A program made the translations under genes and the position numbers. This document shows positions 1 to 64,000 of a DNA stretch of 64,000 bases, piece by piece. A model generated the notes under the pieces. It was not told where the DNA came from and did not search any database. It saw only the letters and a program-made list of their open reading frames with translations. This DNA is from Verrucomicrobiota bacterium. Its GTDB lineage: Bacteria; Verrucomicrobiota; Verrucomicrobiia; Opitutales; Cerasicoccaceae. How positions within the stretch are numbered: the stretch's first letter is position 1; every line of letters begins with the position of its first letter. The stretch spans positions 72,302 to 136,301 of the forward strand of contig JBCBUK010000004.1 of NCBI GenBank assembly GCA_039818205.1, read 5' to 3'.

Positions 1-425
1 CTCGAGGAATAGTGATCGGTTACGTGACGCTGCGGACCCCAGAAATCCACGGTAGTGAAGCTGCGACCCAACCCCAGGTTTACCAACTCATGACGCATTG
101 CAAAGGGGTTACGCCGGAATGCGGTCGTGAAGAGTTTCACGATTTTTGTGCGCGCGGGTCCTTTCTCGGACTGAAAGAGAAACCCGCCACCCCCTTCGGC
201 TTCGACGTATTTGATGACGCGTACTGCTCCCTGCGATTGATAGGTGGCTGCTCCCGCATAGGTGTCTCGCGTCGCATACAGAAGCGCCAATCCATCTCGT
301 GGCTCCTCAAAAATGATCTTATTGGCTAGCGGAGTCTCAAATGGATCGGGCGCTGAAGTCTGCGCGGCCGCCAGTTGGCAAAACAGCGCTGTCAGTAGGA
401 AAAATGCTGATCGATATGTGGTCAC
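1..425 (-). CDS. Secreted hypothetical protein, partial (runs off the window start)
   Basis: Manually translated open minus frame from GTG at 425: (M)TTYRSAFFLLTALFCQLAAAQTSAPDPF... with a signal-peptide-like N-terminus and no stop before base 1. Not in the ORF track because it is truncated. Confidence 0.65.
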   Translation of the reverse strand, partial: MTTYRSAFFLLTALFCQLAAAQTSAPDPFETPLANKIIFEEPRDGLALLYATRDTYAGAATYQSQGAVRVIKYVEAEGGGGFLFQSEKGPARTKIVKLFTTAFRRNPFAMRHELVNLGLGRSFTTVDFWGPQRHVTDHYSS

Positions 426-563
426 GGGTGGGAAAAAATCATCTTGTAATAGACGGTTTTTGTCCACGCTAAGTCTTTTCTTGAGTAAATTAGGTAAGAT
501 ACTAAAAATAAGACTTGCGCTTAGTTGGATCCGCCTTATCCATACGGGCTTCCATTTAAAAAC

Positions 564-1172
564 ATGTCGGATACACCTGACAACATCTATCACGTTTTTG
601 ACCGTATGCTGCCTCGGGCCGATCGCGAATCGGCCTTGAAGCAGCGCTCGCACGTATTCTGGCTGTTTGGCTTGAGCGGCTCGGGCAAGAGCACGTTGGC
701 GTTGGCGCTGGAGCGCGAATTGTTCAATCGGGGTCATTTTGCGCAGGTCCTCGATGGGGATAACATCCGGAGCGGTCTCAACCGTGACCTTGGATTTTCT
801 GATGAGGACCGTCTAGAAAACATCCGTCGCATAGCAGAAGTTGCAAAATTGTTTGCGCAGGCCGGTGTCGTTACCATCACGTCATTCATATGCCCGAAGG
901 AAGAACTTCGGGCCATGGCCAAAGAGATCGTTGGCGACGACGATTTTTCCGATGTTTATGTGAAGGCTTCCTATGAAAGCTGCCAGGAACGGGACCCGAA
1001 AGGTCTCTACAAGAAAGTTCAGGCAGGCCAGGTGAAGCAATTCACTGGAAAGGACAGCGGCTTTGAAGAGCCTGCATCTCCCGCATTGATTATTGATACT
1101 GAAACCGAGACGATTGCCGAGAGTGTCGAGCGCTTGTTGGCCTATGTCTTACCTCGCATTGAATCAAAATAA
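564..1172 (+). CDS. cysC: Adenylyl-sulfate (APS) kinase
   Basis: GLSGSGKST P-loop, LDGDNIRSGL, RDPKGLY motifs; adjacent to cysDN. Start moved to ATG 564. Confidence 0.95.
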   Translation: MSDTPDNIYHVFDRMLPRADRESALKQRSHVFWLFGLSGSGKSTLALALERELFNRGHFAQVLDGDNIRSGLNRDLGFSDEDRLENIRRIAEVAKLFAQAGVVTITSFICPKEELRAMAKEIVGDDDFSDVYVKASYESCQERDPKGLYKKVQAGQVKQFTGKDSGFEEPASPALIIDTETETIAESVERLLAYVLPRIESK

Positions 1173-1179
1173 TTTTACC

Positions 1180-2097
1180 ATGGAACACCATAGCTATCAG
1201 GTAAACCACCTCAAACAACTCGAGTCCGAGGCCATATTCGTTCTGCGCGAAACCGCTGCGCAGTTTGGCAAGCCCGCGCTGCTTTTTTCTGGCGGTAAGG
1301 ATTCGATCGTCATGGCCTGGCTCGCTCGCAAGGCGTTCTGGCCGGCTAAGCTGCCTTTCCCACTGGTTCATGTGGACACAGGTCACAACTTTGAGGAGAC
1401 GATCCAGTATCGCGATGAGTTTGTTGAACAGATCAAGGCGACCTTGGTAGTCGGCTCCGTTCAAGAATCAATCGATCAAGGTCGGGTTCAGGAAGAAAAA
1501 GGCCCGAAGGCGAGTCGCAATGCGCTCCAAACGGTAACGCTGCTCGATACGATTGAAACGCATGCTTACGATGCCTGCCTTGGCGGCGGTCGTCGCGACG
1601 AAGAAAAAGCTCGGGCCAAGGAGCGTTTCTTCTCTCATCGTGACGAATTTGGCCAATGGGATCCAAAGAACCAACGCCCGGAGCTGTGGAATATCTTCAA
1701 CGGACGCAAGCTGCACGGTGAGCACTTCCGCGTTTTCCCTCTGTCGAATTGGACCGAGATGGACATCTGGCAATACATCAAGGCGGAGAACATTCCACTG
1801 CCGAGTCTTTACTTTGCACATGAGCGTCCGGTCTTTATGCGCGACGGAGCTTATTTGGCCGAAACTGATTTCGTGACCTTGCTTCCCGATGAGCAGCCAA
1901 CCTTGGAAAGCCGCAAAGTTCGTTTCCGCACCATTGGTGATGCAACTTGCACCGGGGCCGTACTTTCGGAAGCCAGCACCATCGACGACATTATCGATGA
2001 AGTGGCGGCTGCCCGACAAACCGAACGGGGAACCCGCTCGGATGACAAGCGTTCGGAAACTGCAATGGAAGACCGCAAAAAACAGGGCTACTTCTAA
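1180..2097 (+). CDS. cysD: Sulfate adenylyltransferase subunit 2
   Basis: LFSGGKDS, GGGRRDEEKARAKER, WDPKNQRPELW, C-terminal KKQGYF. Confidence 0.97.
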   Translation: MEHHSYQVNHLKQLESEAIFVLRETAAQFGKPALLFSGGKDSIVMAWLARKAFWPAKLPFPLVHVDTGHNFEETIQYRDEFVEQIKATLVVGSVQESIDQGRVQEEKGPKASRNALQTVTLLDTIETHAYDACLGGGRRDEEKARAKERFFSHRDEFGQWDPKNQRPELWNIFNGRKLHGEHFRVFPLSNWTEMDIWQYIKAENIPLPSLYFAHERPVFMRDGAYLAETDFVTLLPDEQPTLESRKVRFRTIGDATCTGAVLSEASTIDDIIDEVAAARQTERGTRSDDKRSETAMEDRKKQGYF

Positions 2098-2150
2098 GCC
2101 GTTAAGTCCTACTAAACTAACAATCAGAACACAGGACTAAGGATTTTATT

Positions 2151-3425
2151 ATGAGTGAAGAACGTGGTTATCTCGACATGGACATGCTCCGTTTTACAAC
2201 GGCGGGTAGCGTGGACGACGGCAAGAGTACGTTGATCGGGCGTTTGCTTTACGATTCCAAGAACATCTTCGAAGACCAGATGGAGGCGGTTGAAACCAGC
2301 TCTAAGGCTCGCGGTGATGAGCATGTTAACCTGGCACTGCTGACCGATGGTCTGCGGGCGGAGCGCGAGCAAGGCATCACGATTGATGTGGCCTATCGCT
2401 ACTTTGCGACTCCAAAGCGCAAGTTCATCATTGCCGACACGCCAGGTCACATCCAGTACACTCGGAACATGGTTACCGGTGCTTCGACCGCTAACCTTGC
2501 GATCATCTTGATTGATGCGCGTAAGGGTGTGATCGAGCAAACCTGCCGCCACGCGTTTATCGCCAGCTTGCTCCGCATTCAGCACGTAGTTATCTGCGTG
2601 AACAAAATGGACTTGGTGGATTGGTCTCAAGAGACCTACGATCGTATCGTGGCTGACTTTAAGTCGTTTGCGTCTCGTTTGGACAACGTCGTCGAAGTGA
2701 CTTTCATCCCGATCAGTGCGCTTGAGGGTGACAATGTCGTCGATAAGTCGACCAACATGGATTGGTATCAAGGTCCGACTTTGATGTACCACCTGGAAAA
2801 CGTCTATGTCGGCCCGGATTCGAACCACATCGATGCTCGTTTCCCGGTGCAATGGGTCATTCGCCCGATGTCCAACGAATGGCATGACTTCCGTGGGTAT
2901 GCCGGCCGCGTCGCGGGTGGAGTTTTCAAGCCTGGTGATGACGTTGTCGTTCTGCCGAGTGGATTTTCGACTAAGATCAAGACTATCCACACGCTTGGGG
3001 GTGAGTTGCAGGAGGCCTACAATCCGTTGTCTTGCACGATCACACTGGAAGACGAGATTGACATCTCGCGTGGCGACATGATCGCGAAGCCAAACAACCA
3101 ACCTAAGGTTGATCAGGACATCGAAGCGATGATCTGCTGGTTTTCCGAGAAGAAGACCTTGAAGGGACGTGAGAAGCTTATCATGCGTCACACGACGAAA
3201 GAAGCCAAAGTCATCGTAAAGGAGATCCGCTACAAGGTTAACATTAATACCTTGCACAAGATCGAAGGTGACCTGGAGTTTTCGCTCAACGACATTGGTC
3301 GGATTAGCTTACGGACATCTTCACCAATCTTTTACGACAGCTATTCACGTAACCGCCAAACCGGAAGTTTTGTTCTCGTTGATGAGTTCACCAATGAGAC
3401 GGTAGCTGCGGGTATGATTATTTAA
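2151..3425 (+). CDS. cysN: Sulfate adenylyltransferase subunit 1 (GTPase)
   Basis: GSVDDGKSTLIGRLL, EREQGITIDVAYRYF, DTPGH, NKMD motifs. Confidence 0.97.
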   Translation: MSEERGYLDMDMLRFTTAGSVDDGKSTLIGRLLYDSKNIFEDQMEAVETSSKARGDEHVNLALLTDGLRAEREQGITIDVAYRYFATPKRKFIIADTPGHIQYTRNMVTGASTANLAIILIDARKGVIEQTCRHAFIASLLRIQHVVICVNKMDLVDWSQETYDRIVADFKSFASRLDNVVEVTFIPISALEGDNVVDKSTNMDWYQGPTLMYHLENVYVGPDSNHIDARFPVQWVIRPMSNEWHDFRGYAGRVAGGVFKPGDDVVVLPSGFSTKIKTIHTLGGELQEAYNPLSCTITLEDEIDISRGDMIAKPNNQPKVDQDIEAMICWFSEKKTLKGREKLIMRHTTKEAKVIVKEIRYKVNINTLHKIEGDLEFSLNDIGRISLRTSSPIFYDSYSRNRQTGSFVLVDEFTNETVAAGMII

Positions 3426-3433
3426 TTGGCCTT

Positions 3434-3470
3434 GTTCCACTGACTGCCTAATTCTGGCGGTCAGTGGAAC
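3434..3470 (+). promoter_or_regulatory. 15-bp stem-loop covering the start codon of the downstream gene
   Basis: GTTCCACTGACTGCC (3434-3448) pairs with GGCGGTCAGTGGAAC (3456-3470), with one G-U and a 7-nt loop; includes the GTG at 3464. Confidence 0.6.
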
Positions 3471-6400
3471 CTATTTGGCAAATCGCGGCGGATACGGGCG
3501 GGACGTTTACCGACCTGATTGGTACCGATCCGGAAGGCGTTGAGCATCGTGCTAAAGTGCTTTCGAGCGCGTGTCTGCGCAGTCGAGTGGCGGCTAAGTA
3601 TTCTGGTGGTTGGATCAAGCTTGCGACCAATTGGACGCTGCCAGAGCATTTCTTTCGTGGGTTCAATGTAGCGTTTCCGCAAGGTGAAGTCTTCCGAGTT
3701 CGGGAATACCGTCGACGCGATCACGCCTTATTGCTAGACTTCAATGGTCGATTGCCGCCGGGTGCCACGGTTGAGCTTTCAACTGGTGAGGAAGCACCAA
3801 TCCTCGGTGCGCGAGTAATGACGGGGACATCCGGTAACCAAGTCCTGCCACCGATTGATCTTCGCTTGGGCACGACGCGCGGGACTAACGCTTTGCTGGA
3901 ACGTAACGGCGGACGCGTGGCGTTCTTTGTAACGAAAGGGTTGGCGGATCTCCTGGAAATTGGCGACCAGCGCCGCCCGGATATTTTTGCTCTGAATATC
4001 AAGAAGCCTGCCTCGTTAGTTTATCGAGTCATCGAAGTTGACGGGCGGATGGATGCGAATGGTGAAGAGATTTCTCCAATTAGCTTTGGAAGTGACTTTG
4101 AACAGGCTTTGGCGAGCGCCCGGGCTGCGGGGTGTCAATCGGCGGCCATTGCGTTGCTGCATTCCTATCGAAACCCAGCGCATGAGCACGCCCTTGCCGC
4201 AGTTTTGGAAACAGCTGGCTTCGCTCATGTTGCCTGTTCGTCTGAGCTAGCGCCGATGATTAAGATCCTTCCGCGGGCCCAGACAACGGTGGTTGATGCC
4301 TATTTGGCTAAGATAATGCAGACCTATTTGGATAAGGTTGAAGCGGTTCTGGCGGATGGCTCCCTGAGGATAATGACGAGTGCCGGCGGATTGACGGCAC
4401 GCAACGATTTTTACGCTAAAGACAGTCTGCTCAGTGGGCCTGCCGGTGGTGTGGTTGGTGCCCGCAATGCGGGACACCAAGCGGGTTCTCTACGGTGTAT
4501 CTCATTCGACATGGGTGGAACGAGTACCGATGTGGCTCGGATTCACAGCGATTTCGATTACCGTTCATCGCATCAGGTGGGAGATGCCATGATTATGGCA
4601 CCGGCCTTGAAAATTGAAACGGTTGCTGCCGGCGGCGGCTCGATCTGTGGATGGGATGGTCGACGGCTTTATGTTGGGCCAGATAGTGCTGGAGCGCATC
4701 CGGGGCCAGCGTGTTACGGGGTCGGTGGCCCGCTAACGATTACGGATGTGAACCTGCTGCTTGGTCGTTTGTTACCATCTGCCTTTGGGATTCCGGTATT
4801 TGAATCGGCGGCAGAGCGCGCAGCAGACGCGATTGCACGAGATGCCAATCTATCGCGCACCGAGTTGCTCGAAGGCTTTTTGCGAATTGCTAATGAACGC
4901 ATGGCCGCAGCGATCGAGACGATCTCTGTTCGCGAGGGATATGATCCCAGTGAATATGCGCTGGTTGCTTTTGGTGGGGCCGGCGGCTTGCACGCGTGTG
5001 CGATTGCGGAACTGTTGGCGATGAAGCAAGTTATCTTTCCTCGACATGCGGGCGTTTTGAGTGCCTACGGAATCGAGCAAGCAGCAATTGAACGCATTGG
5101 CGAGCGCCAGGTAATCGCGTTGTTGGGTGACGTTGAAAGGAAGCTGCCGACTTGGCTTGATGAACTTGCCTCACAGCCCAAGCAGCAGCTGTTGGAGGAG
5201 GGAATCGATGCATCGCAGTTGCAGGTTCGGCAGCAGCGGATTACAATGCGTCTTGCAGGTCAGGATTCGTCTTTGACGATTGATCACTGCCGCGACCTGC
5301 GCTCTGCCTTCGTTCGCGAGTATCAGCTGGTCTTCGGGTACTTCCCCGAGGGGCGAGCCGTCGAAGTCGTGTCTTTGCAAGTTGTGGTGTCGACGCCTAT
5401 TGTCACGCCACTTGCAGAAGACTTCGCGGTTGAATCGACCCTAAACTTATCAAGCGCCCAAGCTACCTCTGCAGTTCGGTCAATCGACCGCGGTACGTTA
5501 GCGGGTGGAACCATGATTAACGGGCCAGCAATTGTCTTTGATGACACCTGTACGCTCTTCGTTGAAAGCGGATGGAGTGCAGTGATGGGTTCGGCTGGCA
5601 CCTTAAAGTTGAGTTGTGAAAGGTCACCATCTGTTGATATCGCGGTGCATGAGACGATAGCGCGTGAACTGTTTACCAATCGCTTTCGGCAGCTTGTGGA
5701 TGAGATGGGGGTCCAGCTTGAGCGGACTGCCGTTTCAACAAACGTCAAAGAGCGACTGGATTTTTCGTGTGCGCTCTTGGATCGCAATGGACACCTTGTC
5801 GTTAATGCACCGCATATCCCGGTTCACCTTGGAGCTCTAGGATTGTGTGTGCGTACGGTTGCGGAGCAAATCGACCTGGCTCCAGGTGATGTTGTTGTGA
5901 CGAATCATCCAGGTGCCGGTGGCTCTCACCTGCCTGATGTCACGGTGATCACGCCAATCTTTTTGGAGAACCAATTGCTCGGATACGTTGCGAACCGTGC
6001 GCACCACGCCGAGATCGGAGGAATCCGACCCGGTTCGATGCCGCCCAATGCGCACTGTTTAGCTGAGGAGGGGGTTGTAATCCCTCCGACTTACCTTTTT
6101 CGAAAAGGGGAAAGTCGTCTGGGCGATTTTGAACAGCTGTTAACGGCCGCCCCTTATCCGACTCGCGCTCTTAAGGATAACCTGGCGGACCTGAGTGCGC
6201 AGATTGCCGCAAACCGGCGGGGTGAGGCGCAATTTTTATCATTAGTGAGTGAATCAGGAGCAGACAAAGTCCTTCACTACATGGACGAGCTCTTGCGATT
6301 CTCGGCCGACGCGTTGCGGAAGTCGATCGCTCGTCTACAGGACCGGGCTTACGAAGCACGATCGGTGCTCGACGATGGGACCACGATCCAGGTGAGCGTT

Positions 6401-7177
6401 GAGGTAGATGGAAATAGTATGGTCGTTGATTTCGCAGGAACCGACGATGTTCAGGGTGGCAACCTTAACGCGAGCCCAGCTATCGTTTCCAGCGCATTGA
6501 TCTATGTGCTGCGGCTCTTGACCAAGGAGGACTTGCCTTTGAATGAGGGATTGCTGCGCCCAGTCGGGCTTCGCTTGCCGACATGCTTTCTTAACCCTCA
6601 CTTTCCCGAAGACCCAAGACAGGCTCCCGCAGTCGTTGGCGGGAATGTGGAAACCAGCCAACGGGTGGTCGAATGTTGTTTGCGGGCACTTGAGTTGGTT
6701 GCCGATAGTCAGGGAACGATGAATAACTTTATCTTCGGCAACGATCACTTGAGTTACTACGAAACGATCGGTGGTGGCGCCGGTGCGGGCTGCGGTTTTA
6801 ATGGGACGTCGGGTGTGCATTCTCACATGACCAACACGGCGATAACTGATCCAGAGATTCTCGAACGTCGTTTTCCGTTGCGGCTAACGCGTTTTGCAAT
6901 TCGCAAAGGTTCGGGTGGTAGTGGTAGATGGCGCGGTGGAGATGGATTAATTCGCGAGGTTGAATTCTTGGAGCCGTTGTCGATCTCGCTATTAACCCAA
7001 CACCGAAGTCAAGGTCCTCGAGGATTGGCGGGCGGCCAAGATGCTCTAGTTGGGCAGCAAAGGCGCATTCATGCCTGTGGTCGCGAGGAAGAGTTAATGG
7101 CATTGGCGGATTATGAAGCTATGGCGGGGGAACGTTTGATAATCGAAACACCGGGGGGAGGCGGTTTCGGATCTTGA
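3464..7177 (+). CDS. Fused hydantoinase A/B / ATP-dependent 5-oxoprolinase family protein
   Basis: [64 protein letters not shown] motifs; 1237 aa. Confidence 0.92.
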
Positions 7178-8121
7178 AGCCAATTCATCTCATACATCAT
7201 CCCGATTGTCGGCTGCACGATACGGGTGGCTACCACCCAGAACGCCCAGAGCGCACTCAAGTCATCGTTGAGGCGTTTAAGGCGGCGACGTTTGCCCGCC
7301 CGATTGTTTGGGAGCTGGCAACGCCGAGTGAACTTTCTTGGATAGAGAAAGTTCATGATGGTCATTATATTCGGCGGATCGAAGAACTGTGTTTGCGTGG
7401 TGAAACGGCGCTTGATCGAGGCGATACTCAAGTCTCCGATGAGTCATTTGACGTGGCGAGACTGGCAGCCGGAGCTGCTATGCAAACTGTTGACTGTGTT
7501 CTGCGGGCAAGTGCTCATGCAGCTTTCAGCGTTATGCGCCCGCCTGGGCATCATGCAGAAGTAGCCGAAGCAATGGGGTTTTGTTTGTTTAACAATATCG
7601 CTATTGCCGCGCGGTACGCCCAGCAGGCTTATGATTTAAAACGTGTCGCCATTATCGATATCGATGTGCACCATGGAAATGGGACGCAGGCAATCTTCTA
7701 CGAAGATCCGAGTGTTCTCTTTGTTAGCTTTCACCAGTTTCCTTTTTATCCTGGAACCGGATCATCAATCGAACGAGGGCGTGGACTCGGTGATGGCGCT
7801 ACTTTAAACATACCTTTAACGGCTGGGGCCAAGTTTGATGAGTATGAGAGCGCATGGCATGATCAAGTCTTGCCTAAGCTTTTGTCGTTTGAGCCAGAGA
7901 TGATTCTTATATCAGCAGGTTTTGATGCGCATAAAGATGACCCACTGGCTAATATGCTTCTTAAGACTTCCGACTTCCTTCAGTTAACGCGTTTAATTGG
8001 TGGCTTTGCTGAGCAAAGTTGTGGTGGCCGAGTTGTTTCAATTTTGGAAGGTGGCTATAATCTCAAGGCTCTTGCTGCTTCATGTGTTGCACATGTGGAT
8101 GGGCTTTGTGGCATAGAGTAA
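7174..8121 (+). CDS. Zn-dependent histone deacetylase family (class II-like) amidohydrolase
   Basis: HPERPER, RPPGHHA, GFCLFNN, DIDVHHGNG, SAGFDAH..DPL, LEGGY motifs all intact; TTG start overlaps the upstream stop. Confidence 0.93.
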   Translation: MKPIHLIHHPDCRLHDTGGYHPERPERTQVIVEAFKAATFARPIVWELATPSELSWIEKVHDGHYIRRIEELCLRGETALDRGDTQVSDESFDVARLAAGAAMQTVDCVLRASAHAAFSVMRPPGHHAEVAEAMGFCLFNNIAIAARYAQQAYDLKRVAIIDIDVHHGNGTQAIFYEDPSVLFVSFHQFPFYPGTGSSIERGRGLGDGATLNIPLTAGAKFDEYESAWHDQVLPKLLSFEPEMILISAGFDAHKDDPLANMLLKTSDFLQLTRLIGGFAEQSCGGRVVSILEGGYNLKALAASCVAHVDGLCGIE

Positions 8122-8548
8122 GGCTTAAGTGTATGCGTTCTGAAATCGCTTTGTGGAACAAAGCAGTTTTATAACGCAAAGTATGTAACTTTATGGTTGA
8201 TATTTTCTCACCATGGAGCTACACAGTTCATCTTATTGGAGCTTTAAGCTCATACTACCTTATTCAAAGTGGTCCAATATTGCCTAACAACAGCTCTTCC
8301 AATTTTGGATTTAGGATTACGCAAAATGCGTTTTCCAACGGGAGGGGCTTCCGATCAAAGCAATCGTTTTGTTCAATGGAGTATGGCAATTGATGGATTT
8401 GCTTTTGAAACTTCGCTTTATTTTAAGGAGCTGCATGAAAGGTTCGTGGCATGGCAGCATTCTCCAGGATTATCTCTCGCATTTGTCCCCGTAACACTTG
8501 GGGCCTTTGTGGCGAGAAGCTACAACACAAACATAGACTAACCTAATC

Positions 8549-8986
8549 ATGGCTACGAAAAAGAAAGTCACTAAAAAGGCCGTTAAGAAGGTCGCTAAAA
8601 AAGCAACCAAGAAGGCCGTAAAAAAACCAGCTGCTAAAAAAGTGGCTGCGAAAAAGAAGGTCGCTAAAAAGGCGGTGAAGAAGGTCGCAAAGAAAGCAGC
8701 TAAGAAGGCAACCAAGAAGGTCGCTAAGAAGAAGGTTGCAAAGAAGGCGGCTAAGAAAGCAGTAAAAAAGGCAGCTAAGAAAGCTACCAAGAAAGTTGCT
8801 AAGAAGAAGGTCGCCAAGAAGGCGGTGAAAAAGGCAGCGAAAAAGGCCACCAAGAAAGTAGCGAAGAAGGCGACTAAGAAGGTTGCGAAGAAAGCTACCA
8901 AAAAGGTCGCTAAGAAAAAGGTCGCTAAGAAAAAGGTCGCCAAAAAAGCGACGAAGAAAGCTGCTAAAAAAGCGAAAAAGAAATAA
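8549..8986 (+). CDS. Histone H1-like Lys/Ala-rich repetitive DNA-binding protein (Hc2/AlgP-tail-like)
   Basis: 145 aa made only of K, A, V and T (plus the start M and one P) in KKVA/KKAT/KKAA/KKAV units. Synonymous codons vary between repeats, indicating protein-level selection. Confidence 0.88.
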   Translation: MATKKKVTKKAVKKVAKKATKKAVKKPAAKKVAAKKKVAKKAVKKVAKKAAKKATKKVAKKKVAKKAAKKAVKKAAKKATKKVAKKKVAKKAVKKAAKKATKKVAKKATKKVAKKATKKVAKKKVAKKKVAKKATKKAAKKAKKK

Positions 8987-9021
8987 ATTTACAATACGCG
9001 TAGCCACGCGTTAGCCTTTGA

Positions 9022-9055
9022 AGCGTCCGGCCCAGTTTAGGCCGGGCGCTAAAAA
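9022..9055. terminator. GC-rich hairpin, probable terminator after the H1-like gene
   Basis: AGCGTCCGGCC-cagttta-GGCCGGGCGCT followed by AAAAA (U-tract on the minus strand). Confidence 0.5.
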
Positions 9056-9119
9056 GGGTTGCTTTGCTTGTCTCGATGCAAACACTGCTTCGGTTTAATT
9101 TAACTAAAGAAGCAGATCC

Positions 9120-10313
9120 ATGTCAGCATCGAACACCCACTTGTCGCCTTGGGCGCTCAACATTTCCCCGTCACCCACGCTGGCCGTCGACGCCAAAGCC
9201 AAGGCCCTGAAAGCCGAAGGCAAGGATGTTTGCGGTTTCGGAGCAGGTGAGCCCGATTTCGACACGCCCGAATTCATCAAGGAAGCGTGCATCGAATCCT
9301 TGCGTCGTGGCGAGACTAAGTATGCTCCAGCGGCAGGTCTACCGAAGTTGCGGGCCGCCCTCGCAGATAAGTATCAGCACGAAAATGGCGTCGCCTCGGT
9401 GGCACCTGAGCAGGTGGTCGTTAGTCCTGGAGGCAAATATTCGTGCTATTTGGCGATTTTGGCCACCTGTGGGCCCGGAGACGAGGTCATCATTCCGGCA
9501 CCCTATTGGGTAAGCTACCCGGAAATGGTCAAACTGGCAGGTGCGACTCCGAAGTTCATTTTTGCGGGAGACGATCAAGGGTTTAAGATCACACCCGAGC
9601 AGTTGCGTGAAGCACTTACGCCACAAACTCGGATGGTTGTGCTTAACAGCCCCTCAAACCCGACCGGTGCGATCTACTCAAAAGCCGAAATTGAGGCGAT
9701 CATGGCGGTGGCTCTTGAGGCCGGTATCTACGTCATGTCCGACGAGATCTACGAGTATTTGCTCTACGACGGTGTTGAATTTGTTTCTCCGGCGAGCCTC
9801 AGCGAGGAAGCTGCGGCAAAGACCATCACCGTTGCTGGTTTTTCTAAGACCTTTTCGATGACCGGATGGCGCCTCGGCACGTTGATGGCTCCTGCTCCGA
9901 TTGCCAAGGCCGTTGCGAGCCTGCAAAGCCAAACCTCTTCCAACGCGACGACCTTTGCACAATGGGGCGCATTGGCTGCCATGGAGAAACCCGAAGAAGC
10001 GAAATCTGCGGTGGCTTCGATGCTGGTTGAATTTGACCGCCGTCGTCTCAAGTTGCTGGATGGGCTGAATGCTATTGAAGGCATTCGTTGCGAGCGTTCG
10101 CAAGGTGCTTTCTATCTGTTCCCGAACATCGGCAGCTACGGGCTGAGTTCGACGGAGTTTTCGGCGAAGCTACTCGAAGATGAGTTGGTTGCCGTCGTGC
10201 CCGGGGTTGCCTTCGGAGCTGACGACTACATGCGCCTGTCCTACGCGACCTCCGATTCGGTCATCGAGAAGGGCTTGGAACGTCTCGCGCGCTACTGTCA
10301 GGGTCTGGGCTAG
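9120..10313 (+). CDS. PLP-dependent class I/II (aspartate) aminotransferase
   Basis: [37 protein letters not shown] (PLP lysine). Confidence 0.93.
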
Positions 10314-10338
10314 CGCCAAGCACAGCATGACTTTTCGG

Positions 10339-10371
10339 ATGGCCTCGCACGAAAACGCGAGGTCATTTTTT
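10339..10371 (+). terminator. Rho-independent terminator
   Basis: ATGGCCTCGC-acgaaaac-GCGAGGTCAT followed by a T run, between convergent genes. Confidence 0.75.
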
Positions 10372-10396
10372 GTGTCTTAAAAGCGCTTAAAGTGCT

Positions 10397-11710
10397 TCAA
10401 AGCTTTCGAACCATCACTTTCGAGGAGCGCTTGGTTTGCTCATACTTTTCCCGCCGCGCTTTAGGAAGATCTTTGGGTGAACCTTCTTCGAAGCCACCGA
10501 TGTCCTGGAAAAAGCGGGCGGTTTGGGTGCTTAGTGCGATGACCTTTTTATACCCGAGACGCTTAGCCTCCGATACGGCAAACTCTGTCAGCGTCTTGCC
10601 GACTCCTTTGCCTTGGTAGAAGGGTTGGACAAGAACTGCGGCAAGTTCCACGGACTTTGAGCCGGTTAACTTCTGCAAGCAACAGCAACCGATGATGCTT
10701 TCATCGACAACGTATACATAAAAGCCGTCTATTTGCTTGATGATCTCTTGCTTAGTTCGAGTGACGACTGCTTCGGTCCGATTGGCGGCATTGCGCAAGA
10801 TCTGGTAAATGGCAATCGCATCGTCGGCGACCGCTGGCCGGATCTGTTGATAGTCGTTGGCGTGGATCATGGTTCCGAGCCCAACCTTGTCAAAAATCTC
10901 GGTCAGCAAGCCGCTGAACACGCGGCCATCGAGGATATGCGCACGGGGGACGCCTGACTCGAGCGCAGCGCATGCACTGCGGGCCTTGCTAATCAAACGC
11001 GTATCGATATCCTCTGGGGACTTGTTCAACGTCTGTTGAAGCTCGTCCAGCGGAATATTGATAAGCGATTGACCATTAATGATCAGGCCGGGATGCGGTG
11101 TCAGGTAAATCAATTTCGAAGCGCTCATGCCGGTAGCGAGTTCGGTTGCCAATACATCCGAATTGACGCGCAAGGGTTCACCATCACGGGTAAAGCAAAT
11201 TGGGCTAAAGACCGGAACAATTTCTCGATCGAGCAGATCGTTGATCAACTGAAAATCGATTCGGTCAACCTTGCCCGTATGTTGATGGCTCACGCCTTTG
11301 ATTAGGCCGACCTCCGTGGCTCGAACCGCATTCGTTAGGGCGCTTTTGAGATTATGCCGGGTTAACTGCCGGACGACACTTTGCCCGACCTCTGCAGATG
11401 CCTTGGTGGCCAGACGCAGGGTTTCGTCGTCGGTAGGAGCGCTCCCGTGGGCATCGCTGATCGGAATGCCTCGCTCGGACGAGAGCGACTTTAACTGCCG
11501 GCCAATCCCATGCACCAAGACAACCCGGATGCTCAGGCTCTTGAGAACCGCCAAATCCGTTATTACGTTGCCGAAATTATCGTCATCGACCACGGAGCCA
11601 TCGATGGCCACCACGAAGATTTGCCCGCGAAACATTGGGACATACTCAAGGATTCCCCGCAGGTCCGAGGGCTTCAATGAGGTCGTGGGTTGAGGTTCGA
11701 CGTCTTTCAT
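10397..11710 (-). CDS. argA: Amino-acid N-acetyltransferase (N-acetylglutamate synthase; AAK + GNAT domains)
   Basis: YVPMFRGQIFVV, VVLVHGIG, RAHILDGR..LLTEIF..GLGTMI kinase-like domain plus C-terminal GNAT (YQGKGVG). Start set at ATG 11710. Confidence 0.9.
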   Translation of the reverse strand: MKDVEPQPTTSLKPSDLRGILEYVPMFRGQIFVVAIDGSVVDDDNFGNVITDLAVLKSLSIRVVLVHGIGRQLKSLSSERGIPISDAHGSAPTDDETLRLATKASAEVGQSVVRQLTRHNLKSALTNAVRATEVGLIKGVSHQHTGKVDRIDFQLINDLLDREIVPVFSPICFTRDGEPLRVNSDVLATELATGMSASKLIYLTPHPGLIINGQSLINIPLDELQQTLNKSPEDIDTRLISKARSACAALESGVPRAHILDGRVFSGLLTEIFDKVGLGTMIHANDYQQIRPAVADDAIAIYQILRNAANRTEAVVTRTKQEIIKQIDGFYVYVVDESIIGCCCLQKLTGSKSVELAAVLVQPFYQGKGVGKTLTEFAVSEAKRLGYKKVIALSTQTARFFQDIGGFEEGSPKDLPKARREKYEQTKRSSKVMVRKL

Positions 11711-11794
11711 CCTTAGTATTCCTATGGTTTCAACGCTTTCGGTAAACGCTAAAAATCGCCGGCATTTTCGAACAAGGCACATTGTCCGTTTGCT

Positions 11795-12739
11795 TTGCGG
11801 GAGAAAGTTCTATTGATTGAAAGCGTGGGCAATGAAGCGACATTCGACGAACATGTGCACGGCTTCCTGACAACCATTGAGTTGGAGAAGGGCTTGGCTG
11901 CCCATACGACAGCTAGCTATGAGAGTGATTTGAAGCAGTTTGTCGCCTACCTCACGAAGAAAAAAGTAGCCACTTGGACCGATGTCCAGTCCCACCACCT
12001 GTCAGACTGGATTGGCTCGCTGAGCGATGAAGACTACGCGGTTTCGACCTTGGCGCGTAAACTCGCGGCGGTTCGGGGGATGTCGAGATATTTGGTTATC
12101 GAGAAAGTGCGGTCCGACGACTTTACCGATCTGGTGCACGGCCCGAAGCTGTCGCGTCGCCTACCGGGTTCACTTTCGCCAGAAGACGTTGATGCCTTAC
12201 TGAATGGACCGGATGAGTCCACGCCTCAAGGAATTCGTGACCGGGCCATGTTGGAACTGATGTATTCGAGTGGTCTCCGTGTCAGCGAGCTCTGTTCTTT
12301 GCTTATTCAGGACGTCGATCTCGAGAACGGAGTCGTCCGCGTTCACGGTAAGGGTTCTAAGGAGCGGATTGCACCGATTGGAGGAAAGGCGATCGAAGCC
12401 TTGGAACGATACTTCGAGGTGGGCCGACCGAAGTTAGTTAAACCACGAACCGGCAGTGACCTTTTTCTCAGTCAGTGGGGCAAGGCACTATCGCGAAAAA
12501 CCTTTTGGGTTATGATCAAAAAGACAGCGCGCCTCGCGGGAATTGAGCAAGATGTGAAACCCCACTTGCTACGGCATTCGTTTGCCACCCATCTTTTGGA
12601 GGGCGGGGCGGACTTGCGATCGATTCAAGAGATGTTGGGCCACGCGGATATCGCCACTACGCAAATCTACACCGCGGTTCGTAGCCAGGCCCTCGCCAAA
12701 GCACACGATGAGTTTCACCCCCGCAACCAGATCACCTAG
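11795..12739 (+). CDS. xerD: Tyrosine recombinase XerD
   Basis: EKGLAAHT..SY..DL N-terminus, RDRAMLELMYSSGLRVSEL, GKGSKER, PHLLRHSFATHLL.GGADLRSIQEMLGHADIATTQIYT, ..HPR end. True start may be GTG 11825. Confidence 0.88.
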   Translation: MREKVLLIESVGNEATFDEHVHGFLTTIELEKGLAAHTTASYESDLKQFVAYLTKKKVATWTDVQSHHLSDWIGSLSDEDYAVSTLARKLAAVRGMSRYLVIEKVRSDDFTDLVHGPKLSRRLPGSLSPEDVDALLNGPDESTPQGIRDRAMLELMYSSGLRVSELCSLLIQDVDLENGVVRVHGKGSKERIAPIGGKAIEALERYFEVGRPKLVKPRTGSDLFLSQWGKALSRKTFWVMIKKTARLAGIEQDVKPHLLRHSFATHLLEGGADLRSIQEMLGHADIATTQIYTAVRSQALAKAHDEFHPRNQIT

Positions 12740-12753
12740 CAGGTGAAGAATTG

Positions 12754-14421
12754 CTACTCGATTGCGACCTCCGGCGGGAGCGAGTAGCGAGAGCCCAGGG
12801 TGTTGTTGTCGGTGCGGATCTCGTCGCCTTGTTCGGTGCGAATGATGGACCCAATTTGCGCGCCACCGGGATTGATAAAATCGGAAATGGGAATCGAGAT
12901 CTCATGCTCCACCGATTCTCCCGGGAGTAGGGCAGTCAGATAGATTTCTTGAGTGTTCGCTGTGTTGCCAACCATCACGGTTAAAATCGGCGCCTCAACA
13001 GTTTCGGTTCCGCGGTTTTGAATCCCAACGCGAACCGGAACGCCATCCTCGGTGATGCCATCGATATCAAGAAAGTGATCGGAAACCGCTAGGTCGATGA
13101 TGCCGTCTTGGTCCGAGTTGATGAAGCGGCCAACATCCAGATAGCCGACACCGTAGTAGGCATCATTGCCCGGTTCACCGCGGTCATTCGCATTTGCCAG
13201 GACCAAGTCCGCGGCTTGCTGCGCAGTGAGATCAAACTCGGACATAGCCGCTGCAATGGCGGCGGTGACAATTGGTGTCGACGATGACGTGCCGCTAAAA
13301 CTCAGATTCACCTCGTTCGGACCCGCTGCGGTCACCCCGACCCCCGGGCCAGCAATGTCAGGATGGTTTCCATCAAGTCCAGCGTTGGGGAACTCCGCCC
13401 ATACGTTGTTCATGTCGACCGCGGTCACGCCGATCACTTCGTCGTAGGCCGCCGGGTACGCGATTTGGTCGACCCGTTCATTGCCAACGGCGGCAACCAC
13501 AACGACGCCCGAGGTGTCAGCGTAGGCAATGGCCTCGCGCACGGCGGGACTGTCACCAAAGCCACCCAGACTTAGGTTGATAATCGATGCCCCGCGTTCC
13601 ACCGCGTCGACAATCGATTGGGCAATAGTAAACGCATCACCGCCTTCTGCCCCGAGAGCCTGGTAGGCGATGATCTCAGCTTCTGGGCTCAAGCCACGGG
13701 TAAATCCGGGATCACCGTTACCAACGATTAAGGAGGTTACCGCCGTGCCATGGGCGCTCGATATCGGCTCATCGATCATTGGCACTCGGGTAATGTATGC
13801 GCCATTTAATGCGGGGTGGCTCTGGACTCCCGAATCAATCACGGCGATGCGAACGCCCGCACCCCACAGGCTGTTATCCTCATTCACTCCAATTGATAGT
13901 AGCCAATCATCGCCAAAGGGCAGCAGATACTGGCTAATTTCGGGCATATTGATCGGCTGCGGAAGCTGCACGGGAACATTAAAGGTTTGGCGAGCAATAC
14001 GGTCACCTAAGATACGGCTGAGAACGCCCGGGGACACATCGTTGGGCAGCCCGACGCGAATCATGCCAAGCGAAGAGATTGTGCCGCGAATATAAACACC
14101 AGCTTCGGTCAGTTGCTGGATTGCCTGATTGAGCGTTGCTTCATCCTCGAAGTGGAGAATGACCTCTCCAGGAATGACGCCTGAGGGATAGGAATAGGAA
14201 CCAGCGGGGACGAGGGCCGGGGATAGGCCAGAGCTCGATTTCTTAGACTGGGTTGATTGGCGCTGTGAGTCTTTGAGCTGCTCCTCGGCAATCGCCAGCG
14301 CTTCCGGTTTTTCAACTTGCTGATCCGACTCCAATGCCCGGTCACGCCCTATCCGCAAGGCGATTCCGATGCTGATTAGGAAAACGATCCCAAGAATGAT
14401 AATGCCGGTGTTTCGATTCAT
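12754..14421 (-). CDS. Membrane-anchored S8 (subtilisin-like) serine peptidase with C-terminal CARDB/Ig-like domain
   Basis: Catalytic triad motifs IAVIDSG, HGTAV, SGTSSSTP; N-terminal TM; C-terminal NRG...DNN signature. Confidence 0.88.
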   Translation of the reverse strand: MNRNTGIIILGIVFLISIGIALRIGRDRALESDQQVEKPEALAIAEEQLKDSQRQSTQSKKSSSGLSPALVPAGSYSYPSGVIPGEVILHFEDEATLNQAIQQLTEAGVYIRGTISSLGMIRVGLPNDVSPGVLSRILGDRIARQTFNVPVQLPQPINMPEISQYLLPFGDDWLLSIGVNEDNSLWGAGVRIAVIDSGVQSHPALNGAYITRVPMIDEPISSAHGTAVTSLIVGNGDPGFTRGLSPEAEIIAYQALGAEGGDAFTIAQSIVDAVERGASIINLSLGGFGDSPAVREAIAYADTSGVVVVAAVGNERVDQIAYPAAYDEVIGVTAVDMNNVWAEFPNAGLDGNHPDIAGPGVGVTAAGPNEVNLSFSGTSSSTPIVTAAIAAAMSEFDLTAQQAADLVLANANDRGEPGNDAYYGVGYLDVGRFINSDQDGIIDLAVSDHFLDIDGITEDGVPVRVGIQNRGTETVEAPILTVMVGNTANTQEIYLTALLPGESVEHEISIPISDFINPGGAQIGSIIRTEQGDEIRTDNNTLGSRYSLPPEVAIE

Positions 14422-14500
14422 TTTCTAATCACCTAACAAGATTGCAGTCATGACGATAGGAGAAGATTGACTATTGACGGATCAGAAGTATATTTAATGT

Positions 14501-14971
14501 ATGGTTGAAGCGAACTTAATAATCAGCTATCTCTTCTTCGGTGGACTCGCTGGCTTACTCGCGACCGCCGCGTTCTCTGGTTTGCTCTTTTTCTTCGAGC
14601 GAACCGGGATAACCAAAGGAAATATGGTAGTTGCGTTGGGAAGTCTTTTGACACATTCGCGACCGAGAGCTGCGCAAGTGGGTTTGATGATTCATTTGGT
14701 GTCCGGGATCTTTTTTGGCCTGCTTTACACCTGGGCGTTCATGGCCATCGGCATTTCAAGCGTTGGTGGATTGCTGTTGTTGGGCATTCTTTTTGGCATT
14801 CTGCATGGGACGATTGTTGCCGTTGGCTTGGTCGCTTCTGTTTCAGACTTTCATCCGCTGCCAGAGTTCCGCAATGCCACTTGGACCGTTGGGTTTTCTC
14901 ACGGATTGGCCCACATTGCCTACGGAGCCGTTATGGGAGTTGTTATTGGGCTTTCGGGTCTGGTTCATTAA
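14501..14971 (+). CDS. Four-TM membrane protein of unknown function
   Basis: Four hydrophobic segments with intramembrane His residues (IHLVSG, LHGT, SHGLAH). Confidence 0.75.
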   Translation: MVEANLIISYLFFGGLAGLLATAAFSGLLFFFERTGITKGNMVVALGSLLTHSRPRAAQVGLMIHLVSGIFFGLLYTWAFMAIGISSVGGLLLLGILFGILHGTIVAVGLVASVSDFHPLPEFRNATWTVGFSHGLAHIAYGAVMGVVIGLSGLVH

Positions 14972-15038
14972 TTGATAGAGTATGTTAAACCCACATTTGG
15001 TCGGAATAGTTTCACTTTCCTGGCAGGTGTTGCGTATC

Positions 15039-16361
15039 TTACGGAAGGAAGACAAATCCGATGAAAACCGCCGCAATGATCCAGGTGCCGATCGTCACGT
15101 CCTTTGCCCGGCCCGAGAATAACATGATGGCGCAGTAAAAGATCATTCCCGCCATGATCCCATGGGTGATGCTGAAGCTCAGCGGAATCAGCAAAGCAGT
15201 TAAGATAGCTGGGCCCACCTCAAGCAGGTCATCGAAAGCAATATGCTTGAGCCCCTGAGCCATGAATAGCCCAACCATGATCAGGGCGGGTGCGGTTGCC
15301 GCAGCCGGTATGATGGTCAACACAGGCGTCAAAAAGAGAGCGAGCAGAAAGCAGCATCCCACCACAACAGACGTCAATCCGGTTCGACCACCGGACTCGA
15401 TGCCCGTCGCCGACTCAATGTACGCCGTGGTTGTCGAAGTGCCCAACAGCGATCCTCCAATGGTCGCGAGCGCGTCCGCCGATAATGCGCGGTTTAATCG
15501 GGGCATCTCGCCGCGTTCATTCATGAGACCGCTTTGCCGACCGAGTGCGACCAGCGTCCCAAGCGAATCAAATAGATCCAAAATGAGCAATGTCGTGATG
15601 ACTGGCAGTGCTGTTTGCCACTCTTTAAACGGATAGAGCCAATCGAGTCCAAGGAAGGTTTGGCCAATACTGTCGGGCAAACCAACGATTCCCTTGGGAT
15701 GAGCGGTCAGGGTTCCGTCGCCGGATGGGATAAAGAGTCCCACGATGCTTAGCAGGAGAATGGTTCCGAAGATCGCGCCCGGAATCTTGCGCAGCGTGAG
15801 CACGGTGATCAAGACCAGGCCACCAAGCGCGAGTAGAGCCGGGGCTTGCATGAGGTCTCCCTCCGTTACCAGCGTCACTGGATTGCCAACGATGATACCT
15901 GCGTTTTTGAGACCGATGAACGCGATAAAAAAGCCAATGCCGCACTGGATGCCGATCTGCAAACAGTTCGGGAGGGATCGGATAATCGCAGCCCGCACTC
16001 CCGATACGGATAGCGCAAAAAAGATGAGTCCGTTCCAAAAAACCATCGAGAGCGCGCCCTCCCAAGGCACACCCATACCCACCACGACGATACTTGCGAA
16101 ATAACTGTTGAGCCCCATGCCAGGTGCCTGTGCGATGGGGTAGTTGGTCAGCGCCGCCATCAAAAAACAGCCCAAGGCCGCTGCCAGCGCGGTTACCGTG
16201 ATCAAACCTGGGAGATCCAAGCCGGTTTTCCCGCCATCGTGCAGGATGATCGGGTTGACCACGATGATATACGCCATTGCCGCAAAAGTCGTTAAGCCCG
16301 CTATTGTTTCCCGACTGACAGTTGTCCCGGCGGCTTCTAGTTTGAACCAGCGTTGTAGCAT
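15039..16361 (-). CDS. NCS2/AzgA-family purine permease
   Basis: AGLTTFAAMAYII.VNP, PIAQAPGMGLN, YIESATGIESGGRTGLT. Start set at ATG 16361. Confidence 0.92.
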   Translation of the reverse strand: MLQRWFKLEAAGTTVSRETIAGLTTFAAMAYIIVVNPIILHDGGKTGLDLPGLITVTALAAALGCFLMAALTNYPIAQAPGMGLNSYFASIVVVGMGVPWEGALSMVFWNGLIFFALSVSGVRAAIIRSLPNCLQIGIQCGIGFFIAFIGLKNAGIIVGNPVTLVTEGDLMQAPALLALGGLVLITVLTLRKIPGAIFGTILLLSIVGLFIPSGDGTLTAHPKGIVGLPDSIGQTFLGLDWLYPFKEWQTALPVITTLLILDLFDSLGTLVALGRQSGLMNERGEMPRLNRALSADALATIGGSLLGTSTTTAYIESATGIESGGRTGLTSVVVGCCFLLALFLTPVLTIIPAAATAPALIMVGLFMAQGLKHIAFDDLLEVGPAILTALLIPLSFSITHGIMAGMIFYCAIMLFSGRAKDVTIGTWIIAAVFIGFVFLP

Positions 16362-16542
16362 ACCCCAAACTTGAGAAATAATTAGCAACAGCGCAAAGAT
16401 GATTTCTTATCGGTAGGACTGTATCATTTTTAGTGGATAGCAATTAGGGTGTTTGCGTCATGTGATAGTAGGTAGGGTTGCTTTCTAGTAAAACTACGCT
16501 TGCGAATTTTCAACTTTATGAGCAGAACTCCCCGTTTCATCC

Positions 16543-17580
16543 ATGTTTAGCTTCTCGCAAATCGCGATCGAATCGCTCGCCTACGCCGTCCCACCCGAAG
16601 TTTGGTCGTCTGACGAAATCGAGAGTCGGCTCTCCGCTGTCTACGACCGTCTAAAATTGCCGGCTGGTCGATTAGAGTTGATGACCGGCATCCGTGAGCG
16701 CCGATTTTGGCCAGCGGACTATCCGCCGAGCTCCGCTTCGGCCGAAGCCGGGAAAAAAGCGCTTGAGCAGTCTCGATTCGACTCTGATGAGATCGACGTC
16801 GTGATTCACTGCGCGGTTTGTCGCGACCGGTTGGAGCCCGCAACGGCGAGTGCCGTACACGCCCATTTGGGACTCTCTCAAAATTGCCAGCTTTTTGATA
16901 TTTCCAATGCGTGCCTTGGCTTCATGAATGGTATCATGGTTGCCGGAGGTCTTATTGAAAGCGGACAGGCGAGGAGAGTCCTTCTCGTCTCGGGGGAAAA
17001 TGGTCGTCCCCTGATTGAGCGCACGCTGCGGCTATTGCTCGACGAATCCCAAACGCGCCAGAGTGTGAAACCCTATTTTGCCAATTTGACGATTGGCGCT
17101 GGAGCCGTCGCGGCAGTTGTTTGCCCAGCCGAAGAAGTTGCGGGTCCGCGCTTGCGGGTGACCAAGGGTGTGAGCGGCAGCGATTCATCGGCGAATAATC
17201 TATGTCAGGGAGATTCGACGATGGGCGAGCTGGATATGCAAACTGACTCCGAGGCTCTGCTTGAGTCGGGCGTAGGTTTGGCTCAGAAAACCTGGCAGCG
17301 TTTCCAGGCGCACACCGGTTGGACTCCTGAAACTCCGGACCGCATCATTTGTCACCAGGTCGGGCGCCGCCACCAGCGCGCCTTGTTTGAGGGGCTTGGT
17401 CTGCCGCTGGATAAAGACTTTTCGACCTATGAAGAGTGGGGAAATGTTGGTTCCGTTTCCCTCCCGTTGACCCTGGCAAAAGCCCGTGAGTCCGGCGCGC
17501 TTGGGCCGGGTTCGAAAGCAGCGCTGCTGGGAATTGGCAGCGGTTTAGTTTGTGCCATGATGGCCCTTGAATGCGATTAA
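16543..17580 (+). CDS. oleA: OleA-like thiolase-fold acyl-CoA condensing enzyme (FabH-like)
   Basis: LELMTGIRERRFW, EPATA, FDISNACLGF, ICHQVG, GNVGSVSLP, LLGIGSGL are characteristic of OleA; followed by an oleB-like gene. Confidence 0.8.
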   Translation: MFSFSQIAIESLAYAVPPEVWSSDEIESRLSAVYDRLKLPAGRLELMTGIRERRFWPADYPPSSASAEAGKKALEQSRFDSDEIDVVIHCAVCRDRLEPATASAVHAHLGLSQNCQLFDISNACLGFMNGIMVAGGLIESGQARRVLLVSGENGRPLIERTLRLLLDESQTRQSVKPYFANLTIGAGAVAAVVCPAEEVAGPRLRVTKGVSGSDSSANNLCQGDSTMGELDMQTDSEALLESGVGLAQKTWQRFQAHTGWTPETPDRIICHQVGRRHQRALFEGLGLPLDKDFSTYEEWGNVGSVSLPLTLAKARESGALGPGSKAALLGIGSGLVCAMMALECD

Positions 17581-17584
17581 GACG

Positions 17585-18454
17585 ATGCCAGAACTTCCTC
17601 CTAAGATTGGCTCCCTATATCCGTTTGAATCCCACTGGTTTGAAACGCCTGCGGGGCGTATGCATTACCTCGACGAAGGTATTGGCAAGCCGGTGATCAT
17701 GCTCCACGGCAACCCAACCTGGTCGTTCTTTTACCGGGATCTGATTAAAGATCTGCGCGGCCAATTCCGCTGCATTGCGCCTGACCACATTGGTTGCGGG
17801 CTGTCGGATAAGCCCCAGGACTGGGCCTATTATCTGCAGGGGCACATTGACAATCTGCATGCGCTCGTTGAGTCCCTGGATCTCAAGTCATTTTCGTTGG
17901 TTGTCCACGATTGGGGCGGAGCGATTGGCATGGGTCTGGCCGAAGCGATGCCCGATAAAGTTGACCGATTGGTTATCATGAACACTGCGGCCTACCGATC
18001 CCAGCGGATTCCTATGCGGATTGCGGTTTGTAAGTTGCCCGTGGTGGGTGAGTGGATCGTGCGCCAGTTTAATGCATTTGCGGGCCCAGCGGTGAAGATG
18101 GCGGTGAGTGAACCGATGCCCGATGGCGTTGCCGATGGCTTTCTTTTCCCCTACGACAACTGGCAAAACCGCATTGCGACGCATCGATTCGTGCAGGATA
18201 TCCCACTCAAGCCAGCCCACCCTAGCTATTCGACGCTGGTCCGGATTGAGGAAGCCTTGCCCAAGTTCAAGAGCCACCCGATGTTGCTGGTTTGGGGACG
18301 CCGCGATTTCTGTTTCAACGACCATTTTTTGAACGAATGGCGCGAACGCTTTCCGAGTGCACAAGAGAAGATATTTGACAATGCGGGCCATTATCTCCTC
18401 GAAGATGCAGGTGTTGATGCGCGAAATGCGATCAAGAAATTTTTAGAAAAGTAG
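17585..18454 (+). CDS. oleB: OleB-like alpha/beta hydrolase (beta-lactone decarboxylase / haloalkane dehalogenase family)
   Basis: YPFESHW, HGNPTWSFFYR, PDHIGCGLSDKP, VHDWGGAIG, AGHYLLED. Confidence 0.78.
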   Translation: MPELPPKIGSLYPFESHWFETPAGRMHYLDEGIGKPVIMLHGNPTWSFFYRDLIKDLRGQFRCIAPDHIGCGLSDKPQDWAYYLQGHIDNLHALVESLDLKSFSLVVHDWGGAIGMGLAEAMPDKVDRLVIMNTAAYRSQRIPMRIAVCKLPVVGEWIVRQFNAFAGPAVKMAVSEPMPDGVADGFLFPYDNWQNRIATHRFVQDIPLKPAHPSYSTLVRIEEALPKFKSHPMLLVWGRRDFCFNDHFLNEWRERFPSAQEKIFDNAGHYLLEDAGVDARNAIKKFLEK

Positions 18455-18457
18455 TTC

Positions 18458-19708
18458 ATGAGTCTCACCCTAGTCATCATTTTCCTGGTCTTGCTTTCGG
18501 CGAAGACTATCGCGGAGCTTTACCTGTCTCAACTGAATCGCAAAGAGGTCCAGGCCAACGCGGATCAAATCCCCGAGGCCTTTCGCGACGATATCGACGA
18601 AGAAACCTATCGAAAGTCGGTTAGGTACACGCTCGCGAAGAACGCTCATAATCGCATCGAGACCATTTACTCAGCGATCATCATTGGGCTAGTCGTCGCA
18701 ACCGGGTTTCTTGCCTGGCTTTTTGATGCGCTTACTGGCGTTTTGGGCACTGGAGTATGGGGACAGGCGTTGGTCCTGTTCTCGATGATGATTGTCCTCT
18801 ATTTGCCATCCATCCCATTCGACTACTACGATACCTTTGTCTTGGAGGAGAAGTTCGACTTCAACACGAGTAGCTTCGGGCTTTGGATTATGGACAAGGT
18901 TAAGGCCTTCATCTTTAGTGTCTTGATCGGTGTTCCAGTTTTAGCGCTGCTCTTTGCGATTTTTGATTGGTTACCGAATACTTGGTGGTTCTGGGGCTTT
19001 GTTGCGTTCTTCGTTATTCAACTGCTGTTGATGGTGCTTTACCCCCGCGTCATTGAACCCTTCTTTTATAAGCTGACGCCACTTGAAGATGGGCCATTGA
19101 AAGAACGTCTGCTCAAGCTGGGTGAGCGCGCTGGTTTTTCAGCAAATACGATTTTGGTGAAGGACGGAAGTACGCGCTCCAAACATTCCAACGCATACTT
19201 CACGGGTTTCGGACGCTTTCGCAAAATCGTGCTCTATGATACATTGGTAGAGCAGTTGGAACCCATTGAGCTGGAATCCGTATTAGCCCACGAGATTGGT
19301 CACTATAAGAAGGGGCACATTCCAAAGCTCCTGAGCATCTCGTTCATTACCGGCTTGGTTCACTTCGCCGTGATGGGCTGGTTGGCCACCCAGGTTTGGT
19401 TCTACAAGGGATTCGGTTTTGATCCCAGTTCCGGCATGGGGCCAATCCTGTTGCTATTCCTGATCCTTAGCTCATTGATCACGTTCTGGACGGGCCCGCT
19501 GTCCAATCGCTTGTCGCGCAAATACGAGTTTGAGGCTGATGCTTTCGCTCGCGCGTTGATGGGAGACGATCCACTGCCATTGGTGAAAAGCCTTCGCAAG
19601 CTCAACGAGAAGAACCTGGGCAACCTCACTCCGCATCCGACCTTCAGCAACTTCTATTACTCGCACCCAACCATTCAGGAGCGCGAAGCCGCCTTAAATG
19701 GGGCTTAG
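18458..19708 (+). CDS. M48 (Ste24-like) membrane metallopeptidase
   Basis: NAYFTGFG, LAHEIGH, EFEADAFA, YSHPT; multiple TM segments. Confidence 0.93.
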   Translation: MSLTLVIIFLVLLSAKTIAELYLSQLNRKEVQANADQIPEAFRDDIDEETYRKSVRYTLAKNAHNRIETIYSAIIIGLVVATGFLAWLFDALTGVLGTGVWGQALVLFSMMIVLYLPSIPFDYYDTFVLEEKFDFNTSSFGLWIMDKVKAFIFSVLIGVPVLALLFAIFDWLPNTWWFWGFVAFFVIQLLLMVLYPRVIEPFFYKLTPLEDGPLKERLLKLGERAGFSANTILVKDGSTRSKHSNAYFTGFGRFRKIVLYDTLVEQLEPIELESVLAHEIGHYKKGHIPKLLSISFITGLVHFAVMGWLATQVWFYKGFGFDPSSGMGPILLLFLILSSLITFWTGPLSNRLSRKYEFEADAFARALMGDDPLPLVKSLRKLNEKNLGNLTPHPTFSNFYYSHPTIQEREAALNGA

Positions 19709-19732
19709 TTGAGGGGAGCGATTTTTGTAGCG

Positions 19733-20611
19733 ATGAAGCAATGGGGACTAGTCTTATGGGTTCTCTTGCTGCCGTTGCTTGGCCTTGGAGAATCGCTACG
19801 GGTTGCGACCTACAACCTTAATAATTACTTGGACGTCGATCGCTGGGTCGATGGTCGCTATCGTAAAGATTATCCCAAGCCCGAATCCGAGAAAACCGCG
19901 CTCCGGGAGGTCATCCGAGGCGCCAATCCGGATGTGCTCGCCTTGCAAGAGCTCGGCGGCCCACTACACCTAGAAGAGCTACGGCAAGATCTCAAACGGG
20001 AGGGTCTAGACTATCCATATTCCGAGATTGTCGCGGGTAAGGACGACACTCGCTTTGTTGGTCTGCTTTCAAAGGTTCCTTTTGATGCGACCGCGCATAC
20101 GAATTTGTCGTTCAAATATTTCAACGAACGAGGCTATGTCCGACGAGGTATGCTTGAAGCCCGATTTGGTGAAGGAACGAATGCCTGGACGCTCTTTGTG
20201 GTCCATCTAAAAAGTCGTTGGACACAGCGCGACGATGATCCCGAAGCGGCAAAGTTTCGGGTTGGTGAGGCCCAGGCGGCTCGCAACCTGATTAAGAAAA
20301 AGTACCCGCCGTCAATCGCTCATCGGTATTTGGTCGTGGGGGACCTAAATGACACCAAGAACAGCTCGACGGTGAAGCGTTTCCTAAAAAGCGGGGATTC
20401 CAAACTCACAGAGCTCACCGAGACGCCAGATTCGCGTGGAGAGCGTTGGACTTTTCACTACCGAAGCGAGGACGTCTACGAACGGGTCGACTACATCCTG
20501 GCCTCGCCAGCTCTCCTGCCTGATGTAATGGGTGGGGCGACCTATGACGCCCAACCGGCAATCGGCGTGGCTAGTGATCACCGGTTGCTCTATGTGGATC
20601 TTAAACGCTAG
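19733..20611 (+). CDS. Secreted endonuclease/exonuclease/phosphatase family protein
   Basis: ATYNL, DVLALQE, VHLKS, GDLND, DYIL, SDH motifs; signal peptide. Confidence 0.88.
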   Translation: MKQWGLVLWVLLLPLLGLGESLRVATYNLNNYLDVDRWVDGRYRKDYPKPESEKTALREVIRGANPDVLALQELGGPLHLEELRQDLKREGLDYPYSEIVAGKDDTRFVGLLSKVPFDATAHTNLSFKYFNERGYVRRGMLEARFGEGTNAWTLFVVHLKSRWTQRDDDPEAAKFRVGEAQAARNLIKKKYPPSIAHRYLVVGDLNDTKNSSTVKRFLKSGDSKLTELTETPDSRGERWTFHYRSEDVYERVDYILASPALLPDVMGGATYDAQPAIGVASDHRLLYVDLKR

Positions 20612-20629
20612 CTTATCGCGGCAAGCAGA

Positions 20630-21691
20630 TTAGTCCGTGATCTCGATAATTTCGGTTTCTTCCAGAAGGAAGTCGTCGTTGCCGAGAACCTGTCCGGACT
20701 GGCCTTGGACATAAGCGCTCCGGCCTTCCTGAATGGAACTCCCGGTTGGCGGATATTCCCAAGTGCCCGGAGAAGAAAGTTCTGTTGTCGAAGAGGAGCT
20801 GAAGCTGGAACCACCGCCACCGACAGAAATTGGAATCTGCAGTTCATTGAATCCGGCAGCGCTGATGTAGAGATACCCGGCTCCGGCATTGCCACCTTCG
20901 ATTGGAATGGAGACCGAACGGGCACCGGCTGGGATCATCACTTCGGGCATGATGACGCTGCCAGGAACATCAGTCATGACGTTAATAGCCAAGCCGTTGT
21001 TTGATGCTGGAAACTGAATGCTGAATCCAAGAGTGGAACGCTCACCAGGCTGGAGTTCAATTGGATTCGGGAAGACGTTCATCTTGGAGCCATCAACCTG
21101 GAAGCGACCAAGGTCAACGACGCCATGACCGCTCACGAGCTCGGTGCGGTAGGACTGGTTAGCCGCCAATGCGGGAACAATAAAGGTCAAGGATGTGGCG
21201 GATTGGTAGTTGGTCTCAGCCTCAAAGCCACCCATAACGATCTTGTCAAACTGGGTGAAGCCACGGCCCACAACCGGAATCTCGGCGCCGACTGGTCCGC
21301 GCAGGGACTCCATAGTGATGACGTAGCGATTGGTCAGCTGCAGGTCGTAGATCTCACTGATCTCTTCCTTACTGTTTTCCCGGGCGTAATCGAGGACGTA
21401 ATAGTATCGGGCCGCGTTGCGTCCATCTGGCATCACGTAATCGTACTCGAAGACGTTTTTACCGAGTTCGCTGCGGACCATCGGGCGCGCCGTACCATCG
21501 ACGACGATCTTGGGTGCGAAGCTTTCACTCGAAATGGCGTTGTCCGCGTTGCGGACGGCCATGCTCAAGGTGTAGATACCGGAGGCATTCTGTGGCACCT
21601 TCTGGCTGGTGAGATTGGTCATCGTGGGACCACATCCAGCAAAAATGGCGGACAGCATCCCGAGAATTATGACGTAAAGTTTTGCTTTCAT
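20630..21691 (-). CDS. Lipoprotein with IPT/TIG (Ig-like) domains
   Basis: Lipobox FAGC after MKAKLYVIILGMLSAI; RGPVGAEIPVVGRGF IPT-like segment. Confidence 0.72.
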   Translation of the reverse strand: MKAKLYVIILGMLSAIFAGCGPTMTNLTSQKVPQNASGIYTLSMAVRNADNAISSESFAPKIVVDGTARPMVRSELGKNVFEYDYVMPDGRNAARYYYVLDYARENSKEEISEIYDLQLTNRYVITMESLRGPVGAEIPVVGRGFTQFDKIVMGGFEAETNYQSATSLTFIVPALAANQSYRTELVSGHGVVDLGRFQVDGSKMNVFPNPIELQPGERSTLGFSIQFPASNNGLAINVMTDVPGSVIMPEVMIPAGARSVSIPIEGGNAGAGYLYISAAGFNELQIPISVGGGGSSFSSSSTTELSSPGTWEYPPTGSSIQEGRSAYVQGQSGQVLGNDDFLLEETEIIEITD

Positions 21692-21720
21692 GCTGGAAGC
21701 TCGCAAGACAAACAAAGTCT

Positions 21721-22959
21721 GTGGACCTTTCGCAAGCAAAACCCGCTAATGATCCAACCTCCGGGCCAATTTCGGTGGGTTTATACGTTCATGTGCCCTT
21801 TTGTGCAACCAGCTGCGACTTTTGTGCCTTTTATCAAGAGAAACCGCACCGCGATGATTTAATGCGGTATTTGGATGGAATGGAGCGTGAACTTGATCGT
21901 TGGCAGGCCGAGTGCGCGCAAAACTGGGGCGGGGTTGATCCCTTGGGGAAAGGTTCGGCCAGTGCGAAGAGTTTTACGATTTTTTTTGGTGGTGGCACGC
22001 CCGGTTTGCTCTCGACGCCAGACATGGCGAGGCTGTGTGAGGCGGTGCGGTCCCGGGCACCATGGCCGATTGAGGAATGGACGGTTGAAATGGCGCCATC
22101 GACCGTGAAAATGGACAAGGTGAAAGCTATGTTGGACGCCGGGGTGACGCGGATCTCCATGGGAGTTCAAAGCTTTGATGATCAAATGCTTGAGAATCTG
22201 GGTAGGCGTCATGCATCCAAGCAAGTGTTGCAAGCCTACGACGTTCTACGAAACGCCGGGTGCCAGAATATCAATCTTGATCTGATTTTCGCGGTTCCTG
22301 GCCAGACTCGGGAGCAATGGACGAGAGATATGCAGCAGGCAGTTGCGCTTCAACCCGAACATGTGTCGACCTATTGTCTGACTTTTGAGGAGGATACGAA
22401 ACTGTGGGTCCAGTTGACTCGCGGTGAATTGCGCCGCGACATTCAAAACGAGGCCGAACTCTATCGCTACACGTGGGAGTATTTGGCCGGAGCGGGATAT
22501 GCCCAATACGAGGTCTCAAATTTTTCCCGACCGAGCTACGCGTGCCAACACAACCTGGGAACCTGGTATATGGGCGCTTGGCGAGGAGTTGGACCTGCTG
22601 CGGCCAGCCAATGGCTGGGCGAGCGGTGGTCGAATCCGGCAGATCTTAATCGCTGGCTGGACGGTCTTAAATCCTCGCCAATGATTCCGCCCCTCGGCGC
22701 TGAAGAAAAGGTCTCGCTTTCTGAAGATCTTTTGGCCGCCGATGCATTGATATTTGGCCTTCGCTTGAATGATGGGGTCGACCTCGAACGATTGCATCGG
22801 CGCTTCCCGAAAGTGGATTGGTCGGCTTACCGCGGTCTCTGGCAGGACTTAGAAGCCGAGGGTTCGATGTCTCGCAATGCGGAACTTTTGAGCCTGACGG
22901 ATAGCGGCCGAATGTATGCTGACGCGATTGGCGGACGAATATTGGAAGTAACACTTTGA
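21721..22959 (+). CDS. hemW: Radical SAM heme chaperone HemW (HemN-like)
   Basis: LYVHVPFCATSCDFCAF, FFGGGTP, RISMGVQSF, QYEVSNFS, HNLGTW. Start uncertain. Confidence 0.88.
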   Translation: MDLSQAKPANDPTSGPISVGLYVHVPFCATSCDFCAFYQEKPHRDDLMRYLDGMERELDRWQAECAQNWGGVDPLGKGSASAKSFTIFFGGGTPGLLSTPDMARLCEAVRSRAPWPIEEWTVEMAPSTVKMDKVKAMLDAGVTRISMGVQSFDDQMLENLGRRHASKQVLQAYDVLRNAGCQNINLDLIFAVPGQTREQWTRDMQQAVALQPEHVSTYCLTFEEDTKLWVQLTRGELRRDIQNEAELYRYTWEYLAGAGYAQYEVSNFSRPSYACQHNLGTWYMGAWRGVGPAAASQWLGERWSNPADLNRWLDGLKSSPMIPPLGAEEKVSLSEDLLAADALIFGLRLNDGVDLERLHRRFPKVDWSAYRGLWQDLEAEGSMSRNAELLSLTDSGRMYADAIGGRILEVTL

Positions 22960-22995
22960 GTTGGCGCTGAAGATTCTACGTGCTAGTTTTGAAGA

Positions 22996-24669
22996 ATGGC
23001 TCTTAGTCCCCGGCAAAAAAGCCTCTTCATTATTTGCGGTGTCGTCGTCCTTGTTTTAGCAGTGGCGAGTCCATTTGCATGGCAGCAGTTCAAAGTATAT
23101 CGCGCGGAGTCGCTCGCTGATACTGCTCGTGAGTTGATGGAGGAAGGAAACATCGAACAAGCTTGGGAAAAAGCGCGGGCCGCCTATGCCTTGATTCCGG
23201 AAGACCCGGAGATCGCTCGGACCTTGGCTCAACTCCGCGGTATGGCCGATCCGATAACGGCTCCAGAGTTGTGGGGAAAGATCTACGAGCTTACCGGCGA
23301 AGAAGCGGATCTGATGGCTTGGTATGACAGCGCCTTTCCGTTTGGAAATGCAGTTTCATTGGAGCTTATCGTCGAGCAAATGAAGGCGGATTTCCCTGAT
23401 TCAGCAGAGATCAACTTGCGGTTGGCCCAATGGGCATTGTCTCAAGGCGACGAAGCGGGCGGTATCGACCTGCTCAAGAAGGCTGCTGCTGCGCCTGAAG
23501 CATCGGCAGATATTCAGTTCGCCTACGTTCAGCGAAGCCAGAGCAGCGAGGATCCCGCTGTCCGCCAAGCAGGGATTGATTGGTTGCGCAAGATGGCCGA
23601 TCAGGAAGGCGAGATTGGCCTGCGGGCCTTGCGTGTGATGCTCCGAGCGCCGGGTGTCAGCGATGAAGAGCGGCGGAGTGTGGCGGTTCGCCTGTCGGAG
23701 CACCCAATGGCCGAGCGAGGTGATCAATTGACTGAGATCATGGTTCGGCAAAATTTGGATGAAACGCCAATCGACGAGGTCGTTGCCGAAGCCAAGAAGC
23801 TGTTCGCACTCGAGAACCTGGAAGAAGTGGTTGAGCTAGGGCGTTGGCTTAACGGCCAAAACCGATCGGCGGACCTCCTGGAAATCGTTGACTTGGATAC
23901 TGCGTTGAAGCGCGAGGATTTGTTTTTGGTCTGGGTAGATGCAATGGCGTTAACCGGCCAATGGGAGGGGCTCCTGACGGTGATCGACCGCCCGCGATTG
24001 CCGATTGATCCTTTCGTACAGCAGTTGTTTCGCGCCCGTATTCAAGCGGAGCTAGGCAAACAGCGTCTCAGCGATCTTACCTGGAACCAAGCCTTGATCA
24101 AAGCGCGCGACGACGTAACCAAGTTGGGCTGGGCTTATGATTATGCCGACAAGCTGGGTTGGAACATGAAGGCTCGCGATGCCTTGGAACGCTTGAGCAA
24201 GAACCCGCAGACCCAGCGATTGGCCTTCGAACGCCTGGTCGAACTCAACCAGAGAATCAAGGATGTCGAAGCGTTGCAGGAGGTCTTGAGGCGGATGAGC
24301 GACCAGTATCCGCATGATGCCAATGTTGCCAATGACCTGGCTTACGTTAACCTATTGCTGGGCCAAGAAGTTCAAGAAGCCGGCAATACCGCCGTCAACC
24401 TTTTGCAGCAATCGGAGAAGCCCTTTCTCGCGAACGTGATGACATTGTCGCTGGCCTATTATTTGGCAGGCAACAAGCAGGCGGCGCTCGAGCCGCTCTA
24501 CACCTTGCCGATCGACTGGGACGAAGTTCGGCCCGGTTGGCGAACCGTTTACGCCGCAATCCTGAAAGCCAACGGCCACACCCGTGAGGCTGAAAGCATC
24601 ATGGAGAAGGTAAATCCCGACCATGTGTTGCCACAGGAATATGCGCTCTATCGGTCGGCAAATGGCTAG
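22996..24669 (+). CDS. Membrane-anchored TPR-like helical repeat protein
   Basis: N-terminal TM, Ala/Leu-rich helical repeats, ANDLAY TPR-like motif. Confidence 0.7.
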   Translation: MALSPRQKSLFIICGVVVLVLAVASPFAWQQFKVYRAESLADTARELMEEGNIEQAWEKARAAYALIPEDPEIARTLAQLRGMADPITAPELWGKIYELTGEEADLMAWYDSAFPFGNAVSLELIVEQMKADFPDSAEINLRLAQWALSQGDEAGGIDLLKKAAAAPEASADIQFAYVQRSQSSEDPAVRQAGIDWLRKMADQEGEIGLRALRVMLRAPGVSDEERRSVAVRLSEHPMAERGDQLTEIMVRQNLDETPIDEVVAEAKKLFALENLEEVVELGRWLNGQNRSADLLEIVDLDTALKREDLFLVWVDAMALTGQWEGLLTVIDRPRLPIDPFVQQLFRARIQAELGKQRLSDLTWNQALIKARDDVTKLGWAYDYADKLGWNMKARDALERLSKNPQTQRLAFERLVELNQRIKDVEALQEVLRRMSDQYPHDANVANDLAYVNLLLGQEVQEAGNTAVNLLQQSEKPFLANVMTLSLAYYLAGNKQAALEPLYTLPIDWDEVRPGWRTVYAAILKANGHTREAESIMEKVNPDHVLPQEYALYRSANG

Positions 24670-24792
24670 CTGCACTGGGAAAGGCGCACTACCTGTCGCC
24701 AAGAACCCATTACCTGTCGCCGCCGAGCCTTTGAGGATCGGTCCACCTTGGAGTTGATCCGTAGGTTTGGATCGAATCGACGGTTAGGTCAG

Positions 24793-25455
24793 CTACCTTA
24801 CCAGAATTGTATAGCTGACCACATTCGGCATGGGGGACATGAAGTAGACATCGACGAGCTCTTGCGGGTCGATGGTCACCGGAACAAACGAAGTCTTCAT
24901 TGCCTCGCGTGATATCGACTGAAAGTTGCAGGCAACGCGTGTTTTCAGCGGGCCATCCGTCAAGTTTCTTACGCGCACCCATACCCGCAGCGCGCCGTCA
25001 CTCAATGGGTGTGCCTCGATGCGGGTGAGTTTGACGTCGTCGGTGTAAGCTTGAGACATCTGTGTGCCATCGGGAACCAAGACGGTGCCGTCCCAATCAC
25101 GTTCGATATCTTTGGTCTCTTGGGTGGTGGAAGAGCTTTTCTGAATTGCCGGTGCTTTTTCAACTCGGACGACATTGGAGCCAGGAACGTCGATTGCCCG
25201 TAGGTCGGGCTTTATAGCGCCTGCCTGCAAACTGTCCATCGCAGCCGGAAATTCCGTGGCTGTATCGACCGTGTGGGGCAGGGTGTCTTTGGCGCTTTCT
25301 TGGCTCGGAGCAACCAAATTGGTCGCGGCCGGTGATAGGTTTTTCTCCGCTGCCGGGGTCGCGCTACCGTTGTCTTCGCTACATCCGCTAAAGAAAGCAA
25401 CGGCGAGGATGGCGCATGCCAGCGAGAGTGAATTTGCTGAAGTTAGGGTCTCCAT
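24793..25455 (-). CDS. Lipoprotein with C-terminal YcfL/DUF1425-like beta domain
   Basis: Lipobox FSGC, Ala/Pro/Thr-rich linker, DGALRVWVRVRN.T segment. Confidence 0.62.
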   Translation of the reverse strand: METLTSANSLSLACAILAVAFFSGCSEDNGSATPAAEKNLSPAATNLVAPSQESAKDTLPHTVDTATEFPAAMDSLQAGAIKPDLRAIDVPGSNVVRVEKAPAIQKSSSTTQETKDIERDWDGTVLVPDGTQMSQAYTDDVKLTRIEAHPLSDGALRVWVRVRNLTDGPLKTRVACNFQSISREAMKTSFVPVTIDPQELVDVYFMSPMPNVVSYTILVR

Positions 25456-25527
25456 TGTTCACAGAAGGTTGCAGTAAGTAGTATCTATACAAACTACCAA
25501 ATTCCTCGTGAACGTCAGCAAAAAACC

Positions 25528-27189
25528 TTAGGGGGTCTTCGGTGCTCTCGAATGAGGCCTTGCCTCTAGGAGTAGCGTGGCGACTAGCATTGCGGCTGCT
25601 AGCCACAATATCCAATTCCCGAATTTTGTGTAAAAAGTCATTTGCTGCTGCCAGCCTGGGTCAGCAGAGAGTTCAAACGTGGCACTTCCTTGCAGGTAAA
25701 CCAGGCCATCGTCTCCTGTGAGCACATCGCGTACATTGCCGTATTCATCAATCCATCCGCTCCACCCATGATTGCCACAACGAACGACAGGTCGCCGGGT
25801 TTCCACTGCCCGGAGCACGGAATGCGCGGCATGCTGATAGGCACCCGCTTCTTCGCCGTACCAGCCATCGTTGGTCACGACGACGATGAAATCGGCTCCT
25901 TCCTGAACGACTTTTCGGCCCAGATGTGCAAAGATATCTTCGTAGCAGATCAACGGTCCGGCATTTAGGGTCTTGTCTCCAACCGCAACTGGCAGAGGGC
26001 GAGAGTGATCACCTGGTCGCAAGTCAATCTGTAATGGCACGACTGTACCAATGAAGAACAGGATTTTGCGCATGGGAATATATTCGCCGAAAGGAACCAG
26101 TCGACGTTTGGCATAGCGCCCCGGCTGGAGGCCCGTATCAGGTGCCACGTAGAAAACCGCGTTTTCCCAGCCGGTTTCGAATTCTCCTAACGCTCCCGTG
26201 ATTAACGGGGTTCCGGTTTCTGCGACGCGTTGTTCCACCCATTCCTGCATGCCATTGTCATTTGGGCTGATGATGGGGAGCGGTGTTGCCGCCTCGGGCC
26301 AGAGGATTAGGTCTGGGGAGGGTTTGCTCAACGAGGCTCGTTCATTCTCTTGCGCGAGAACCGTCAATATCTCGAAAAACATCTCCTGATCCCATTTCAG
26401 ATTGGCCGGGATCCACGGTTGAACGGCCGCAACATTGATTAGCGGCTCACGAGTTGCAGCTCGCGAGAAGCTGTTGATGTAGATCCAGACCGAAATAAAC
26501 ACCATCGCTAGAGCCAGGTAGAATTCCGGGCAGAAGCGCCATCTTAGTTTTAAGCGCGACCGAAGCGGTGGAATACTTGCCGGCTCTTCTTCGTTGGTTG
26601 GGGCAGCTTCTGGTTCAGTCGATCGGAATATCCGCTGAACATACATCGCCAGCGTGAGATTGAAAAAGATCAGGATGAATGAAACGCCGTAGAATCCGGC
26701 GAATTCGGCGCTTTGCAACATTGCCGGACGGAGCCATTGGCTTGCTGCCAAGGGGAGCCAGGGAAAGCCGGTTAACAGCCAGGTGCGCAACCATTCCAGC
26801 AGGATCCAGGCACCGGCAATGCCGCCAAGAAGCAACACGCGGCGGAGGAATGGTTTGTCTGGGCTGTCGGGCAGCAGCTTTCGCGCGATTAGAAACCAGG
26901 CCGTGGGGAAAAGTGCTAGCACTGCGGAAAGAATTAGTCCTCCGACCCATCCCCAGGGTGGATATACGTGTCGCAGCCAGATCAGGATAACAAACCAGCT
27001 CAGCCAGCTTCCCAGGAAAGTGCAGGTAATGAATCTGCGTCGAGACGGTCGGCCAAATGCCCACAGCAACATGGGAAGAGCAAAAATGTAACCGGCTTCG
27101 GCGACATTCAGCGGAGGAAACGCGGCAAAGTGCAAAAACGCCGTCCCCAGAGTTGCGGCTATTCCAATAAACCAGGGAGAGGGCTTCAT
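25528..27189 (-). CDS. lnt: Apolipoprotein N-acyltransferase
   Basis: EWLRTWLLTGFPW, LWPEAA, YAKRRLVPFGEYIP, LICYEDIF, TNDGWY, LRAVETRR. Confidence 0.95.
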   Translation of the reverse strand: MKPSPWFIGIAATLGTAFLHFAAFPPLNVAEAGYIFALPMLLWAFGRPSRRRFITCTFLGSWLSWFVILIWLRHVYPPWGWVGGLILSAVLALFPTAWFLIARKLLPDSPDKPFLRRVLLLGGIAGAWILLEWLRTWLLTGFPWLPLAASQWLRPAMLQSAEFAGFYGVSFILIFFNLTLAMYVQRIFRSTEPEAAPTNEEEPASIPPLRSRLKLRWRFCPEFYLALAMVFISVWIYINSFSRAATREPLINVAAVQPWIPANLKWDQEMFFEILTVLAQENERASLSKPSPDLILWPEAATPLPIISPNDNGMQEWVEQRVAETGTPLITGALGEFETGWENAVFYVAPDTGLQPGRYAKRRLVPFGEYIPMRKILFFIGTVVPLQIDLRPGDHSRPLPVAVGDKTLNAGPLICYEDIFAHLGRKVVQEGADFIVVVTNDGWYGEEAGAYQHAAHSVLRAVETRRPVVRCGNHGWSGWIDEYGNVRDVLTGDDGLVYLQGSATFELSADPGWQQQMTFYTKFGNWILWLAAAMLVATLLLEARPHSRAPKTP

Positions 27190-27198
27190 CAGGCGGAG

Positions 27199-27714
27199 CT
27201 AGTTGCCCTCCGCGCTTGGGAAAGCAGCCAATACGGCGCTGACCTGCGGTCGAAGCACGGCTAGATTGCCGTTGCGGTCGGAAACCGGCCCATTCGCGGA
27301 CCAATCGGGGTTGCCAACGGGGCCAGCGTTCACGATCAGGAAGCTTGCATTTTTGGAGTGGTCCATTCCGGAAGCATTGGCGCCTACGACAACCTTGTTT
27401 TGGCCCAAGACCTTTTCGGAGGTCCACTGACAGGTGACTAGGAAATCAGCTGAGGAGGGGAGGGAGGCTTTTTCGTATCCTTTGCTCGTAAGGATCTCGC
27501 CGACGATATCCAAAATTTTTGAATTGTTGAATTTCGCGACTGGGCGCTGGGTGTTTACGACCTCAATTTCGGGCGATATGTAAAAGCGCTTCTGGTTGGC
27601 GAGTTTTGCGGAATGGGCAGCGTCCGTCGAGACGTCAACATTTTCGCACCCGGAGAGCAGGGCGACCACGAAGATTAAGGCCGAGGTGATCCAGAAGTGG
27701 CAAAGCGTGGGCAT
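27199..27714 (-). CDS. Lipoprotein, DUF4136-like
   Basis: Lipobox LSGC; LTSKGY....ADFLV and a C-terminal VLAAFP pattern. Confidence 0.65.
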   Translation of the reverse strand: MPTLCHFWITSALIFVVALLSGCENVDVSTDAAHSAKLANQKRFYISPEIEVVNTQRPVAKFNNSKILDIVGEILTSKGYEKASLPSSADFLVTCQWTSEKVLGQNKVVVGANASGMDHSKNASFLIVNAGPVGNPDWSANGPVSDRNGNLAVLRPQVSAVLAAFPSAEGN

Positions 27715-27826
27715 GCTCCAAGAAAATCTTCGCCTGCTTCAGGTTTGCAATGCCATTTTCTTGATTGTAGTTATTTTGTTGTCGGATGAAACTTTCGGGT
27801 GCTTTCGAAGGTTAACCCAAGATGAC

Positions 27827-29326
27827 ATGAGTGTCATTTTTCAAGATATGACTCCACAACAGGCCTGGGAACCGCTGCCAGACATGCTTTGGAATGCGGA
27901 TTCGGCCGCTCACCTGCTTCGGCGGATTGGTTTTTCCGCGCGACCGGCTGACATCCAGCGAGCGCTGGTTGCTGGTCCTCGAGAGACGGTTGATCAAGCG
28001 TTTTCGGGCGTTGATTTTGATGTTCCTTCGAAAACCTGGGATGCCCATTTGGAGGTGCAATACCTCCGTCGGCAAATGCGCAACAAAGACCCCGAAGAGC
28101 GCCGCGCGCTCCAGCGGAAGGTGCAGAAGGCCATCCGCGAAGCCTATAACGAGTTTGCCATGGACTGGTTGGAGTTTGCCCGCAAGCCGGAGGCTTCCGC
28201 CCAGGAGAAGTATGTGCTGTTTCTGGAGAGCATATTTGTGGTGTCCAGCAACAAGGTGAGAAACGCGGGCATGATTTATGACCATGGAAACCTCCTTCGC
28301 CGCGAGGGCTTTGATAGCTACGTCGATCTCGTAAAGTCCATAAGCCGATCGCCCGCGATGATCCAATACCTGGACCTTCAACAAAGCCAGAAGAAGGCGC
28401 CAAACGAAAATTTTGCCCGCGAGCTGATGGAGTTGTTCACCCTGGGCGAAGGCAACTACACCGAGAAAGATATCAAAGAAGCCGCGCGGGCGTTCACCGG
28501 TTATGGCTACCGCTCTTCCGAGCATTATTTTTCTGAATACCGCTTTACCTCAAATCGCTACGATAGCGGGAAGAAAACCGTTTTCGGCAATTCCGGCCGA
28601 TGGAATGGTGACGAGGTAATCGAGATGGTGTTTGAACAGCCCGGTGCCAAGACGTTTATGCCACGGGAGCTCTGTCTGTATTATCTCAGTGAAACCCCAC
28701 TTCCAGAAGAGATTTTGCGGCCGCTTGGAGAGTCGTGGGCCCGTCAGGACTTTGATCAGGAGTGGTTACTTCGGAAGTTGTTTACGAGTCGTATTTTTTA
28801 CGCGGAACAGTTTCGGGGGAATCTTATCAAGTCGCCCTTCCATTTCTATATTGGGCTTTGCCAAGATTTGAACTTGGACGTTTTGCCAGTGCCGACTCGT
28901 CTGATTGGTCAGTTTCGTAACATGGGGCAGGATTTTCAAAATCCTCCGAATGTTCGCGGCTGGCTTGGAGGAAAGCACTGGATAACTTCTTCAACGCTAT
29001 CTGCCCGTCAGCTCATGGCGCGCAACCTCTTGTATCCGCCAAAGGAAGACCGCTACAATGCGGATGAACGGATGCGCTTGGAGGAGGCACGTGACGATGG
29101 CAAGGGGCCGTTTGCGGTGCAGCCTGATATGATCCAGCCGTGGCTGAAGCGTGATAACGATGAGCTGGTGGAAATCCTCTGTCGGTATTTCTTGCCCCAG
29201 CCCCCATCGCCATCGTTCAAATCCAAACTCGTGGCGCATGTCGATGTTGCCGAAAAGTATCGTTACGAGCGTGTCCGCCAGGCGCTTCTAGCGCTTCTGC
29301 AATCACCAGTCTATCAACTTTCTTAA
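27827..29326 (+). CDS. DUF1800 family protein
   Basis: AAHLLRRIGF, SPAMIQYLD, PNENFARELMELFTLG.GNYTE.DI.EAARAFTG, PPNVRGW, SPVYQL. Start set at ATG 27827. Confidence 0.9.
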   Translation: MSVIFQDMTPQQAWEPLPDMLWNADSAAHLLRRIGFSARPADIQRALVAGPRETVDQAFSGVDFDVPSKTWDAHLEVQYLRRQMRNKDPEERRALQRKVQKAIREAYNEFAMDWLEFARKPEASAQEKYVLFLESIFVVSSNKVRNAGMIYDHGNLLRREGFDSYVDLVKSISRSPAMIQYLDLQQSQKKAPNENFARELMELFTLGEGNYTEKDIKEAARAFTGYGYRSSEHYFSEYRFTSNRYDSGKKTVFGNSGRWNGDEVIEMVFEQPGAKTFMPRELCLYYLSETPLPEEILRPLGESWARQDFDQEWLLRKLFTSRIFYAEQFRGNLIKSPFHFYIGLCQDLNLDVLPVPTRLIGQFRNMGQDFQNPPNVRGWLGGKHWITSSTLSARQLMARNLLYPPKEDRYNADERMRLEEARDDGKGPFAVQPDMIQPWLKRDNDELVEILCRYFLPQPPSPSFKSKLVAHVDVAEKYRYERVRQALLALLQSPVYQLS

Positions 29327-29339
29327 GGAGAGCCTATCC

Positions 29340-30584
29340 ATGAATAATTGCCACACACCGCTAGCCGTGACCCGCCGAGATTTTTTAAAAGGTTCAATGG
29401 GCGGACTGGGAATGGTCGCCTTTAGCGGCTTCGCTCCAAGTTTCTTGGTCTCAACGGCTCAGGCCGGTGTCGCCGCTCCAGAAACGGGCCGCCAGATCCT
29501 GGTCTTAGTTCAATTGGCTGGCGGAAATGATGGCCTCAATACCTGCATCCCGTTCCAAAACGATGAGTACTATCGATTGCGTCCAGATTTGGCCATAAAA
29601 GAAGGACGCCGAAAGCTTACGGATGAGTTGGCCTTACACCCGTCCTGCGAAGGAATGGAACGGCTTTGGAAGGAGGGCGATCTTAGCATTATCCAGAATG
29701 TTGGTTATCCGAACCCCAATCGCAGCCACTTTCGCTCAACCGAGATCTGGGAGACGGCCACCGATAGCGATGTGATCGGATCAACCGGTTGGATAGGTCG
29801 TTACCTTGACAACAACTGCAACGGCGCGGGTCATAGCAATGACCCAGATCTCTTGCATATTGGTGACGAGCTTCCGGGGCACTTTATGGCTGACGAGATC
29901 CATTCGGTGTTTGGATTGCCAGGACGTGGCCGCATGCGCTCAAAGAGTAAGAGTGAGCTCGCCTTACTCGAGGAATTGACCGCGGCGCCCGCAAGTACCG
30001 AAAGCGGGAATTATCTCCAGCATATGATCATGGACTCGATCGTGACGGAGAAGCGGGTGCAACAGATCGTCGATAAATACAAGCCCCAGGCAACTTACCC
30101 TGGCAACAACCTCGGGCGGTCGTTGAACAAGATTGCGGCAATGGTGGCTGCTAACATGGAGACACGCATTTTCTTTGTTTCCCAGGGCGGATACGATACC
30201 CATGCGAACCAGCTTGGCGGACATGCCTCTCGATTGACTGAACTGTCCACGGCGCTTGCTGCGTTTCAGCAGGACTTGAAGCGCCACAAACTCGATGATC
30301 AGGTGTTAACGGTTGTATTCTCCGAGTTTGGCCGGCGGCCCAATCAGAATGGCAGCAAAGGAACCGACCACGGAACTGCGGCACCGTTATTTGTCATGGG
30401 TGGCTCCGTCGAAAACAATTTGATTGGTCAAGGGCCTGATTTGGTGAACCTGAAAAACAAGGACCTCCAACACCAAATTGACTTCCGACAAGTCTACTCG
30501 ACGATTATTCAGAATTGGTTGCGAGCCGATCCGAAGGCGGTGCTTGGCGGAAGCTTTTCCACGCTGCCGTTTCTGCGGGCTTGA
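29340..30584 (+). CDS. DUF1501 family Tat-exported protein
   Basis: TRRDFLK Tat motif, QLAGGNDGLN, NRSHFRS, GGYDTHANQ, FSEFGRR, GTDHG. Confidence 0.92.
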   Translation: MNNCHTPLAVTRRDFLKGSMGGLGMVAFSGFAPSFLVSTAQAGVAAPETGRQILVLVQLAGGNDGLNTCIPFQNDEYYRLRPDLAIKEGRRKLTDELALHPSCEGMERLWKEGDLSIIQNVGYPNPNRSHFRSTEIWETATDSDVIGSTGWIGRYLDNNCNGAGHSNDPDLLHIGDELPGHFMADEIHSVFGLPGRGRMRSKSKSELALLEELTAAPASTESGNYLQHMIMDSIVTEKRVQQIVDKYKPQATYPGNNLGRSLNKIAAMVAANMETRIFFVSQGGYDTHANQLGGHASRLTELSTALAAFQQDLKRHKLDDQVLTVVFSEFGRRPNQNGSKGTDHGTAAPLFVMGGSVENNLIGQGPDLVNLKNKDLQHQIDFRQVYSTIIQNWLRADPKAVLGGSFSTLPFLRA

Positions 30585-30793
30585 GATATTGGCGGCTCTG
30601 GGAGCAGCGCGTCGAACCTGGCGTCCATTTAGCAGTCGGGTGTCTGGCTGTTCGTAAAATGTACGGCATGTGGCTTACTGTTCATATAATGCTCAACTGA
30701 GTGGCTGGTAGGTTTTTGGTCGGGAGAAAGTGAAATATTTTAAAACGTTGTTTATAAGTGTTTTAAGAATTTTTTGTGTTCAATTACTCGGTC

Positions 30794-30810
30794 TTGGCAC
30801 GGGCATGGCA
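30794..30810 (+). promoter_or_regulatory. Possible sigma54 -24/-12 promoter
   Basis: TTGGCACGGGCATGGCA has TGGCAC and GG-N10-GC spacing, preceded by an AT-rich tract; the -12 element deviates from TTGC. Confidence 0.4.
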
Positions 30811-30821
30811 ATAGAGAGGGC

Positions 30822-33221
30822 ATGGACAGAACACATGCTTCCTCTCATTCAGTTTCATTTGTCTTCGTGTCACTCATTGCGGTCGGGGTCACTTGGCTGA
30901 CGCTGCGCCTTCGTTCCGTTTCCGGCGGCTTCTCGATCCTGGTCGCTTCTACGGTGTTGGGGGTGGGCTACATCGGATTCTTGGTGGATTCGCACCGGCG
31001 TTCTCGCGGGATGACTTGGACACAGACCATTGGCTTCTGGCTGATGCGCCTTGTAGTGCTCCTGCGCTACCGAGTCGTCGTTCACGGGCAGGAGAATCTG
31101 CCGCAGGACCAGCGGGTACTGATCATCGCTAACCATGTCTCTTATGCCGACGCGGTGATTATGGGCGTTAGCTTGCCGCGGCACTTGCGCTTCCTGGGGA
31201 ATGCCAAGCTGTGCCAGCGGCCAATCCTTGGTCGCCTTTTCAAGATTGCCGGTGTTGTTCCCGTGAGTCCGGAGAAAGCCCGGTCAGCGATTCGGACCTC
31301 GGTCGCCTGCCTGGAACAGGAGGAAGCCATGGTCATCTTTCCGGAGGGCCATCTGACGCGTGACGGTGACGTTGCCCCGTTCCAGGATGGATTTCGTCTG
31401 ATTGCCCGGCGGGCGAACGCTCCAGTGGTCCCGGTTTACCTTGACGGTTTGTGGGGCTCGATTTTCAGTTTCAAGGGTGGACGATTCTTTTGGAAATGGC
31501 CACAGTTTACCCGACGCACCGTTCATATTCGAATCGGCCAACCCATACCCACTGACATGTCTGCCGCAGATGCCCGCCAACTTGTTCTCGATCACGGAGT
31601 CGACGCCTTCCAACAGCGCTCGGAATTGAAAGGGCATTTGGGTGCCCACACGGTTGAGAGCTTACTCAAGCAAGGCAGCGAAGTTGTCGTGGTCGATCAC
31701 TCGATGGCTGAACCAAAAGAGATGAAGGCTAACGTTCTTGCCTCAGCCGCTTTGAATCTCTCCAAGGTAATTCGCGAGCAGTGTCCTGAGAAGCGGGTTG
31801 GGATAGTTCTTCCGCCGAGCCTCGGGGGCATTTTAACCAATCTCGCCGTTTGCTTGGCGGATAAGACTCCGGTGAACCTGAACTTTACCTTGGGCAAAGC
31901 GGCACTTGAGCGCTGCTTCGAGAAAGCGGAATTGAAAACAGTGATCACTGCGGCACCTGTCCGGACACAGGTCGACGGTCGAATGCCCGGTTTCCCATGG
32001 CCCGAACATACCCTGGATGTTCGTGACTTGATTGCTGGAATCGGAAAGTTTCGGATTATTAAGACGCTGTTGAGCCTCAAGCTTTTCGGCGCGAAATCAG
32101 CACTGAATAGGTTCCAGGTTCCCACGGATGGAGATAACGAGGAAGCAGCTTTGCTTTTCACTTCGGGAAGCGATGGCGACCCGAAAGGTGTTGTGCTAAC
32201 TCACCGCAACATCCTTGGCAATATTGGCCAAGTGGGAGACTGCGGCGTGTTGCCTGAAGGCGAGACACTGTTGGCGAATCTTCCGATCTTCCATAGCTTT
32301 GGTTTTACTGTGCAGGTTTGGACCGCGCTCAATGTCGGCGTCAAGGTGGTCACCACGCCATCACCGCTAGATTTTAAAAAGGCTGCAGACGTGATTGAAA
32401 AGGAGCACTGTAGTATCCTTCTCGGAACGCCGACATTTTTCCGGCCATACTTGAAACGGGTTGAGCCCGAGAAATTGAAATCGCTCAAGATCGTTGTGGC
32501 GGGTGCGGAGAAAACTCCGGAGGGTTTTCATGATGCTTGGGAGAAACGTTTTCCGGGATCGCATTACCTCGAAGGTTATGGCCTGACCGAAACAACTCCG
32601 GTTGCGGCGGTCAATGTGCCGGACTTGCCAGCCAAGGGCGATTCGCCTGCAGTTACCCGCACGCGTCGCGGTTCGGTCGGTCGCTTGTTTACCGGGATGG
32701 CGGCACGGATCGAATGCCCGGATACTGGAGCGATTTTACCTGTCACCCAGACTGGCATCCTTTGCTTGCGCGGGGTCAACATTTTTGACGGCTATCTGGG
32801 TGAACCGGAAAAAACTAGTGCGGTTATTGATGAGGACGGTTGGTTTCGCACGGGTGACCTTGGGCGGTGCGACGACGATGGCTTCGTTATCATTGAAGGC
32901 CGCTTGAGCCGGTTTTCTAAAATTGGCGGAGAAATGGTTCCTCATGGGACGGTTGAAACGGCACTTGCCAAAGCCTTTGATGTGGCCGAGAGCGAGCTGC
33001 CTCAACTGGCGATCACTGCACGATCGGATGACGCGAAGGGTGAAGCCTTGGTGATGTTCACTACCTTCGAAATCGACGCAGATACTTTGCGAGACAAAGC
33101 GAAAGATGCTGGTTTAGCCAATCTTTGGATTCCGAAAGACTTTCGCAAAGTGGATGCAATTCCCACCCTTGCTTCAGGTAAACTGGATTTGAAGGGATTG
33201 AAGAAGTTGGCTGCCGAGTAG
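30822..33221 (+). CDS. aas: Aas-like bifunctional lysophospholipid acyltransferase / acyl-ACP synthetase
   Basis: NHVSYAD and IFPEG (PlsC domain); FTSGSDGDPKG, EGYGLTE, RTGDLG, RFSKIGGEMV (adenylation domain); short N-terminal TM region. Confidence 0.85.
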   Translation: MDRTHASSHSVSFVFVSLIAVGVTWLTLRLRSVSGGFSILVASTVLGVGYIGFLVDSHRRSRGMTWTQTIGFWLMRLVVLLRYRVVVHGQENLPQDQRVLIIANHVSYADAVIMGVSLPRHLRFLGNAKLCQRPILGRLFKIAGVVPVSPEKARSAIRTSVACLEQEEAMVIFPEGHLTRDGDVAPFQDGFRLIARRANAPVVPVYLDGLWGSIFSFKGGRFFWKWPQFTRRTVHIRIGQPIPTDMSAADARQLVLDHGVDAFQQRSELKGHLGAHTVESLLKQGSEVVVVDHSMAEPKEMKANVLASAALNLSKVIREQCPEKRVGIVLPPSLGGILTNLAVCLADKTPVNLNFTLGKAALERCFEKAELKTVITAAPVRTQVDGRMPGFPWPEHTLDVRDLIAGIGKFRIIKTLLSLKLFGAKSALNRFQVPTDGDNEEAALLFTSGSDGDPKGVVLTHRNILGNIGQVGDCGVLPEGETLLANLPIFHSFGFTVQVWTALNVGVKVVTTPSPLDFKKAADVIEKEHCSILLGTPTFFRPYLKRVEPEKLKSLKIVVAGAEKTPEGFHDAWEKRFPGSHYLEGYGLTETTPVAAVNVPDLPAKGDSPAVTRTRRGSVGRLFTGMAARIECPDTGAILPVTQTGILCLRGVNIFDGYLGEPEKTSAVIDEDGWFRTGDLGRCDDDGFVIIEGRLSRFSKIGGEMVPHGTVETALAKAFDVAESELPQLAITARSDDAKGEALVMFTTFEIDADTLRDKAKDAGLANLWIPKDFRKVDAIPTLASGKLDLKGLKKLAAE

Positions 33222-33316
33222 GCGCCGCAACACACTAACAGAATTTGAGTTTGATCCCGTGCATGCTCATCCGAGAGCAGGGATCGACTCACTGTAATTA
33301 AAGAAAGGAATTTACT

Positions 33317-34021
33317 ATGTGGTCACCATCAAAAATGGCCGTACGCGAGTTTGGAAATCCCGAGGGCGAAGCCGTGCTGGTATTCGGAGGAATTGGTCCG
33401 AACTTCAAAGTGCTCGATAAAATGTGTGCCCAGCTTGGCGCTGCAGGCTACCGGGTTTTTTCCGTCGATTACCCATCGACTTACCATTCTATTCGCGAGC
33501 TCGCAGACAATCATGTATCTCCCTTTATCGAGGAGTTGCCGATCAATAGAAACAAGCCCCTGCACATTGTGACGTTGTCGATGGGCGGTATCCTTACCCG
33601 GGCCTATCTTCGGGAGAACCGACCCGAGAATCTCGGCCGCGTGGTGATGATCGCACCGCCAAACCATGGTAGTGAGGTTGCTGACTGGCTGAAGTTTGTG
33701 GGGCTCTTCCGTTGGGGGTTTGGTCCCGCGGGTATGGAGTTGACCACCGATGCAAACTCGACTCCCAATGCTTTGGGTCCCGCAAACTTTGACGTTGGAG
33801 TGATTGCGGGCAAGCGTTCGCTCGATCCCTGGTTCAGCTGGATGTTCCGTGGACCGCACGATGGAAAGGTGTCGGTCGACAGCGCCCGCCTCGACGGGAT
33901 GGCCGATTTTGCAGTTGTCAACTCGGACCATTACCTAATCACCCGGAATGCCCAGACGATCGCGCTAACAAAGTGCTTCTTGCAGCACGGCCACTTCGGC
34001 TCGAATGTGGCCAGCAACTAA
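33317..34021 (+). CDS. Alpha/beta-hydrolase (lipase/esterase), tandem copy 1
   Basis: VTLSMGG nucleophile elbow, RVVMIAPPNHGSE, HDGKVSV, SDH. Confidence 0.85.
   Translation: MWSPSKMAVREFGNPEGEAVLVFGGIGPNFKVLDKMCAQLGAAGYRVFSVDYPSTYHSIRELADNHVSPFIEELPINRNKPLHIVTLSMGGILTRAYLRENRPENLGRVVMIAPPNHGSEVADWLKFVGLFRWGFGPAGMELTTDANSTPNALGPANFDVGVIAGKRSLDPWFSWMFRGPHDGKVSVDSARLDGMADFAVVNSDHYLITRNAQTIALTKCFLQHGHFGSNVASN
33618..33975 (+). repeat. 358-bp near-identical direct repeat, copy A
   Basis: Matches 34397-34754 (offset 779) with four mismatches seen by eye. Confidence 0.93.
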
Positions 34022-34095
34022 GGGTCTGCGAATGTATGTTTTCGAAGAAGAAGGTGTTGTGCTAAGAGCTACGATTCAACAAGGGAGGTTCGAAG

Positions 34096-34800
34096 TTGTG
34101 GTCCCCGACTGAAGCTGTAGCCCATGAGTCCGGCAATGCTTGCGGTGAGACCGTGTTGCTTCTCGGAGGAATTGGTCGAAGTTGCCGTTTGATGTACCGA
34201 TTGCGGGATCAGTTGAGGCAAGCCGGATACCATGTCTTTAACATCGATTATCCCTCAACACGTTTTACTATTGATCAACAGGCTAGTGATCATTTAGCGC
34301 CACTTGTCGACAAACTAGAATTTGATCGGAAGAAGCCTTTACACTTTGTGACATTTTCAATGGGTGGGATTTTGATAAGAGCTTATTTAAGAAAGCACCG
34401 ACCCGAGAATCTCGGCCGCGTGGTGATGATCGCACCGCCAAACCATGGTAGTGAGGTTGCTGACTGGCTGAAGTATGTGGGGCTCTTCCGTTGGGGGTTT
34501 GGTCCCGCGGGTATGGAGTTGACCACCGATGTAAACTCGACTCCCAATGCTTTGGGTCCGGCAAACTTTGACGTTGGAGTGATTGCGGGCAAGCGTTCGC
34601 TCGATCCCTGGTTCAGCTGGATGTTCCGTGGACCGCACGATGGAAAGGTGTCGGTCGACAGCGCCCGACTCGACGGGATGGCCGATTTTGCAGTTGTCAA
34701 CTCGGACCATTACCTAATCACCCGGAATGCCCAGACGATCGCGCTAACAAAGTGTTTTTTGAAGCATGGCCATTTTAATCGAGAATTGGCGAACAACTAG
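34096..34800 (+). CDS. Alpha/beta-hydrolase (lipase/esterase), tandem copy 2
   Basis: VTFSMGG; same length (234 aa) as copy 1; TTG start. Confidence 0.85.
   Translation: MWSPTEAVAHESGNACGETVLLLGGIGRSCRLMYRLRDQLRQAGYHVFNIDYPSTRFTIDQQASDHLAPLVDKLEFDRKKPLHFVTFSMGGILIRAYLRKHRPENLGRVVMIAPPNHGSEVADWLKYVGLFRWGFGPAGMELTTDVNSTPNALGPANFDVGVIAGKRSLDPWFSWMFRGPHDGKVSVDSARLDGMADFAVVNSDHYLITRNAQTIALTKCFLKHGHFNRELANN
34397..34754 (+). repeat. 358-bp near-identical direct repeat, copy B
   Basis: Matches 33618-33975. Confidence 0.93.
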
Positions 34801-34814
34801 AAACGAGGTGTTCA

Positions 34815-35489
34815 ATGAATATAAATAAAATTAGATCCATTTTTCTTTGGCTGTTTATCGGATTTCTCAGCCTGACCGCTCTCATCGGTATCGCTTCCGT
34901 TCTGATAGGTGAGTGGAGTGAGACGCAATTGAAAGTGTTGGCGACGACCTTTTCGATTTCAGCCGCTAGCGTGTGCGCGATGGCCTGCGCGGCCTTTATT
35001 GAGAAGCGAAAACGAGGCGATATTGGCGGAATCGGAGTCGCGCTGAATTTCATTGCGGCCTCAGCGTTGATCGTTGGCGTTTGGGCTGAGATGGATGGAG
35101 AGATGTTTTGGAAAAGCACGCTTTCGGCAATCGTGCTCGCGCTTAGTTTCACCCATGCGTGCCTGATGCACTTGCCGACATTGGCAACGGCATATCGGTG
35201 GACCCAAGCGGTCGTTGTTGTACTGATTTCGATTCTCGGCGTGATGATTCTCTACGTTTTTTGGGCCGAGGTTGATGCCGAGAATTACTTTCGCTTGTTG
35301 GCAGTGGTCTCGATCATCACCGTGCTGTTCACCTTGGTGATACCAATCTTAGCGAAGATCTCCTCGTCAACGGTCAAAGTGGAGGCTGAGGTTCATCTAA
35401 GTGAAGATCATCTCTATCTCAAGCTGGTTGAGCCTGGACTCTACCGTGATCCGGATGGCAAAGAGTACCGCGTTAGTCGAGTATCTTAG
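34815..35489 (+). CDS. Six-TM membrane protein of unknown function
   Basis: Three hydrophobic helix-pair repeats and a short soluble C-terminal tail. Confidence 0.75.
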   Translation: MNINKIRSIFLWLFIGFLSLTALIGIASVLIGEWSETQLKVLATTFSISAASVCAMACAAFIEKRKRGDIGGIGVALNFIAASALIVGVWAEMDGEMFWKSTLSAIVLALSFTHACLMHLPTLATAYRWTQAVVVVLISILGVMILYVFWAEVDAENYFRLLAVVSIITVLFTLVIPILAKISSSTVKVEAEVHLSEDHLYLKLVEPGLYRDPDGKEYRVSRVS

Positions 35490-36472
35490 TCCTCCGAGTT
35501 CGAGAGGTGCTTGAGGCCAGCATAGACAGCCGTTATCGCTTGTGCCATGCGCTCATAGTCGAGGGTGTCCGCAGTATCGCTTTCGCGGTGGTAGTGTGGA
35601 TTCCGGTAGAACGCGGTATCAGTCACCATAACCGCTGGGATGCCAAGAGGCCAATAGTTGCGGTGATCGGAGAAATCGATGCCCGGGAGTTCTGTGGGTG
35701 CGGCAATGGATTCGATTGGCAATTCGGTGGTACCCGTCATCGCTGTTTTGACTTCTTTGACGAAGTCGCGTTGATCCCAACGACCAACCACGGCGAGGAA
35801 GTTTCCGGTGCTTGGATAGAGTAGCGAAAGGAGCTTGGCCGGATGTTCTTGGCTCCCAGCTTCGTCCTGAAAATACCCAATCATCTCAAGCACGATGACC
35901 CCGCGCACTGGCTTTGTTTCCAAGTCCAATGAGCGGGCATGGTGGGCGCTGCCCATTTGTTCGGAGGCAAAAAACGGCGGTTCTTCCAAGGGATAGGCGA
36001 CGAGGTCGACTGCGAACGTGGGTTCGTTGACACCAAGCATGCGGGCAAGCTCGATTAATCCGGCAACACCACTGGCATTGTCATCGGCACCCGGTGTATC
36101 TTCGTGAGTGTCGTAGTGTGCTCCGATGATCCAGCGTGGTCCGCCATCAGGTCCGAATGAGCCAATCACATTGCGGTAAGCGCTACCGCCAACGGTGAAC
36201 TGTTGATCGGTGACGCGGCCGCCCGCAGCACGAAAATTCTCGCCAATGTAGTCAGCCGTTTGCTCAAGGTTGGTATGTTCGCGGTAATTACGTGGATAAA
36301 AATCAACCGACAGTTTCTCCACGTGCTTCCGTAGCTTTTCGGGATCAGCGGATACCGCTGCGGGCTCTTGTGCATTCCAAATGGGTTGGGTGAGCAGATA
36401 CCAGGCAGCCCCGATAAATAGCCCCACGACTAATCCAACTCGTAATGACCCGATCGCAAATTTCCTAAGCAT
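35486..36472 (-). CDS. M28 family metallopeptidase
   Basis: IIGAHYD, PGADDNASG, LEEPP, LEMIGYF, FSDH, PHYH..SDT. Confidence 0.92.
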   Translation of the reverse strand: MLRKFAIGSLRVGLVVGLFIGAAWYLLTQPIWNAQEPAAVSADPEKLRKHVEKLSVDFYPRNYREHTNLEQTADYIGENFRAAGGRVTDQQFTVGGSAYRNVIGSFGPDGGPRWIIGAHYDTHEDTPGADDNASGVAGLIELARMLGVNEPTFAVDLVAYPLEEPPFFASEQMGSAHHARSLDLETKPVRGVIVLEMIGYFQDEAGSQEHPAKLLSLLYPSTGNFLAVVGRWDQRDFVKEVKTAMTGTTELPIESIAAPTELPGIDFSDHRNYWPLGIPAVMVTDTAFYRNPHYHRESDTADTLDYERMAQAITAVYAGLKHLSNSED

Positions 36473-36571
36473 TAATATTATTTATCACATTAGTCACGGG
36501 CTTGCAAAATAGGAGATGAGTAAAGATTCGTTGGCTTGAATCTTTGGCGGATTCTTGGATGATTGCCTGGC

Positions 36572-37405
36572 GTGAAGGTCAGTGTCATCACACCCAGTTT
36601 TAATGGAATCCGGTTCCTGGCCGATTGTATTGCATCGGTGCGCCATGCACTCAACGGAGTCGAGTTTGAGCACGTTGTGGTTGATGGAGGGAGCACGGAT
36701 GGCACGCTGGACCTACTTGCCGAAGAACCAGATATCCACTGGGTATCGGAATCCGACAATGGGATGTACGATGCCTTAAACAAAGCCGCCGAACGTGCAG
36801 TGGGCGACGTGATCATTCACCTGAATACGGATGAACAGTTGAATCGAGCCGGAGCGATCGCGGCGCTGTCTCGTTTGAGCGATCCAGCAATCGATGCAGT
36901 ATTGGGGCCGACAGTGATGGTCGACGGTCGGGGACAATTCCTGCAGCTCTTTAAGCAGGTAGTTGTTCCGAAGACCATCGACACGTATTGGCACATGCCA
37001 GTTCAAACATGCTCGTTCATCTATCGCAGAAAACTATGGGAGCGGCAACCTTACGACACTGCTTATCGTTTGATCGCCGACCACATATGGTTCCGACGGC
37101 AGATGGAGCTAGGCGTAAGTTTGGTGGCGATCGGCGAGCCGATTGGAATTTTTACCTGGCACGGAGATAACTTGAGTAGCACGGAAGGCAAGACCTCGGG
37201 TGAGGATGCCAGCAAGGAAGTGATGGTTTCTAAGTCACGCCTGAACTGGGCGAAGCGACTCTATCGACTGCGCAAGCTTATCGCCGGGGGATATCGTCCC
37301 GATCCCGTCGACTACGAGATGATGAATGGGAGGGAAGTACAAGCAAACCACATAGAAAAGCCCCGGTTGAAAATCCGGGGCAATCCAAGAGACCTTGTGA
37401 GCTGA
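36572..37405 (+). CDS. GT2 family glycosyltransferase
   Basis: VSVITPSFN, VVDGGSTDGT, SESDNGMYDALNK. Confidence 0.9.
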   Translation: MKVSVITPSFNGIRFLADCIASVRHALNGVEFEHVVVDGGSTDGTLDLLAEEPDIHWVSESDNGMYDALNKAAERAVGDVIIHLNTDEQLNRAGAIAALSRLSDPAIDAVLGPTVMVDGRGQFLQLFKQVVVPKTIDTYWHMPVQTCSFIYRRKLWERQPYDTAYRLIADHIWFRRQMELGVSLVAIGEPIGIFTWHGDNLSSTEGKTSGEDASKEVMVSKSRLNWAKRLYRLRKLIAGGYRPDPVDYEMMNGREVQANHIEKPRLKIRGNPRDLVS

Positions 37406-37414
37406 TCGCGGGGC

Positions 37415-38365
37415 TTAGAATCCCTTGATTTCGAATAGGCTGGTCACACTTTCATTTGAGTGAATGTGCATGATGGCCTTGCCGAGTAACTCCGCGACGC
37501 TCAATACCGTAATCGGCAAGCCACGGGTTTCGATTGGCGTGGTATTCGTGGTGATAAGTTCATCCAGGATGCCACCCTTGAGGCGTTCATACCCGATGTC
37601 GTTAAGCACGCCGTGAGTAACGGCTGCACGAACCGAGTTCGCCCCGGAATCTTTCAGGAGCTTGGCCGCTGCAGTCAAGGTGCCAGCCGTTTCGGTCATG
37701 TCGTCAATCAGAAGCACATCTTTACCGTCGACATCGCCTACAAGGTTGAAGGCTTCAACATCAGTTGCGCTTGTGCGCTTTTTGGCGACGAAACCAAGTG
37801 GCGCATCGAGGATCTCGGCGTATGCCGCGGCCATTTTCATTCCACCAACATCTGGCGAATAGACCACCAAGTCGCTTTCCAGCTTGAGTTGGTGCAGGTA
37901 ATTGGAAAAGACCGGCGAGGCGTAAAGATGATCAACCGGAAGATCGAAGAAGCCTTGGATTTGCTGAGCGTGCAAATCCATAGTCAGGACACGATTGGCT
38001 CCAGCTGCCGCGATCAAGTTAGCAACTAGTTTCGCGGTGATTGGTACCCGCGGTTGATCTTTCCGGTCTTGGCGTGCGTATCCAAAAAAGGGCAGGACAA
38101 CGGTGATCCGGCTAGCCGATGCTCGGCGGGCGGCGTCGACCATGATCAGGAGCTCCATCAGATGATGGTTGGCTGGGCCACAGGTTGGCTGGATCAAAAA
38201 AACATCGCGGCCGCGAATGTTTTCATCGATCCGAACGAAGGTCTCCCCGTCGGGAAATGCCGTTACGGTTGCCTTTCCGAGGCGGCAACCAATAAATTGG
38301 CAGATCTCCTCGGTGAGTTCTGGATTGGCATTGCCCGTAAAGATTTTTAGTTCCTGGTCTTTCAT
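37415..38365 (-). CDS. prs: Ribose-phosphate pyrophosphokinase
   Basis: FPDGE, PFFGYARQDRK, MDLHAQQIQGFF, SPDVGG, IDDMTETAGT. Confidence 0.97.
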   Translation of the reverse strand: MKDQELKIFTGNANPELTEEICQFIGCRLGKATVTAFPDGETFVRIDENIRGRDVFLIQPTCGPANHHLMELLIMVDAARRASASRITVVLPFFGYARQDRKDQPRVPITAKLVANLIAAAGANRVLTMDLHAQQIQGFFDLPVDHLYASPVFSNYLHQLKLESDLVVYSPDVGGMKMAAAYAEILDAPLGFVAKKRTSATDVEAFNLVGDVDGKDVLLIDDMTETAGTLTAAAKLLKDSGANSVRAAVTHGVLNDIGYERLKGGILDELITTNTTPIETRGLPITVLSVAELLGKAIMHIHSNESVTSLFEIKGF

Positions 38366-38445
38366 TGGCTGGGTTTCGTCAGGGATACTGGCAGTCGATC
38401 GGCGGATTTCAACGATTAGGTTACACTTCGATCGATTTTCCCAAT

Positions 38446-39486
38446 CTAGCTCGGCTGGATAAGGGATTCCTCGATTTTCTCAATGCGCTTAAAGAGTTCC
38501 GGCAAGCGTTTGGACAAGATGTGGATGCGGTTGGCTAAGGTCGCTTCGAGCGCGGGGCTGCCGCGGTAATACTTGCCTGCTTCCGTGTCGAAGTGAACAC
38601 CACCTTGTGCGCCAACGATCGTGCCAGCCGCGAGCCGTAGGTGCCCGGTTATCCCAGCCTGCCCGGCAAGCACGACGTGATTCTCGAGCACCGTGCTACC
38701 GGAAATTCCGGCTTGGGCAACAATCAAGCAATGCGGTCCAATATCGACGTTGTGGGCGATCTGGACCAGGTTGTCGATCTTTGCGCCCTCGCCAATCCGG
38801 GTGCTTTCAAATCGCGCGCGGTCAATTGTCGTGTTCGAGCCAATCTCGACGTCGTTGCCAATCACGACGTTGCCAACCTGCGGAACCTTCTCGTGGGTGC
38901 CGTTGGTTGTTTCGTAGCCGAAGCCGTCGGACCCCACAACACTTCCCGCATGAATGCGCACCCGATCGCCGAGCTCGCAGTCTGCGTAAACGGTTACCTG
39001 GGGATGCAGCCAGCAGCGTTGGCCGACGCTAGCGCCGCGGCCAACAAAACACTGCGCTTGCAACCAAGTGCTATCGCCGATCGTGGCGTGGGCTTCGATC
39101 ACGCAACCGGGTCCAATATGGACCTCCTCGCCAATTGTGGCGGATGGGTCAACGAATGCAGTGGGGTGGATGCCAGGCGCGGGCCATGGCCAAAGTTGTG
39201 ATTCGAGTTCGCCACAAATACGAGCCAACGCCAGTGACGGGTTGCCGACGCGCAGGAATGCTTGGCCATCGGCGGGCGATCCTTCGTAGTCCTGAGGCAC
39301 GAGGATCACTCCGGCGCGGCTTTCTTTGACCTCAGGGGTATACTTTTTGTTTCCCAGGAAGGACAAATCTTCGGGTGACGCATCTCGCAATGAAGCGATA
39401 CCCGTGATCGTTTCCCTGAATTTTCCTTCAAGGTTTTCGGCCCCAGTCAAGGCCTGGATCTGTGTCACGCTGTAGGCGATTTCCAT
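38446..39486 (-). CDS. lpxD: UDP-3-O-acylglucosamine N-acyltransferase
   Basis: Hexapeptide repeats, [34 protein letters not shown]. Start set at ATG 39486. Confidence 0.95.
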
Positions 39487-39568
39487 CGACGAATAGATTT
39501 GGTTTTGAGAGCGCCTCATGGCGATCTTATTTATCTATCAATCCACAGCGAATTGAATCGGTCTAGGT

Positions 39569-39607
39569 AAAAAAAATGCCCTGGTGGTCGGCTGACCATC
39601 CAGGGCA
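39569..39607 (-). terminator. Rho-independent terminator after skp
   Basis: TGCCCTGG.TGGTC-ggct-GACCA.CCAGGGCA stem with an A8 run on the plus strand (U-tract on minus). Confidence 0.75.
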
Positions 39608-39629
39608 AGTAAAGTGAGCGAGTTCGCAA

Positions 39630-40169
39630 TTAAGGCTTGTTCGCGTTCAGCTTGACGATCACCTCATCGGTAATGTCCATGCTGTCCTTGGAATAAACCA
39701 CTGCGAGACCTTGTGTGTTCAGAACCATGTCAGCGCTCTTGGACTGAGCAACTTCGGTAACGACTTCACGGATTTCGCTGATGTGCAACTCAGTGATCGC
39801 TTGGCGACGTTGCTGGAGCTGACGGTCGGTTTGCTGGCGGAACTGGTTTACTTCAGCTTCCTTCTGCTGAATCGCAAGGATGTCTTTCTGCAATTGCTGG
39901 CCGATTTCTGCTTTGCGCTCTTCGGAGATTGCTGGCTGATTCGCTTCAGCCTGCAGTGCTTGCAGTTTCTCGGTCATCGACATGCCCTCTTGAATCATCG
40001 TTTGGATTTCTTGCTGGGCATTTTCGATGGAGCTCTTGAACTTCTCTTCGGCTTCCGCGGCCTTCCAGTAATTTTCATACAACTTGGCAACATCCACCGT
40101 GAGGATGGTTTGCGAAAATGCCAAGCTGCAAGAGCAGACAGCGAGTAGGGTGATCAGGAGTTTTCTCAT
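39630..40169 (-). CDS. skp: Skp/OmpH periplasmic chaperone
   Basis: Signal peptide, ILTVDV, long coiled coil, DITDEVI C-terminus; lies between bamA and lpxD. Confidence 0.9.
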   Translation of the reverse strand: MRKLLITLLAVCSCSLAFSQTILTVDVAKLYENYWKAAEAEEKFKSSIENAQQEIQTMIQEGMSMTEKLQALQAEANQPAISEERKAEIGQQLQKDILAIQQKEAEVNQFRQQTDRQLQQRRQAITELHISEIREVVTEVAQSKSADMVLNTQGLAVVYSKDSMDITDEVIVKLNANKP

Positions 40170-40256
40170 AACTTCTATGGTTAATAATGGTCTAGATAAA
40201 TAAATCAGGTGCGAATTTTTCGCGGACGTTTGGGTAAGGGAGTGCTGACAGGAGGA

Positions 40257-42752
40257 TTAGAAAACCGTTCCAAACGAAAAGTTGAATACCGGCCCTGGGC
40301 TGTCGTTGTAATCGTCAGCATGAATCGGCCACGCAAAGTCGAGATTGAGCGGCGAGCCGAGGAGCATAATGATCAAACCAGCACCGACGTTGTCATTCCA
40401 ACCACCGAAGGTTTGGGGTGGAACCGGAGCCGGCAAACGGCGCACCAGCGCAAACTGCGGACGGACGGAGGCAATAATGCCTGAGCCGGTTTCTGGATCC
40501 GGCAGGAAGTTGCCTGCGCTCGAATTGACGAAGCCACCATCGTAGAAGAATTTAAACCCGAGCTGCTCCATGACGCGAACGATGTATTCGGCTTGCACCA
40601 TGGCCATGCTATCACCACCAACGGCCTCACCAGAGATAAAGTCCTTCGGGCCAACTTCCCGGAATTGGAAGCCACGAAGTGTGTAGGGTCCGCCGAGGAA
40701 GTATTTGTCGAAGAATGGCACGCCGTCTTCAAAGGTCTGAGGAAGGAAGGAGCGTTGGTTAAAGAAGATACCGGTTTCCGTTTTCGTTGGAATGACGGTT
40801 CCCGCACGAGCGTGCAGTCGGATGGTTTGGTCCATGAACTCGAAGGTCGGAATGTATTGCGTGGCTCGAATTTCCTGGCGCACATAGTCGGTGTTTCCGC
40901 CAAGAACCGTTCCCGCAAGCTCACTAATATATTCGAAGCGGTTACCACTCGTAGTCCAAATGAGGTCGTTTCGCGTGTCACGAAGCAGTTGGAAACCAAC
41001 TTTTGAAACGGTTCGGGTGCCACTTTCCTGTTGGATAACCGGCGAGGCGAAAGGATTTACGTCCTTAATGTCAACCTGTTCGATGGTGTAGGATAGGCGG
41101 CCTTCGACGAGCTCGAAGAGACGCTTACGCAGGTAGAGCTGCAAGCCGGTGCGGAGTTCATTGTAGTCGCTGGACAAAAAGTCCGACTCGGTGCGATAGA
41201 TTTCAAAGCCGAAAGCCAATTCACGCTGGAATACCCAAGGCTCTTCGAAGGAGAGTAGGAATTCGTTGGATTGCAAACCAAGCGAGAGGCGAAGGCGGAA
41301 CTTCTGACCACCACCTTGGAACATCGAACGGTAGTTGAAGAGATCGAAGTTACTTTGGGTGAGTTCAGCGAATGCCACGATTGATTCAACCGAGCTGAAA
41401 CCGGCTCCGAAGGTCAGGTTACCCGTGCTGCCTTCCTTAACGGTGACACGCAGGTTGCGGCGATTCGGCAGATTGCTAGCTTCGGGGGCAAGGTTGACCT
41501 CTTCGAAAAAGCGAGTGTTTTCCAGTCGGCGCTGGCTGGCCTTCATCCGGACGAGGTCGAATACGTCTCCCGGCGCCAAAGCGAGTTCCCGAATGATCAC
41601 GTTGTTTCGTGTCTTCGTATTGCCCTGGAGCGTGATGCTTTCGACGTAAAACTGCTCACCCTCGGTGATCACGAAGGTCAGGTCGATTCGGCCCGTTTCG
41701 ACGTCTGGTAGTCGCTCGATCCGCACAAAAGTGTCGAGGTAACCAATTTGGCCATAAAAGTCTTTGAGGTTCTCAACATCTCGGTCAATTGCAGCTGGCG
41801 AGAATACATCGCCGGTGCGTGTTGCCAAAATGGCCGCGAGTTGGTCGGAAGTGAAAAGCTGGTTACCTTTGAATGTCGTGTCGCCGACGAAGTAGCGGCG
41901 GCCTTCCTTAATGGTGATGATGATATTTAGCTCACCGTCATCTGGGTATTCCAAAACGACTTCAGATTCCGGAATTTCAACGTCGAGGTAGCCCTCGTTC
42001 TTATAGAAGTCGCGCAGAGTCTCCAAGTCGCGCTGAAAGTCTTCCTCTTGGAGGCGACCGCCACCGATAAGCCAGGACCAGAGCCAAAAATACTCTTCGG
42101 TAATCATCAATCCCCGCAATTCGCCGGAGCTGTAGTTGTCGTTTCCGACAAACTCGATATTATCGATGTCGAGCTTGTCGCCTTCTTCGACTTCGAAAAT
42201 GATGATCGCATTGCCGGTCGTATCATTCCGGTCGATGCGGTAGTCAACCTTGGCATTGGTGTAGCCATTTTTTTGCAGCTCATCAAAAATCTTGGTCGAG
42301 TCGCGCTTGACCTGAACCTCGTCCAGGGGAAGCCCGGCGTCGGACTCAATCTCGTCTTCCAGGTCATCGGCATCGACTTTGTTCAAGCCCTCGAACTCAA
42401 TTGCGGTAATCCGGTACTTCGGAACAACCACGAAGATCAGCTCGACGTTGCCGTTCGGCTGAGTCTGGCGGCGAGCCTCGATGAATTCAAAGAGGCCGCT
42501 TTGGTAGAGTGATCGGACCGACTGGTCGATCTGGGTTTCTTCGTAGGGAGTACCGACTCGCTGCTGGATATGGGCGAGGACGTTCTGCTCGCTGACGTTC
42601 TTAAACCCCTCGAACTTGATGTCGATCGACTCAACAATCGGCGCCTCATTCGGCAATGCCTGGCTCCAGGCGTCGTGGGAGTAGAAGGTGAGGGCGAGCA
42701 GCAGCGCTACCTTGGTGAAGTACTCAAGCAGGTTGTGGCGTGTAGTTTTCAA
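40257..42752 (-). CDS. bamA: Outer membrane protein assembly factor BamA
   Basis: POTRA repeats, GNTKTRNNVIIREL, LRGF motif, C-terminal FNFSFGTVF; overlaps the dnaB end by 29 bp. Confidence 0.96.
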   Translation of the reverse strand: MKTTRHNLLEYFTKVALLLALTFYSHDAWSQALPNEAPIVESIDIKFEGFKNVSEQNVLAHIQQRVGTPYEETQIDQSVRSLYQSGLFEFIEARRQTQPNGNVELIFVVVPKYRITAIEFEGLNKVDADDLEDEIESDAGLPLDEVQVKRDSTKIFDELQKNGYTNAKVDYRIDRNDTTGNAIIIFEVEEGDKLDIDNIEFVGNDNYSSGELRGLMITEEYFWLWSWLIGGGRLQEEDFQRDLETLRDFYKNEGYLDVEIPESEVVLEYPDDGELNIIITIKEGRRYFVGDTTFKGNQLFTSDQLAAILATRTGDVFSPAAIDRDVENLKDFYGQIGYLDTFVRIERLPDVETGRIDLTFVITEGEQFYVESITLQGNTKTRNNVIIRELALAPGDVFDLVRMKASQRRLENTRFFEEVNLAPEASNLPNRRNLRVTVKEGSTGNLTFGAGFSSVESIVAFAELTQSNFDLFNYRSMFQGGGQKFRLRLSLGLQSNEFLLSFEEPWVFQRELAFGFEIYRTESDFLSSDYNELRTGLQLYLRKRLFELVEGRLSYTIEQVDIKDVNPFASPVIQQESGTRTVSKVGFQLLRDTRNDLIWTTSGNRFEYISELAGTVLGGNTDYVRQEIRATQYIPTFEFMDQTIRLHARAGTVIPTKTETGIFFNQRSFLPQTFEDGVPFFDKYFLGGPYTLRGFQFREVGPKDFISGEAVGGDSMAMVQAEYIVRVMEQLGFKFFYDGGFVNSSAGNFLPDPETGSGIIASVRPQFALVRRLPAPVPPQTFGGWNDNVGAGLIIMLLGSPLNLDFAWPIHADDYNDSPGPVFNFSFGTVF

Positions 42753-44130
42753 AGCGCGTCAGGTTCTTAGTGAACATTAAGGGCACGGTTCCTACTGGGC
42801 CGTTGCGTTGTTTGGCAATGATTAAATCGCGTGCAACCGCGTCACTGGCAAGGTCTTGCTGTTCGTCGAACTCTCTAGGCTTCGAAATTAGGAGGATCAC
42901 ATCGGCATCCTGCTCGATCGATCCGGACTCCCGCAGGTCGGACATACGGGGCTGGCGTTTCTCTTTCTCACTTTCCCGATTTAGCTGGGCCAGAACGATT
43001 ACCGGAATACCGAGCTCCTTTGCCATGCCCTTCATTCCACGGGAAATTTCGGCAATTTGCTGCTCCCGAGGGACCCGTGGATCCGTCCCGGCGACCAGCT
43101 GCAGATAGTCGACAACAACGAGCCCCAATTTGTGCTGGTTTGCCAGTCGTCGGGCTTTCGCGCGAATCTCCAAAATCGTTAGTCCCGAGGAATCGTCGAT
43201 AAAGAATGGTGCGGCCTTCAGTTCCTGGGCAGCCTTGACCAAATCCTGCTGCTTTTCCTTGGGGAGGAACCCGTCGCGGAGCTTGGTCATATTGACGCGC
43301 GCGCGGCTGCAAAGCAGACGCATCGCCAGTTGCTCGGAGGGCATTTCCAGGCTGAACATCATCGTGCAGGTCGCGTCGGCACGGTGAGGAAATAGCGCGC
43401 CCTCGACCATATTCAACGCGATCGAGGTCTTACCCATCGAGGGGCGAGCTGCGACGACGATCATTTCCGCTGTGTGCCACCCCGTGGTCATGTTGTCGAG
43501 ATCGATGAAACCAGTCGGAATGCCCGTGACGCCGCCCTTGCGCTCAACCATATTGTAAACGAGCTGAACCGCCCGGTCGACAGACTTTTCCAAGGGCTCG
43601 GCCGCATCCGAGATGCGGTCTTCGGAAATCTTGTAGATACTCTGCTCGACTTCTTCGATGAACGAAGTCACGTCGCCAGGTTTTTCGTAGACACCTTCGA
43701 TGGTGCGATTACTGAAGCGAATTAGCTCGCGTAATAAGTGGTACTCTTTGATCCGCTCGACGTAGTGGGGGAGGTGCGCGGTCGTGCTGATTTGTCCCGT
43801 GATCTCGAGCAAATAGGCGTCACCTCCAATCTCTTCAAAGAGCTGCTTCTTGATCAGCTCATCGCGGATGATGATCTCGTCCACCGGAGTCTGATCATTG
43901 AACAGATCCATCATGGTCTCGTACAAGATCCGATGCTTCGTGCGGTAGAAGCACTCTGGACGGACCTTCTCCTGGATGCACAGGGAGAGCGTATCTTGAC
44001 CGCCTTCCAGCAAAATACAGCCCAAGACTGCCTGCTCCAAGCGGATGTCATGGGGGATCAAGCGATCACCAGAGTATTTCTCAAAATCGAGAACTTTGTC
44101 CGGACGCTCCTTTTTGCGTGATTCGGCCAT
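42724..44130 (-). CDS. dnaB: Replicative DNA helicase
   Basis: AARPSMGKT, FSLEM, VDYLQL, LAQLNR, SDLRESGSIEQDAD, AKQRNGP; no intein. Confidence 0.97.
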   Translation of the reverse strand: MAESRKKERPDKVLDFEKYSGDRLIPHDIRLEQAVLGCILLEGGQDTLSLCIQEKVRPECFYRTKHRILYETMMDLFNDQTPVDEIIIRDELIKKQLFEEIGGDAYLLEITGQISTTAHLPHYVERIKEYHLLRELIRFSNRTIEGVYEKPGDVTSFIEEVEQSIYKISEDRISDAAEPLEKSVDRAVQLVYNMVERKGGVTGIPTGFIDLDNMTTGWHTAEMIVVAARPSMGKTSIALNMVEGALFPHRADATCTMMFSLEMPSEQLAMRLLCSRARVNMTKLRDGFLPKEKQQDLVKAAQELKAAPFFIDDSSGLTILEIRAKARRLANQHKLGLVVVDYLQLVAGTDPRVPREQQIAEISRGMKGMAKELGIPVIVLAQLNRESEKEKRQPRMSDLRESGSIEQDADVILLISKPREFDEQQDLASDAVARDLIIAKQRNGPVGTVPLMFTKNLTRFENYTPQPA

Positions 44131-44211
44131 CCCACCAATCTGCCCAACTGTCACCTTGCCGTAAAGAAAAACGAGTTCGCAGATTATTCAGAGACGATTG
44201 TGAATAAATCC

Positions 44212-44547
44212 CTAACCACCTAGGCCGGAGAAGAAATCACCGATGAATCCAAAAACACCGCCGATGCCGGCGGCCACCATACCTAACCCTTCAAAAGCCA
44301 CCTCAAAGGTTGATGTGACAATCTCTAAGACACCGCCGCCCTCGGACACCGCGGGGCCTCCAATCATTAGCAGACCGCAGACGAGTGCGACCGCTATGTT
44401 CAGGCTGATTCCCACTAAGATCCAAATGAGAGTGGCACCGACCAAAAGCAGGCTGCCAAACATTCCTAGCAATCGCTTGAACCAATGGCGTTTCTTTTTC
44501 GATTCAGAAATCAAATTAAACAGATTCAATTCCTTGGTCAGTATCAC
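44212..44547 (-). CDS. Small Gly-rich membrane protein
   Basis: Basic stretch followed by two hydrophobic helices; co-oriented between folB and dnaB. Confidence 0.55.
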   Translation of the reverse strand: MILTKELNLFNLISESKKKRHWFKRLLGMFGSLLLVGATLIWILVGISLNIAVALVCGLLMIGGPAVSEGGGVLEIVTSTFEVAFEGLGMVAAGIGGVFGFIGDFFSGLGG

Positions 44548-44562
44548 GGTGGGTTTGTTCCG

Positions 44563-44922
44563 CTAGCGCGATCGCTCAATCTCGACGCCCACGTGATCAA
44601 ATTTGCCGGGGATTGGTGCGTTGGGCTTTTTGATGGTCACCTGGATGGATTGGACCAACGGAAAATTTTCCAATACCTTGGAGGAAATACGCTCGGCAAC
44701 TGTTTCGATTAGATCGTATCGGTCCTTTTCGACGATGTCGCGCGCGACGACAAACACCTCGGCGTAGTTGACCGTTTTTTCCAGGTCGTCCGATTGGCCA
44801 CTCGGCTGAAGGTCGAGGCTAAGGACGATATCGACAACGAAGGTTTGCCCAGTTTCTTTCTCGATCGCGAGAACGCCATGGTAGCCGTAGAAATTGAGGT
44901 CTTTGAGGTAGATTTTATCCAT
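44563..44922 (-). CDS. folB: Dihydroneopterin aldolase
   Basis: MDKIYL..L.FYGYHGV, TVNYA, LIETVAE, KPNAPI. Confidence 0.95.
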   Translation of the reverse strand: MDKIYLKDLNFYGYHGVLAIEKETGQTFVVDIVLSLDLQPSGQSDDLEKTVNYAEVFVVARDIVEKDRYDLIETVAERISSKVLENFPLVQSIQVTIKKPNAPIPGKFDHVGVEIERSR

Positions 44923-45742
44923 GGCGGTAAATCGCTTCGGCCATTTGGATTGTGCGTCGGTTGGCCTCGATATCGTGAACGCGGATGATGTCCACTCCTT
45001 GTTGAACGCCGACTGTTGTGGTGGCTAAGGTCCCTTCGAGCCGCTGATCGACGGGCAAGTCGAGGGTTTTGCCAATGACAGACTTTCGCGAAGCACCCAG
45101 TAGGATCGGAAAGCCGAGTGATTTGAGTTCGCTGACCCGGCGTAAAATCGTGAGATTCTGCTCCACGGTCATCCCAAAGCCAATGCCGGGATCGAGGATG
45201 ATTTTCGATTCCTTGATTCCTGCGCTGGTCGCTAAGAAAACCGATTTTTCCAGGAAGCGTTGGATAGCTGAGATCACATCGCCTTCGACCGGTTCGCCCC
45301 GCGCGTTGTGCATCAGGATCGCACCGGCGTCGAACGATGCCACGGTTTCGGCCATTGCCGGGTCGTATTGAAAGCCCCAGACGTCGTTGATCAGATCGAC
45401 CCCCATCTCGAGTGAATGTTGGGCAACGGAGGCTTTGTAGGTATCGACAGAAATCGGAACCGAGGTGTTTCCAACCAACGCTTTTAGGATCGGATCGAGC
45501 CGGGCAATTTCCTCGTAAGCTGTGATGGGTTCAGCGCCTGGGCGCGTCGATTCCGCACCGATATCAATAAAGTCGGCACCATCAGCAACCATTGCCTCAA
45601 TCTGTGCCAGGGCTGATTCCGGTTCAAAAAACAGTCCGCCGTCGGAAAAGGAATCGGGCGTCGCGTTCAATATGCCCATCAGGAGGGTGCGCTCCCCCCA
45701 GACGGGAGGCATCCAGGTAGACCGTTCTTTAGTGGGTTCCAT
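44915..45742 (-). CDS. folP: Dihydropteroate synthase
   Basis: MGILNATPDSFSDGG, DIGAESTRPG, ILDPGIGFG, GASRKS, IRVHD. Start set at ATG 45742. Confidence 0.96.
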   Translation of the reverse strand: MEPTKERSTWMPPVWGERTLLMGILNATPDSFSDGGLFFEPESALAQIEAMVADGADFIDIGAESTRPGAEPITAYEEIARLDPILKALVGNTSVPISVDTYKASVAQHSLEMGVDLINDVWGFQYDPAMAETVASFDAGAILMHNARGEPVEGDVISAIQRFLEKSVFLATSAGIKESKIILDPGIGFGMTVEQNLTILRRVSELKSLGFPILLGASRKSVIGKTLDLPVDQRLEGTLATTTVGVQQGVDIIRVHDIEANRRTIQMAEAIYRHG

Positions 45743-46505
45743 GGTCGTTGTCGTGCCAGTGGGCGAGAATCCAGGCCGCGAACGCGTCAACTGCTCCAGC
45801 GAGAACAACTCCCGTGAAAGCTGCGATAAGGCAAAGCGCATAGATTTCCGCGTCACCGCCAGCTTCGTAATATTCACGTAGAAGCCGCCCGAGGCCAGGT
45901 TGATTTGCCAAGCTACCCGCGAGGAAATCGGTTAACAGTGTCGCTAGCGGCGCCAAGATTGCCGCCCGTCGAAGGGCTTTGATCAAACTCGGAAACGCAT
46001 GAGGAAACCGCAGATACATGATCTGTTGCCGATAGTCGGCCCGGTAGGTTTTAAATAGGTCGACCAACACTTTATCCGTTGTGGTGAGGGCAGGCGTGTA
46101 AATGGCCACAAACGGGAAATAACAAATGATTGCGGTGATGAGCATCAGCGAGACCCAAATGGGAAGGGGGCTAATGATCATCAATGGCGTTAGAACAAGT
46201 AGCGGCGTCATCCGGCCAATCGCAAACCAAGGCTTCAAGGCGAGGCTCAGACCACGGTAACTGACAAGGAGGATTGCGGTCACGATCCCGAAAATTGATG
46301 CCAGAATGAATCCACCAATCATTGCAAGAACGTCACGCCCCAGGGCGGGCAATATTTGTCCACTTTCCTTGCCCAGTGCTATCGCGACGGCAAACGGGCT
46401 GGGAAGGGCTTCGTGCTTGGTGTCCACGAGTGCGAGGCAGATCCAGATGATTAGGACGACTCCAGCGGTCACGAGGGGCAACACCCATTGTAATCGGCCG
46501 TTCAT
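45729..46505 (-). CDS. NitT/TauT (SsuC-like) ABC transporter permease
   Basis: Six TM segments, LPSP motif, LRFPHAFP, GLG; overlaps the folP start. Confidence 0.8.
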   Translation of the reverse strand: MNGRLQWVLPLVTAGVVLIIWICLALVDTKHEALPSPFAVAIALGKESGQILPALGRDVLAMIGGFILASIFGIVTAILLVSYRGLSLALKPWFAIGRMTPLLVLTPLMIISPLPIWVSLMLITAIICYFPFVAIYTPALTTTDKVLVDLFKTYRADYRQQIMYLRFPHAFPSLIKALRRAAILAPLATLLTDFLAGSLANQPGLGRLLREYYEAGGDAEIYALCLIAAFTGVVLAGAVDAFAAWILAHWHDNDHGTH

Positions 46506-47278
46506 GATGCAACGCCCTCCTGCGATTCATTCAAGGTAGAGCGAACGCGAGTCACGGCTTCCTGAAATTCATTGCTTTCCCGCCAGGCCAATTTTCGCGG
46601 GAAATCTTTCTCCACTTCGATAATTTCTTTGATTTTGCCGGGGTTGGCAGAGAGGACCACAATTCGATTCGCCATGAAGACGGCCTCGGCGGCTGAGTGG
46701 GTGACGAGGCATGCCGAGAAGGTTTGCTTTGAGCGCACTTTCATGAGCTCAGCGCTCAGTTTATTCCGGGTAATGGCATCCAGCCCCGCAAATGGCTCAT
46801 CCATTAGGAGGCAATTGGGCTCGGTGATCATCGCCCGCGCAAATGCGGCTCGCATGCGGTTTCCCGGCGTCAGCTGGACGGGAAATCGCTGGGCGATATG
46901 GGAGATGTCCCAGAGCTTCATCATCGCGTTGGCCCGCGCGTCCTGCTCATTCCGGTCAATTCCCGCTAGCTGAAGTGGCAGGAGGATGTTTCTCCGCACC
47001 GTTCTCCAAGGGAGTAGGGCGGCCTCGCTAAATACAAATGCACTTGGCGTTGCATAAGCCGGACGCCCTTCTGGATCAGGATACTCGATTTCTCCTGCGG
47101 TCAACGGTGTCAGGCCAGCAATCAGTCGTAGGATCGTGGATTTGCCACAGCCGCGAGGCCCGATCAAGGCAACGATATCGCCAGAAGCGATATCAAGCGA
47201 CAAGCTGTCCAATACGGCACGGCCGCTGGCGTAGCGTTTGCTGACGTCAATTAATCGCAGATTCGTCTGATTCGGCAT
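46502..47278 (-). CDS. NitT/TauT (SsuB-like) ABC ATPase with atypical signature
   Basis: GPRGCGKST, LLPWRTV..NI, LMDEPFAGLD, VTHS; the signature motif reads LTPGN. Confidence 0.85.
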   Translation of the reverse strand: MPNQTNLRLIDVSKRYASGRAVLDSLSLDIASGDIVALIGPRGCGKSTILRLIAGLTPLTAGEIEYPDPEGRPAYATPSAFVFSEAALLPWRTVRRNILLPLQLAGIDRNEQDARANAMMKLWDISHIAQRFPVQLTPGNRMRAAFARAMITEPNCLLMDEPFAGLDAITRNKLSAELMKVRSKQTFSACLVTHSAAEAVFMANRIVVLSANPGKIKEIIEVEKDFPRKLAWRESNEFQEAVTRVRSTLNESQEGVAS

Positions 47279-47399
47279 TAGTAGTCAGCTGAGAGATACG
47301 CTACGCTTTCCGGATCGGCAAGGCGGAACATGAAATTCCCCGGAAACAATTGCCTCCTGCGGGACTATCGCCTTGCCGTACCCGTATGGCACGAAAAAC

Positions 47400-47506
47400 G
47401 AAGCTGCTGACTGGGCTTCAGTTGGTGTCGTTCGCTGGGCCAACCTTAAGAGTGAACCTCGATGACCCGTTGGCGGGCCCGTCGACGCAGGTCGTAAGTC
47501 TGCTTC
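47400..47506. ncRNA. Candidate structured RNA (long irregular hairpin)
   Basis: Nested pairings GAAGC/GCTTC, GACT/AGTC, GTGTCG/CGACGC, GGGC/GCCC, CCAAC/GTTGG in a 273-bp gap; no family recognised. Confidence 0.3.
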
Positions 47507-47551
47507 TAAAACGGCTGAGTTGCGAGAATTGCCCGTTCTATCGGTCGTTGC

Positions 47552-47983
47552 CTAGGCAGTGATCCGGTTGCGAATCATCTCGTGGGTATTGGCCGATTGG
47601 ATCATGCCGCTGAGTAGGCGGGCCATTTGGGATAGGTGGCGCTTGCCGGCAATGGCATCTCCAGGCTCCAACACATTGCGAGCAACCATCATGTCGAGAA
47701 CTGCGGCGCAGGCAAGAACGGCTCCTTTGGCCATCTCGATGGACTTCACGCGGTCGGATGCATTGGATTTGCCGGTGGCATCAACAATGTGGATCGGAAT
47801 CGAATTTGCGATTTTGTCCAGTTGCTCAGATAGACCTTTGCGCTTCTGAGGTAAGTCAACGAACTGCTCCACCATGACCACCCACTCGATTCCGAGCTGG
47901 TAGACCTTTTGATTTTCGTGGGGAAACAAATTGCCGACTGTGCGGCTGCCGTTGGTTTCTTTCTGATTAATCTGAGGTGGCAT
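47552..47983 (-). CDS. Four-helix-bundle protein (23S rRNA IVP / Avd-like fold), divergent
   Basis: FPHENQKVYQ..., LSEQL...NSIP.HI...GK, AKGA..C.A.LD pattern. Confidence 0.72.
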   Translation of the reverse strand: MPPQINQKETNGSRTVGNLFPHENQKVYQLGIEWVVMVEQFVDLPQKRKGLSEQLDKIANSIPIHIVDATGKSNASDRVKSIEMAKGAVLACAAVLDMMVARNVLEPGDAIAGKRHLSQMARLLSGMIQSANTHEMIRNRITA

Positions 47984-48001
47984 AATAAAGATACTCGTTA
48001 G

Positions 48002-49369
48002 TTAGTTTATCACTACAGTCTTCACATTGACAAATTCTTTGATGCCCTGGGAAGCAAGTTCGCGTCCGTAACCTGATCGTTTCACTCCGCCGAAGGGCAT
48101 TCGGGGATCACTTTTGACGTAGTCGTTTACAAATACAGCGCCTGATTGTAGCCTATCAACAGCCAATCGGCGAGCCCGTTCTTTATTCTTGGTGAATACT
48201 GCGGCGCCGAGGCCATATTCACTGCTGTTGGCGATGTTTACGGCCTCCTCTTCATCTGAGGCTTCGATAATCGTTAAAACGGGGCCAAAAAGTTCTTCGC
48301 TGAAAGCTGGACACTGGTCGGTGACATCGGTGAGGGCTGTGGCTGGATACCAGGCGCCGGGCCGGTCGGGGATGGCTCCGCCAGTCAGGCAGCGAGCGCC
48401 AGCGGCAATACTGTTAGTGACTTGTTGATGAAGTTCATCCCGTAGGTCTGCGCGGGCCAGGGGCCCGAGCTTCGTCGCCGTATCGGTCGGATCGCCAGGC
48501 GTGATCGCTGCCATTGCCTGGGAAACTTTCGTTTCAAACTCGGACTTAATACCGGGCAAAACGATGGCGCGCTTTGCGGCTACGCAGCTTTGGCCGCCAT
48601 TAATCATGCGTGAGGCGACGATTTTTTCTACGGCGAGGCCGATGTCGGCATCCTCAAATACGAGGTAGGGGTCTGATCCGCCGAGTTCGAGGACCGTTTT
48701 CTTGATCTGAGAACCCGCCATCGCCGCAACCTTTTCCCCGGCTGCTGTTGAGCCCGTCAGCGTCACCGCGTGGATTGCCGGGTGGGCAATGGCGACCGCA
48801 GCGCCTTCAGATCCGACCATCAAGGTGCGGAAAACGTTCATCGGGAAGCCGGCTTGCTGGAAGATGGCTTCAAGCGAGAGCGCACACTGAGGGACATTGG
48901 AAGAGTGCTTCAGGACCATGGCGTTTCCGGCCATCATCGCTGGAGCTGCGGCGCGAAATACCTGCCAAAAGGGGAAATTCCAGGGCATAATGGCCAAAAC
49001 CGCTCCCAAAGGTTCATGATGAACGAGGGCCTCACCGGGGGCATCTTCGATGGGAATGTCGGCCAAGAACCGCTCGCCGTTATCCGCATAGTATTCGCAG
49101 ACCCAGGCACACTTTTCGCATTCAGCTTTGGATTCGGCGATGGGTTTTCCCATCTCCAAAGTGATGGTTTTCGCATACGCTTCCTGGTTTTCGCGGAGTA
49201 TCTGTGCGACTCGCTGAAAGCACTCGGCCCGTTCACGGAAAGAAAAGCCACGCCATTGGGTCGCGTCGGTCTCGACCGCTTCCAGAACCCGCAGGATTTC
49301 GGTGATCTCCATAGTAGGAAATTCCCGGACAAATTCTCCGGTAGCGGGGTTGACGGTTTGCAATGGCAT
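48002..49369 (-). CDS. NAD(P)-dependent succinate-semialdehyde dehydrogenase (Sad/GabD1-like)
   Basis: IMPWNFPFWQ, LTGS, LELGGSDP, GQSCVAAKR, EELFGP, PFGGVKRSGYGREL. Confidence 0.9.
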   Translation of the reverse strand: MPLQTVNPATGEFVREFPTMEITEILRVLEAVETDATQWRGFSFRERAECFQRVAQILRENQEAYAKTITLEMGKPIAESKAECEKCAWVCEYYADNGERFLADIPIEDAPGEALVHHEPLGAVLAIMPWNFPFWQVFRAAAPAMMAGNAMVLKHSSNVPQCALSLEAIFQQAGFPMNVFRTLMVGSEGAAVAIAHPAIHAVTLTGSTAAGEKVAAMAGSQIKKTVLELGGSDPYLVFEDADIGLAVEKIVASRMINGGQSCVAAKRAIVLPGIKSEFETKVSQAMAAITPGDPTDTATKLGPLARADLRDELHQQVTNSIAAGARCLTGGAIPDRPGAWYPATALTDVTDQCPAFSEELFGPVLTIIEASDEEEAVNIANSSEYGLGAAVFTKNKERARRLAVDRLQSGAVFVNDYVKSDPRMPFGGVKRSGYGRELASQGIKEFVNVKTVVIN

Positions 49370-49431
49370 ACGGGAAGAAAGATAGAAAGTCCCGATCCGA
49401 TCTACGTCAATCTTTTCAACGGCGGAGTCTC

Positions 49432-49459
49432 AAAGGCCCTAATGATGAATTAGGCCTTT
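49432..49459. terminator. Inverted repeat at the end of the TrmH-like gene
   Basis: AAAGGCC(C)TAAT-gatga-ATTAGGCCTTT. Confidence 0.5.
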
Positions 49460-50280
49460 TACCCCTTTTTTGCTGCCTGCCTGGCCCGGAAACCGGTGTT
49501 GGCGTGTTCTTTCTTGTCGGTTGTGAGCCATGCTAGGATGGCGGAGAGGTTGTCGCCGGGCAGAAGTGGCAGAGGCCCTTTGTTGGGAAGGTAGATTCGG
49601 CTTTCGCACAAGGGGACCAATTTTTTGTCCAGACCCTCGGGGCGATCGCTCAAAATAATTGCGGATGGGCGGCCCGGGGCGCGGGGTGGTTTGTCCCACT
49701 TTGGACGGCTGGCACCTGGTCCACCGATACCGATCGCGAGGAAGTGAGATTCCAGCGGCTTCATCAGCGGGAGTAGCTTTCCGATCCGATAGCAGCGAAT
49801 ATGTTCCAACGCACCGTGGCTTCCGCTGTAGACGGCTCCATCGAGCTTGGCTTGCTCATCATTGTCGGCGAGGAGTGCTCGGCGCAGGCCAAAACTAACT
49901 GCGACGCGGAGCATCCGGCCCAGCTCGATCGGGTCGAGAATGCGGTCGATGATCAGTAGCGGCTCTCCGCTTTTCTGCCAATCGGCCAAGTGGGAAATTT
50001 GGAATTTGGGCTGGAGCGGCGGGTCAATAAATGCGATCAGGCCGTCGTGGTTTGGATGTTTGACCACACGGGTGAGCCGGTCATGGGTCTGCTGGGAATA
50101 GGAGCGCTTTTGGTCGGCCAGGTAGTGACAGATCTGGCCCATGCTACCCTGATTCTCTTCGGTTAGCCAAAGCTTTCGGAGGGCCTTGGGCCGATTCTCG
50201 TAAGTGGACTCGATCGCGGCTCGGCCGCAGATGATCCAATCCTCGGCGGGCGTTTGGTTGGCTGGAATGGGGGTGCTCAT
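49459..50280 (-). CDS. TrmH/SpoU-family RNA methyltransferase-like protein (degenerate motifs)
   Basis: N-terminal ICG..A.......RP..LRKLWL substrate-binding domain, HDGL, DRILDP..LG..LR, PEGL. Confidence 0.7.
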   Translation of the reverse strand: MSTPIPANQTPAEDWIICGRAAIESTYENRPKALRKLWLTEENQGSMGQICHYLADQKRSYSQQTHDRLTRVVKHPNHDGLIAFIDPPLQPKFQISHLADWQKSGEPLLIIDRILDPIELGRMLRVAVSFGLRRALLADNDEQAKLDGAVYSGSHGALEHIRCYRIGKLLPLMKPLESHFLAIGIGGPGASRPKWDKPPRAPGRPSAIILSDRPEGLDKKLVPLCESRIYLPNKGPLPLLPGDNLSAILAWLTTDKKEHANTGFRARQAAKKG

Positions 50281-50588
50281 GCGTTGTCGGTGCGTTGATC
50301 CTTGGATCGATTAGGCAATGGGTATTGCCGGGCGGCGGCCAGAATTGGCGGTATCAATGAGCGTCTAAAATTCATCGTAAGAGTCAGAACGGAAATTTTG
50401 CGGTCTGCAAGCCTAGTTCCGATGAGTGTGCGACCGCGAAATCGGGGAAATCGTTAACGGTAGAACGCGTTGATTGAGAGGGCAGCTGAGATGACGTTCA
50501 TTTGATGACTCACTGTTGCGGGATCTCAAGTACCGGTTCCTCGAATCGATAATGGACTATTTTGCGGGTCTCAGGTATCACAGATCGT

Positions 50589-51419
50589 ATGTCTACTGCA
50601 CGCTACTTTGTGATTGCCATGCTCACGGTGTGGGCGCCCTCGGCCCTAACGGCTGAAACCCTGACCTTTACGGGCGCCTCAAGCCGTAGTTGGTTTGATG
50701 TTGGAAACTGGAATGTCTTCGCCACGGGACAACCGGCTGGAGCGATTCCGGGAGCTACGGACGATGTAGTCGTTGATGGCGTAACTTTGGAGGTGCCCTC
50801 CAGCTTCGCGAGTCCAGCAAGCGTCCAGTTCAACAACCTTTCACTACTCAACAACGCCATACTGAACCTCAACGAAGGAGCGCTTTTCACCTTAAACGCC
50901 GCCTCGGGCGATGGCACGGCGTCCCTGAATACTTTTAGTGCAGGCGTGCAACCGGCAGGAGGCTTTGCGTCTGTAGGCGGCAGCATGAGGCTCAACCCAA
51001 GCGCCTTGTCCTCGACGGCGGCTGTCGCCACCGGGAGCGTCACCACGTTTTTTGGACTCGGCGGAACGACTCCAGCCAGTATTGGTAGCTACGGCAGCGG
51101 GCATTACGCGACGATCTCGTCGCCGGATGTTCAGCTGCAAGGAGACATCGACGTCGGGCTGTTTTACGGCTTTGTCCCAACCGCGGGCGACTCGTTCTTG
51201 ATTGTTGACGTCGGCACGTCGCTGACTGGTACCTTTGCCAATGCCGCCGAAGGCGCCGCAATTGCACGCTTTGGCGACGTCGATCTGACTATCACTTACA
51301 CCGGTGGGGACGGAAATGACGTTGCTCTCAATGCGGTTGCCGTTCCTGAACCAGCTGCGTTCGCGGGACTGTTGGGTTTGAGCGTTTTTGTCATCGCAAT
51401 GCGGCGCAACCGCAGATGA
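50589..51419 (+). CDS. PEP-CTERM sorting-domain exoprotein
   Basis: Signal peptide, W....NW motif, YTGGDGNDV.L, C-terminal VPEP-TM-RRNRR. Confidence 0.9.
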   Translation: MSTARYFVIAMLTVWAPSALTAETLTFTGASSRSWFDVGNWNVFATGQPAGAIPGATDDVVVDGVTLEVPSSFASPASVQFNNLSLLNNAILNLNEGALFTLNAASGDGTASLNTFSAGVQPAGGFASVGGSMRLNPSALSSTAAVATGSVTTFFGLGGTTPASIGSYGSGHYATISSPDVQLQGDIDVGLFYGFVPTAGDSFLIVDVGTSLTGTFANAAEGAAIARFGDVDLTITYTGGDGNDVALNAVAVPEPAAFAGLLGLSVFVIAMRRNRR

Positions 51420-51600
51420 TCCAGTGCCCAGTCAGAGCTCGGTAGACTGGATGGGCGGTGAGTAGTGATTGGAGCTGGTCGATATTTGTTAGTCGGTATT
51501 TAGGTGTCCGATATTATAGCTTGCAGAAAGTTGTCGAACCGCAATACTTGGTCGTGAGTGTCTCTTAAAAGTTTTCGGTAAATTTTAAGATTTATTTATC

Positions 51601-52398
51601 ATGATTATCTACGGTTCTCGAATGTATGGCCGATCGAACGAAGTTCGAAGTAAAGGGCGATGCGAACACTGCGGCGTTCACGGCAATTTGCATAGTTACG
51701 ATGGCAGAAAATGGGGACACTTGTATTTTATCCCATTAGTCCCCTCGGGTGGTAAGGTGCGCGTCCTTCGCGAATGCAAGAGCTGCAATGTGGGCAGCCA
51801 TATTCCGATCGAGACGATTCCAACCATTGCCGAGTCGATGCGCGAGAACCTGGATCAGGCGATTATTGCGGCTGGTGCCCAACAGACACACTTTGAGGCC
51901 GAAGGGCAATCGGTCTCCACAATTGCGGTTATCGGCAGTAACATTGAGGACATGTATTGTATGCTTGGCGAGGAGGAGACTGTCCAAATTCTGGATAGTC
52001 TTCGATCTGTCGGTCAGGGGCCGGAACTCATATTGGCCGAGGCGAAATATGCGGAAACAAAAGGGCATCGGGATGCGGCTCATCAAAAGTATACCGAGCT
52101 AAGCCAGTTGACGAAAGATCCCATCGCGCAGTTTCATCATGCTAGTTTTCTGTTCGATCATGGGATGGTTGAGGAGGCGATTGCGGTGGCTGAGCCTTTA
52201 GAGATGGAGCATGTGGAAGATTTGGGCCTGAAGGATTTTCTCATCAAATGCTATACTGCCACCAAGCAGTGGACGAAGCTCGCGGATACCTACGAAAACT
52301 GTTTCCTGATTGTGCCCGAGAGCCTGCAAGACAAGAAGATCTACAAGGATTATAAGAAGGCCTGTAAGAAAGCTGGCCGCACGCCGCAGAAGAAATAG
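51601..52398 (+). CDS. Zinc-ribbon + TPR-like protein
   Basis: MIIYG, CEHCG, RKWGHLYFIPLVP, CKSC zinc ribbon; helical C-terminal part. Confidence 0.75.
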   Translation: MIIYGSRMYGRSNEVRSKGRCEHCGVHGNLHSYDGRKWGHLYFIPLVPSGGKVRVLRECKSCNVGSHIPIETIPTIAESMRENLDQAIIAAGAQQTHFEAEGQSVSTIAVIGSNIEDMYCMLGEEETVQILDSLRSVGQGPELILAEAKYAETKGHRDAAHQKYTELSQLTKDPIAQFHHASFLFDHGMVEEAIAVAEPLEMEHVEDLGLKDFLIKCYTATKQWTKLADTYENCFLIVPESLQDKKIYKDYKKACKKAGRTPQKK

Positions 52399-52414
52399 GA
52401 TCGGGGAAGAAACA

Positions 52415-52810
52415 TTGAAGACCTACGTTCAATTCAAATCCGATAAGTTTCCTCCCTATGAAAATGAAGAAGAGGAGATAAATCCTGGTCTCTGGGGACG
52501 TCGGTTGGCGGAATATTTATTTACCCATCTAAAGGAAAAAGGAATCCCAACCGAAGAGCCGATTGCGGAAGACTGGGGCTACTACATTCCCATCGAGAAT
52601 AAAGAATTTCGACTGGCTATCTGCTGCGGACACCAAAATGGAGACGACGATGAGTTTCTGTGCTTCACGGAACCAAGGACTCCAACCGTCAAAAAGCTAT
52701 TCAAGAAGATCGATGCTTCGACTCAGCTAGAACGCATAACGAAAGCGATGAACGAAATCTTTAGCTCTGATCCGGAGATTAGAGAGCTCGAATGGACTGA
52801 ACCATTCTAA
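52415..52810 (+). CDS. Hypothetical protein in a cassette-like unit
   Basis: TTG start at 52415 after a purine-rich stretch; EEINPG.WG..LA.YL and EDWGY motifs; more A/T-rich than neighbours. Confidence 0.75.
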   Translation: MKTYVQFKSDKFPPYENEEEEINPGLWGRRLAEYLFTHLKEKGIPTEEPIAEDWGYYIPIENKEFRLAICCGHQNGDDDEFLCFTEPRTPTVKKLFKKIDASTQLERITKAMNEIFSSDPEIRELEWTEPF

Positions 52811-52811
52811 T

Positions 52812-52887
52812 CACGAACCAGCCAGGGGATGACAACTCCGAGTCGTGCTTGCCGCACTACTCTCAGCGAATCCCCTTCACGATCGGG
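52812..52887 (+). mobile_element. attC-like integron cassette recombination site (degenerate)
   Basis: CACGAAC (R''-like) just after the stop; imperfect palindrome AGGGGAT/ATCCCCT, GAGT/ACTC, GTGC/GCAC; ends in GATCGGG where GTT is expected. Confidence 0.55.
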
Positions 52888-53021
52888 TGGTGGTTGATTC
52901 GTCGGTGGAGTCTATCCGAACGGGTCCTACGCGTTATCCCAAATTGAGGGGTTAGGAATAGCTTTGCTTGCCATTGTTGGGAGAACCCGTTAGCGAGTTT
53001 TTGGAAATACTGCTTCTGGCT

Positions 53022-53459
53022 ATGGAATTAACGGCGTTTACTGACTACTCTCTGCGAGTGCTTATGTTTTTGGCACAGAACGATGGTCGGCAGTCGTCGA
53101 TTGATGAGCTGGCCGAGTATTATGACCTGTCTCGCCACCATGTGGCCAAGATCACAGGCCGTTTGTCCAAGGCAGGCTTTTTGGTTTCCAGTCGTGGCAA
53201 ACACGGCGGAGTTGCATTGGCGATGGATGCAAAAGACATCAACTTGGCGGCGGTCGTTAAGCAGACCGAACCGCATTTTAACCTGGTTGAGTGTTTCGCG
53301 GACGGGAAAAATGGCTGCCGCTTGAGCGAATGTTGCCGCTTAAAAGGCATCCTGCTCGGTGCTCGTGCACAATTTTTTAGTTATCTGGAAAAATTTACCC
53401 TCGCGGATGCCGTTGCCGGAAAATGGCCAGCGCCAGCCGAGGTGTCCGGATCTAAGTGA
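53022..53459 (+). CDS. nsrR: Rrf2-family regulator, NsrR-like
   Basis: MELTAFTDYSLRVLMFL, S.HH..KI, RGKHGG, EPHFNLVECF....C.....CRLK (three Fe-S cysteines). Confidence 0.85.
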   Translation: MELTAFTDYSLRVLMFLAQNDGRQSSIDELAEYYDLSRHHVAKITGRLSKAGFLVSSRGKHGGVALAMDAKDINLAAVVKQTEPHFNLVECFADGKNGCRLSECCRLKGILLGARAQFFSYLEKFTLADAVAGKWPAPAEVSGSK

Positions 53460-53505
53460 TTACGGCGTTTCAGTCCGTATTACTGTTTGGGCATGAGTTT
53501 AATTC

Positions 53506-53520
53506 ATGCATCAAATGCAT
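53506..53520. promoter_or_regulatory. ATGCAT-N3-ATGCAT element, possible second Rrf2 site
   Basis: ATGCATcaaATGCAT in the AT-rich gap after nsrR. Confidence 0.4.
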
Positions 53521-53562
53521 TTTTTTGAATAGGAATTTTTCAAGAATCTTGGATCATTTTTA

Positions 53563-53587
53563 AAAGTGGCATTCTCGATGCTATTTT
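53563..53587. promoter_or_regulatory. Putative NsrR operator
   Basis: AAAGTGGCAT-tctcg-ATGCTATTTT: inverted repeat (8/10) with a CAT-N5-ATG core, 41 bp before the operon start. Confidence 0.55.
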
Positions 53588-53628
53588 GGGTTCGCAATTA
53601 TTCGACTTCACCCAAAACGACTAGCATC

Positions 53629-54234
53629 ATGAAAAAAACGATTATCGCTATTGCGCTTGGTATGGGCGCGATTGGTACCGCTGGGTTAATTACTGGCTGT
53701 TCTGATTCCGGGGCCAAGGAAGCTGCGGCTCCTCCCGGTGTTTCCTTCGAAAAACTCACCGACGCACTGCACATGGTGCTCGAGAACGACCGCACCGTTT
53801 ACACGCAGAAGGTCGTCAACCGTCTCGTCAAGGACGACAAAGTCATCAAAGCCAGTGAACACTGGACCGAAGACAAAGCCTTGCCACTTCCCGCTCAAAT
53901 GTTCCGCATGGGCGCTGAATTGACCGCCGAAAAGGACGCTTGGTTCAACTACTCATTGCAGTCGCTGTGGCCGATCAACAAGTCGAACGCTGCTGGCCAA
54001 ACTGCAATTGAGAAAGAAGGCCTTGAGTTTGTTGCGGCCAATGGTGGCTCGGCACCGTTCTATGGTAAAGAGACCTTGGGCGGCCAAGAGTATTTCACTG
54101 CGGTATACGCAGACGTTGCCGTTGCGCCGGTTTGTGTGACCTGCCACAACGAGCACAAGGATAGCCCAAAGACTGACTTCAAACTTGGAGATGTCATGGG
54201 TGGTGTTGTGATTCGCATCCCAATGGACTCCTAG
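53629..54234 (+). CDS. DUF3365/Tll0287-like monohaem c lipoprotein
   Basis: Lipobox ITGC, LPLPAQMFR, SLWPIN, CVTCH, DFKLGDVMGGVVIRIP. Start at ATG 53629. Confidence 0.85.
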   Translation: MKKTIIAIALGMGAIGTAGLITGCSDSGAKEAAAPPGVSFEKLTDALHMVLENDRTVYTQKVVNRLVKDDKVIKASEHWTEDKALPLPAQMFRMGAELTAEKDAWFNYSLQSLWPINKSNAAGQTAIEKEGLEFVAANGGSAPFYGKETLGGQEYFTAVYADVAVAPVCVTCHNEHKDSPKTDFKLGDVMGGVVIRIPMDS

Positions 54235-54244
54235 TGCCTGTGGT

Positions 54245-54682
54245 GTGAAAAATCTATTCTGGATCAACGCCAGTTTGGCAAGTGTTGCCCTGCTAGTGTC
54301 TGCCCTCCTGGGCGGATGCGGCGGGGACGACGCGTCTTCTGAGGCTGAGGTGAAGCGTCCTGACGCGACTCCCGCCAAAGCGGAACGTCTGGATCCCATG
54401 GCCTTGGTGCTGACTGATCCAAAATTAACTGAAGGGCGAGACATTTGGATTCCAAAGTGTGGGCAATGCCACCTCACCGGCTTAGGCGGTGCGCCGATTA
54501 TCGGCGATAAGGAAGCCTGGGCAGACCGCATCGCACAGGGTAACGAGACGTTGTATGATCACGCGATCAACGGATTCTCTGGGCCGAAGATGCTGATCAT
54601 GCCACCCAAAGGCGGTTTCTCCGAGTTGACCGATGACCAGGTCAAGCTTGCGGTGGACTTCGTCGTTTTCGCCAGCCAGTAG
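54245..54682 (+). CDS. Cytochrome c5-like lipoprotein
   Basis: Lipobox LGGC, CGQCH..G..GAP.IGD..AW..R, MPPKGG. Confidence 0.88.
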   Translation: MKNLFWINASLASVALLVSALLGGCGGDDASSEAEVKRPDATPAKAERLDPMALVLTDPKLTEGRDIWIPKCGQCHLTGLGGAPIIGDKEAWADRIAQGNETLYDHAINGFSGPKMLIMPPKGGFSELTDDQVKLAVDFVVFASQ

Positions 54683-54716
54683 CTGACCATTTAAAATCGA
54701 AAAGGAAAGAAATAAT

Positions 54717-55094
54717 ATGAGTACTCTATATGATAAGTTGGGTGGCGAACCAGCCATCGACGCCGCTGTCGACATTTTCTACGTCAAGGTTTTGGCGGAT
54801 GACCGTATCAAGCACTTCTTTGAAGGTATCGATATGGACAAAATGCGCGACCACCAGAAAAAGTTTCTCACCTTCGCCTTTGGCGGACCAAGCCGTTACT
54901 CCGGTCGCAGCATGGGCCCAGCACACGCGCGCCTGGTTGAAGAGATGGGTTTGAATGACACGCACTTTGACGCGGTTATCGAAAACCTTGGTGCAACCTT
55001 GGTTGAGTTGAATGTTCCCGAAGAACTGATCAACGAAGCCGCTGGTATCGCCCTTAGCGTACGGGATGACGTCCTTGGGCGCGCACCGGCTTAA
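54717..55094 (+). CDS. glbN: Group I truncated haemoglobin
   Basis: LYDKLGGEPAI.AAVD.FY.KVLAD, HQKKFL.FAFGGP..Y.GR.M..AH, HFDAV. Confidence 0.92.
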   Translation: MSTLYDKLGGEPAIDAAVDIFYVKVLADDRIKHFFEGIDMDKMRDHQKKFLTFAFGGPSRYSGRSMGPAHARLVEEMGLNDTHFDAVIENLGATLVELNVPEELINEAAGIALSVRDDVLGRAPA

Positions 55095-55108
55095 GGCGAA
55101 CAAACATC

Positions 55109-57082
55109 TTGGGTAAAACAACTCCCAGTTCTGACGCCGACCCGCTTGTCATTGTTGGCAATGGTATGGTGAGTTGGCGTCTTTGTCAGCAGCTGGTGGA
55201 CCGCGGGGTTCACCAGCAGCGCAAGATTGTTGTATTCGGTGAGGAACCACGGGCTGCCTATGACCGGGTTAACCTCACCAAAATGTTTGGCCTCACCGAT
55301 CCAGACGAACTGTTGTTGGCGAAGGCAGAGTGGTATGATAAGCACGCGATTCGCCGTGAATCTGATCGCCACATCCTTTCGATCGACCGGGAAGCGCAAA
55401 CGGTTCTCGACGACGGGGGAAACCTTACGTCCTTCTCGGACTGCGTGATTGCCACGGGTAGTCGCGCATTCGTGCCAGAGATTGATGGCGCTCGCCTACC
55501 GGGTGTCTTTGTTTATCGGACGATCGCAGACGTCGAAGCGATCAAAGAGGCCGCAACCTCGGCTAAGCGCGGATTAGTCGTCGGTGGCGGATTGTTGGGC
55601 CTGGAAGCGGCGGATGAGCTGCGCCGCCAGGGAATTGAGACCTGCATTGTGCAGAGCTCAAACTGTTTGATGAGCCGGCAGCTGAATCCGGATAGTGCGG
55701 GTTATCTCCTGCGTGAAGTCGCGAGTTTGGGCATGAGCGTTCGGCTCACCACGCGAACGGAATCGATCGAGCAAGTCGACTGTCACCTCCGGGTCAATTT
55801 TGACCAGGGTGAACCGATGGACGTCGACCTGGTGGTACTCGCGGCTGGCGTTCGCCCTCGCGATGAACTCGCCCACGATGCTGAGCTTCCGGTGGCCATT
55901 CGTGGCGGAATCATCATCGATGACAATTTACAAACTGAAGACCCCAACGTGTTTGCGATTGGGGAATGTGTCTCACACCACGGTGTCCTGTATGGCATCG
56001 TTGCCCCAGGTTACCAACAAGCGGACTGCTTGGCAGCTCGATTTGCCGGTGAGAATAAACAATACGAGGGCAGTGACCAATCGTGCCGGCTTAAGCTACT
56101 CGGCGTCGAGGTCAGCGTATTTGGAGACTATTTTGGAGAAGGCTTGACCCATGTCTACCGCGGAGCGGACAGCTACCGATCGATTGTCACCCAACGGGGT
56201 CGATTGATTGGGGCAACGGTGGTCGGTGAGTGGAAGCATACGACTCTAATCGAACGTGCCGTTCAGGAGCGGCGCCCACTGAGCCAGAAGCTCTGCGATG
56301 AGTTTGCACTGACCGGCGAGCTCTTCCGTGACACACAAGAAGAGACTGTGTTGTCGTGGCCCGATAGGGCCTTGATTTGTCATTGCACGAGCACGAATTG
56401 TGGTGTCTTGCGCGAGGCGGTTATGGGCGGTTGCGCGACGGTTAAAGAGCTATCGTCTAAGACGGGCGCCGGCAGCGTTTGTGGATCATGCATTCCACAG
56501 CTGGCGGAATTTGTTGGTGAAGATGGCCAAGCACTGGCTGCAGCGGGAGCGCCGAAGGGTAAACTGCTCCTTACGATTTCCGCGGTCATTGGTTTCATCA
56601 TGGTTCTGGTGTTTTTCTTTGTTCCAGGACTCCCGGCAGCCGAATCGGTCCAAACCTCCTACTATGAGTTTACTCAGATCTGGCAGGATTCGATAACGAA
56701 GCAAATTACGGGGTATACCCTGGCGGGGATTTCCGTGGTGGCCTTATTGTTGTCGGTACGGAAGCGCATCAAATTTATTTCCTTCGGGAACTATGGTTTC
56801 TGGCGGGCGGCCCATTCATGGCTCGGGGTTTCAACCATCGTGGTGTTGTTTTTCCATACGGGCCTACACTTGGGCGAGAATCTAAACCTCTGGCTGTTGA
56901 TGTGTTTCCTTGGATTGAATCTGGCCGGAGCAATGGCGGCAATTGCGGTGGCCACCGAGAAACGGTTCAGCGGATTCTGGGGAATGCGTCTGCGGCGATG
57001 GGCTCTTTCGTCACATTTGGTCTTTTTTATTCCGTACCCAGTGCTGCTTGGGTTCCACATCGCTAAGGTTTATCTCTACTGA
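55109..57082 (+). CDS. NirB-like NAD(P)H/FAD oxidoreductase + BFD-type [2Fe-2S] + C-terminal membrane domain
   Basis: VIVGNGMV, YDRVNL, VGGGLLGLEAA, FAIGEC, LKLLGV; ICHC...TGAGSVCGSC; then about five TM helices with His residues; no sirohaem domain. Start codon uncertain. Confidence 0.85.
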   Translation: MGKTTPSSDADPLVIVGNGMVSWRLCQQLVDRGVHQQRKIVVFGEEPRAAYDRVNLTKMFGLTDPDELLLAKAEWYDKHAIRRESDRHILSIDREAQTVLDDGGNLTSFSDCVIATGSRAFVPEIDGARLPGVFVYRTIADVEAIKEAATSAKRGLVVGGGLLGLEAADELRRQGIETCIVQSSNCLMSRQLNPDSAGYLLREVASLGMSVRLTTRTESIEQVDCHLRVNFDQGEPMDVDLVVLAAGVRPRDELAHDAELPVAIRGGIIIDDNLQTEDPNVFAIGECVSHHGVLYGIVAPGYQQADCLAARFAGENKQYEGSDQSCRLKLLGVEVSVFGDYFGEGLTHVYRGADSYRSIVTQRGRLIGATVVGEWKHTTLIERAVQERRPLSQKLCDEFALTGELFRDTQEETVLSWPDRALICHCTSTNCGVLREAVMGGCATVKELSSKTGAGSVCGSCIPQLAEFVGEDGQALAAAGAPKGKLLLTISAVIGFIMVLVFFFVPGLPAAESVQTSYYEFTQIWQDSITKQITGYTLAGISVVALLLSVRKRIKFISFGNYGFWRAAHSWLGVSTIVVLFFHTGLHLGENLNLWLLMCFLGLNLAGAMAAIAVATEKRFSGFWGMRLRRWALSSHLVFFIPYPVLLGFHIAKVYLY

Positions 57083-58431
57083 TGACGCGTCTGATTACAG
57101 TCAATCTGTTCTGGTTAACGATCGCTCTCGGTCTGTCGGTCTACCTCGGTTGGGCATTGTCTGGCGGGGCGGAGGATGTGGTGATGCCCGGCAAGACGAC
57201 GCATGGACACTATCAGATCGAACTCGATTGCGCGGCCTGCCATACGCCAAGCATGGGCGTTAAACAAGATTCCTGTAACGAGTGCCATGCCGAGGAGCTG
57301 GATCATGTCGACGATTCCCACCCAGTTATCAAGTTTAAGGATCCGCGGAATGCTGAGCGGCTGGAGAAACTGGACGCCCGTTATTGCATTACCTGTCACC
57401 GGGAACATCAACCGGAACTCACCAATACCATGGGCGTTACCTTGCCCAATGACTATTGCTATCATTGCCACCAGTCGATTGCGGAGGAACGCCCGACACA
57501 CGTGGGTCTCGGTTTCGAAACCTGTGCGACTTCAGGCTGCCACAATTTTCACGACAATACGGCGCTCTACGAACGCTTCATGGTTGAGCATTTGGATGAG
57601 CCAGACTTTAAGCCCAACCCGCAGCAACGCATTCGAGATTTCTATGAAGTGCACTATCCCGACCGAGGAGAGCCCTTGGAGTTCGAGCAGGCCAACATGT
57701 CAAGCAGCCTGAATGTAAGTCAGGATATCCTGCACGAGTGGTCTGTGACCTCACATGCGCAAGCGGGAGTTAACTGCCGGGACTGTCATGATGTTGCTAA
57801 CCCAGAAACGGGTGTTGTCAGTTGGGTGGATAAGCCGGATTACCATTCCTGCCAAAAGTGCCACGACTACGAGGTTAAGGGTTTTCTCGAAGGTCGGCAC
57901 GGCATGCGGTTGAATCAAGGACTAAGCCCGATGACGCCGGGAATGGCGCGTTTGCCGATGAAGGCTGAATCGCATCACAGTGAGCTTTCGTGTGTTTCCT
58001 GTCATAGCAGCCATGAGTTCAACACGAGTTTTGCGGCCGTGGATGCCTGTCTCCAATGTCACAACGATCAACACTCGTTGGCCTACAAGGAGTCACCGCA
58101 CTTTCAAGTGTTCCAGCAGGCCCAGGAAGGGATGCGTCCGATTGACGCTGGTGTGAGTTGTGCAACCTGCCACTTGCCACGAGTGGAGGTGTCCGAGTTC
58201 GGCGAAACCAAGGTCCGCGTTGATCACAACCAGAACAATAGTTTGCGTCCTAACGACAAAATGATCCGCGCCGCCTGTATTAACTGCCATGGTCTGCAGT
58301 TTACCCTCAATGCGCTGGCCGACGAGGAATTGATCAAGAATAACTTCCGTGGAGAGCCGACGCCGTTTGTCGAAAGTCTCGAGATGGCTAGGGAAGAAAA
58401 GATCCGAACGGAGGAGGCCAAACGTAGGTAG
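57082..58431 (+). CDS. Membrane-anchored multihaem cytochrome c (10 CxxCH + 1 CxxxxCH)
   Basis: CAACH, CNECH, CITCH, CYHCH, CATSGCH, CRDCH, CQKCH, CVSCH, CLQCH, CATCH, CINCH; N-terminal TM; TGATG coupling to the upstream gene. Confidence 0.92.
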   Translation: MTRLITVNLFWLTIALGLSVYLGWALSGGAEDVVMPGKTTHGHYQIELDCAACHTPSMGVKQDSCNECHAEELDHVDDSHPVIKFKDPRNAERLEKLDARYCITCHREHQPELTNTMGVTLPNDYCYHCHQSIAEERPTHVGLGFETCATSGCHNFHDNTALYERFMVEHLDEPDFKPNPQQRIRDFYEVHYPDRGEPLEFEQANMSSSLNVSQDILHEWSVTSHAQAGVNCRDCHDVANPETGVVSWVDKPDYHSCQKCHDYEVKGFLEGRHGMRLNQGLSPMTPGMARLPMKAESHHSELSCVSCHSSHEFNTSFAAVDACLQCHNDQHSLAYKESPHFQVFQQAQEGMRPIDAGVSCATCHLPRVEVSEFGETKVRVDHNQNNSLRPNDKMIRAACINCHGLQFTLNALADEELIKNNFRGEPTPFVESLEMAREEKIRTEEAKRR

Positions 58432-58503
58432 GGCCGACTATTGGTATTAATCCCGCATTCTTGAAAACTTGACCTTGTGGGCTGAATAACATGAGTTTGG
58501 CCC

Positions 58504-59877
58504 ATGCCAGCGGATATTCTTACGGGCTACAACGTCCACACCGATGCGGATCGGGCAAAGATGCTTGGTGCGATGGGGAAAGAAACCATCGCCGATCTTT
58601 TCACGGAAGTTCCTGAACATTTACGGGTTGATGGCCTGTTGGACTTGCCGCCAGCGATGACCGAGTGGCAGCTTGAGCGGCATATCCGCGAGCTGGCCGG
58701 TCGTAACGATACCACCATCGACCATTTGAGCTTTCTTGGTGGTGGCGCCTACGAACATCACGTTCCGGCCGTGATCGATGCTATTGCAACACGTGGAGAA
58801 TTCCTGACCGCGTATACGCCGTACCAACCGGAAATGGCTCAGGGTATCCTGCGTTTTCTCCATGATTTTCAAATCACCATGGGGCGTCTGCTTGGCTTGC
58901 CGGCGGTAAACTGTTCGGTCTACGATGGTGCAACCGCGCTTGCTGAGTCGGCGTGGATGACCTGTCGCATCACTGGAAAAAAGCATTTGCTCATCGCTGA
59001 ATCCATTTGGGTCGAGTATCAGACGGTGTTGGAAACCTATTTGCGGGGCCGTGGGGTCACGATTGAGGTCGTGCGTTCGGATGAGGAATCGGGTCAAATC
59101 GATTCGGACCATCTATCGGAATGCATCCAATCAGAAACGTCGGCTTTCCTTTTCCAGTCTCCCAACCGCTATGGAGTGGTGGAGAACATGACCCAGATTG
59201 GGAATATTTGCCATGATCAAGGGATCATGAATGTCATGGCGAGCTATCCGATTTTATTTGGCCTGAAAAAGAGTCCGGGAGACTCCGGCGTCGATATTGC
59301 CGTTTGCGAGGGACAGCCGCTCGGTATGCACTTGAACGCAGGTGGGCCTTATCTCGGTATCATCGCAACCAAGACTGAGTTTGAAGGGCACCTTCCGGGC
59401 CGTATCGTTGGGGAGTGCAATGACTTAAAAGGCGAAGACGCTTTGGCGCTGGTTAAGGAAGAACGAGAGCAACACGTCGCCCGGCATGAGGCAACTAGCC
59501 ATATTTGTTCGAATCAAGCAAACCTGGCGCTACGGGCTTTGATTTATCTTTCCCTATTGGGTGAGCGTGGGTTCCGCAACGTTGCTGAACTGAGTGCGCG
59601 GAAGGCACGTTATCTCGAGCAGCGATTAACCGCGGTCGAGGGCGTATCCCGCGTCTTTAGTGGACCGTTTTTCAATGAGTTTTTGTTGAACCTTCCGCGT
59701 CCAGCCGCCGATGTGCTGGCCACCTTACGAGAGCAGAAAATCTTTGGTGGTATACCGATGACTCAGCTCGATCCCGAGGCGCCAGACAATCAACTACTGA
59801 TCGCCGTCACCGAAACGAAGTCACAGGCCGACCTCGACCACATGGTTGAAGTGTTTGCCGCTGCCATTGAAATTTAA
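58504..59877 (+). CDS. gcvPA: Glycine dehydrogenase (decarboxylating) subunit 1-like
   Basis: FLGGGAYEH, EFLTAYTPYQPEMAQG, S.YDGATALAE, REQH..R..ATSHICSNQA, AVTETK. Confidence 0.88.
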   Translation: MPADILTGYNVHTDADRAKMLGAMGKETIADLFTEVPEHLRVDGLLDLPPAMTEWQLERHIRELAGRNDTTIDHLSFLGGGAYEHHVPAVIDAIATRGEFLTAYTPYQPEMAQGILRFLHDFQITMGRLLGLPAVNCSVYDGATALAESAWMTCRITGKKHLLIAESIWVEYQTVLETYLRGRGVTIEVVRSDEESGQIDSDHLSECIQSETSAFLFQSPNRYGVVENMTQIGNICHDQGIMNVMASYPILFGLKKSPGDSGVDIAVCEGQPLGMHLNAGGPYLGIIATKTEFEGHLPGRIVGECNDLKGEDALALVKEEREQHVARHEATSHICSNQANLALRALIYLSLLGERGFRNVAELSARKARYLEQRLTAVEGVSRVFSGPFFNEFLLNLPRPAADVLATLREQKIFGGIPMTQLDPEAPDNQLLIAVTETKSQADLDHMVEVFAAAIEI

Positions 59878-59894
59878 CTCTAAATATCCGAGCC

Positions 59895-61355
59895 ATGACA
59901 CCCGATTCCATCTACACCAAGTCTCGCCCCGGCGTCAGTGGAGCTTCAATTGTTGACCACGATTTTGCTCTGGGCGGTTCGCTCGATGACCTTTGTGCGC
60001 CCGAAGATTTACGGGACCAGCCAATTGGGTTACCCGAGCTTTCCGAGATCGATGTCGTCCGCCACTTCACGAATCTTAGTCGTCAGGCTCATGGAGTTGA
60101 CAATGGACCCTATCCGCTGGGTTCCTGCACAATGAAGTATAATCCAAAGCGGAACGACAAGTTAGCAATGCTTGATGGCTTTGGGAAAGCGCATCCTCAT
60201 CAACCGGCGGATACCTTGAGTGGCGTTTGGGATCTGCTTTGGAAACTGCAAAACGGCATCGCCGAGATCACCGGGATGGATGCGGTTACCTTACAGCCTG
60301 CCGCCGGAGCGCATGGTGAATTTACCGGCTTACTCGTGATGAAAAAGCATTTCGAGAAGCTTGGGGAGAAACGTAAAACAATTTTGATCCCCGATACGGC
60401 CCATGGCACGAATCCGGCAAGTGCTGCGATGTGCGGCTTTACCTGCCGAATTATTCCGACAAACGATAAGGGCTTGATGGACTTGGAATCCTTCGAGGAA
60501 CACCTCAACGATGATGTCGCCGGGTTAATGATTACCAACCCGTCGACGCTGGGGCTCTTCGAAGAGAATATCGAATTGATTGCGGAGAAGATCCACGACA
60601 ATGGCTCGTTGCTCTATTATGATGGCGCCAACTTGAATGCGATCATGGGGTTGATTCGTCCGGGAGACATGGGCTTTGATGTAATCCACATCAATACGCA
60701 CAAGACGCTTTCGACACCTCATGGAGGTGGTGGACCTGGAGCGGGTCCGTGCGGAGTGAAGAAGTTCCTCGAGCCGTATTTACCGACACCCGTTGTTCGC
60801 CCGGTTGATGGTATTCCCCAACCGGATTACGATCGCCCGGAAGCCGTCGGCAAAGTGAAAACGTTCTTTGGCCATATCGAGGTATTGATACGCGCTTATT
60901 GTTATATCTTGGCGAACGGGCCAATCGGTTTGAAGACGGCTACTGAGAACGCCGTTCTGAACGCCAACTATATGAAGCATCAACTAGGCGACCTATTACC
61001 GTCGGTCTTTCCACAGAACTGTATGCATGAGTGCTTGCTGCACGGTGGTTCGTTGGAGGTGCGGGGCGCGGACTTTGTGAAGCGACTGATTGATTTCGGC
61101 GTCCACCCACCGACTTTGGTGGGGGCTGGCTGCGTCCATTTCGCCGAAGAGTTTGATGAGGCCATGTTGATTGAACCTACCGAAACTGAGAGTGTTGTAT
61201 CGCTTGATTTTGTGATCGAGCAGTTTCGAAAAGTTGCTCGCGAAGCGGCAGTTGCCCCTTATATGATTGAGACCGCTCCACACCATGCGAGCACCGCGAA
61301 AGTCATTCACAACGAAGCTGCGTGGATGAGTATTTACGAAGAACCCGAAGACTAG
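59895..61355 (+). CDS. gcvPB: Glycine dehydrogenase (decarboxylating) subunit 2-like
   Basis: YPLGSCTMKYNP, LQPAAGAHGE, AHGTNPASA, NTHKTLSTPHGGGGPG (PLP lysine), IEPTETES. Confidence 0.9.
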   Translation: MTPDSIYTKSRPGVSGASIVDHDFALGGSLDDLCAPEDLRDQPIGLPELSEIDVVRHFTNLSRQAHGVDNGPYPLGSCTMKYNPKRNDKLAMLDGFGKAHPHQPADTLSGVWDLLWKLQNGIAEITGMDAVTLQPAAGAHGEFTGLLVMKKHFEKLGEKRKTILIPDTAHGTNPASAAMCGFTCRIIPTNDKGLMDLESFEEHLNDDVAGLMITNPSTLGLFEENIELIAEKIHDNGSLLYYDGANLNAIMGLIRPGDMGFDVIHINTHKTLSTPHGGGGPGAGPCGVKKFLEPYLPTPVVRPVDGIPQPDYDRPEAVGKVKTFFGHIEVLIRAYCYILANGPIGLKTATENAVLNANYMKHQLGDLLPSVFPQNCMHECLLHGGSLEVRGADFVKRLIDFGVHPPTLVGAGCVHFAEEFDEAMLIEPTETESVVSLDFVIEQFRKVAREAAVAPYMIETAPHHASTAKVIHNEAAWMSIYEEPED

Positions 61356-61361
61356 AGCGTC

Positions 61362-61796
61362 ATGGAAATTCCACCCTTTGAACCACGAAAAGCGAGAATC
61401 CTCGTTGTTGAAGACGTTAAGATGATGCGGGTTATGTTGGCCCGTCACCTCGACCAAGTGGGCTATGAATACCATCATGAGGTTGAGAATGGCCAGGAAG
61501 CCTTGGACTACATTGCGGAGAATCCAGTCGATCTGATTCTGCTCGATATCCAAATGCCGGTATTGGATGGCTACGAAACCTTAAAGGCTATCAAGGCCGA
61601 CCCACGGTATCAGAACATTGCGGTTATCATGGTTACCGCCGTAGATAATATTGAAAGCGTGGCTAAATGCATTCAAGATGGGGCTGACGATTATATGCCA
61701 AAGCTGTTTAATCCGATTCTACTCCCGGCCAAAATCGATACTTCCCTAGAGCTTCGCCACCTGAGGAAGGTTGTTGCCGACGCGAGTGCATCTTAA
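61362..61796 (+). CDS. Single-domain response regulator (receiver)
   Basis: ILVVED, DLILLDIQMP.LDG, MVTA, GADDYMPK. Confidence 0.9.
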   Translation: MEIPPFEPRKARILVVEDVKMMRVMLARHLDQVGYEYHHEVENGQEALDYIAENPVDLILLDIQMPVLDGYETLKAIKADPRYQNIAVIMVTAVDNIESVAKCIQDGADDYMPKLFNPILLPAKIDTSLELRHLRKVVADASAS

Positions 61797-63916
61797 TGAA
61801 GTTGCCTCAAATCCAGTTTCGCAGCCTACGAACGCAGATCATTGTTTGTGTCGCCTTGCCTGTTATCGCGACGATCGTTGCGCTGTCGCTGATTCTACTG
61901 ACGGAATTCTATGCCCAGCTGAAGAAGGGCGCGCTGACCAACATCCGGTTGACTGCTGAGCAAGCAGCCGAAGAAATCGAGAAATCCAATTTGGAGTCGA
62001 TTACCTTTCCGAAGACTATGGCGTTGGCGCAGAAGCATGGTTTGTTTGGTGACCGCACGGCATCGGTTCGATACGCCGAGGAAATGTTGCGCATTCACCC
62101 ACAGTTGACCGGGGCCTACTTCGGTTATGAACCAAACGCCGATGAGCAGGATGCGGAATTCTTGGCCGCCGTGAAACCCTCCGATGCAGGCGCTCTCGAT
62201 GAAGATGGCCGGTTCTTACCTTACTGGTATCGCGATCACGAAGATGATAGCAAGATTCTGCTCACGCCCCTGGTCGACATGGAGACCAGCTATTATTACC
62301 AGGGAGCAAAGAATCGTGCGCTGGGTCAATCGGAGTCGAAGAATATTAAAATGGCTGAGGACAAAGAACTGAGTAAATATTACTCGGACAAAGAGCTGCA
62401 GATGCAAATGAATGACGCTGCTAACTACTTAGCGATGATTACTGAACCCTACGTCTACGAGGGGAAATTAATCGTTGAGCAAACCTATCCGATCATCATC
62501 GATGGCGAGTTTAAGGGCATTGCTGGTGTCGACCGTGCGCTGACTTTTCTGCAGGAATATTTGGAAGCACTGAAACCCTTTGAGACGGCCGAGTTTGTTT
62601 TAATTAGTCGGCGGGGACGAGTAATTGCCGCCACGGTGAATGAGGATTGGAAAACGAAACTCTTCGAGGATTTGCCGATCGGAGATACCTTGCTCGAGTT
62701 TTATAAGATTCGTGGTAACTCAGCGGTGGAGCTCGTCAAAGGTCCCGATGGTGTCGAACGCTTTTATGATTCAGTAAAGGTCCCCACAGGCAATTGGACC
62801 CTCGTGATGAGCGTTGAGAAATCCGAGATTTATGCGCCCTTGATCCTACGGTTGACGTTCATGATTGTGGTAACTGGCATCGGCCTTTTTGTTACGTTAT
62901 ACATCATGGTTTGGCTGGCTAATTCCATCTCGGCACGCCTATCCAATGCGGCGTCGATGGCGAGCCGTGTGGCCGATGGGGACTTGACCGGCAGTATCGA
63001 TGATCAATCGATTGACGAGACCGGCGTTTTGATGCGGGCCATTAAAGCCATGATCAACAATTTGAATCTGTTGATCGGCCAGGTGAAGGGTTCAAGTATT
63101 CAGCTGACTTCGACTGCCACGGCGATTTCATCAAATGCGAAAGCGCAAGAGGTCGCCGTTTGCGAGTTTGAAACATCGACCAATTCCATTGCAGCAGCCG
63201 TGAAAGAAATTTCGACGACCTCGCAGGAGCTTTCAAACACAATGAAAAACGTGACGGCGAAGGCAGATGATACGGCCTCGTTGGCCGATTCTGGGCGTCG
63301 TAGTTTGGAAGAAATGGAAGAGGTGATGGGGAATCTTGCGGAAGCCAACGATGCGATCTCGGAGAAACTCTCGGTCATCAGTGAACGAGCAAATAACGTC
63401 AACCGCATCATCACGACGATCACCACGGTGGCTGATCAGACAAATTTGCTTTCCCTGAATGCCGCAATTGAGGCCGAGAAAGCTGGAGAATACGGCCTTG
63501 GTTTTTCCGTTGTTGCCCGGGAAATTCGCCGCCTGTCAGACCAGACAGCCGTGGCGACTTTAGACATCGAGCAGATGATTACCGAAATGCAGACCTCGGT
63601 CGCCAGTGGAGTGGGGGAGATGGACTCGTTTAGTTCCAAAATGAAACAGAGCGTAACCGGTGTTCAGGAAGTGAGTCGTCAGTTGGTGACAATTATCAAG
63701 CATGTGCAAGAGCTCACCAAGCAGTTTGAATCGGTGCGTCAGGGCATGGATACCCAATCGGTCGGGGCCAAGCATATCGATGAAGCGATGGTCCAACTAA
63801 AGGACGCTGCACAGTCAACGACCCAATCAATTTATGGGTTCAATCGTGCGACGCATGACCTGCAGGATTCGGTCAAGGTGCTCCGCAACGAGGTTGATAA
63901 ATTTAACATGAGTTAG
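61796..63916 (+). CDS. Methyl-accepting chemotaxis protein, WspA-like signalling domain, with Cache-like sensor and HAMP
   Basis: TM1 - periplasmic domain (YFGYEPNA, FLPYW, ITEPY..E, GIAGVD) - TM2 - HAMP (DETG.L) - VADQTNLLSLNAAIEAEKAGEYG.GF.VVA.EIRRL.DQT; TAATG coupling. Confidence 0.92.
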   Translation: MKLPQIQFRSLRTQIIVCVALPVIATIVALSLILLTEFYAQLKKGALTNIRLTAEQAAEEIEKSNLESITFPKTMALAQKHGLFGDRTASVRYAEEMLRIHPQLTGAYFGYEPNADEQDAEFLAAVKPSDAGALDEDGRFLPYWYRDHEDDSKILLTPLVDMETSYYYQGAKNRALGQSESKNIKMAEDKELSKYYSDKELQMQMNDAANYLAMITEPYVYEGKLIVEQTYPIIIDGEFKGIAGVDRALTFLQEYLEALKPFETAEFVLISRRGRVIAATVNEDWKTKLFEDLPIGDTLLEFYKIRGNSAVELVKGPDGVERFYDSVKVPTGNWTLVMSVEKSEIYAPLILRLTFMIVVTGIGLFVTLYIMVWLANSISARLSNAASMASRVADGDLTGSIDDQSIDETGVLMRAIKAMINNLNLLIGQVKGSSIQLTSTATAISSNAKAQEVAVCEFETSTNSIAAAVKEISTTSQELSNTMKNVTAKADDTASLADSGRRSLEEMEEVMGNLAEANDAISEKLSVISERANNVNRIITTITTVADQTNLLSLNAAIEAEKAGEYGLGFSVVAREIRRLSDQTAVATLDIEQMITEMQTSVASGVGEMDSFSSKMKQSVTGVQEVSRQLVTIIKHVQELTKQFESVRQGMDTQSVGAKHIDEAMVQLKDAAQSTTQSIYGFNRATHDLQDSVKVLRNEVDKFNMS

Positions 63917-64000
63917 CCCCAGCTGGAAGCCTCGGCTGGTTTGAAAGTGCGTATCGGGCTGAGTTTTGCTGCCATCATTTCCCGGTTGCACGTTGGCGGG

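Follow-up and report, generated by a model that had tools for sequence, protein, structure and literature searches.

A six-gene locus within a 64,000-nucleotide stretch of a Verrucomicrobiota genome (the window) encodes a candidate NADH-fed haem wire, directed outwards across the membrane, and a globin. Together these probably serve to remove or salvage NO, or a related N-oxide, during nitrogen-limited nitrate and nitrite assimilation, a reading that we hold with moderate confidence on the basis of comparative sequence evidence.

A widespread three-part core with lineage-specific additions

The preliminary description of this DNA had reported an Rrf2-type regulator followed by five tightly packed, co-oriented genes. 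All six open reading frames were found at the positions given there, the intergenic gaps within the five-gene operon agreed (10, 34, 14 and -1 bp), and rrf2 is separated from the first operon gene by 169 bp. The features of the locus are as follows:

53022..53459, + strand: NsrR-type Rrf2 repressor gene (PF02082; Asp8, Arg12, Cys91/99/105)
53491..53509, no strand: palindromic 'N-box' of the ATGAAT-N3-ATTCAT type, common to nitrogen-assimilation promoters of the genome
53564..53586, no strand: NsrR-like 23-bp imperfect palindrome, probable operator, overlapping the sigma-54 promoter
53567..53582, + strand: sigma-54 type -24/-12 promoter, GG and GC 12 apart; motif in 16/17 loci of the same gene order
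53629..54234, + strand: DUF3365/Tll0287-like (sCache_heme) monohaem c lipoprotein (PF11845, one CxxCH; invariant Met91, no distal Cys)
54245..54682, + strand: class I monohaem cytochrome c (c5-like) lipoprotein, accessory (PF13442, one CxxCH)
54717..55094, + strand: group I truncated globin, GlbN-like (PF01152)
55109..57082, + strand: FAD/NAD(P)H diaphorase with BFD [2Fe-2S] and five-helix membrane domain (Pyr_redox_2 and Fer2_BFD)
57082..58431, + strand: membrane-anchored 11-haem cytochrome c, with an N-terminal pentahaem wire and a C-terminal HAO-like hexahaem domain

Homologous loci were matched in 357 genomes (species level), and neighbourhoods were counted in the best 80 of these 357, to which all counts out of 80 below refer. 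The four-His membrane domain, the 11-haem cytochrome and the DUF3365 lipoprotein form a conserved core (78–79/80 loci) that is spread over many phyla, and the genes of the module occur together far above chance. The c5-like cytochrome (present in 33/80 loci) and NsrR (15/80) are accessory to this core. The full set of five genes and Rrf2 is a lineage-specific form of this three-part core. Carriers of the module include cultured, non-pathogenic members of Cerasicoccus, Coraliomargarita, Pelagicoccus, Alcanivorax and Thiobacillus. Distribution is patchy even at short range, the module being present in 2/5 genomes of the same genus, and a search of a plasmid collection gave no match. The downstream gcvPA/PB genes were rejected as members (0/80 loci), as were apparent fusions of DUF3365 to the cytochrome, c5 or diaphorase, which were mostly single records with ragged junctions losing haem 11 or helices. 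A literature search found no description of a gene set of this composition. The earlier view that the locus matches none of the canonical modules is upheld.

A NirB-like diaphorase joined to a predicted membrane haem domain

The 55109..57082 protein resembles NirB in its N-terminal FAD/NAD(P)H and BFD domains. It covers only positions 1–465 of the 794 in the NirB model TIGR02374 (413 bits against a cut-off of 578), with ~36% identity between the diaphorase and the genome's own NirB. Where NirB has a sirohaem/[4Fe-4S] half and a NirD partner, however, this protein has a four-His membrane domain and no NirD, and a profile search of it did not find the sirohaem domain PF01077. The membrane domain (56549–57079) has five helices and carries its four His as two pairs, 14 apart, on predicted helices; four conserved His on two helices are a feature of ferric-reductase-like and cytochrome b561 proteins. 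Profile matches to such families fell below cut-off (best E 0.0002–0.005; DUF4405 in 14/24, PF01292 in 3/24 and PF01794 in 1/24), no solved relative of the membrane domain was found by sequence, and fold searches with the whole protein matched only the reductase domain. The BFD Cys424/426/458/461 and membrane His569/583/636/650 are invariant in 64/64 sequences, which supports the trans-membrane electron chain suggested earlier. The arrangement is reminiscent of Fre-MsrQ-MsrP and the NOX/ferric-reductase exporters, in which a cytoplasmic NAD(P)H flavoprotein, a di-haem b carrier and a periplasmic acceptor are combined. It differs from them in that the diaphorase is of the glutathione-reductase family and fused to the carrier, that the acceptor is a chain of c-type haems, and that the membrane domain is only weakly Pfam-like to cytochrome b561/ferric reductase.

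A probable nitrogen-regulon promoter with an NsrR-like overlay

Upstream of the DUF3365 gene lies a sigma-54 type promoter, identified at 53567..53582 by the -24/-12 consensus. The 16/17 loci of the same gene order that share it compare with a background of 0.028 per 260 nt; more broadly, the motif precedes the leading gene in 32/61 loci against 10.6% of random windows. The genome encodes rpoN and sigma-54 activators. Further upstream is the N-box, probably the enhancer of an NtrC-like sigma-54 activator. The N-box recurs at the promoters for nitrate, urea, glutamine synthetase and NirB in this genome and is paired with a sigma-54 motif at nrtA, a glnII-like gene, two urtA operons and one amtB. 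Since both elements are common to nitrogen-assimilation promoters, the operon would belong to the nitrogen-limitation regulon. Genome-wide, the N-box stands out weakly by number: 10 sites scored at least 16 bits against 8.3 with shuffled matrices, and 7 against 2.6 at 18 bits; sites near nitrate genes were weak in several more distant relatives. Scans for a sigma-70 promoter and a terminator gave counts at chance level, and both were discarded.

The Rrf2 protein best matches NsrR among NCBIfam models, at 115.6 bits and below the 182 cut-off, with the RirA model at 111.5 bits (cut-off 193). Its closest PDB match is Streptomyces coelicolor NsrR, aligned at the Asp8, Arg12 and Cys residues, and the cluster ligands given for that protein (PMC5411485) are the same set as Asp8/Arg12/Cys91/99/105 here. 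Asp8, Arg12 and three Cys are invariant in 15/15 module-linked Rrf2 proteins, in agreement with the earlier assignment to the NsrR type. The candidate operator overlapping the sigma-54 promoter scored 13–31 in leave-one-out tests in 13/13 loci with an adjacent rrf2, and ≤4.9 in 4/4 loci without one; by this measure the NsrR-like overlay exists only where nsrR adjoins (13/13 versus 0/4). The window site agrees with the published gATGyAT-N5-ATrCATc at 9/14 positions by hand count, a figure confounded with the sigma-54 core. It lies barely above the nrtA sigma-54 promoter (8/14), because the NsrR and sigma-54 motifs resemble each other. The site is near-consensus in two other loci (L016/L017), and no credible second target emerged when the whole genome was scanned with the NsrR-like matrix.

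The operator-like inverted repeat of the preliminary description, which was given without specifics, thus resolves into two conserved repeats (53491–53509 and 53564–53586), one of which is not an NsrR site; an ATGCAT-N3-ATGCAT repeat near 53506–53520 was not conserved. Likewise, an NsrR-type regulator does stand beside the operon, but the main control is probably the sigma-54 promoter with its nitrogen-regulon enhancer, the NsrR overlay being confined to 15/80 loci. In this lineage, nitrogen shortage and NO together seem to turn the operon on.

Globin and other NO-handling systems

The closest solved relatives of the window globin (PF01152) are cyanoglobins and group 1 truncated haemoglobins (trHbN/GlbN; E 5e-41), as had been proposed. 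It is a separate 125-aa protein, not fused to an FNR-type reductase as in Hmp. A globin is present in 60/80 loci, which strengthens the link to NO. These are of two unrelated folds (51 single-domain, 9 truncated) that never occur together at one locus, and a quick tree indicates that the truncated globin replaced the single-domain globin once, in the same gene slot. The 20/80 loci without a globin include some that end at a contig edge. Truncated globins have been linked to NO resistance, although for a role as NO dioxygenase enzymatic turnover must be demonstrated (PMC3820574). A search of the genome, which is 99.97% complete, revealed neither an Hmp-type globin nor Hcp, a flavodiiron protein or Nor; of the three COX1-family genes, one was read as a cbb3 oxidase and the other two were judged by length and context only. 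A PF00042 profile search of the genome found none, and neither NirK nor NirS, a strong NO source, scored over cut-off.

The predicted periplasmic end of the chain

The 11 haem motifs of the cytochrome (10 CxxCH and one CxxxxCH) all end in His; the CxxCK motif of the NrfA/octahaem nitrite reductase catalytic site is absent. Sequence likeness of the haem region to NrfA/ONR is weak, and the PRK11125 profile scored 16.5 bits against a cut-off of 595. For residues 203–424, the top matches in both fold searches were HAO-family proteins (E 0.004; middling Z ~7.3; rmsd 4.0 over 197 aligned residues). The part with the six C-terminal haems appears to match the reductive HAO Kustc0458 (PDB 6h5l; PMC8042395) in fold and haem order, an Asp-His motif after haem 6 and a Tyr..Ser..His motif before haem 7 aligning as well. 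In a weak local alignment (E 0.009), His331 lies at the DH motif of 6h5l, with the spacing off by one. HAO-family enzymes carry eight haems, among them a five-coordinate catalytic haem 4 with covalent attachment, and a distal Asp-His pair. The cytochrome differs from the HAO family in its eleven haems, N-terminal membrane anchor, ~18–22% identity with middling fold scores, and lack of the catalytic haem 4 motif, no CxxCH preceding Cys304 (the haem-5 equivalent) in any of the 71 sequences aligned; position 298 is His in only 14/71. Asp329 and His331 are invariant in 71/71, and Met394 is also invariant. The C-terminal six haems are predicted to follow the HAO fold with an invariant Asp/His kept at the catalytic position and the catalytic haem motif lost.

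The DUF3365 lipoprotein matches PF11845 at 68.9 bits (cut-off 24.1) and contains the CxxCH insertion of sCache_heme. Like the stand-alone sCache_heme/Tll0287 family (bioRxiv 10.64898/2026.02.01.703092; GSU0582/GSU0935, PMC8396549), it would be a Cache domain in the periplasm bearing a single c haem, and its invariant Met, placed 82 residues ahead of the haem His, is comparable to the Met60/His144 pair of Geobacter GSU0935 (PMC8396549). It differs in lacking the distal Cys and in its fixed gene context, stand-alone members having none with respect to signalling genes (bioRxiv 10.64898/2026.02.01.703092). No solved relative was found by sequence.

Reductive HAO accepts nitrite, NO and hydroxylamine as substrates for reduction (PMC8042395). 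A bolder reading is a split HAO-type NO/hydroxylamine reductase, in which the cytochrome would retain the scaffold and the distal Asp/His, and DUF3365, with a labile Met ligand, would supply the catalytic haem in trans. With NADH as its source of electrons, passed on by the membrane b haems, this enzyme would form ammonium from NO or hydroxylamine in the periplasm, and in the presence of O2 the globin would turn NO back into nitrate. Nitrogen-starved heterotrophs of many phyla would thereby have a dedicated means of assimilating NO-nitrogen. We regard this reading as conceivable but unlikely. Somewhat less likely still is an electron valve or oxygen scavenger, in which electrons from NADH would skip quinone and reach the cbb3 oxidase by way of the wire and c5 while the globin buffered O2, so that nitrate and nitrite reductases were protected or balanced under nitrogen limitation and no N-oxide was turned over in the periplasm. 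Spare invariant His number 11, as do the haems, which suits an all-six-coordinate wire without an active site; the one stand-alone sCache_heme protein studied is redox-like (+123 mV) and binds NO weakly; and c5 is in the operon and the cbb3 oxidase in the genome. However, c5 is missing from 47/80 loci, NsrR control in 15/80 points to NO, and the invariant polar motifs around Asp329/His331 and His382–Met394 exceed the needs of a wire.

Nitrogen-metabolism context

Genes for a nitrate ABC transporter, NasT, NasA, NarK or a porin lie within 37/80 loci, with an NrtA-type ABC beside the module in 26/80, a porin in 13/80 and NasT linked in 10/80. The module in the window does not adjoin nitrate genes but has the same type of promoter as theirs. 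The adjoining transporters and porins, the regulon shared with urea/formamide uptake and porins, and the patchy occurrence within the genus would also suit use of an unusual nitrogen source, whereby an imported compound, be it an N-oxide or of the nitro, oxime or hydroxylamine type, would be reduced or cleaved by the periplasmic part to ammonium or nitrite, and the globin and NsrR would handle the NO released. We consider this improbable, as no substrate-specific enzyme co-occurs in the 80 loci counted and the linkage to NasT points to nitrate/nitrite.

The NirB-like front end, the position in nitrate operons and the weak NrfA/ONR likeness might further suggest a sirohaem-independent assimilatory nitrite reductase in the periplasm, replacing NirA/NirB. 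This is very doubtful: NirB and/or NirA were found in 40/50 module genomes (10/50 gave no match), the window genome encodes both, plus NasA, some relatives carry full NirBD in the same operon, and the cytochrome has no CxxCK. In three of the ten genomes without a NirA/NirB match, only the membrane domain, cytochrome and DUF3365 were found, without diaphorase, globin or NasA, and the core can therefore serve something else. Reverse flow, with a periplasmic substrate such as hydroxylamine oxidised at the domain whose nearest fold is HAO and electrons passed inwards to the globin and NAD+, is the least probable, given the absent catalytic haem motif and the uphill path from c-type haem to NAD+ by established potentials, as the +123 mV of one DUF3365 relative illustrates.

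A comparable system is Bradyrhizobium's narK-bjgb-flp-nasC gene group (PMC4724949), a nitrate assimilation operon that copes with NO by a separate globin and an NAD(P)H flavoprotein. Bjgb is single-domain and under NasST control; most module relatives have a globin of this type, and NasT occurs in several of them. By contrast, Bjgb-Flp lacks the membrane haem domain, the multihaem cytochrome and DUF3365, and in the window the globin is truncated and the control is of the sigma-54 and NsrR types.

Proposed function and implications

Under the NO-removal or salvage reading that we favour, nitrogen shortage would lead an NtrC-like activator at the N-box to fire the sigma-54 promoter, which NsrR would block until NO destroyed its cluster. 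Electrons would then pass from NAD(P)H through FAD, [2Fe-2S] and two membrane b haems to the 11 c haems and on to the wire end, either the DUF3365 haem or the HAO-like domain of the cytochrome, where an N-oxide would be reduced in the periplasm; c5 would be an optional outlet or shuttle. The same diaphorase may re-reduce the cytoplasmic globin, which would dioxygenate NO to nitrate for assimilation by the genome's NasA, NirA and NirB.

New here are the sigma-54 promoter with a shared nitrogen palindrome, the rrf2-tied NsrR-like overlay and the HAO-like domain without the catalytic haem motif. The module is real, widespread (at least 357 species-level genomes, many of them marine) and apparently unstudied, and the literature searched describes no haem chain of such make-up that leads from NAD(P)H to the periplasm independently of quinone. 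The analysis reveals in Opitutales a motif of the nitrogen regulon that is open to direct testing. It also provides stand-alone DUF3365 proteins with a definite partner, and points to the diaphorase as a candidate native donor of electrons to single-domain and truncated globins. If NO is salvaged, nitrate-assimilating microbes would have in this module a sink for NO and a source of nitrogen that have gone unrecognised, distinct from Hmp, Nor, NorVW, Hcp and NrfA.

A conserved core with variable partners

All six open reading frames of the redox operon (53022–58431, forward strand) lie where the preliminary description had placed them, with gaps of 169, then 10, 34, 14 and −1 bp. Family scans bore out five of the proposed identities: an Rrf2 regulator, a DUF3365/Tll0287-like monohaem lipoprotein, a class I cytochrome c (c5), a truncated globin and an 11-haem cytochrome. 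The proposed NirB likeness of the flavoprotein held for NirB model positions 1–465 of 794 and failed for the remainder. Relatives of the cytochrome were found in 357 genomes, the nearest named being Cerasicoccus species (76% identity), which places the window in the Opitutales; all neighbourhood counts refer to the best 80 loci. Among these 80 of 357 (tblastn), the expected co-occurrence held for the cytochrome with the membrane domain of the flavoprotein (79) and DUF3365 (78), with the soluble diaphorase at 74; c5 was present at 33, rrf2 at 15 and the truncated globin at 9, and gcvPA was found at none. Since at four loci (L039, L045, L052, L078) the membrane domain is encoded by itself, the minimal unit comprises this domain, the cytochrome and DUF3365. 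At these loci the stand-alone four-His protein (173–177 aa) is encoded with the other two. The module is patchy, with full-length matches in 2/5 same-genus genomes and 2/40 relatives.

At 51 of the best 80 loci (of 357), ORF clustering revealed a different globin, assigned to PF00042 from one representative; 60 of the 80 carry some globin, and the two kinds never occur together. In a quick tree built from the cytochromes of the window and of 73 loci whose ORFs are intact (74 in all), the loci with a truncated globin fall together on one side of a branch (SH-aLRT 98). They nest within Verrucomicrobiota that carry the single-domain globin, and both groups share the gene order DUF3365-c5-globin-diaphorase-cytochrome. 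Because unrelated globin folds have been exchanged in the same slot, these data argue that globin chemistry is under selection.

ResB/CcsA cytochrome c maturation genes lie within or adjoin the operon at L005, L006, L007, L011 and L012. An eroded copy (L012:5818–9323) has an internally shortened diaphorase (426 aa) and lacks c5, globin, rrf2 and the sigma-54 motif. A PP2C-kinase fusion protein and a NarK-like transporter adjoin the module in L034, L043, L046, L063 and L070. In the window, gcvPA-gcvPB followed directly by genes for a receiver protein and a methyl-accepting chemotaxis protein occupy 58504–63916; gcvT/H are not alongside, and this genome has a second gcvPA on contig C19.

Haem proteins and flavoprotein

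At its N terminus the cytochrome carries a membrane helix. Five spare invariant His residues are available to haems 1–5, and six spare His plus Met394 to the last six. HAO-family proteins came top in both fold searches for residues 203–424, with middling scores. In local alignments Cys304 and Cys323 match HAO haems 5 and 6, while His331 matches the Asp-His motif and His340 the ligand that follows it; they reveal no CxxCH at the attachment point of catalytic haem 4. The Asp-His motif is numbered Asp267/His268 after PMC3814345. Asp329, His331 and Met394 are invariant (71/71 cytochromes). Either His331 binds a haem of the cytochrome itself, making the protein a pure wire, or Met394 does so and leaves His331 opposite a vacant site, into which the haem of a partner could fit.

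A distal Cys is lacking in DUF3365, and its invariant Met91 lies 82 residues ahead of the haem His. By spacing analogy rather than alignment, Met91 resembles Met60 of GSU0935, described in PMC8396549 as labile and displaceable by NO. The preprint 10.64898/2026.02.01.703092 presents a stand-alone sCache_heme/DUF3365 member as redox-like (+123 mV) and a weak binder of NO, and leaves its function open. Proteins of about 400 aa with two DUF3365 domains in tandem also occur (P0151–P0156; one cluster has 98 members).

The flavoprotein model (pLDDT 89.9) predicts a ferredoxin/rubredoxin-reductase fold. Its BFD domain has four invariant Cys, and position 182 is acidic, typical of NADH preference, in 47/64 flavoproteins, with Gln in the window. 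His569/583 and His636/650 on the five membrane helices are invariant (64/64), naturally read as one haem b close to each face; profile likeness to cytochrome b561 and ferric reductase domains is weak.

Promoter architecture

Alignment of 14 intergenic regions revealed two elements between rrf2 and the DUF3365 gene:

53491–53509, upstream element: palindrome of ATGAAT-N3-ATTCAT type (N-box), in 11/13 relatives
53567–53582, within the downstream element: sigma-54-type −24/−12 promoter

An N-box matrix made without the window was run on the window's genome. The top site precedes the nitrate ABC operon, followed by a gene of no assigned function, this operon, a porin-molybdenum-cofactor operon, a GlnII-like glutamine synthetase, a urtA-formamidase operon, one intragenic site and a second urtA operon; the NirB site scores 15.8. 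Site counts by themselves hardly exceed those of shuffled matrices. The N-box also lies 5′ of nrtA in two other genomes, G005 and the module-free G002, but its scores are low around the nitrate genes of several less closely related genomes. The sigma-54-type promoter is present in 16/17 loci with the window's gene order (background 0.028 per 260 nt). The same layout recurs at five further nitrogen promoters (nrtA, glnII-like, both urtA operons, one amtB), and near-identically at two more (porin, nirB). Of the 61 loci from across phyla that have sufficient upstream DNA, 32 show the motif ahead of their leading gene, versus 10.6% of random windows. Given this layout at nitrogen promoters, and rpoN plus five activator-like genes in the window's genome, the most fitting interpretation of the upstream palindrome is an NtrC-like enhancer.

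In this genome, N-boxes (C9:41110, C3:35882, C3:266219, C15:102036, C5:295217, C5:143723, C3:167301) lie 60–210 bp 5′ of sigma-54-type promoters in a nitrogen regulon of nitrate ABC-NasA-NirA, GlnII-like, porin-moe, two urea/amide ABC operons, NirB and amtB. A receiver protein with a degenerate sigma-54-interaction AAA domain, encoded upstream of amtB-glnK (L095:2949–4202, contig C8), is a candidate N-box activator. Tandem, near-identical outer-membrane protein genes upstream of a urtA operon at a contig end (C5:294187–296034) are possibly a recent duplication or an assembly repeat.

The promoter flanks form a 23-bp imperfect palindrome, a putative NsrR operator. Its leave-one-out score is 13–31 in 13/13 loci where rrf2 adjoins and no higher than 4.9 in the 4/4 where it does not; in L013–L015 it is separate from the promoter. 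An NsrR operator of 23 bp is described in PMC9338935. Against an NsrR operator here counts the fit of the window's site to the published consensus (PMC1274295), at only 9/14 positions. The Rrf2 protein has the ligand set of S. coelicolor NsrR (PMC5411485) and falls below the curated NsrR cut-off. The operon is likely controlled by nitrogen shortage and NO together.

Nitrate assimilation and possible roles

Nitrate-linked genes lie within 37 of the best 80 loci (of 357): NrtA-type ABC 26, porin 13, NasT 10, NasA 9 and NarK-like transporter 6, none of them at L001–L018. Among 50 module genomes searched out of the 80, NirB was found in 23, a strong NirA match in 20 and a weaker one beside NasA in one; 40 have NirA and/or NirB, and ten neither. 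A NasA-like match occurs in 47/50, by a query that also catches formate dehydrogenases. NirA is present in 16/41 relatives, and NirB in three, the very three with the module; as kin, these relatives are not independent. A DmsB/DmsC-like 4Fe-4S membrane protein directly precedes assimilatory NasA in L092:5400–6953 (contig C9 of the window's genome), L066, L079 and L080, which suggests quinol-linked assimilatory nitrate reduction in these lineages.

Electron flow from NAD(P)H outward is downhill by established potentials. We lean towards a role in removing or salvaging NO while nitrate is used under nitrogen limitation. The globin arm would work like Bjgb-Flp (PMC4724949) and truncated-globin precedents (PMC3820574), and the periplasmic arm like reductive HAO (PMC8042395). 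Hmp-type globin, Hcp and flavodiiron protein were looked for in the window's genome and not found; NirK and NirS gave nothing over cut-off. Three COX1-family genes are present, one read as cbb3 and two judged by length and context only. An electron valve or O2 scavenger is an unlikely alternative. Use of an unusual nitrogen compound is less likely still. A substitute nitrite reductase is improbable: an ABC-NasA-NirA cluster lies elsewhere in this genome, which also encodes a complete NirB-NirD fusion, and the module therefore adds to nitrate assimilation here. Reverse flow deserves the least credence.

As the preliminary description held, membership of NirB, NrfA, HAO and Hmp each failed, and the literature searched, with subscription journals mostly outside its coverage, yielded no paper describing operon or N-box. 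Three Dadabacteria-type genomes hold the minimal unit alone, with no match to NasA, NirA or NirB; the core therefore reaches beyond an NO/nitrate role, and in those genomes it probably has a different electron donor and function. The operon belongs to none of the four families yet is predicted to work like pieces of each. Three features are brought out by the window: the exchange of globins, the combined sigma-54/N-box/NsrR promoter and the absence of the catalytic haem.
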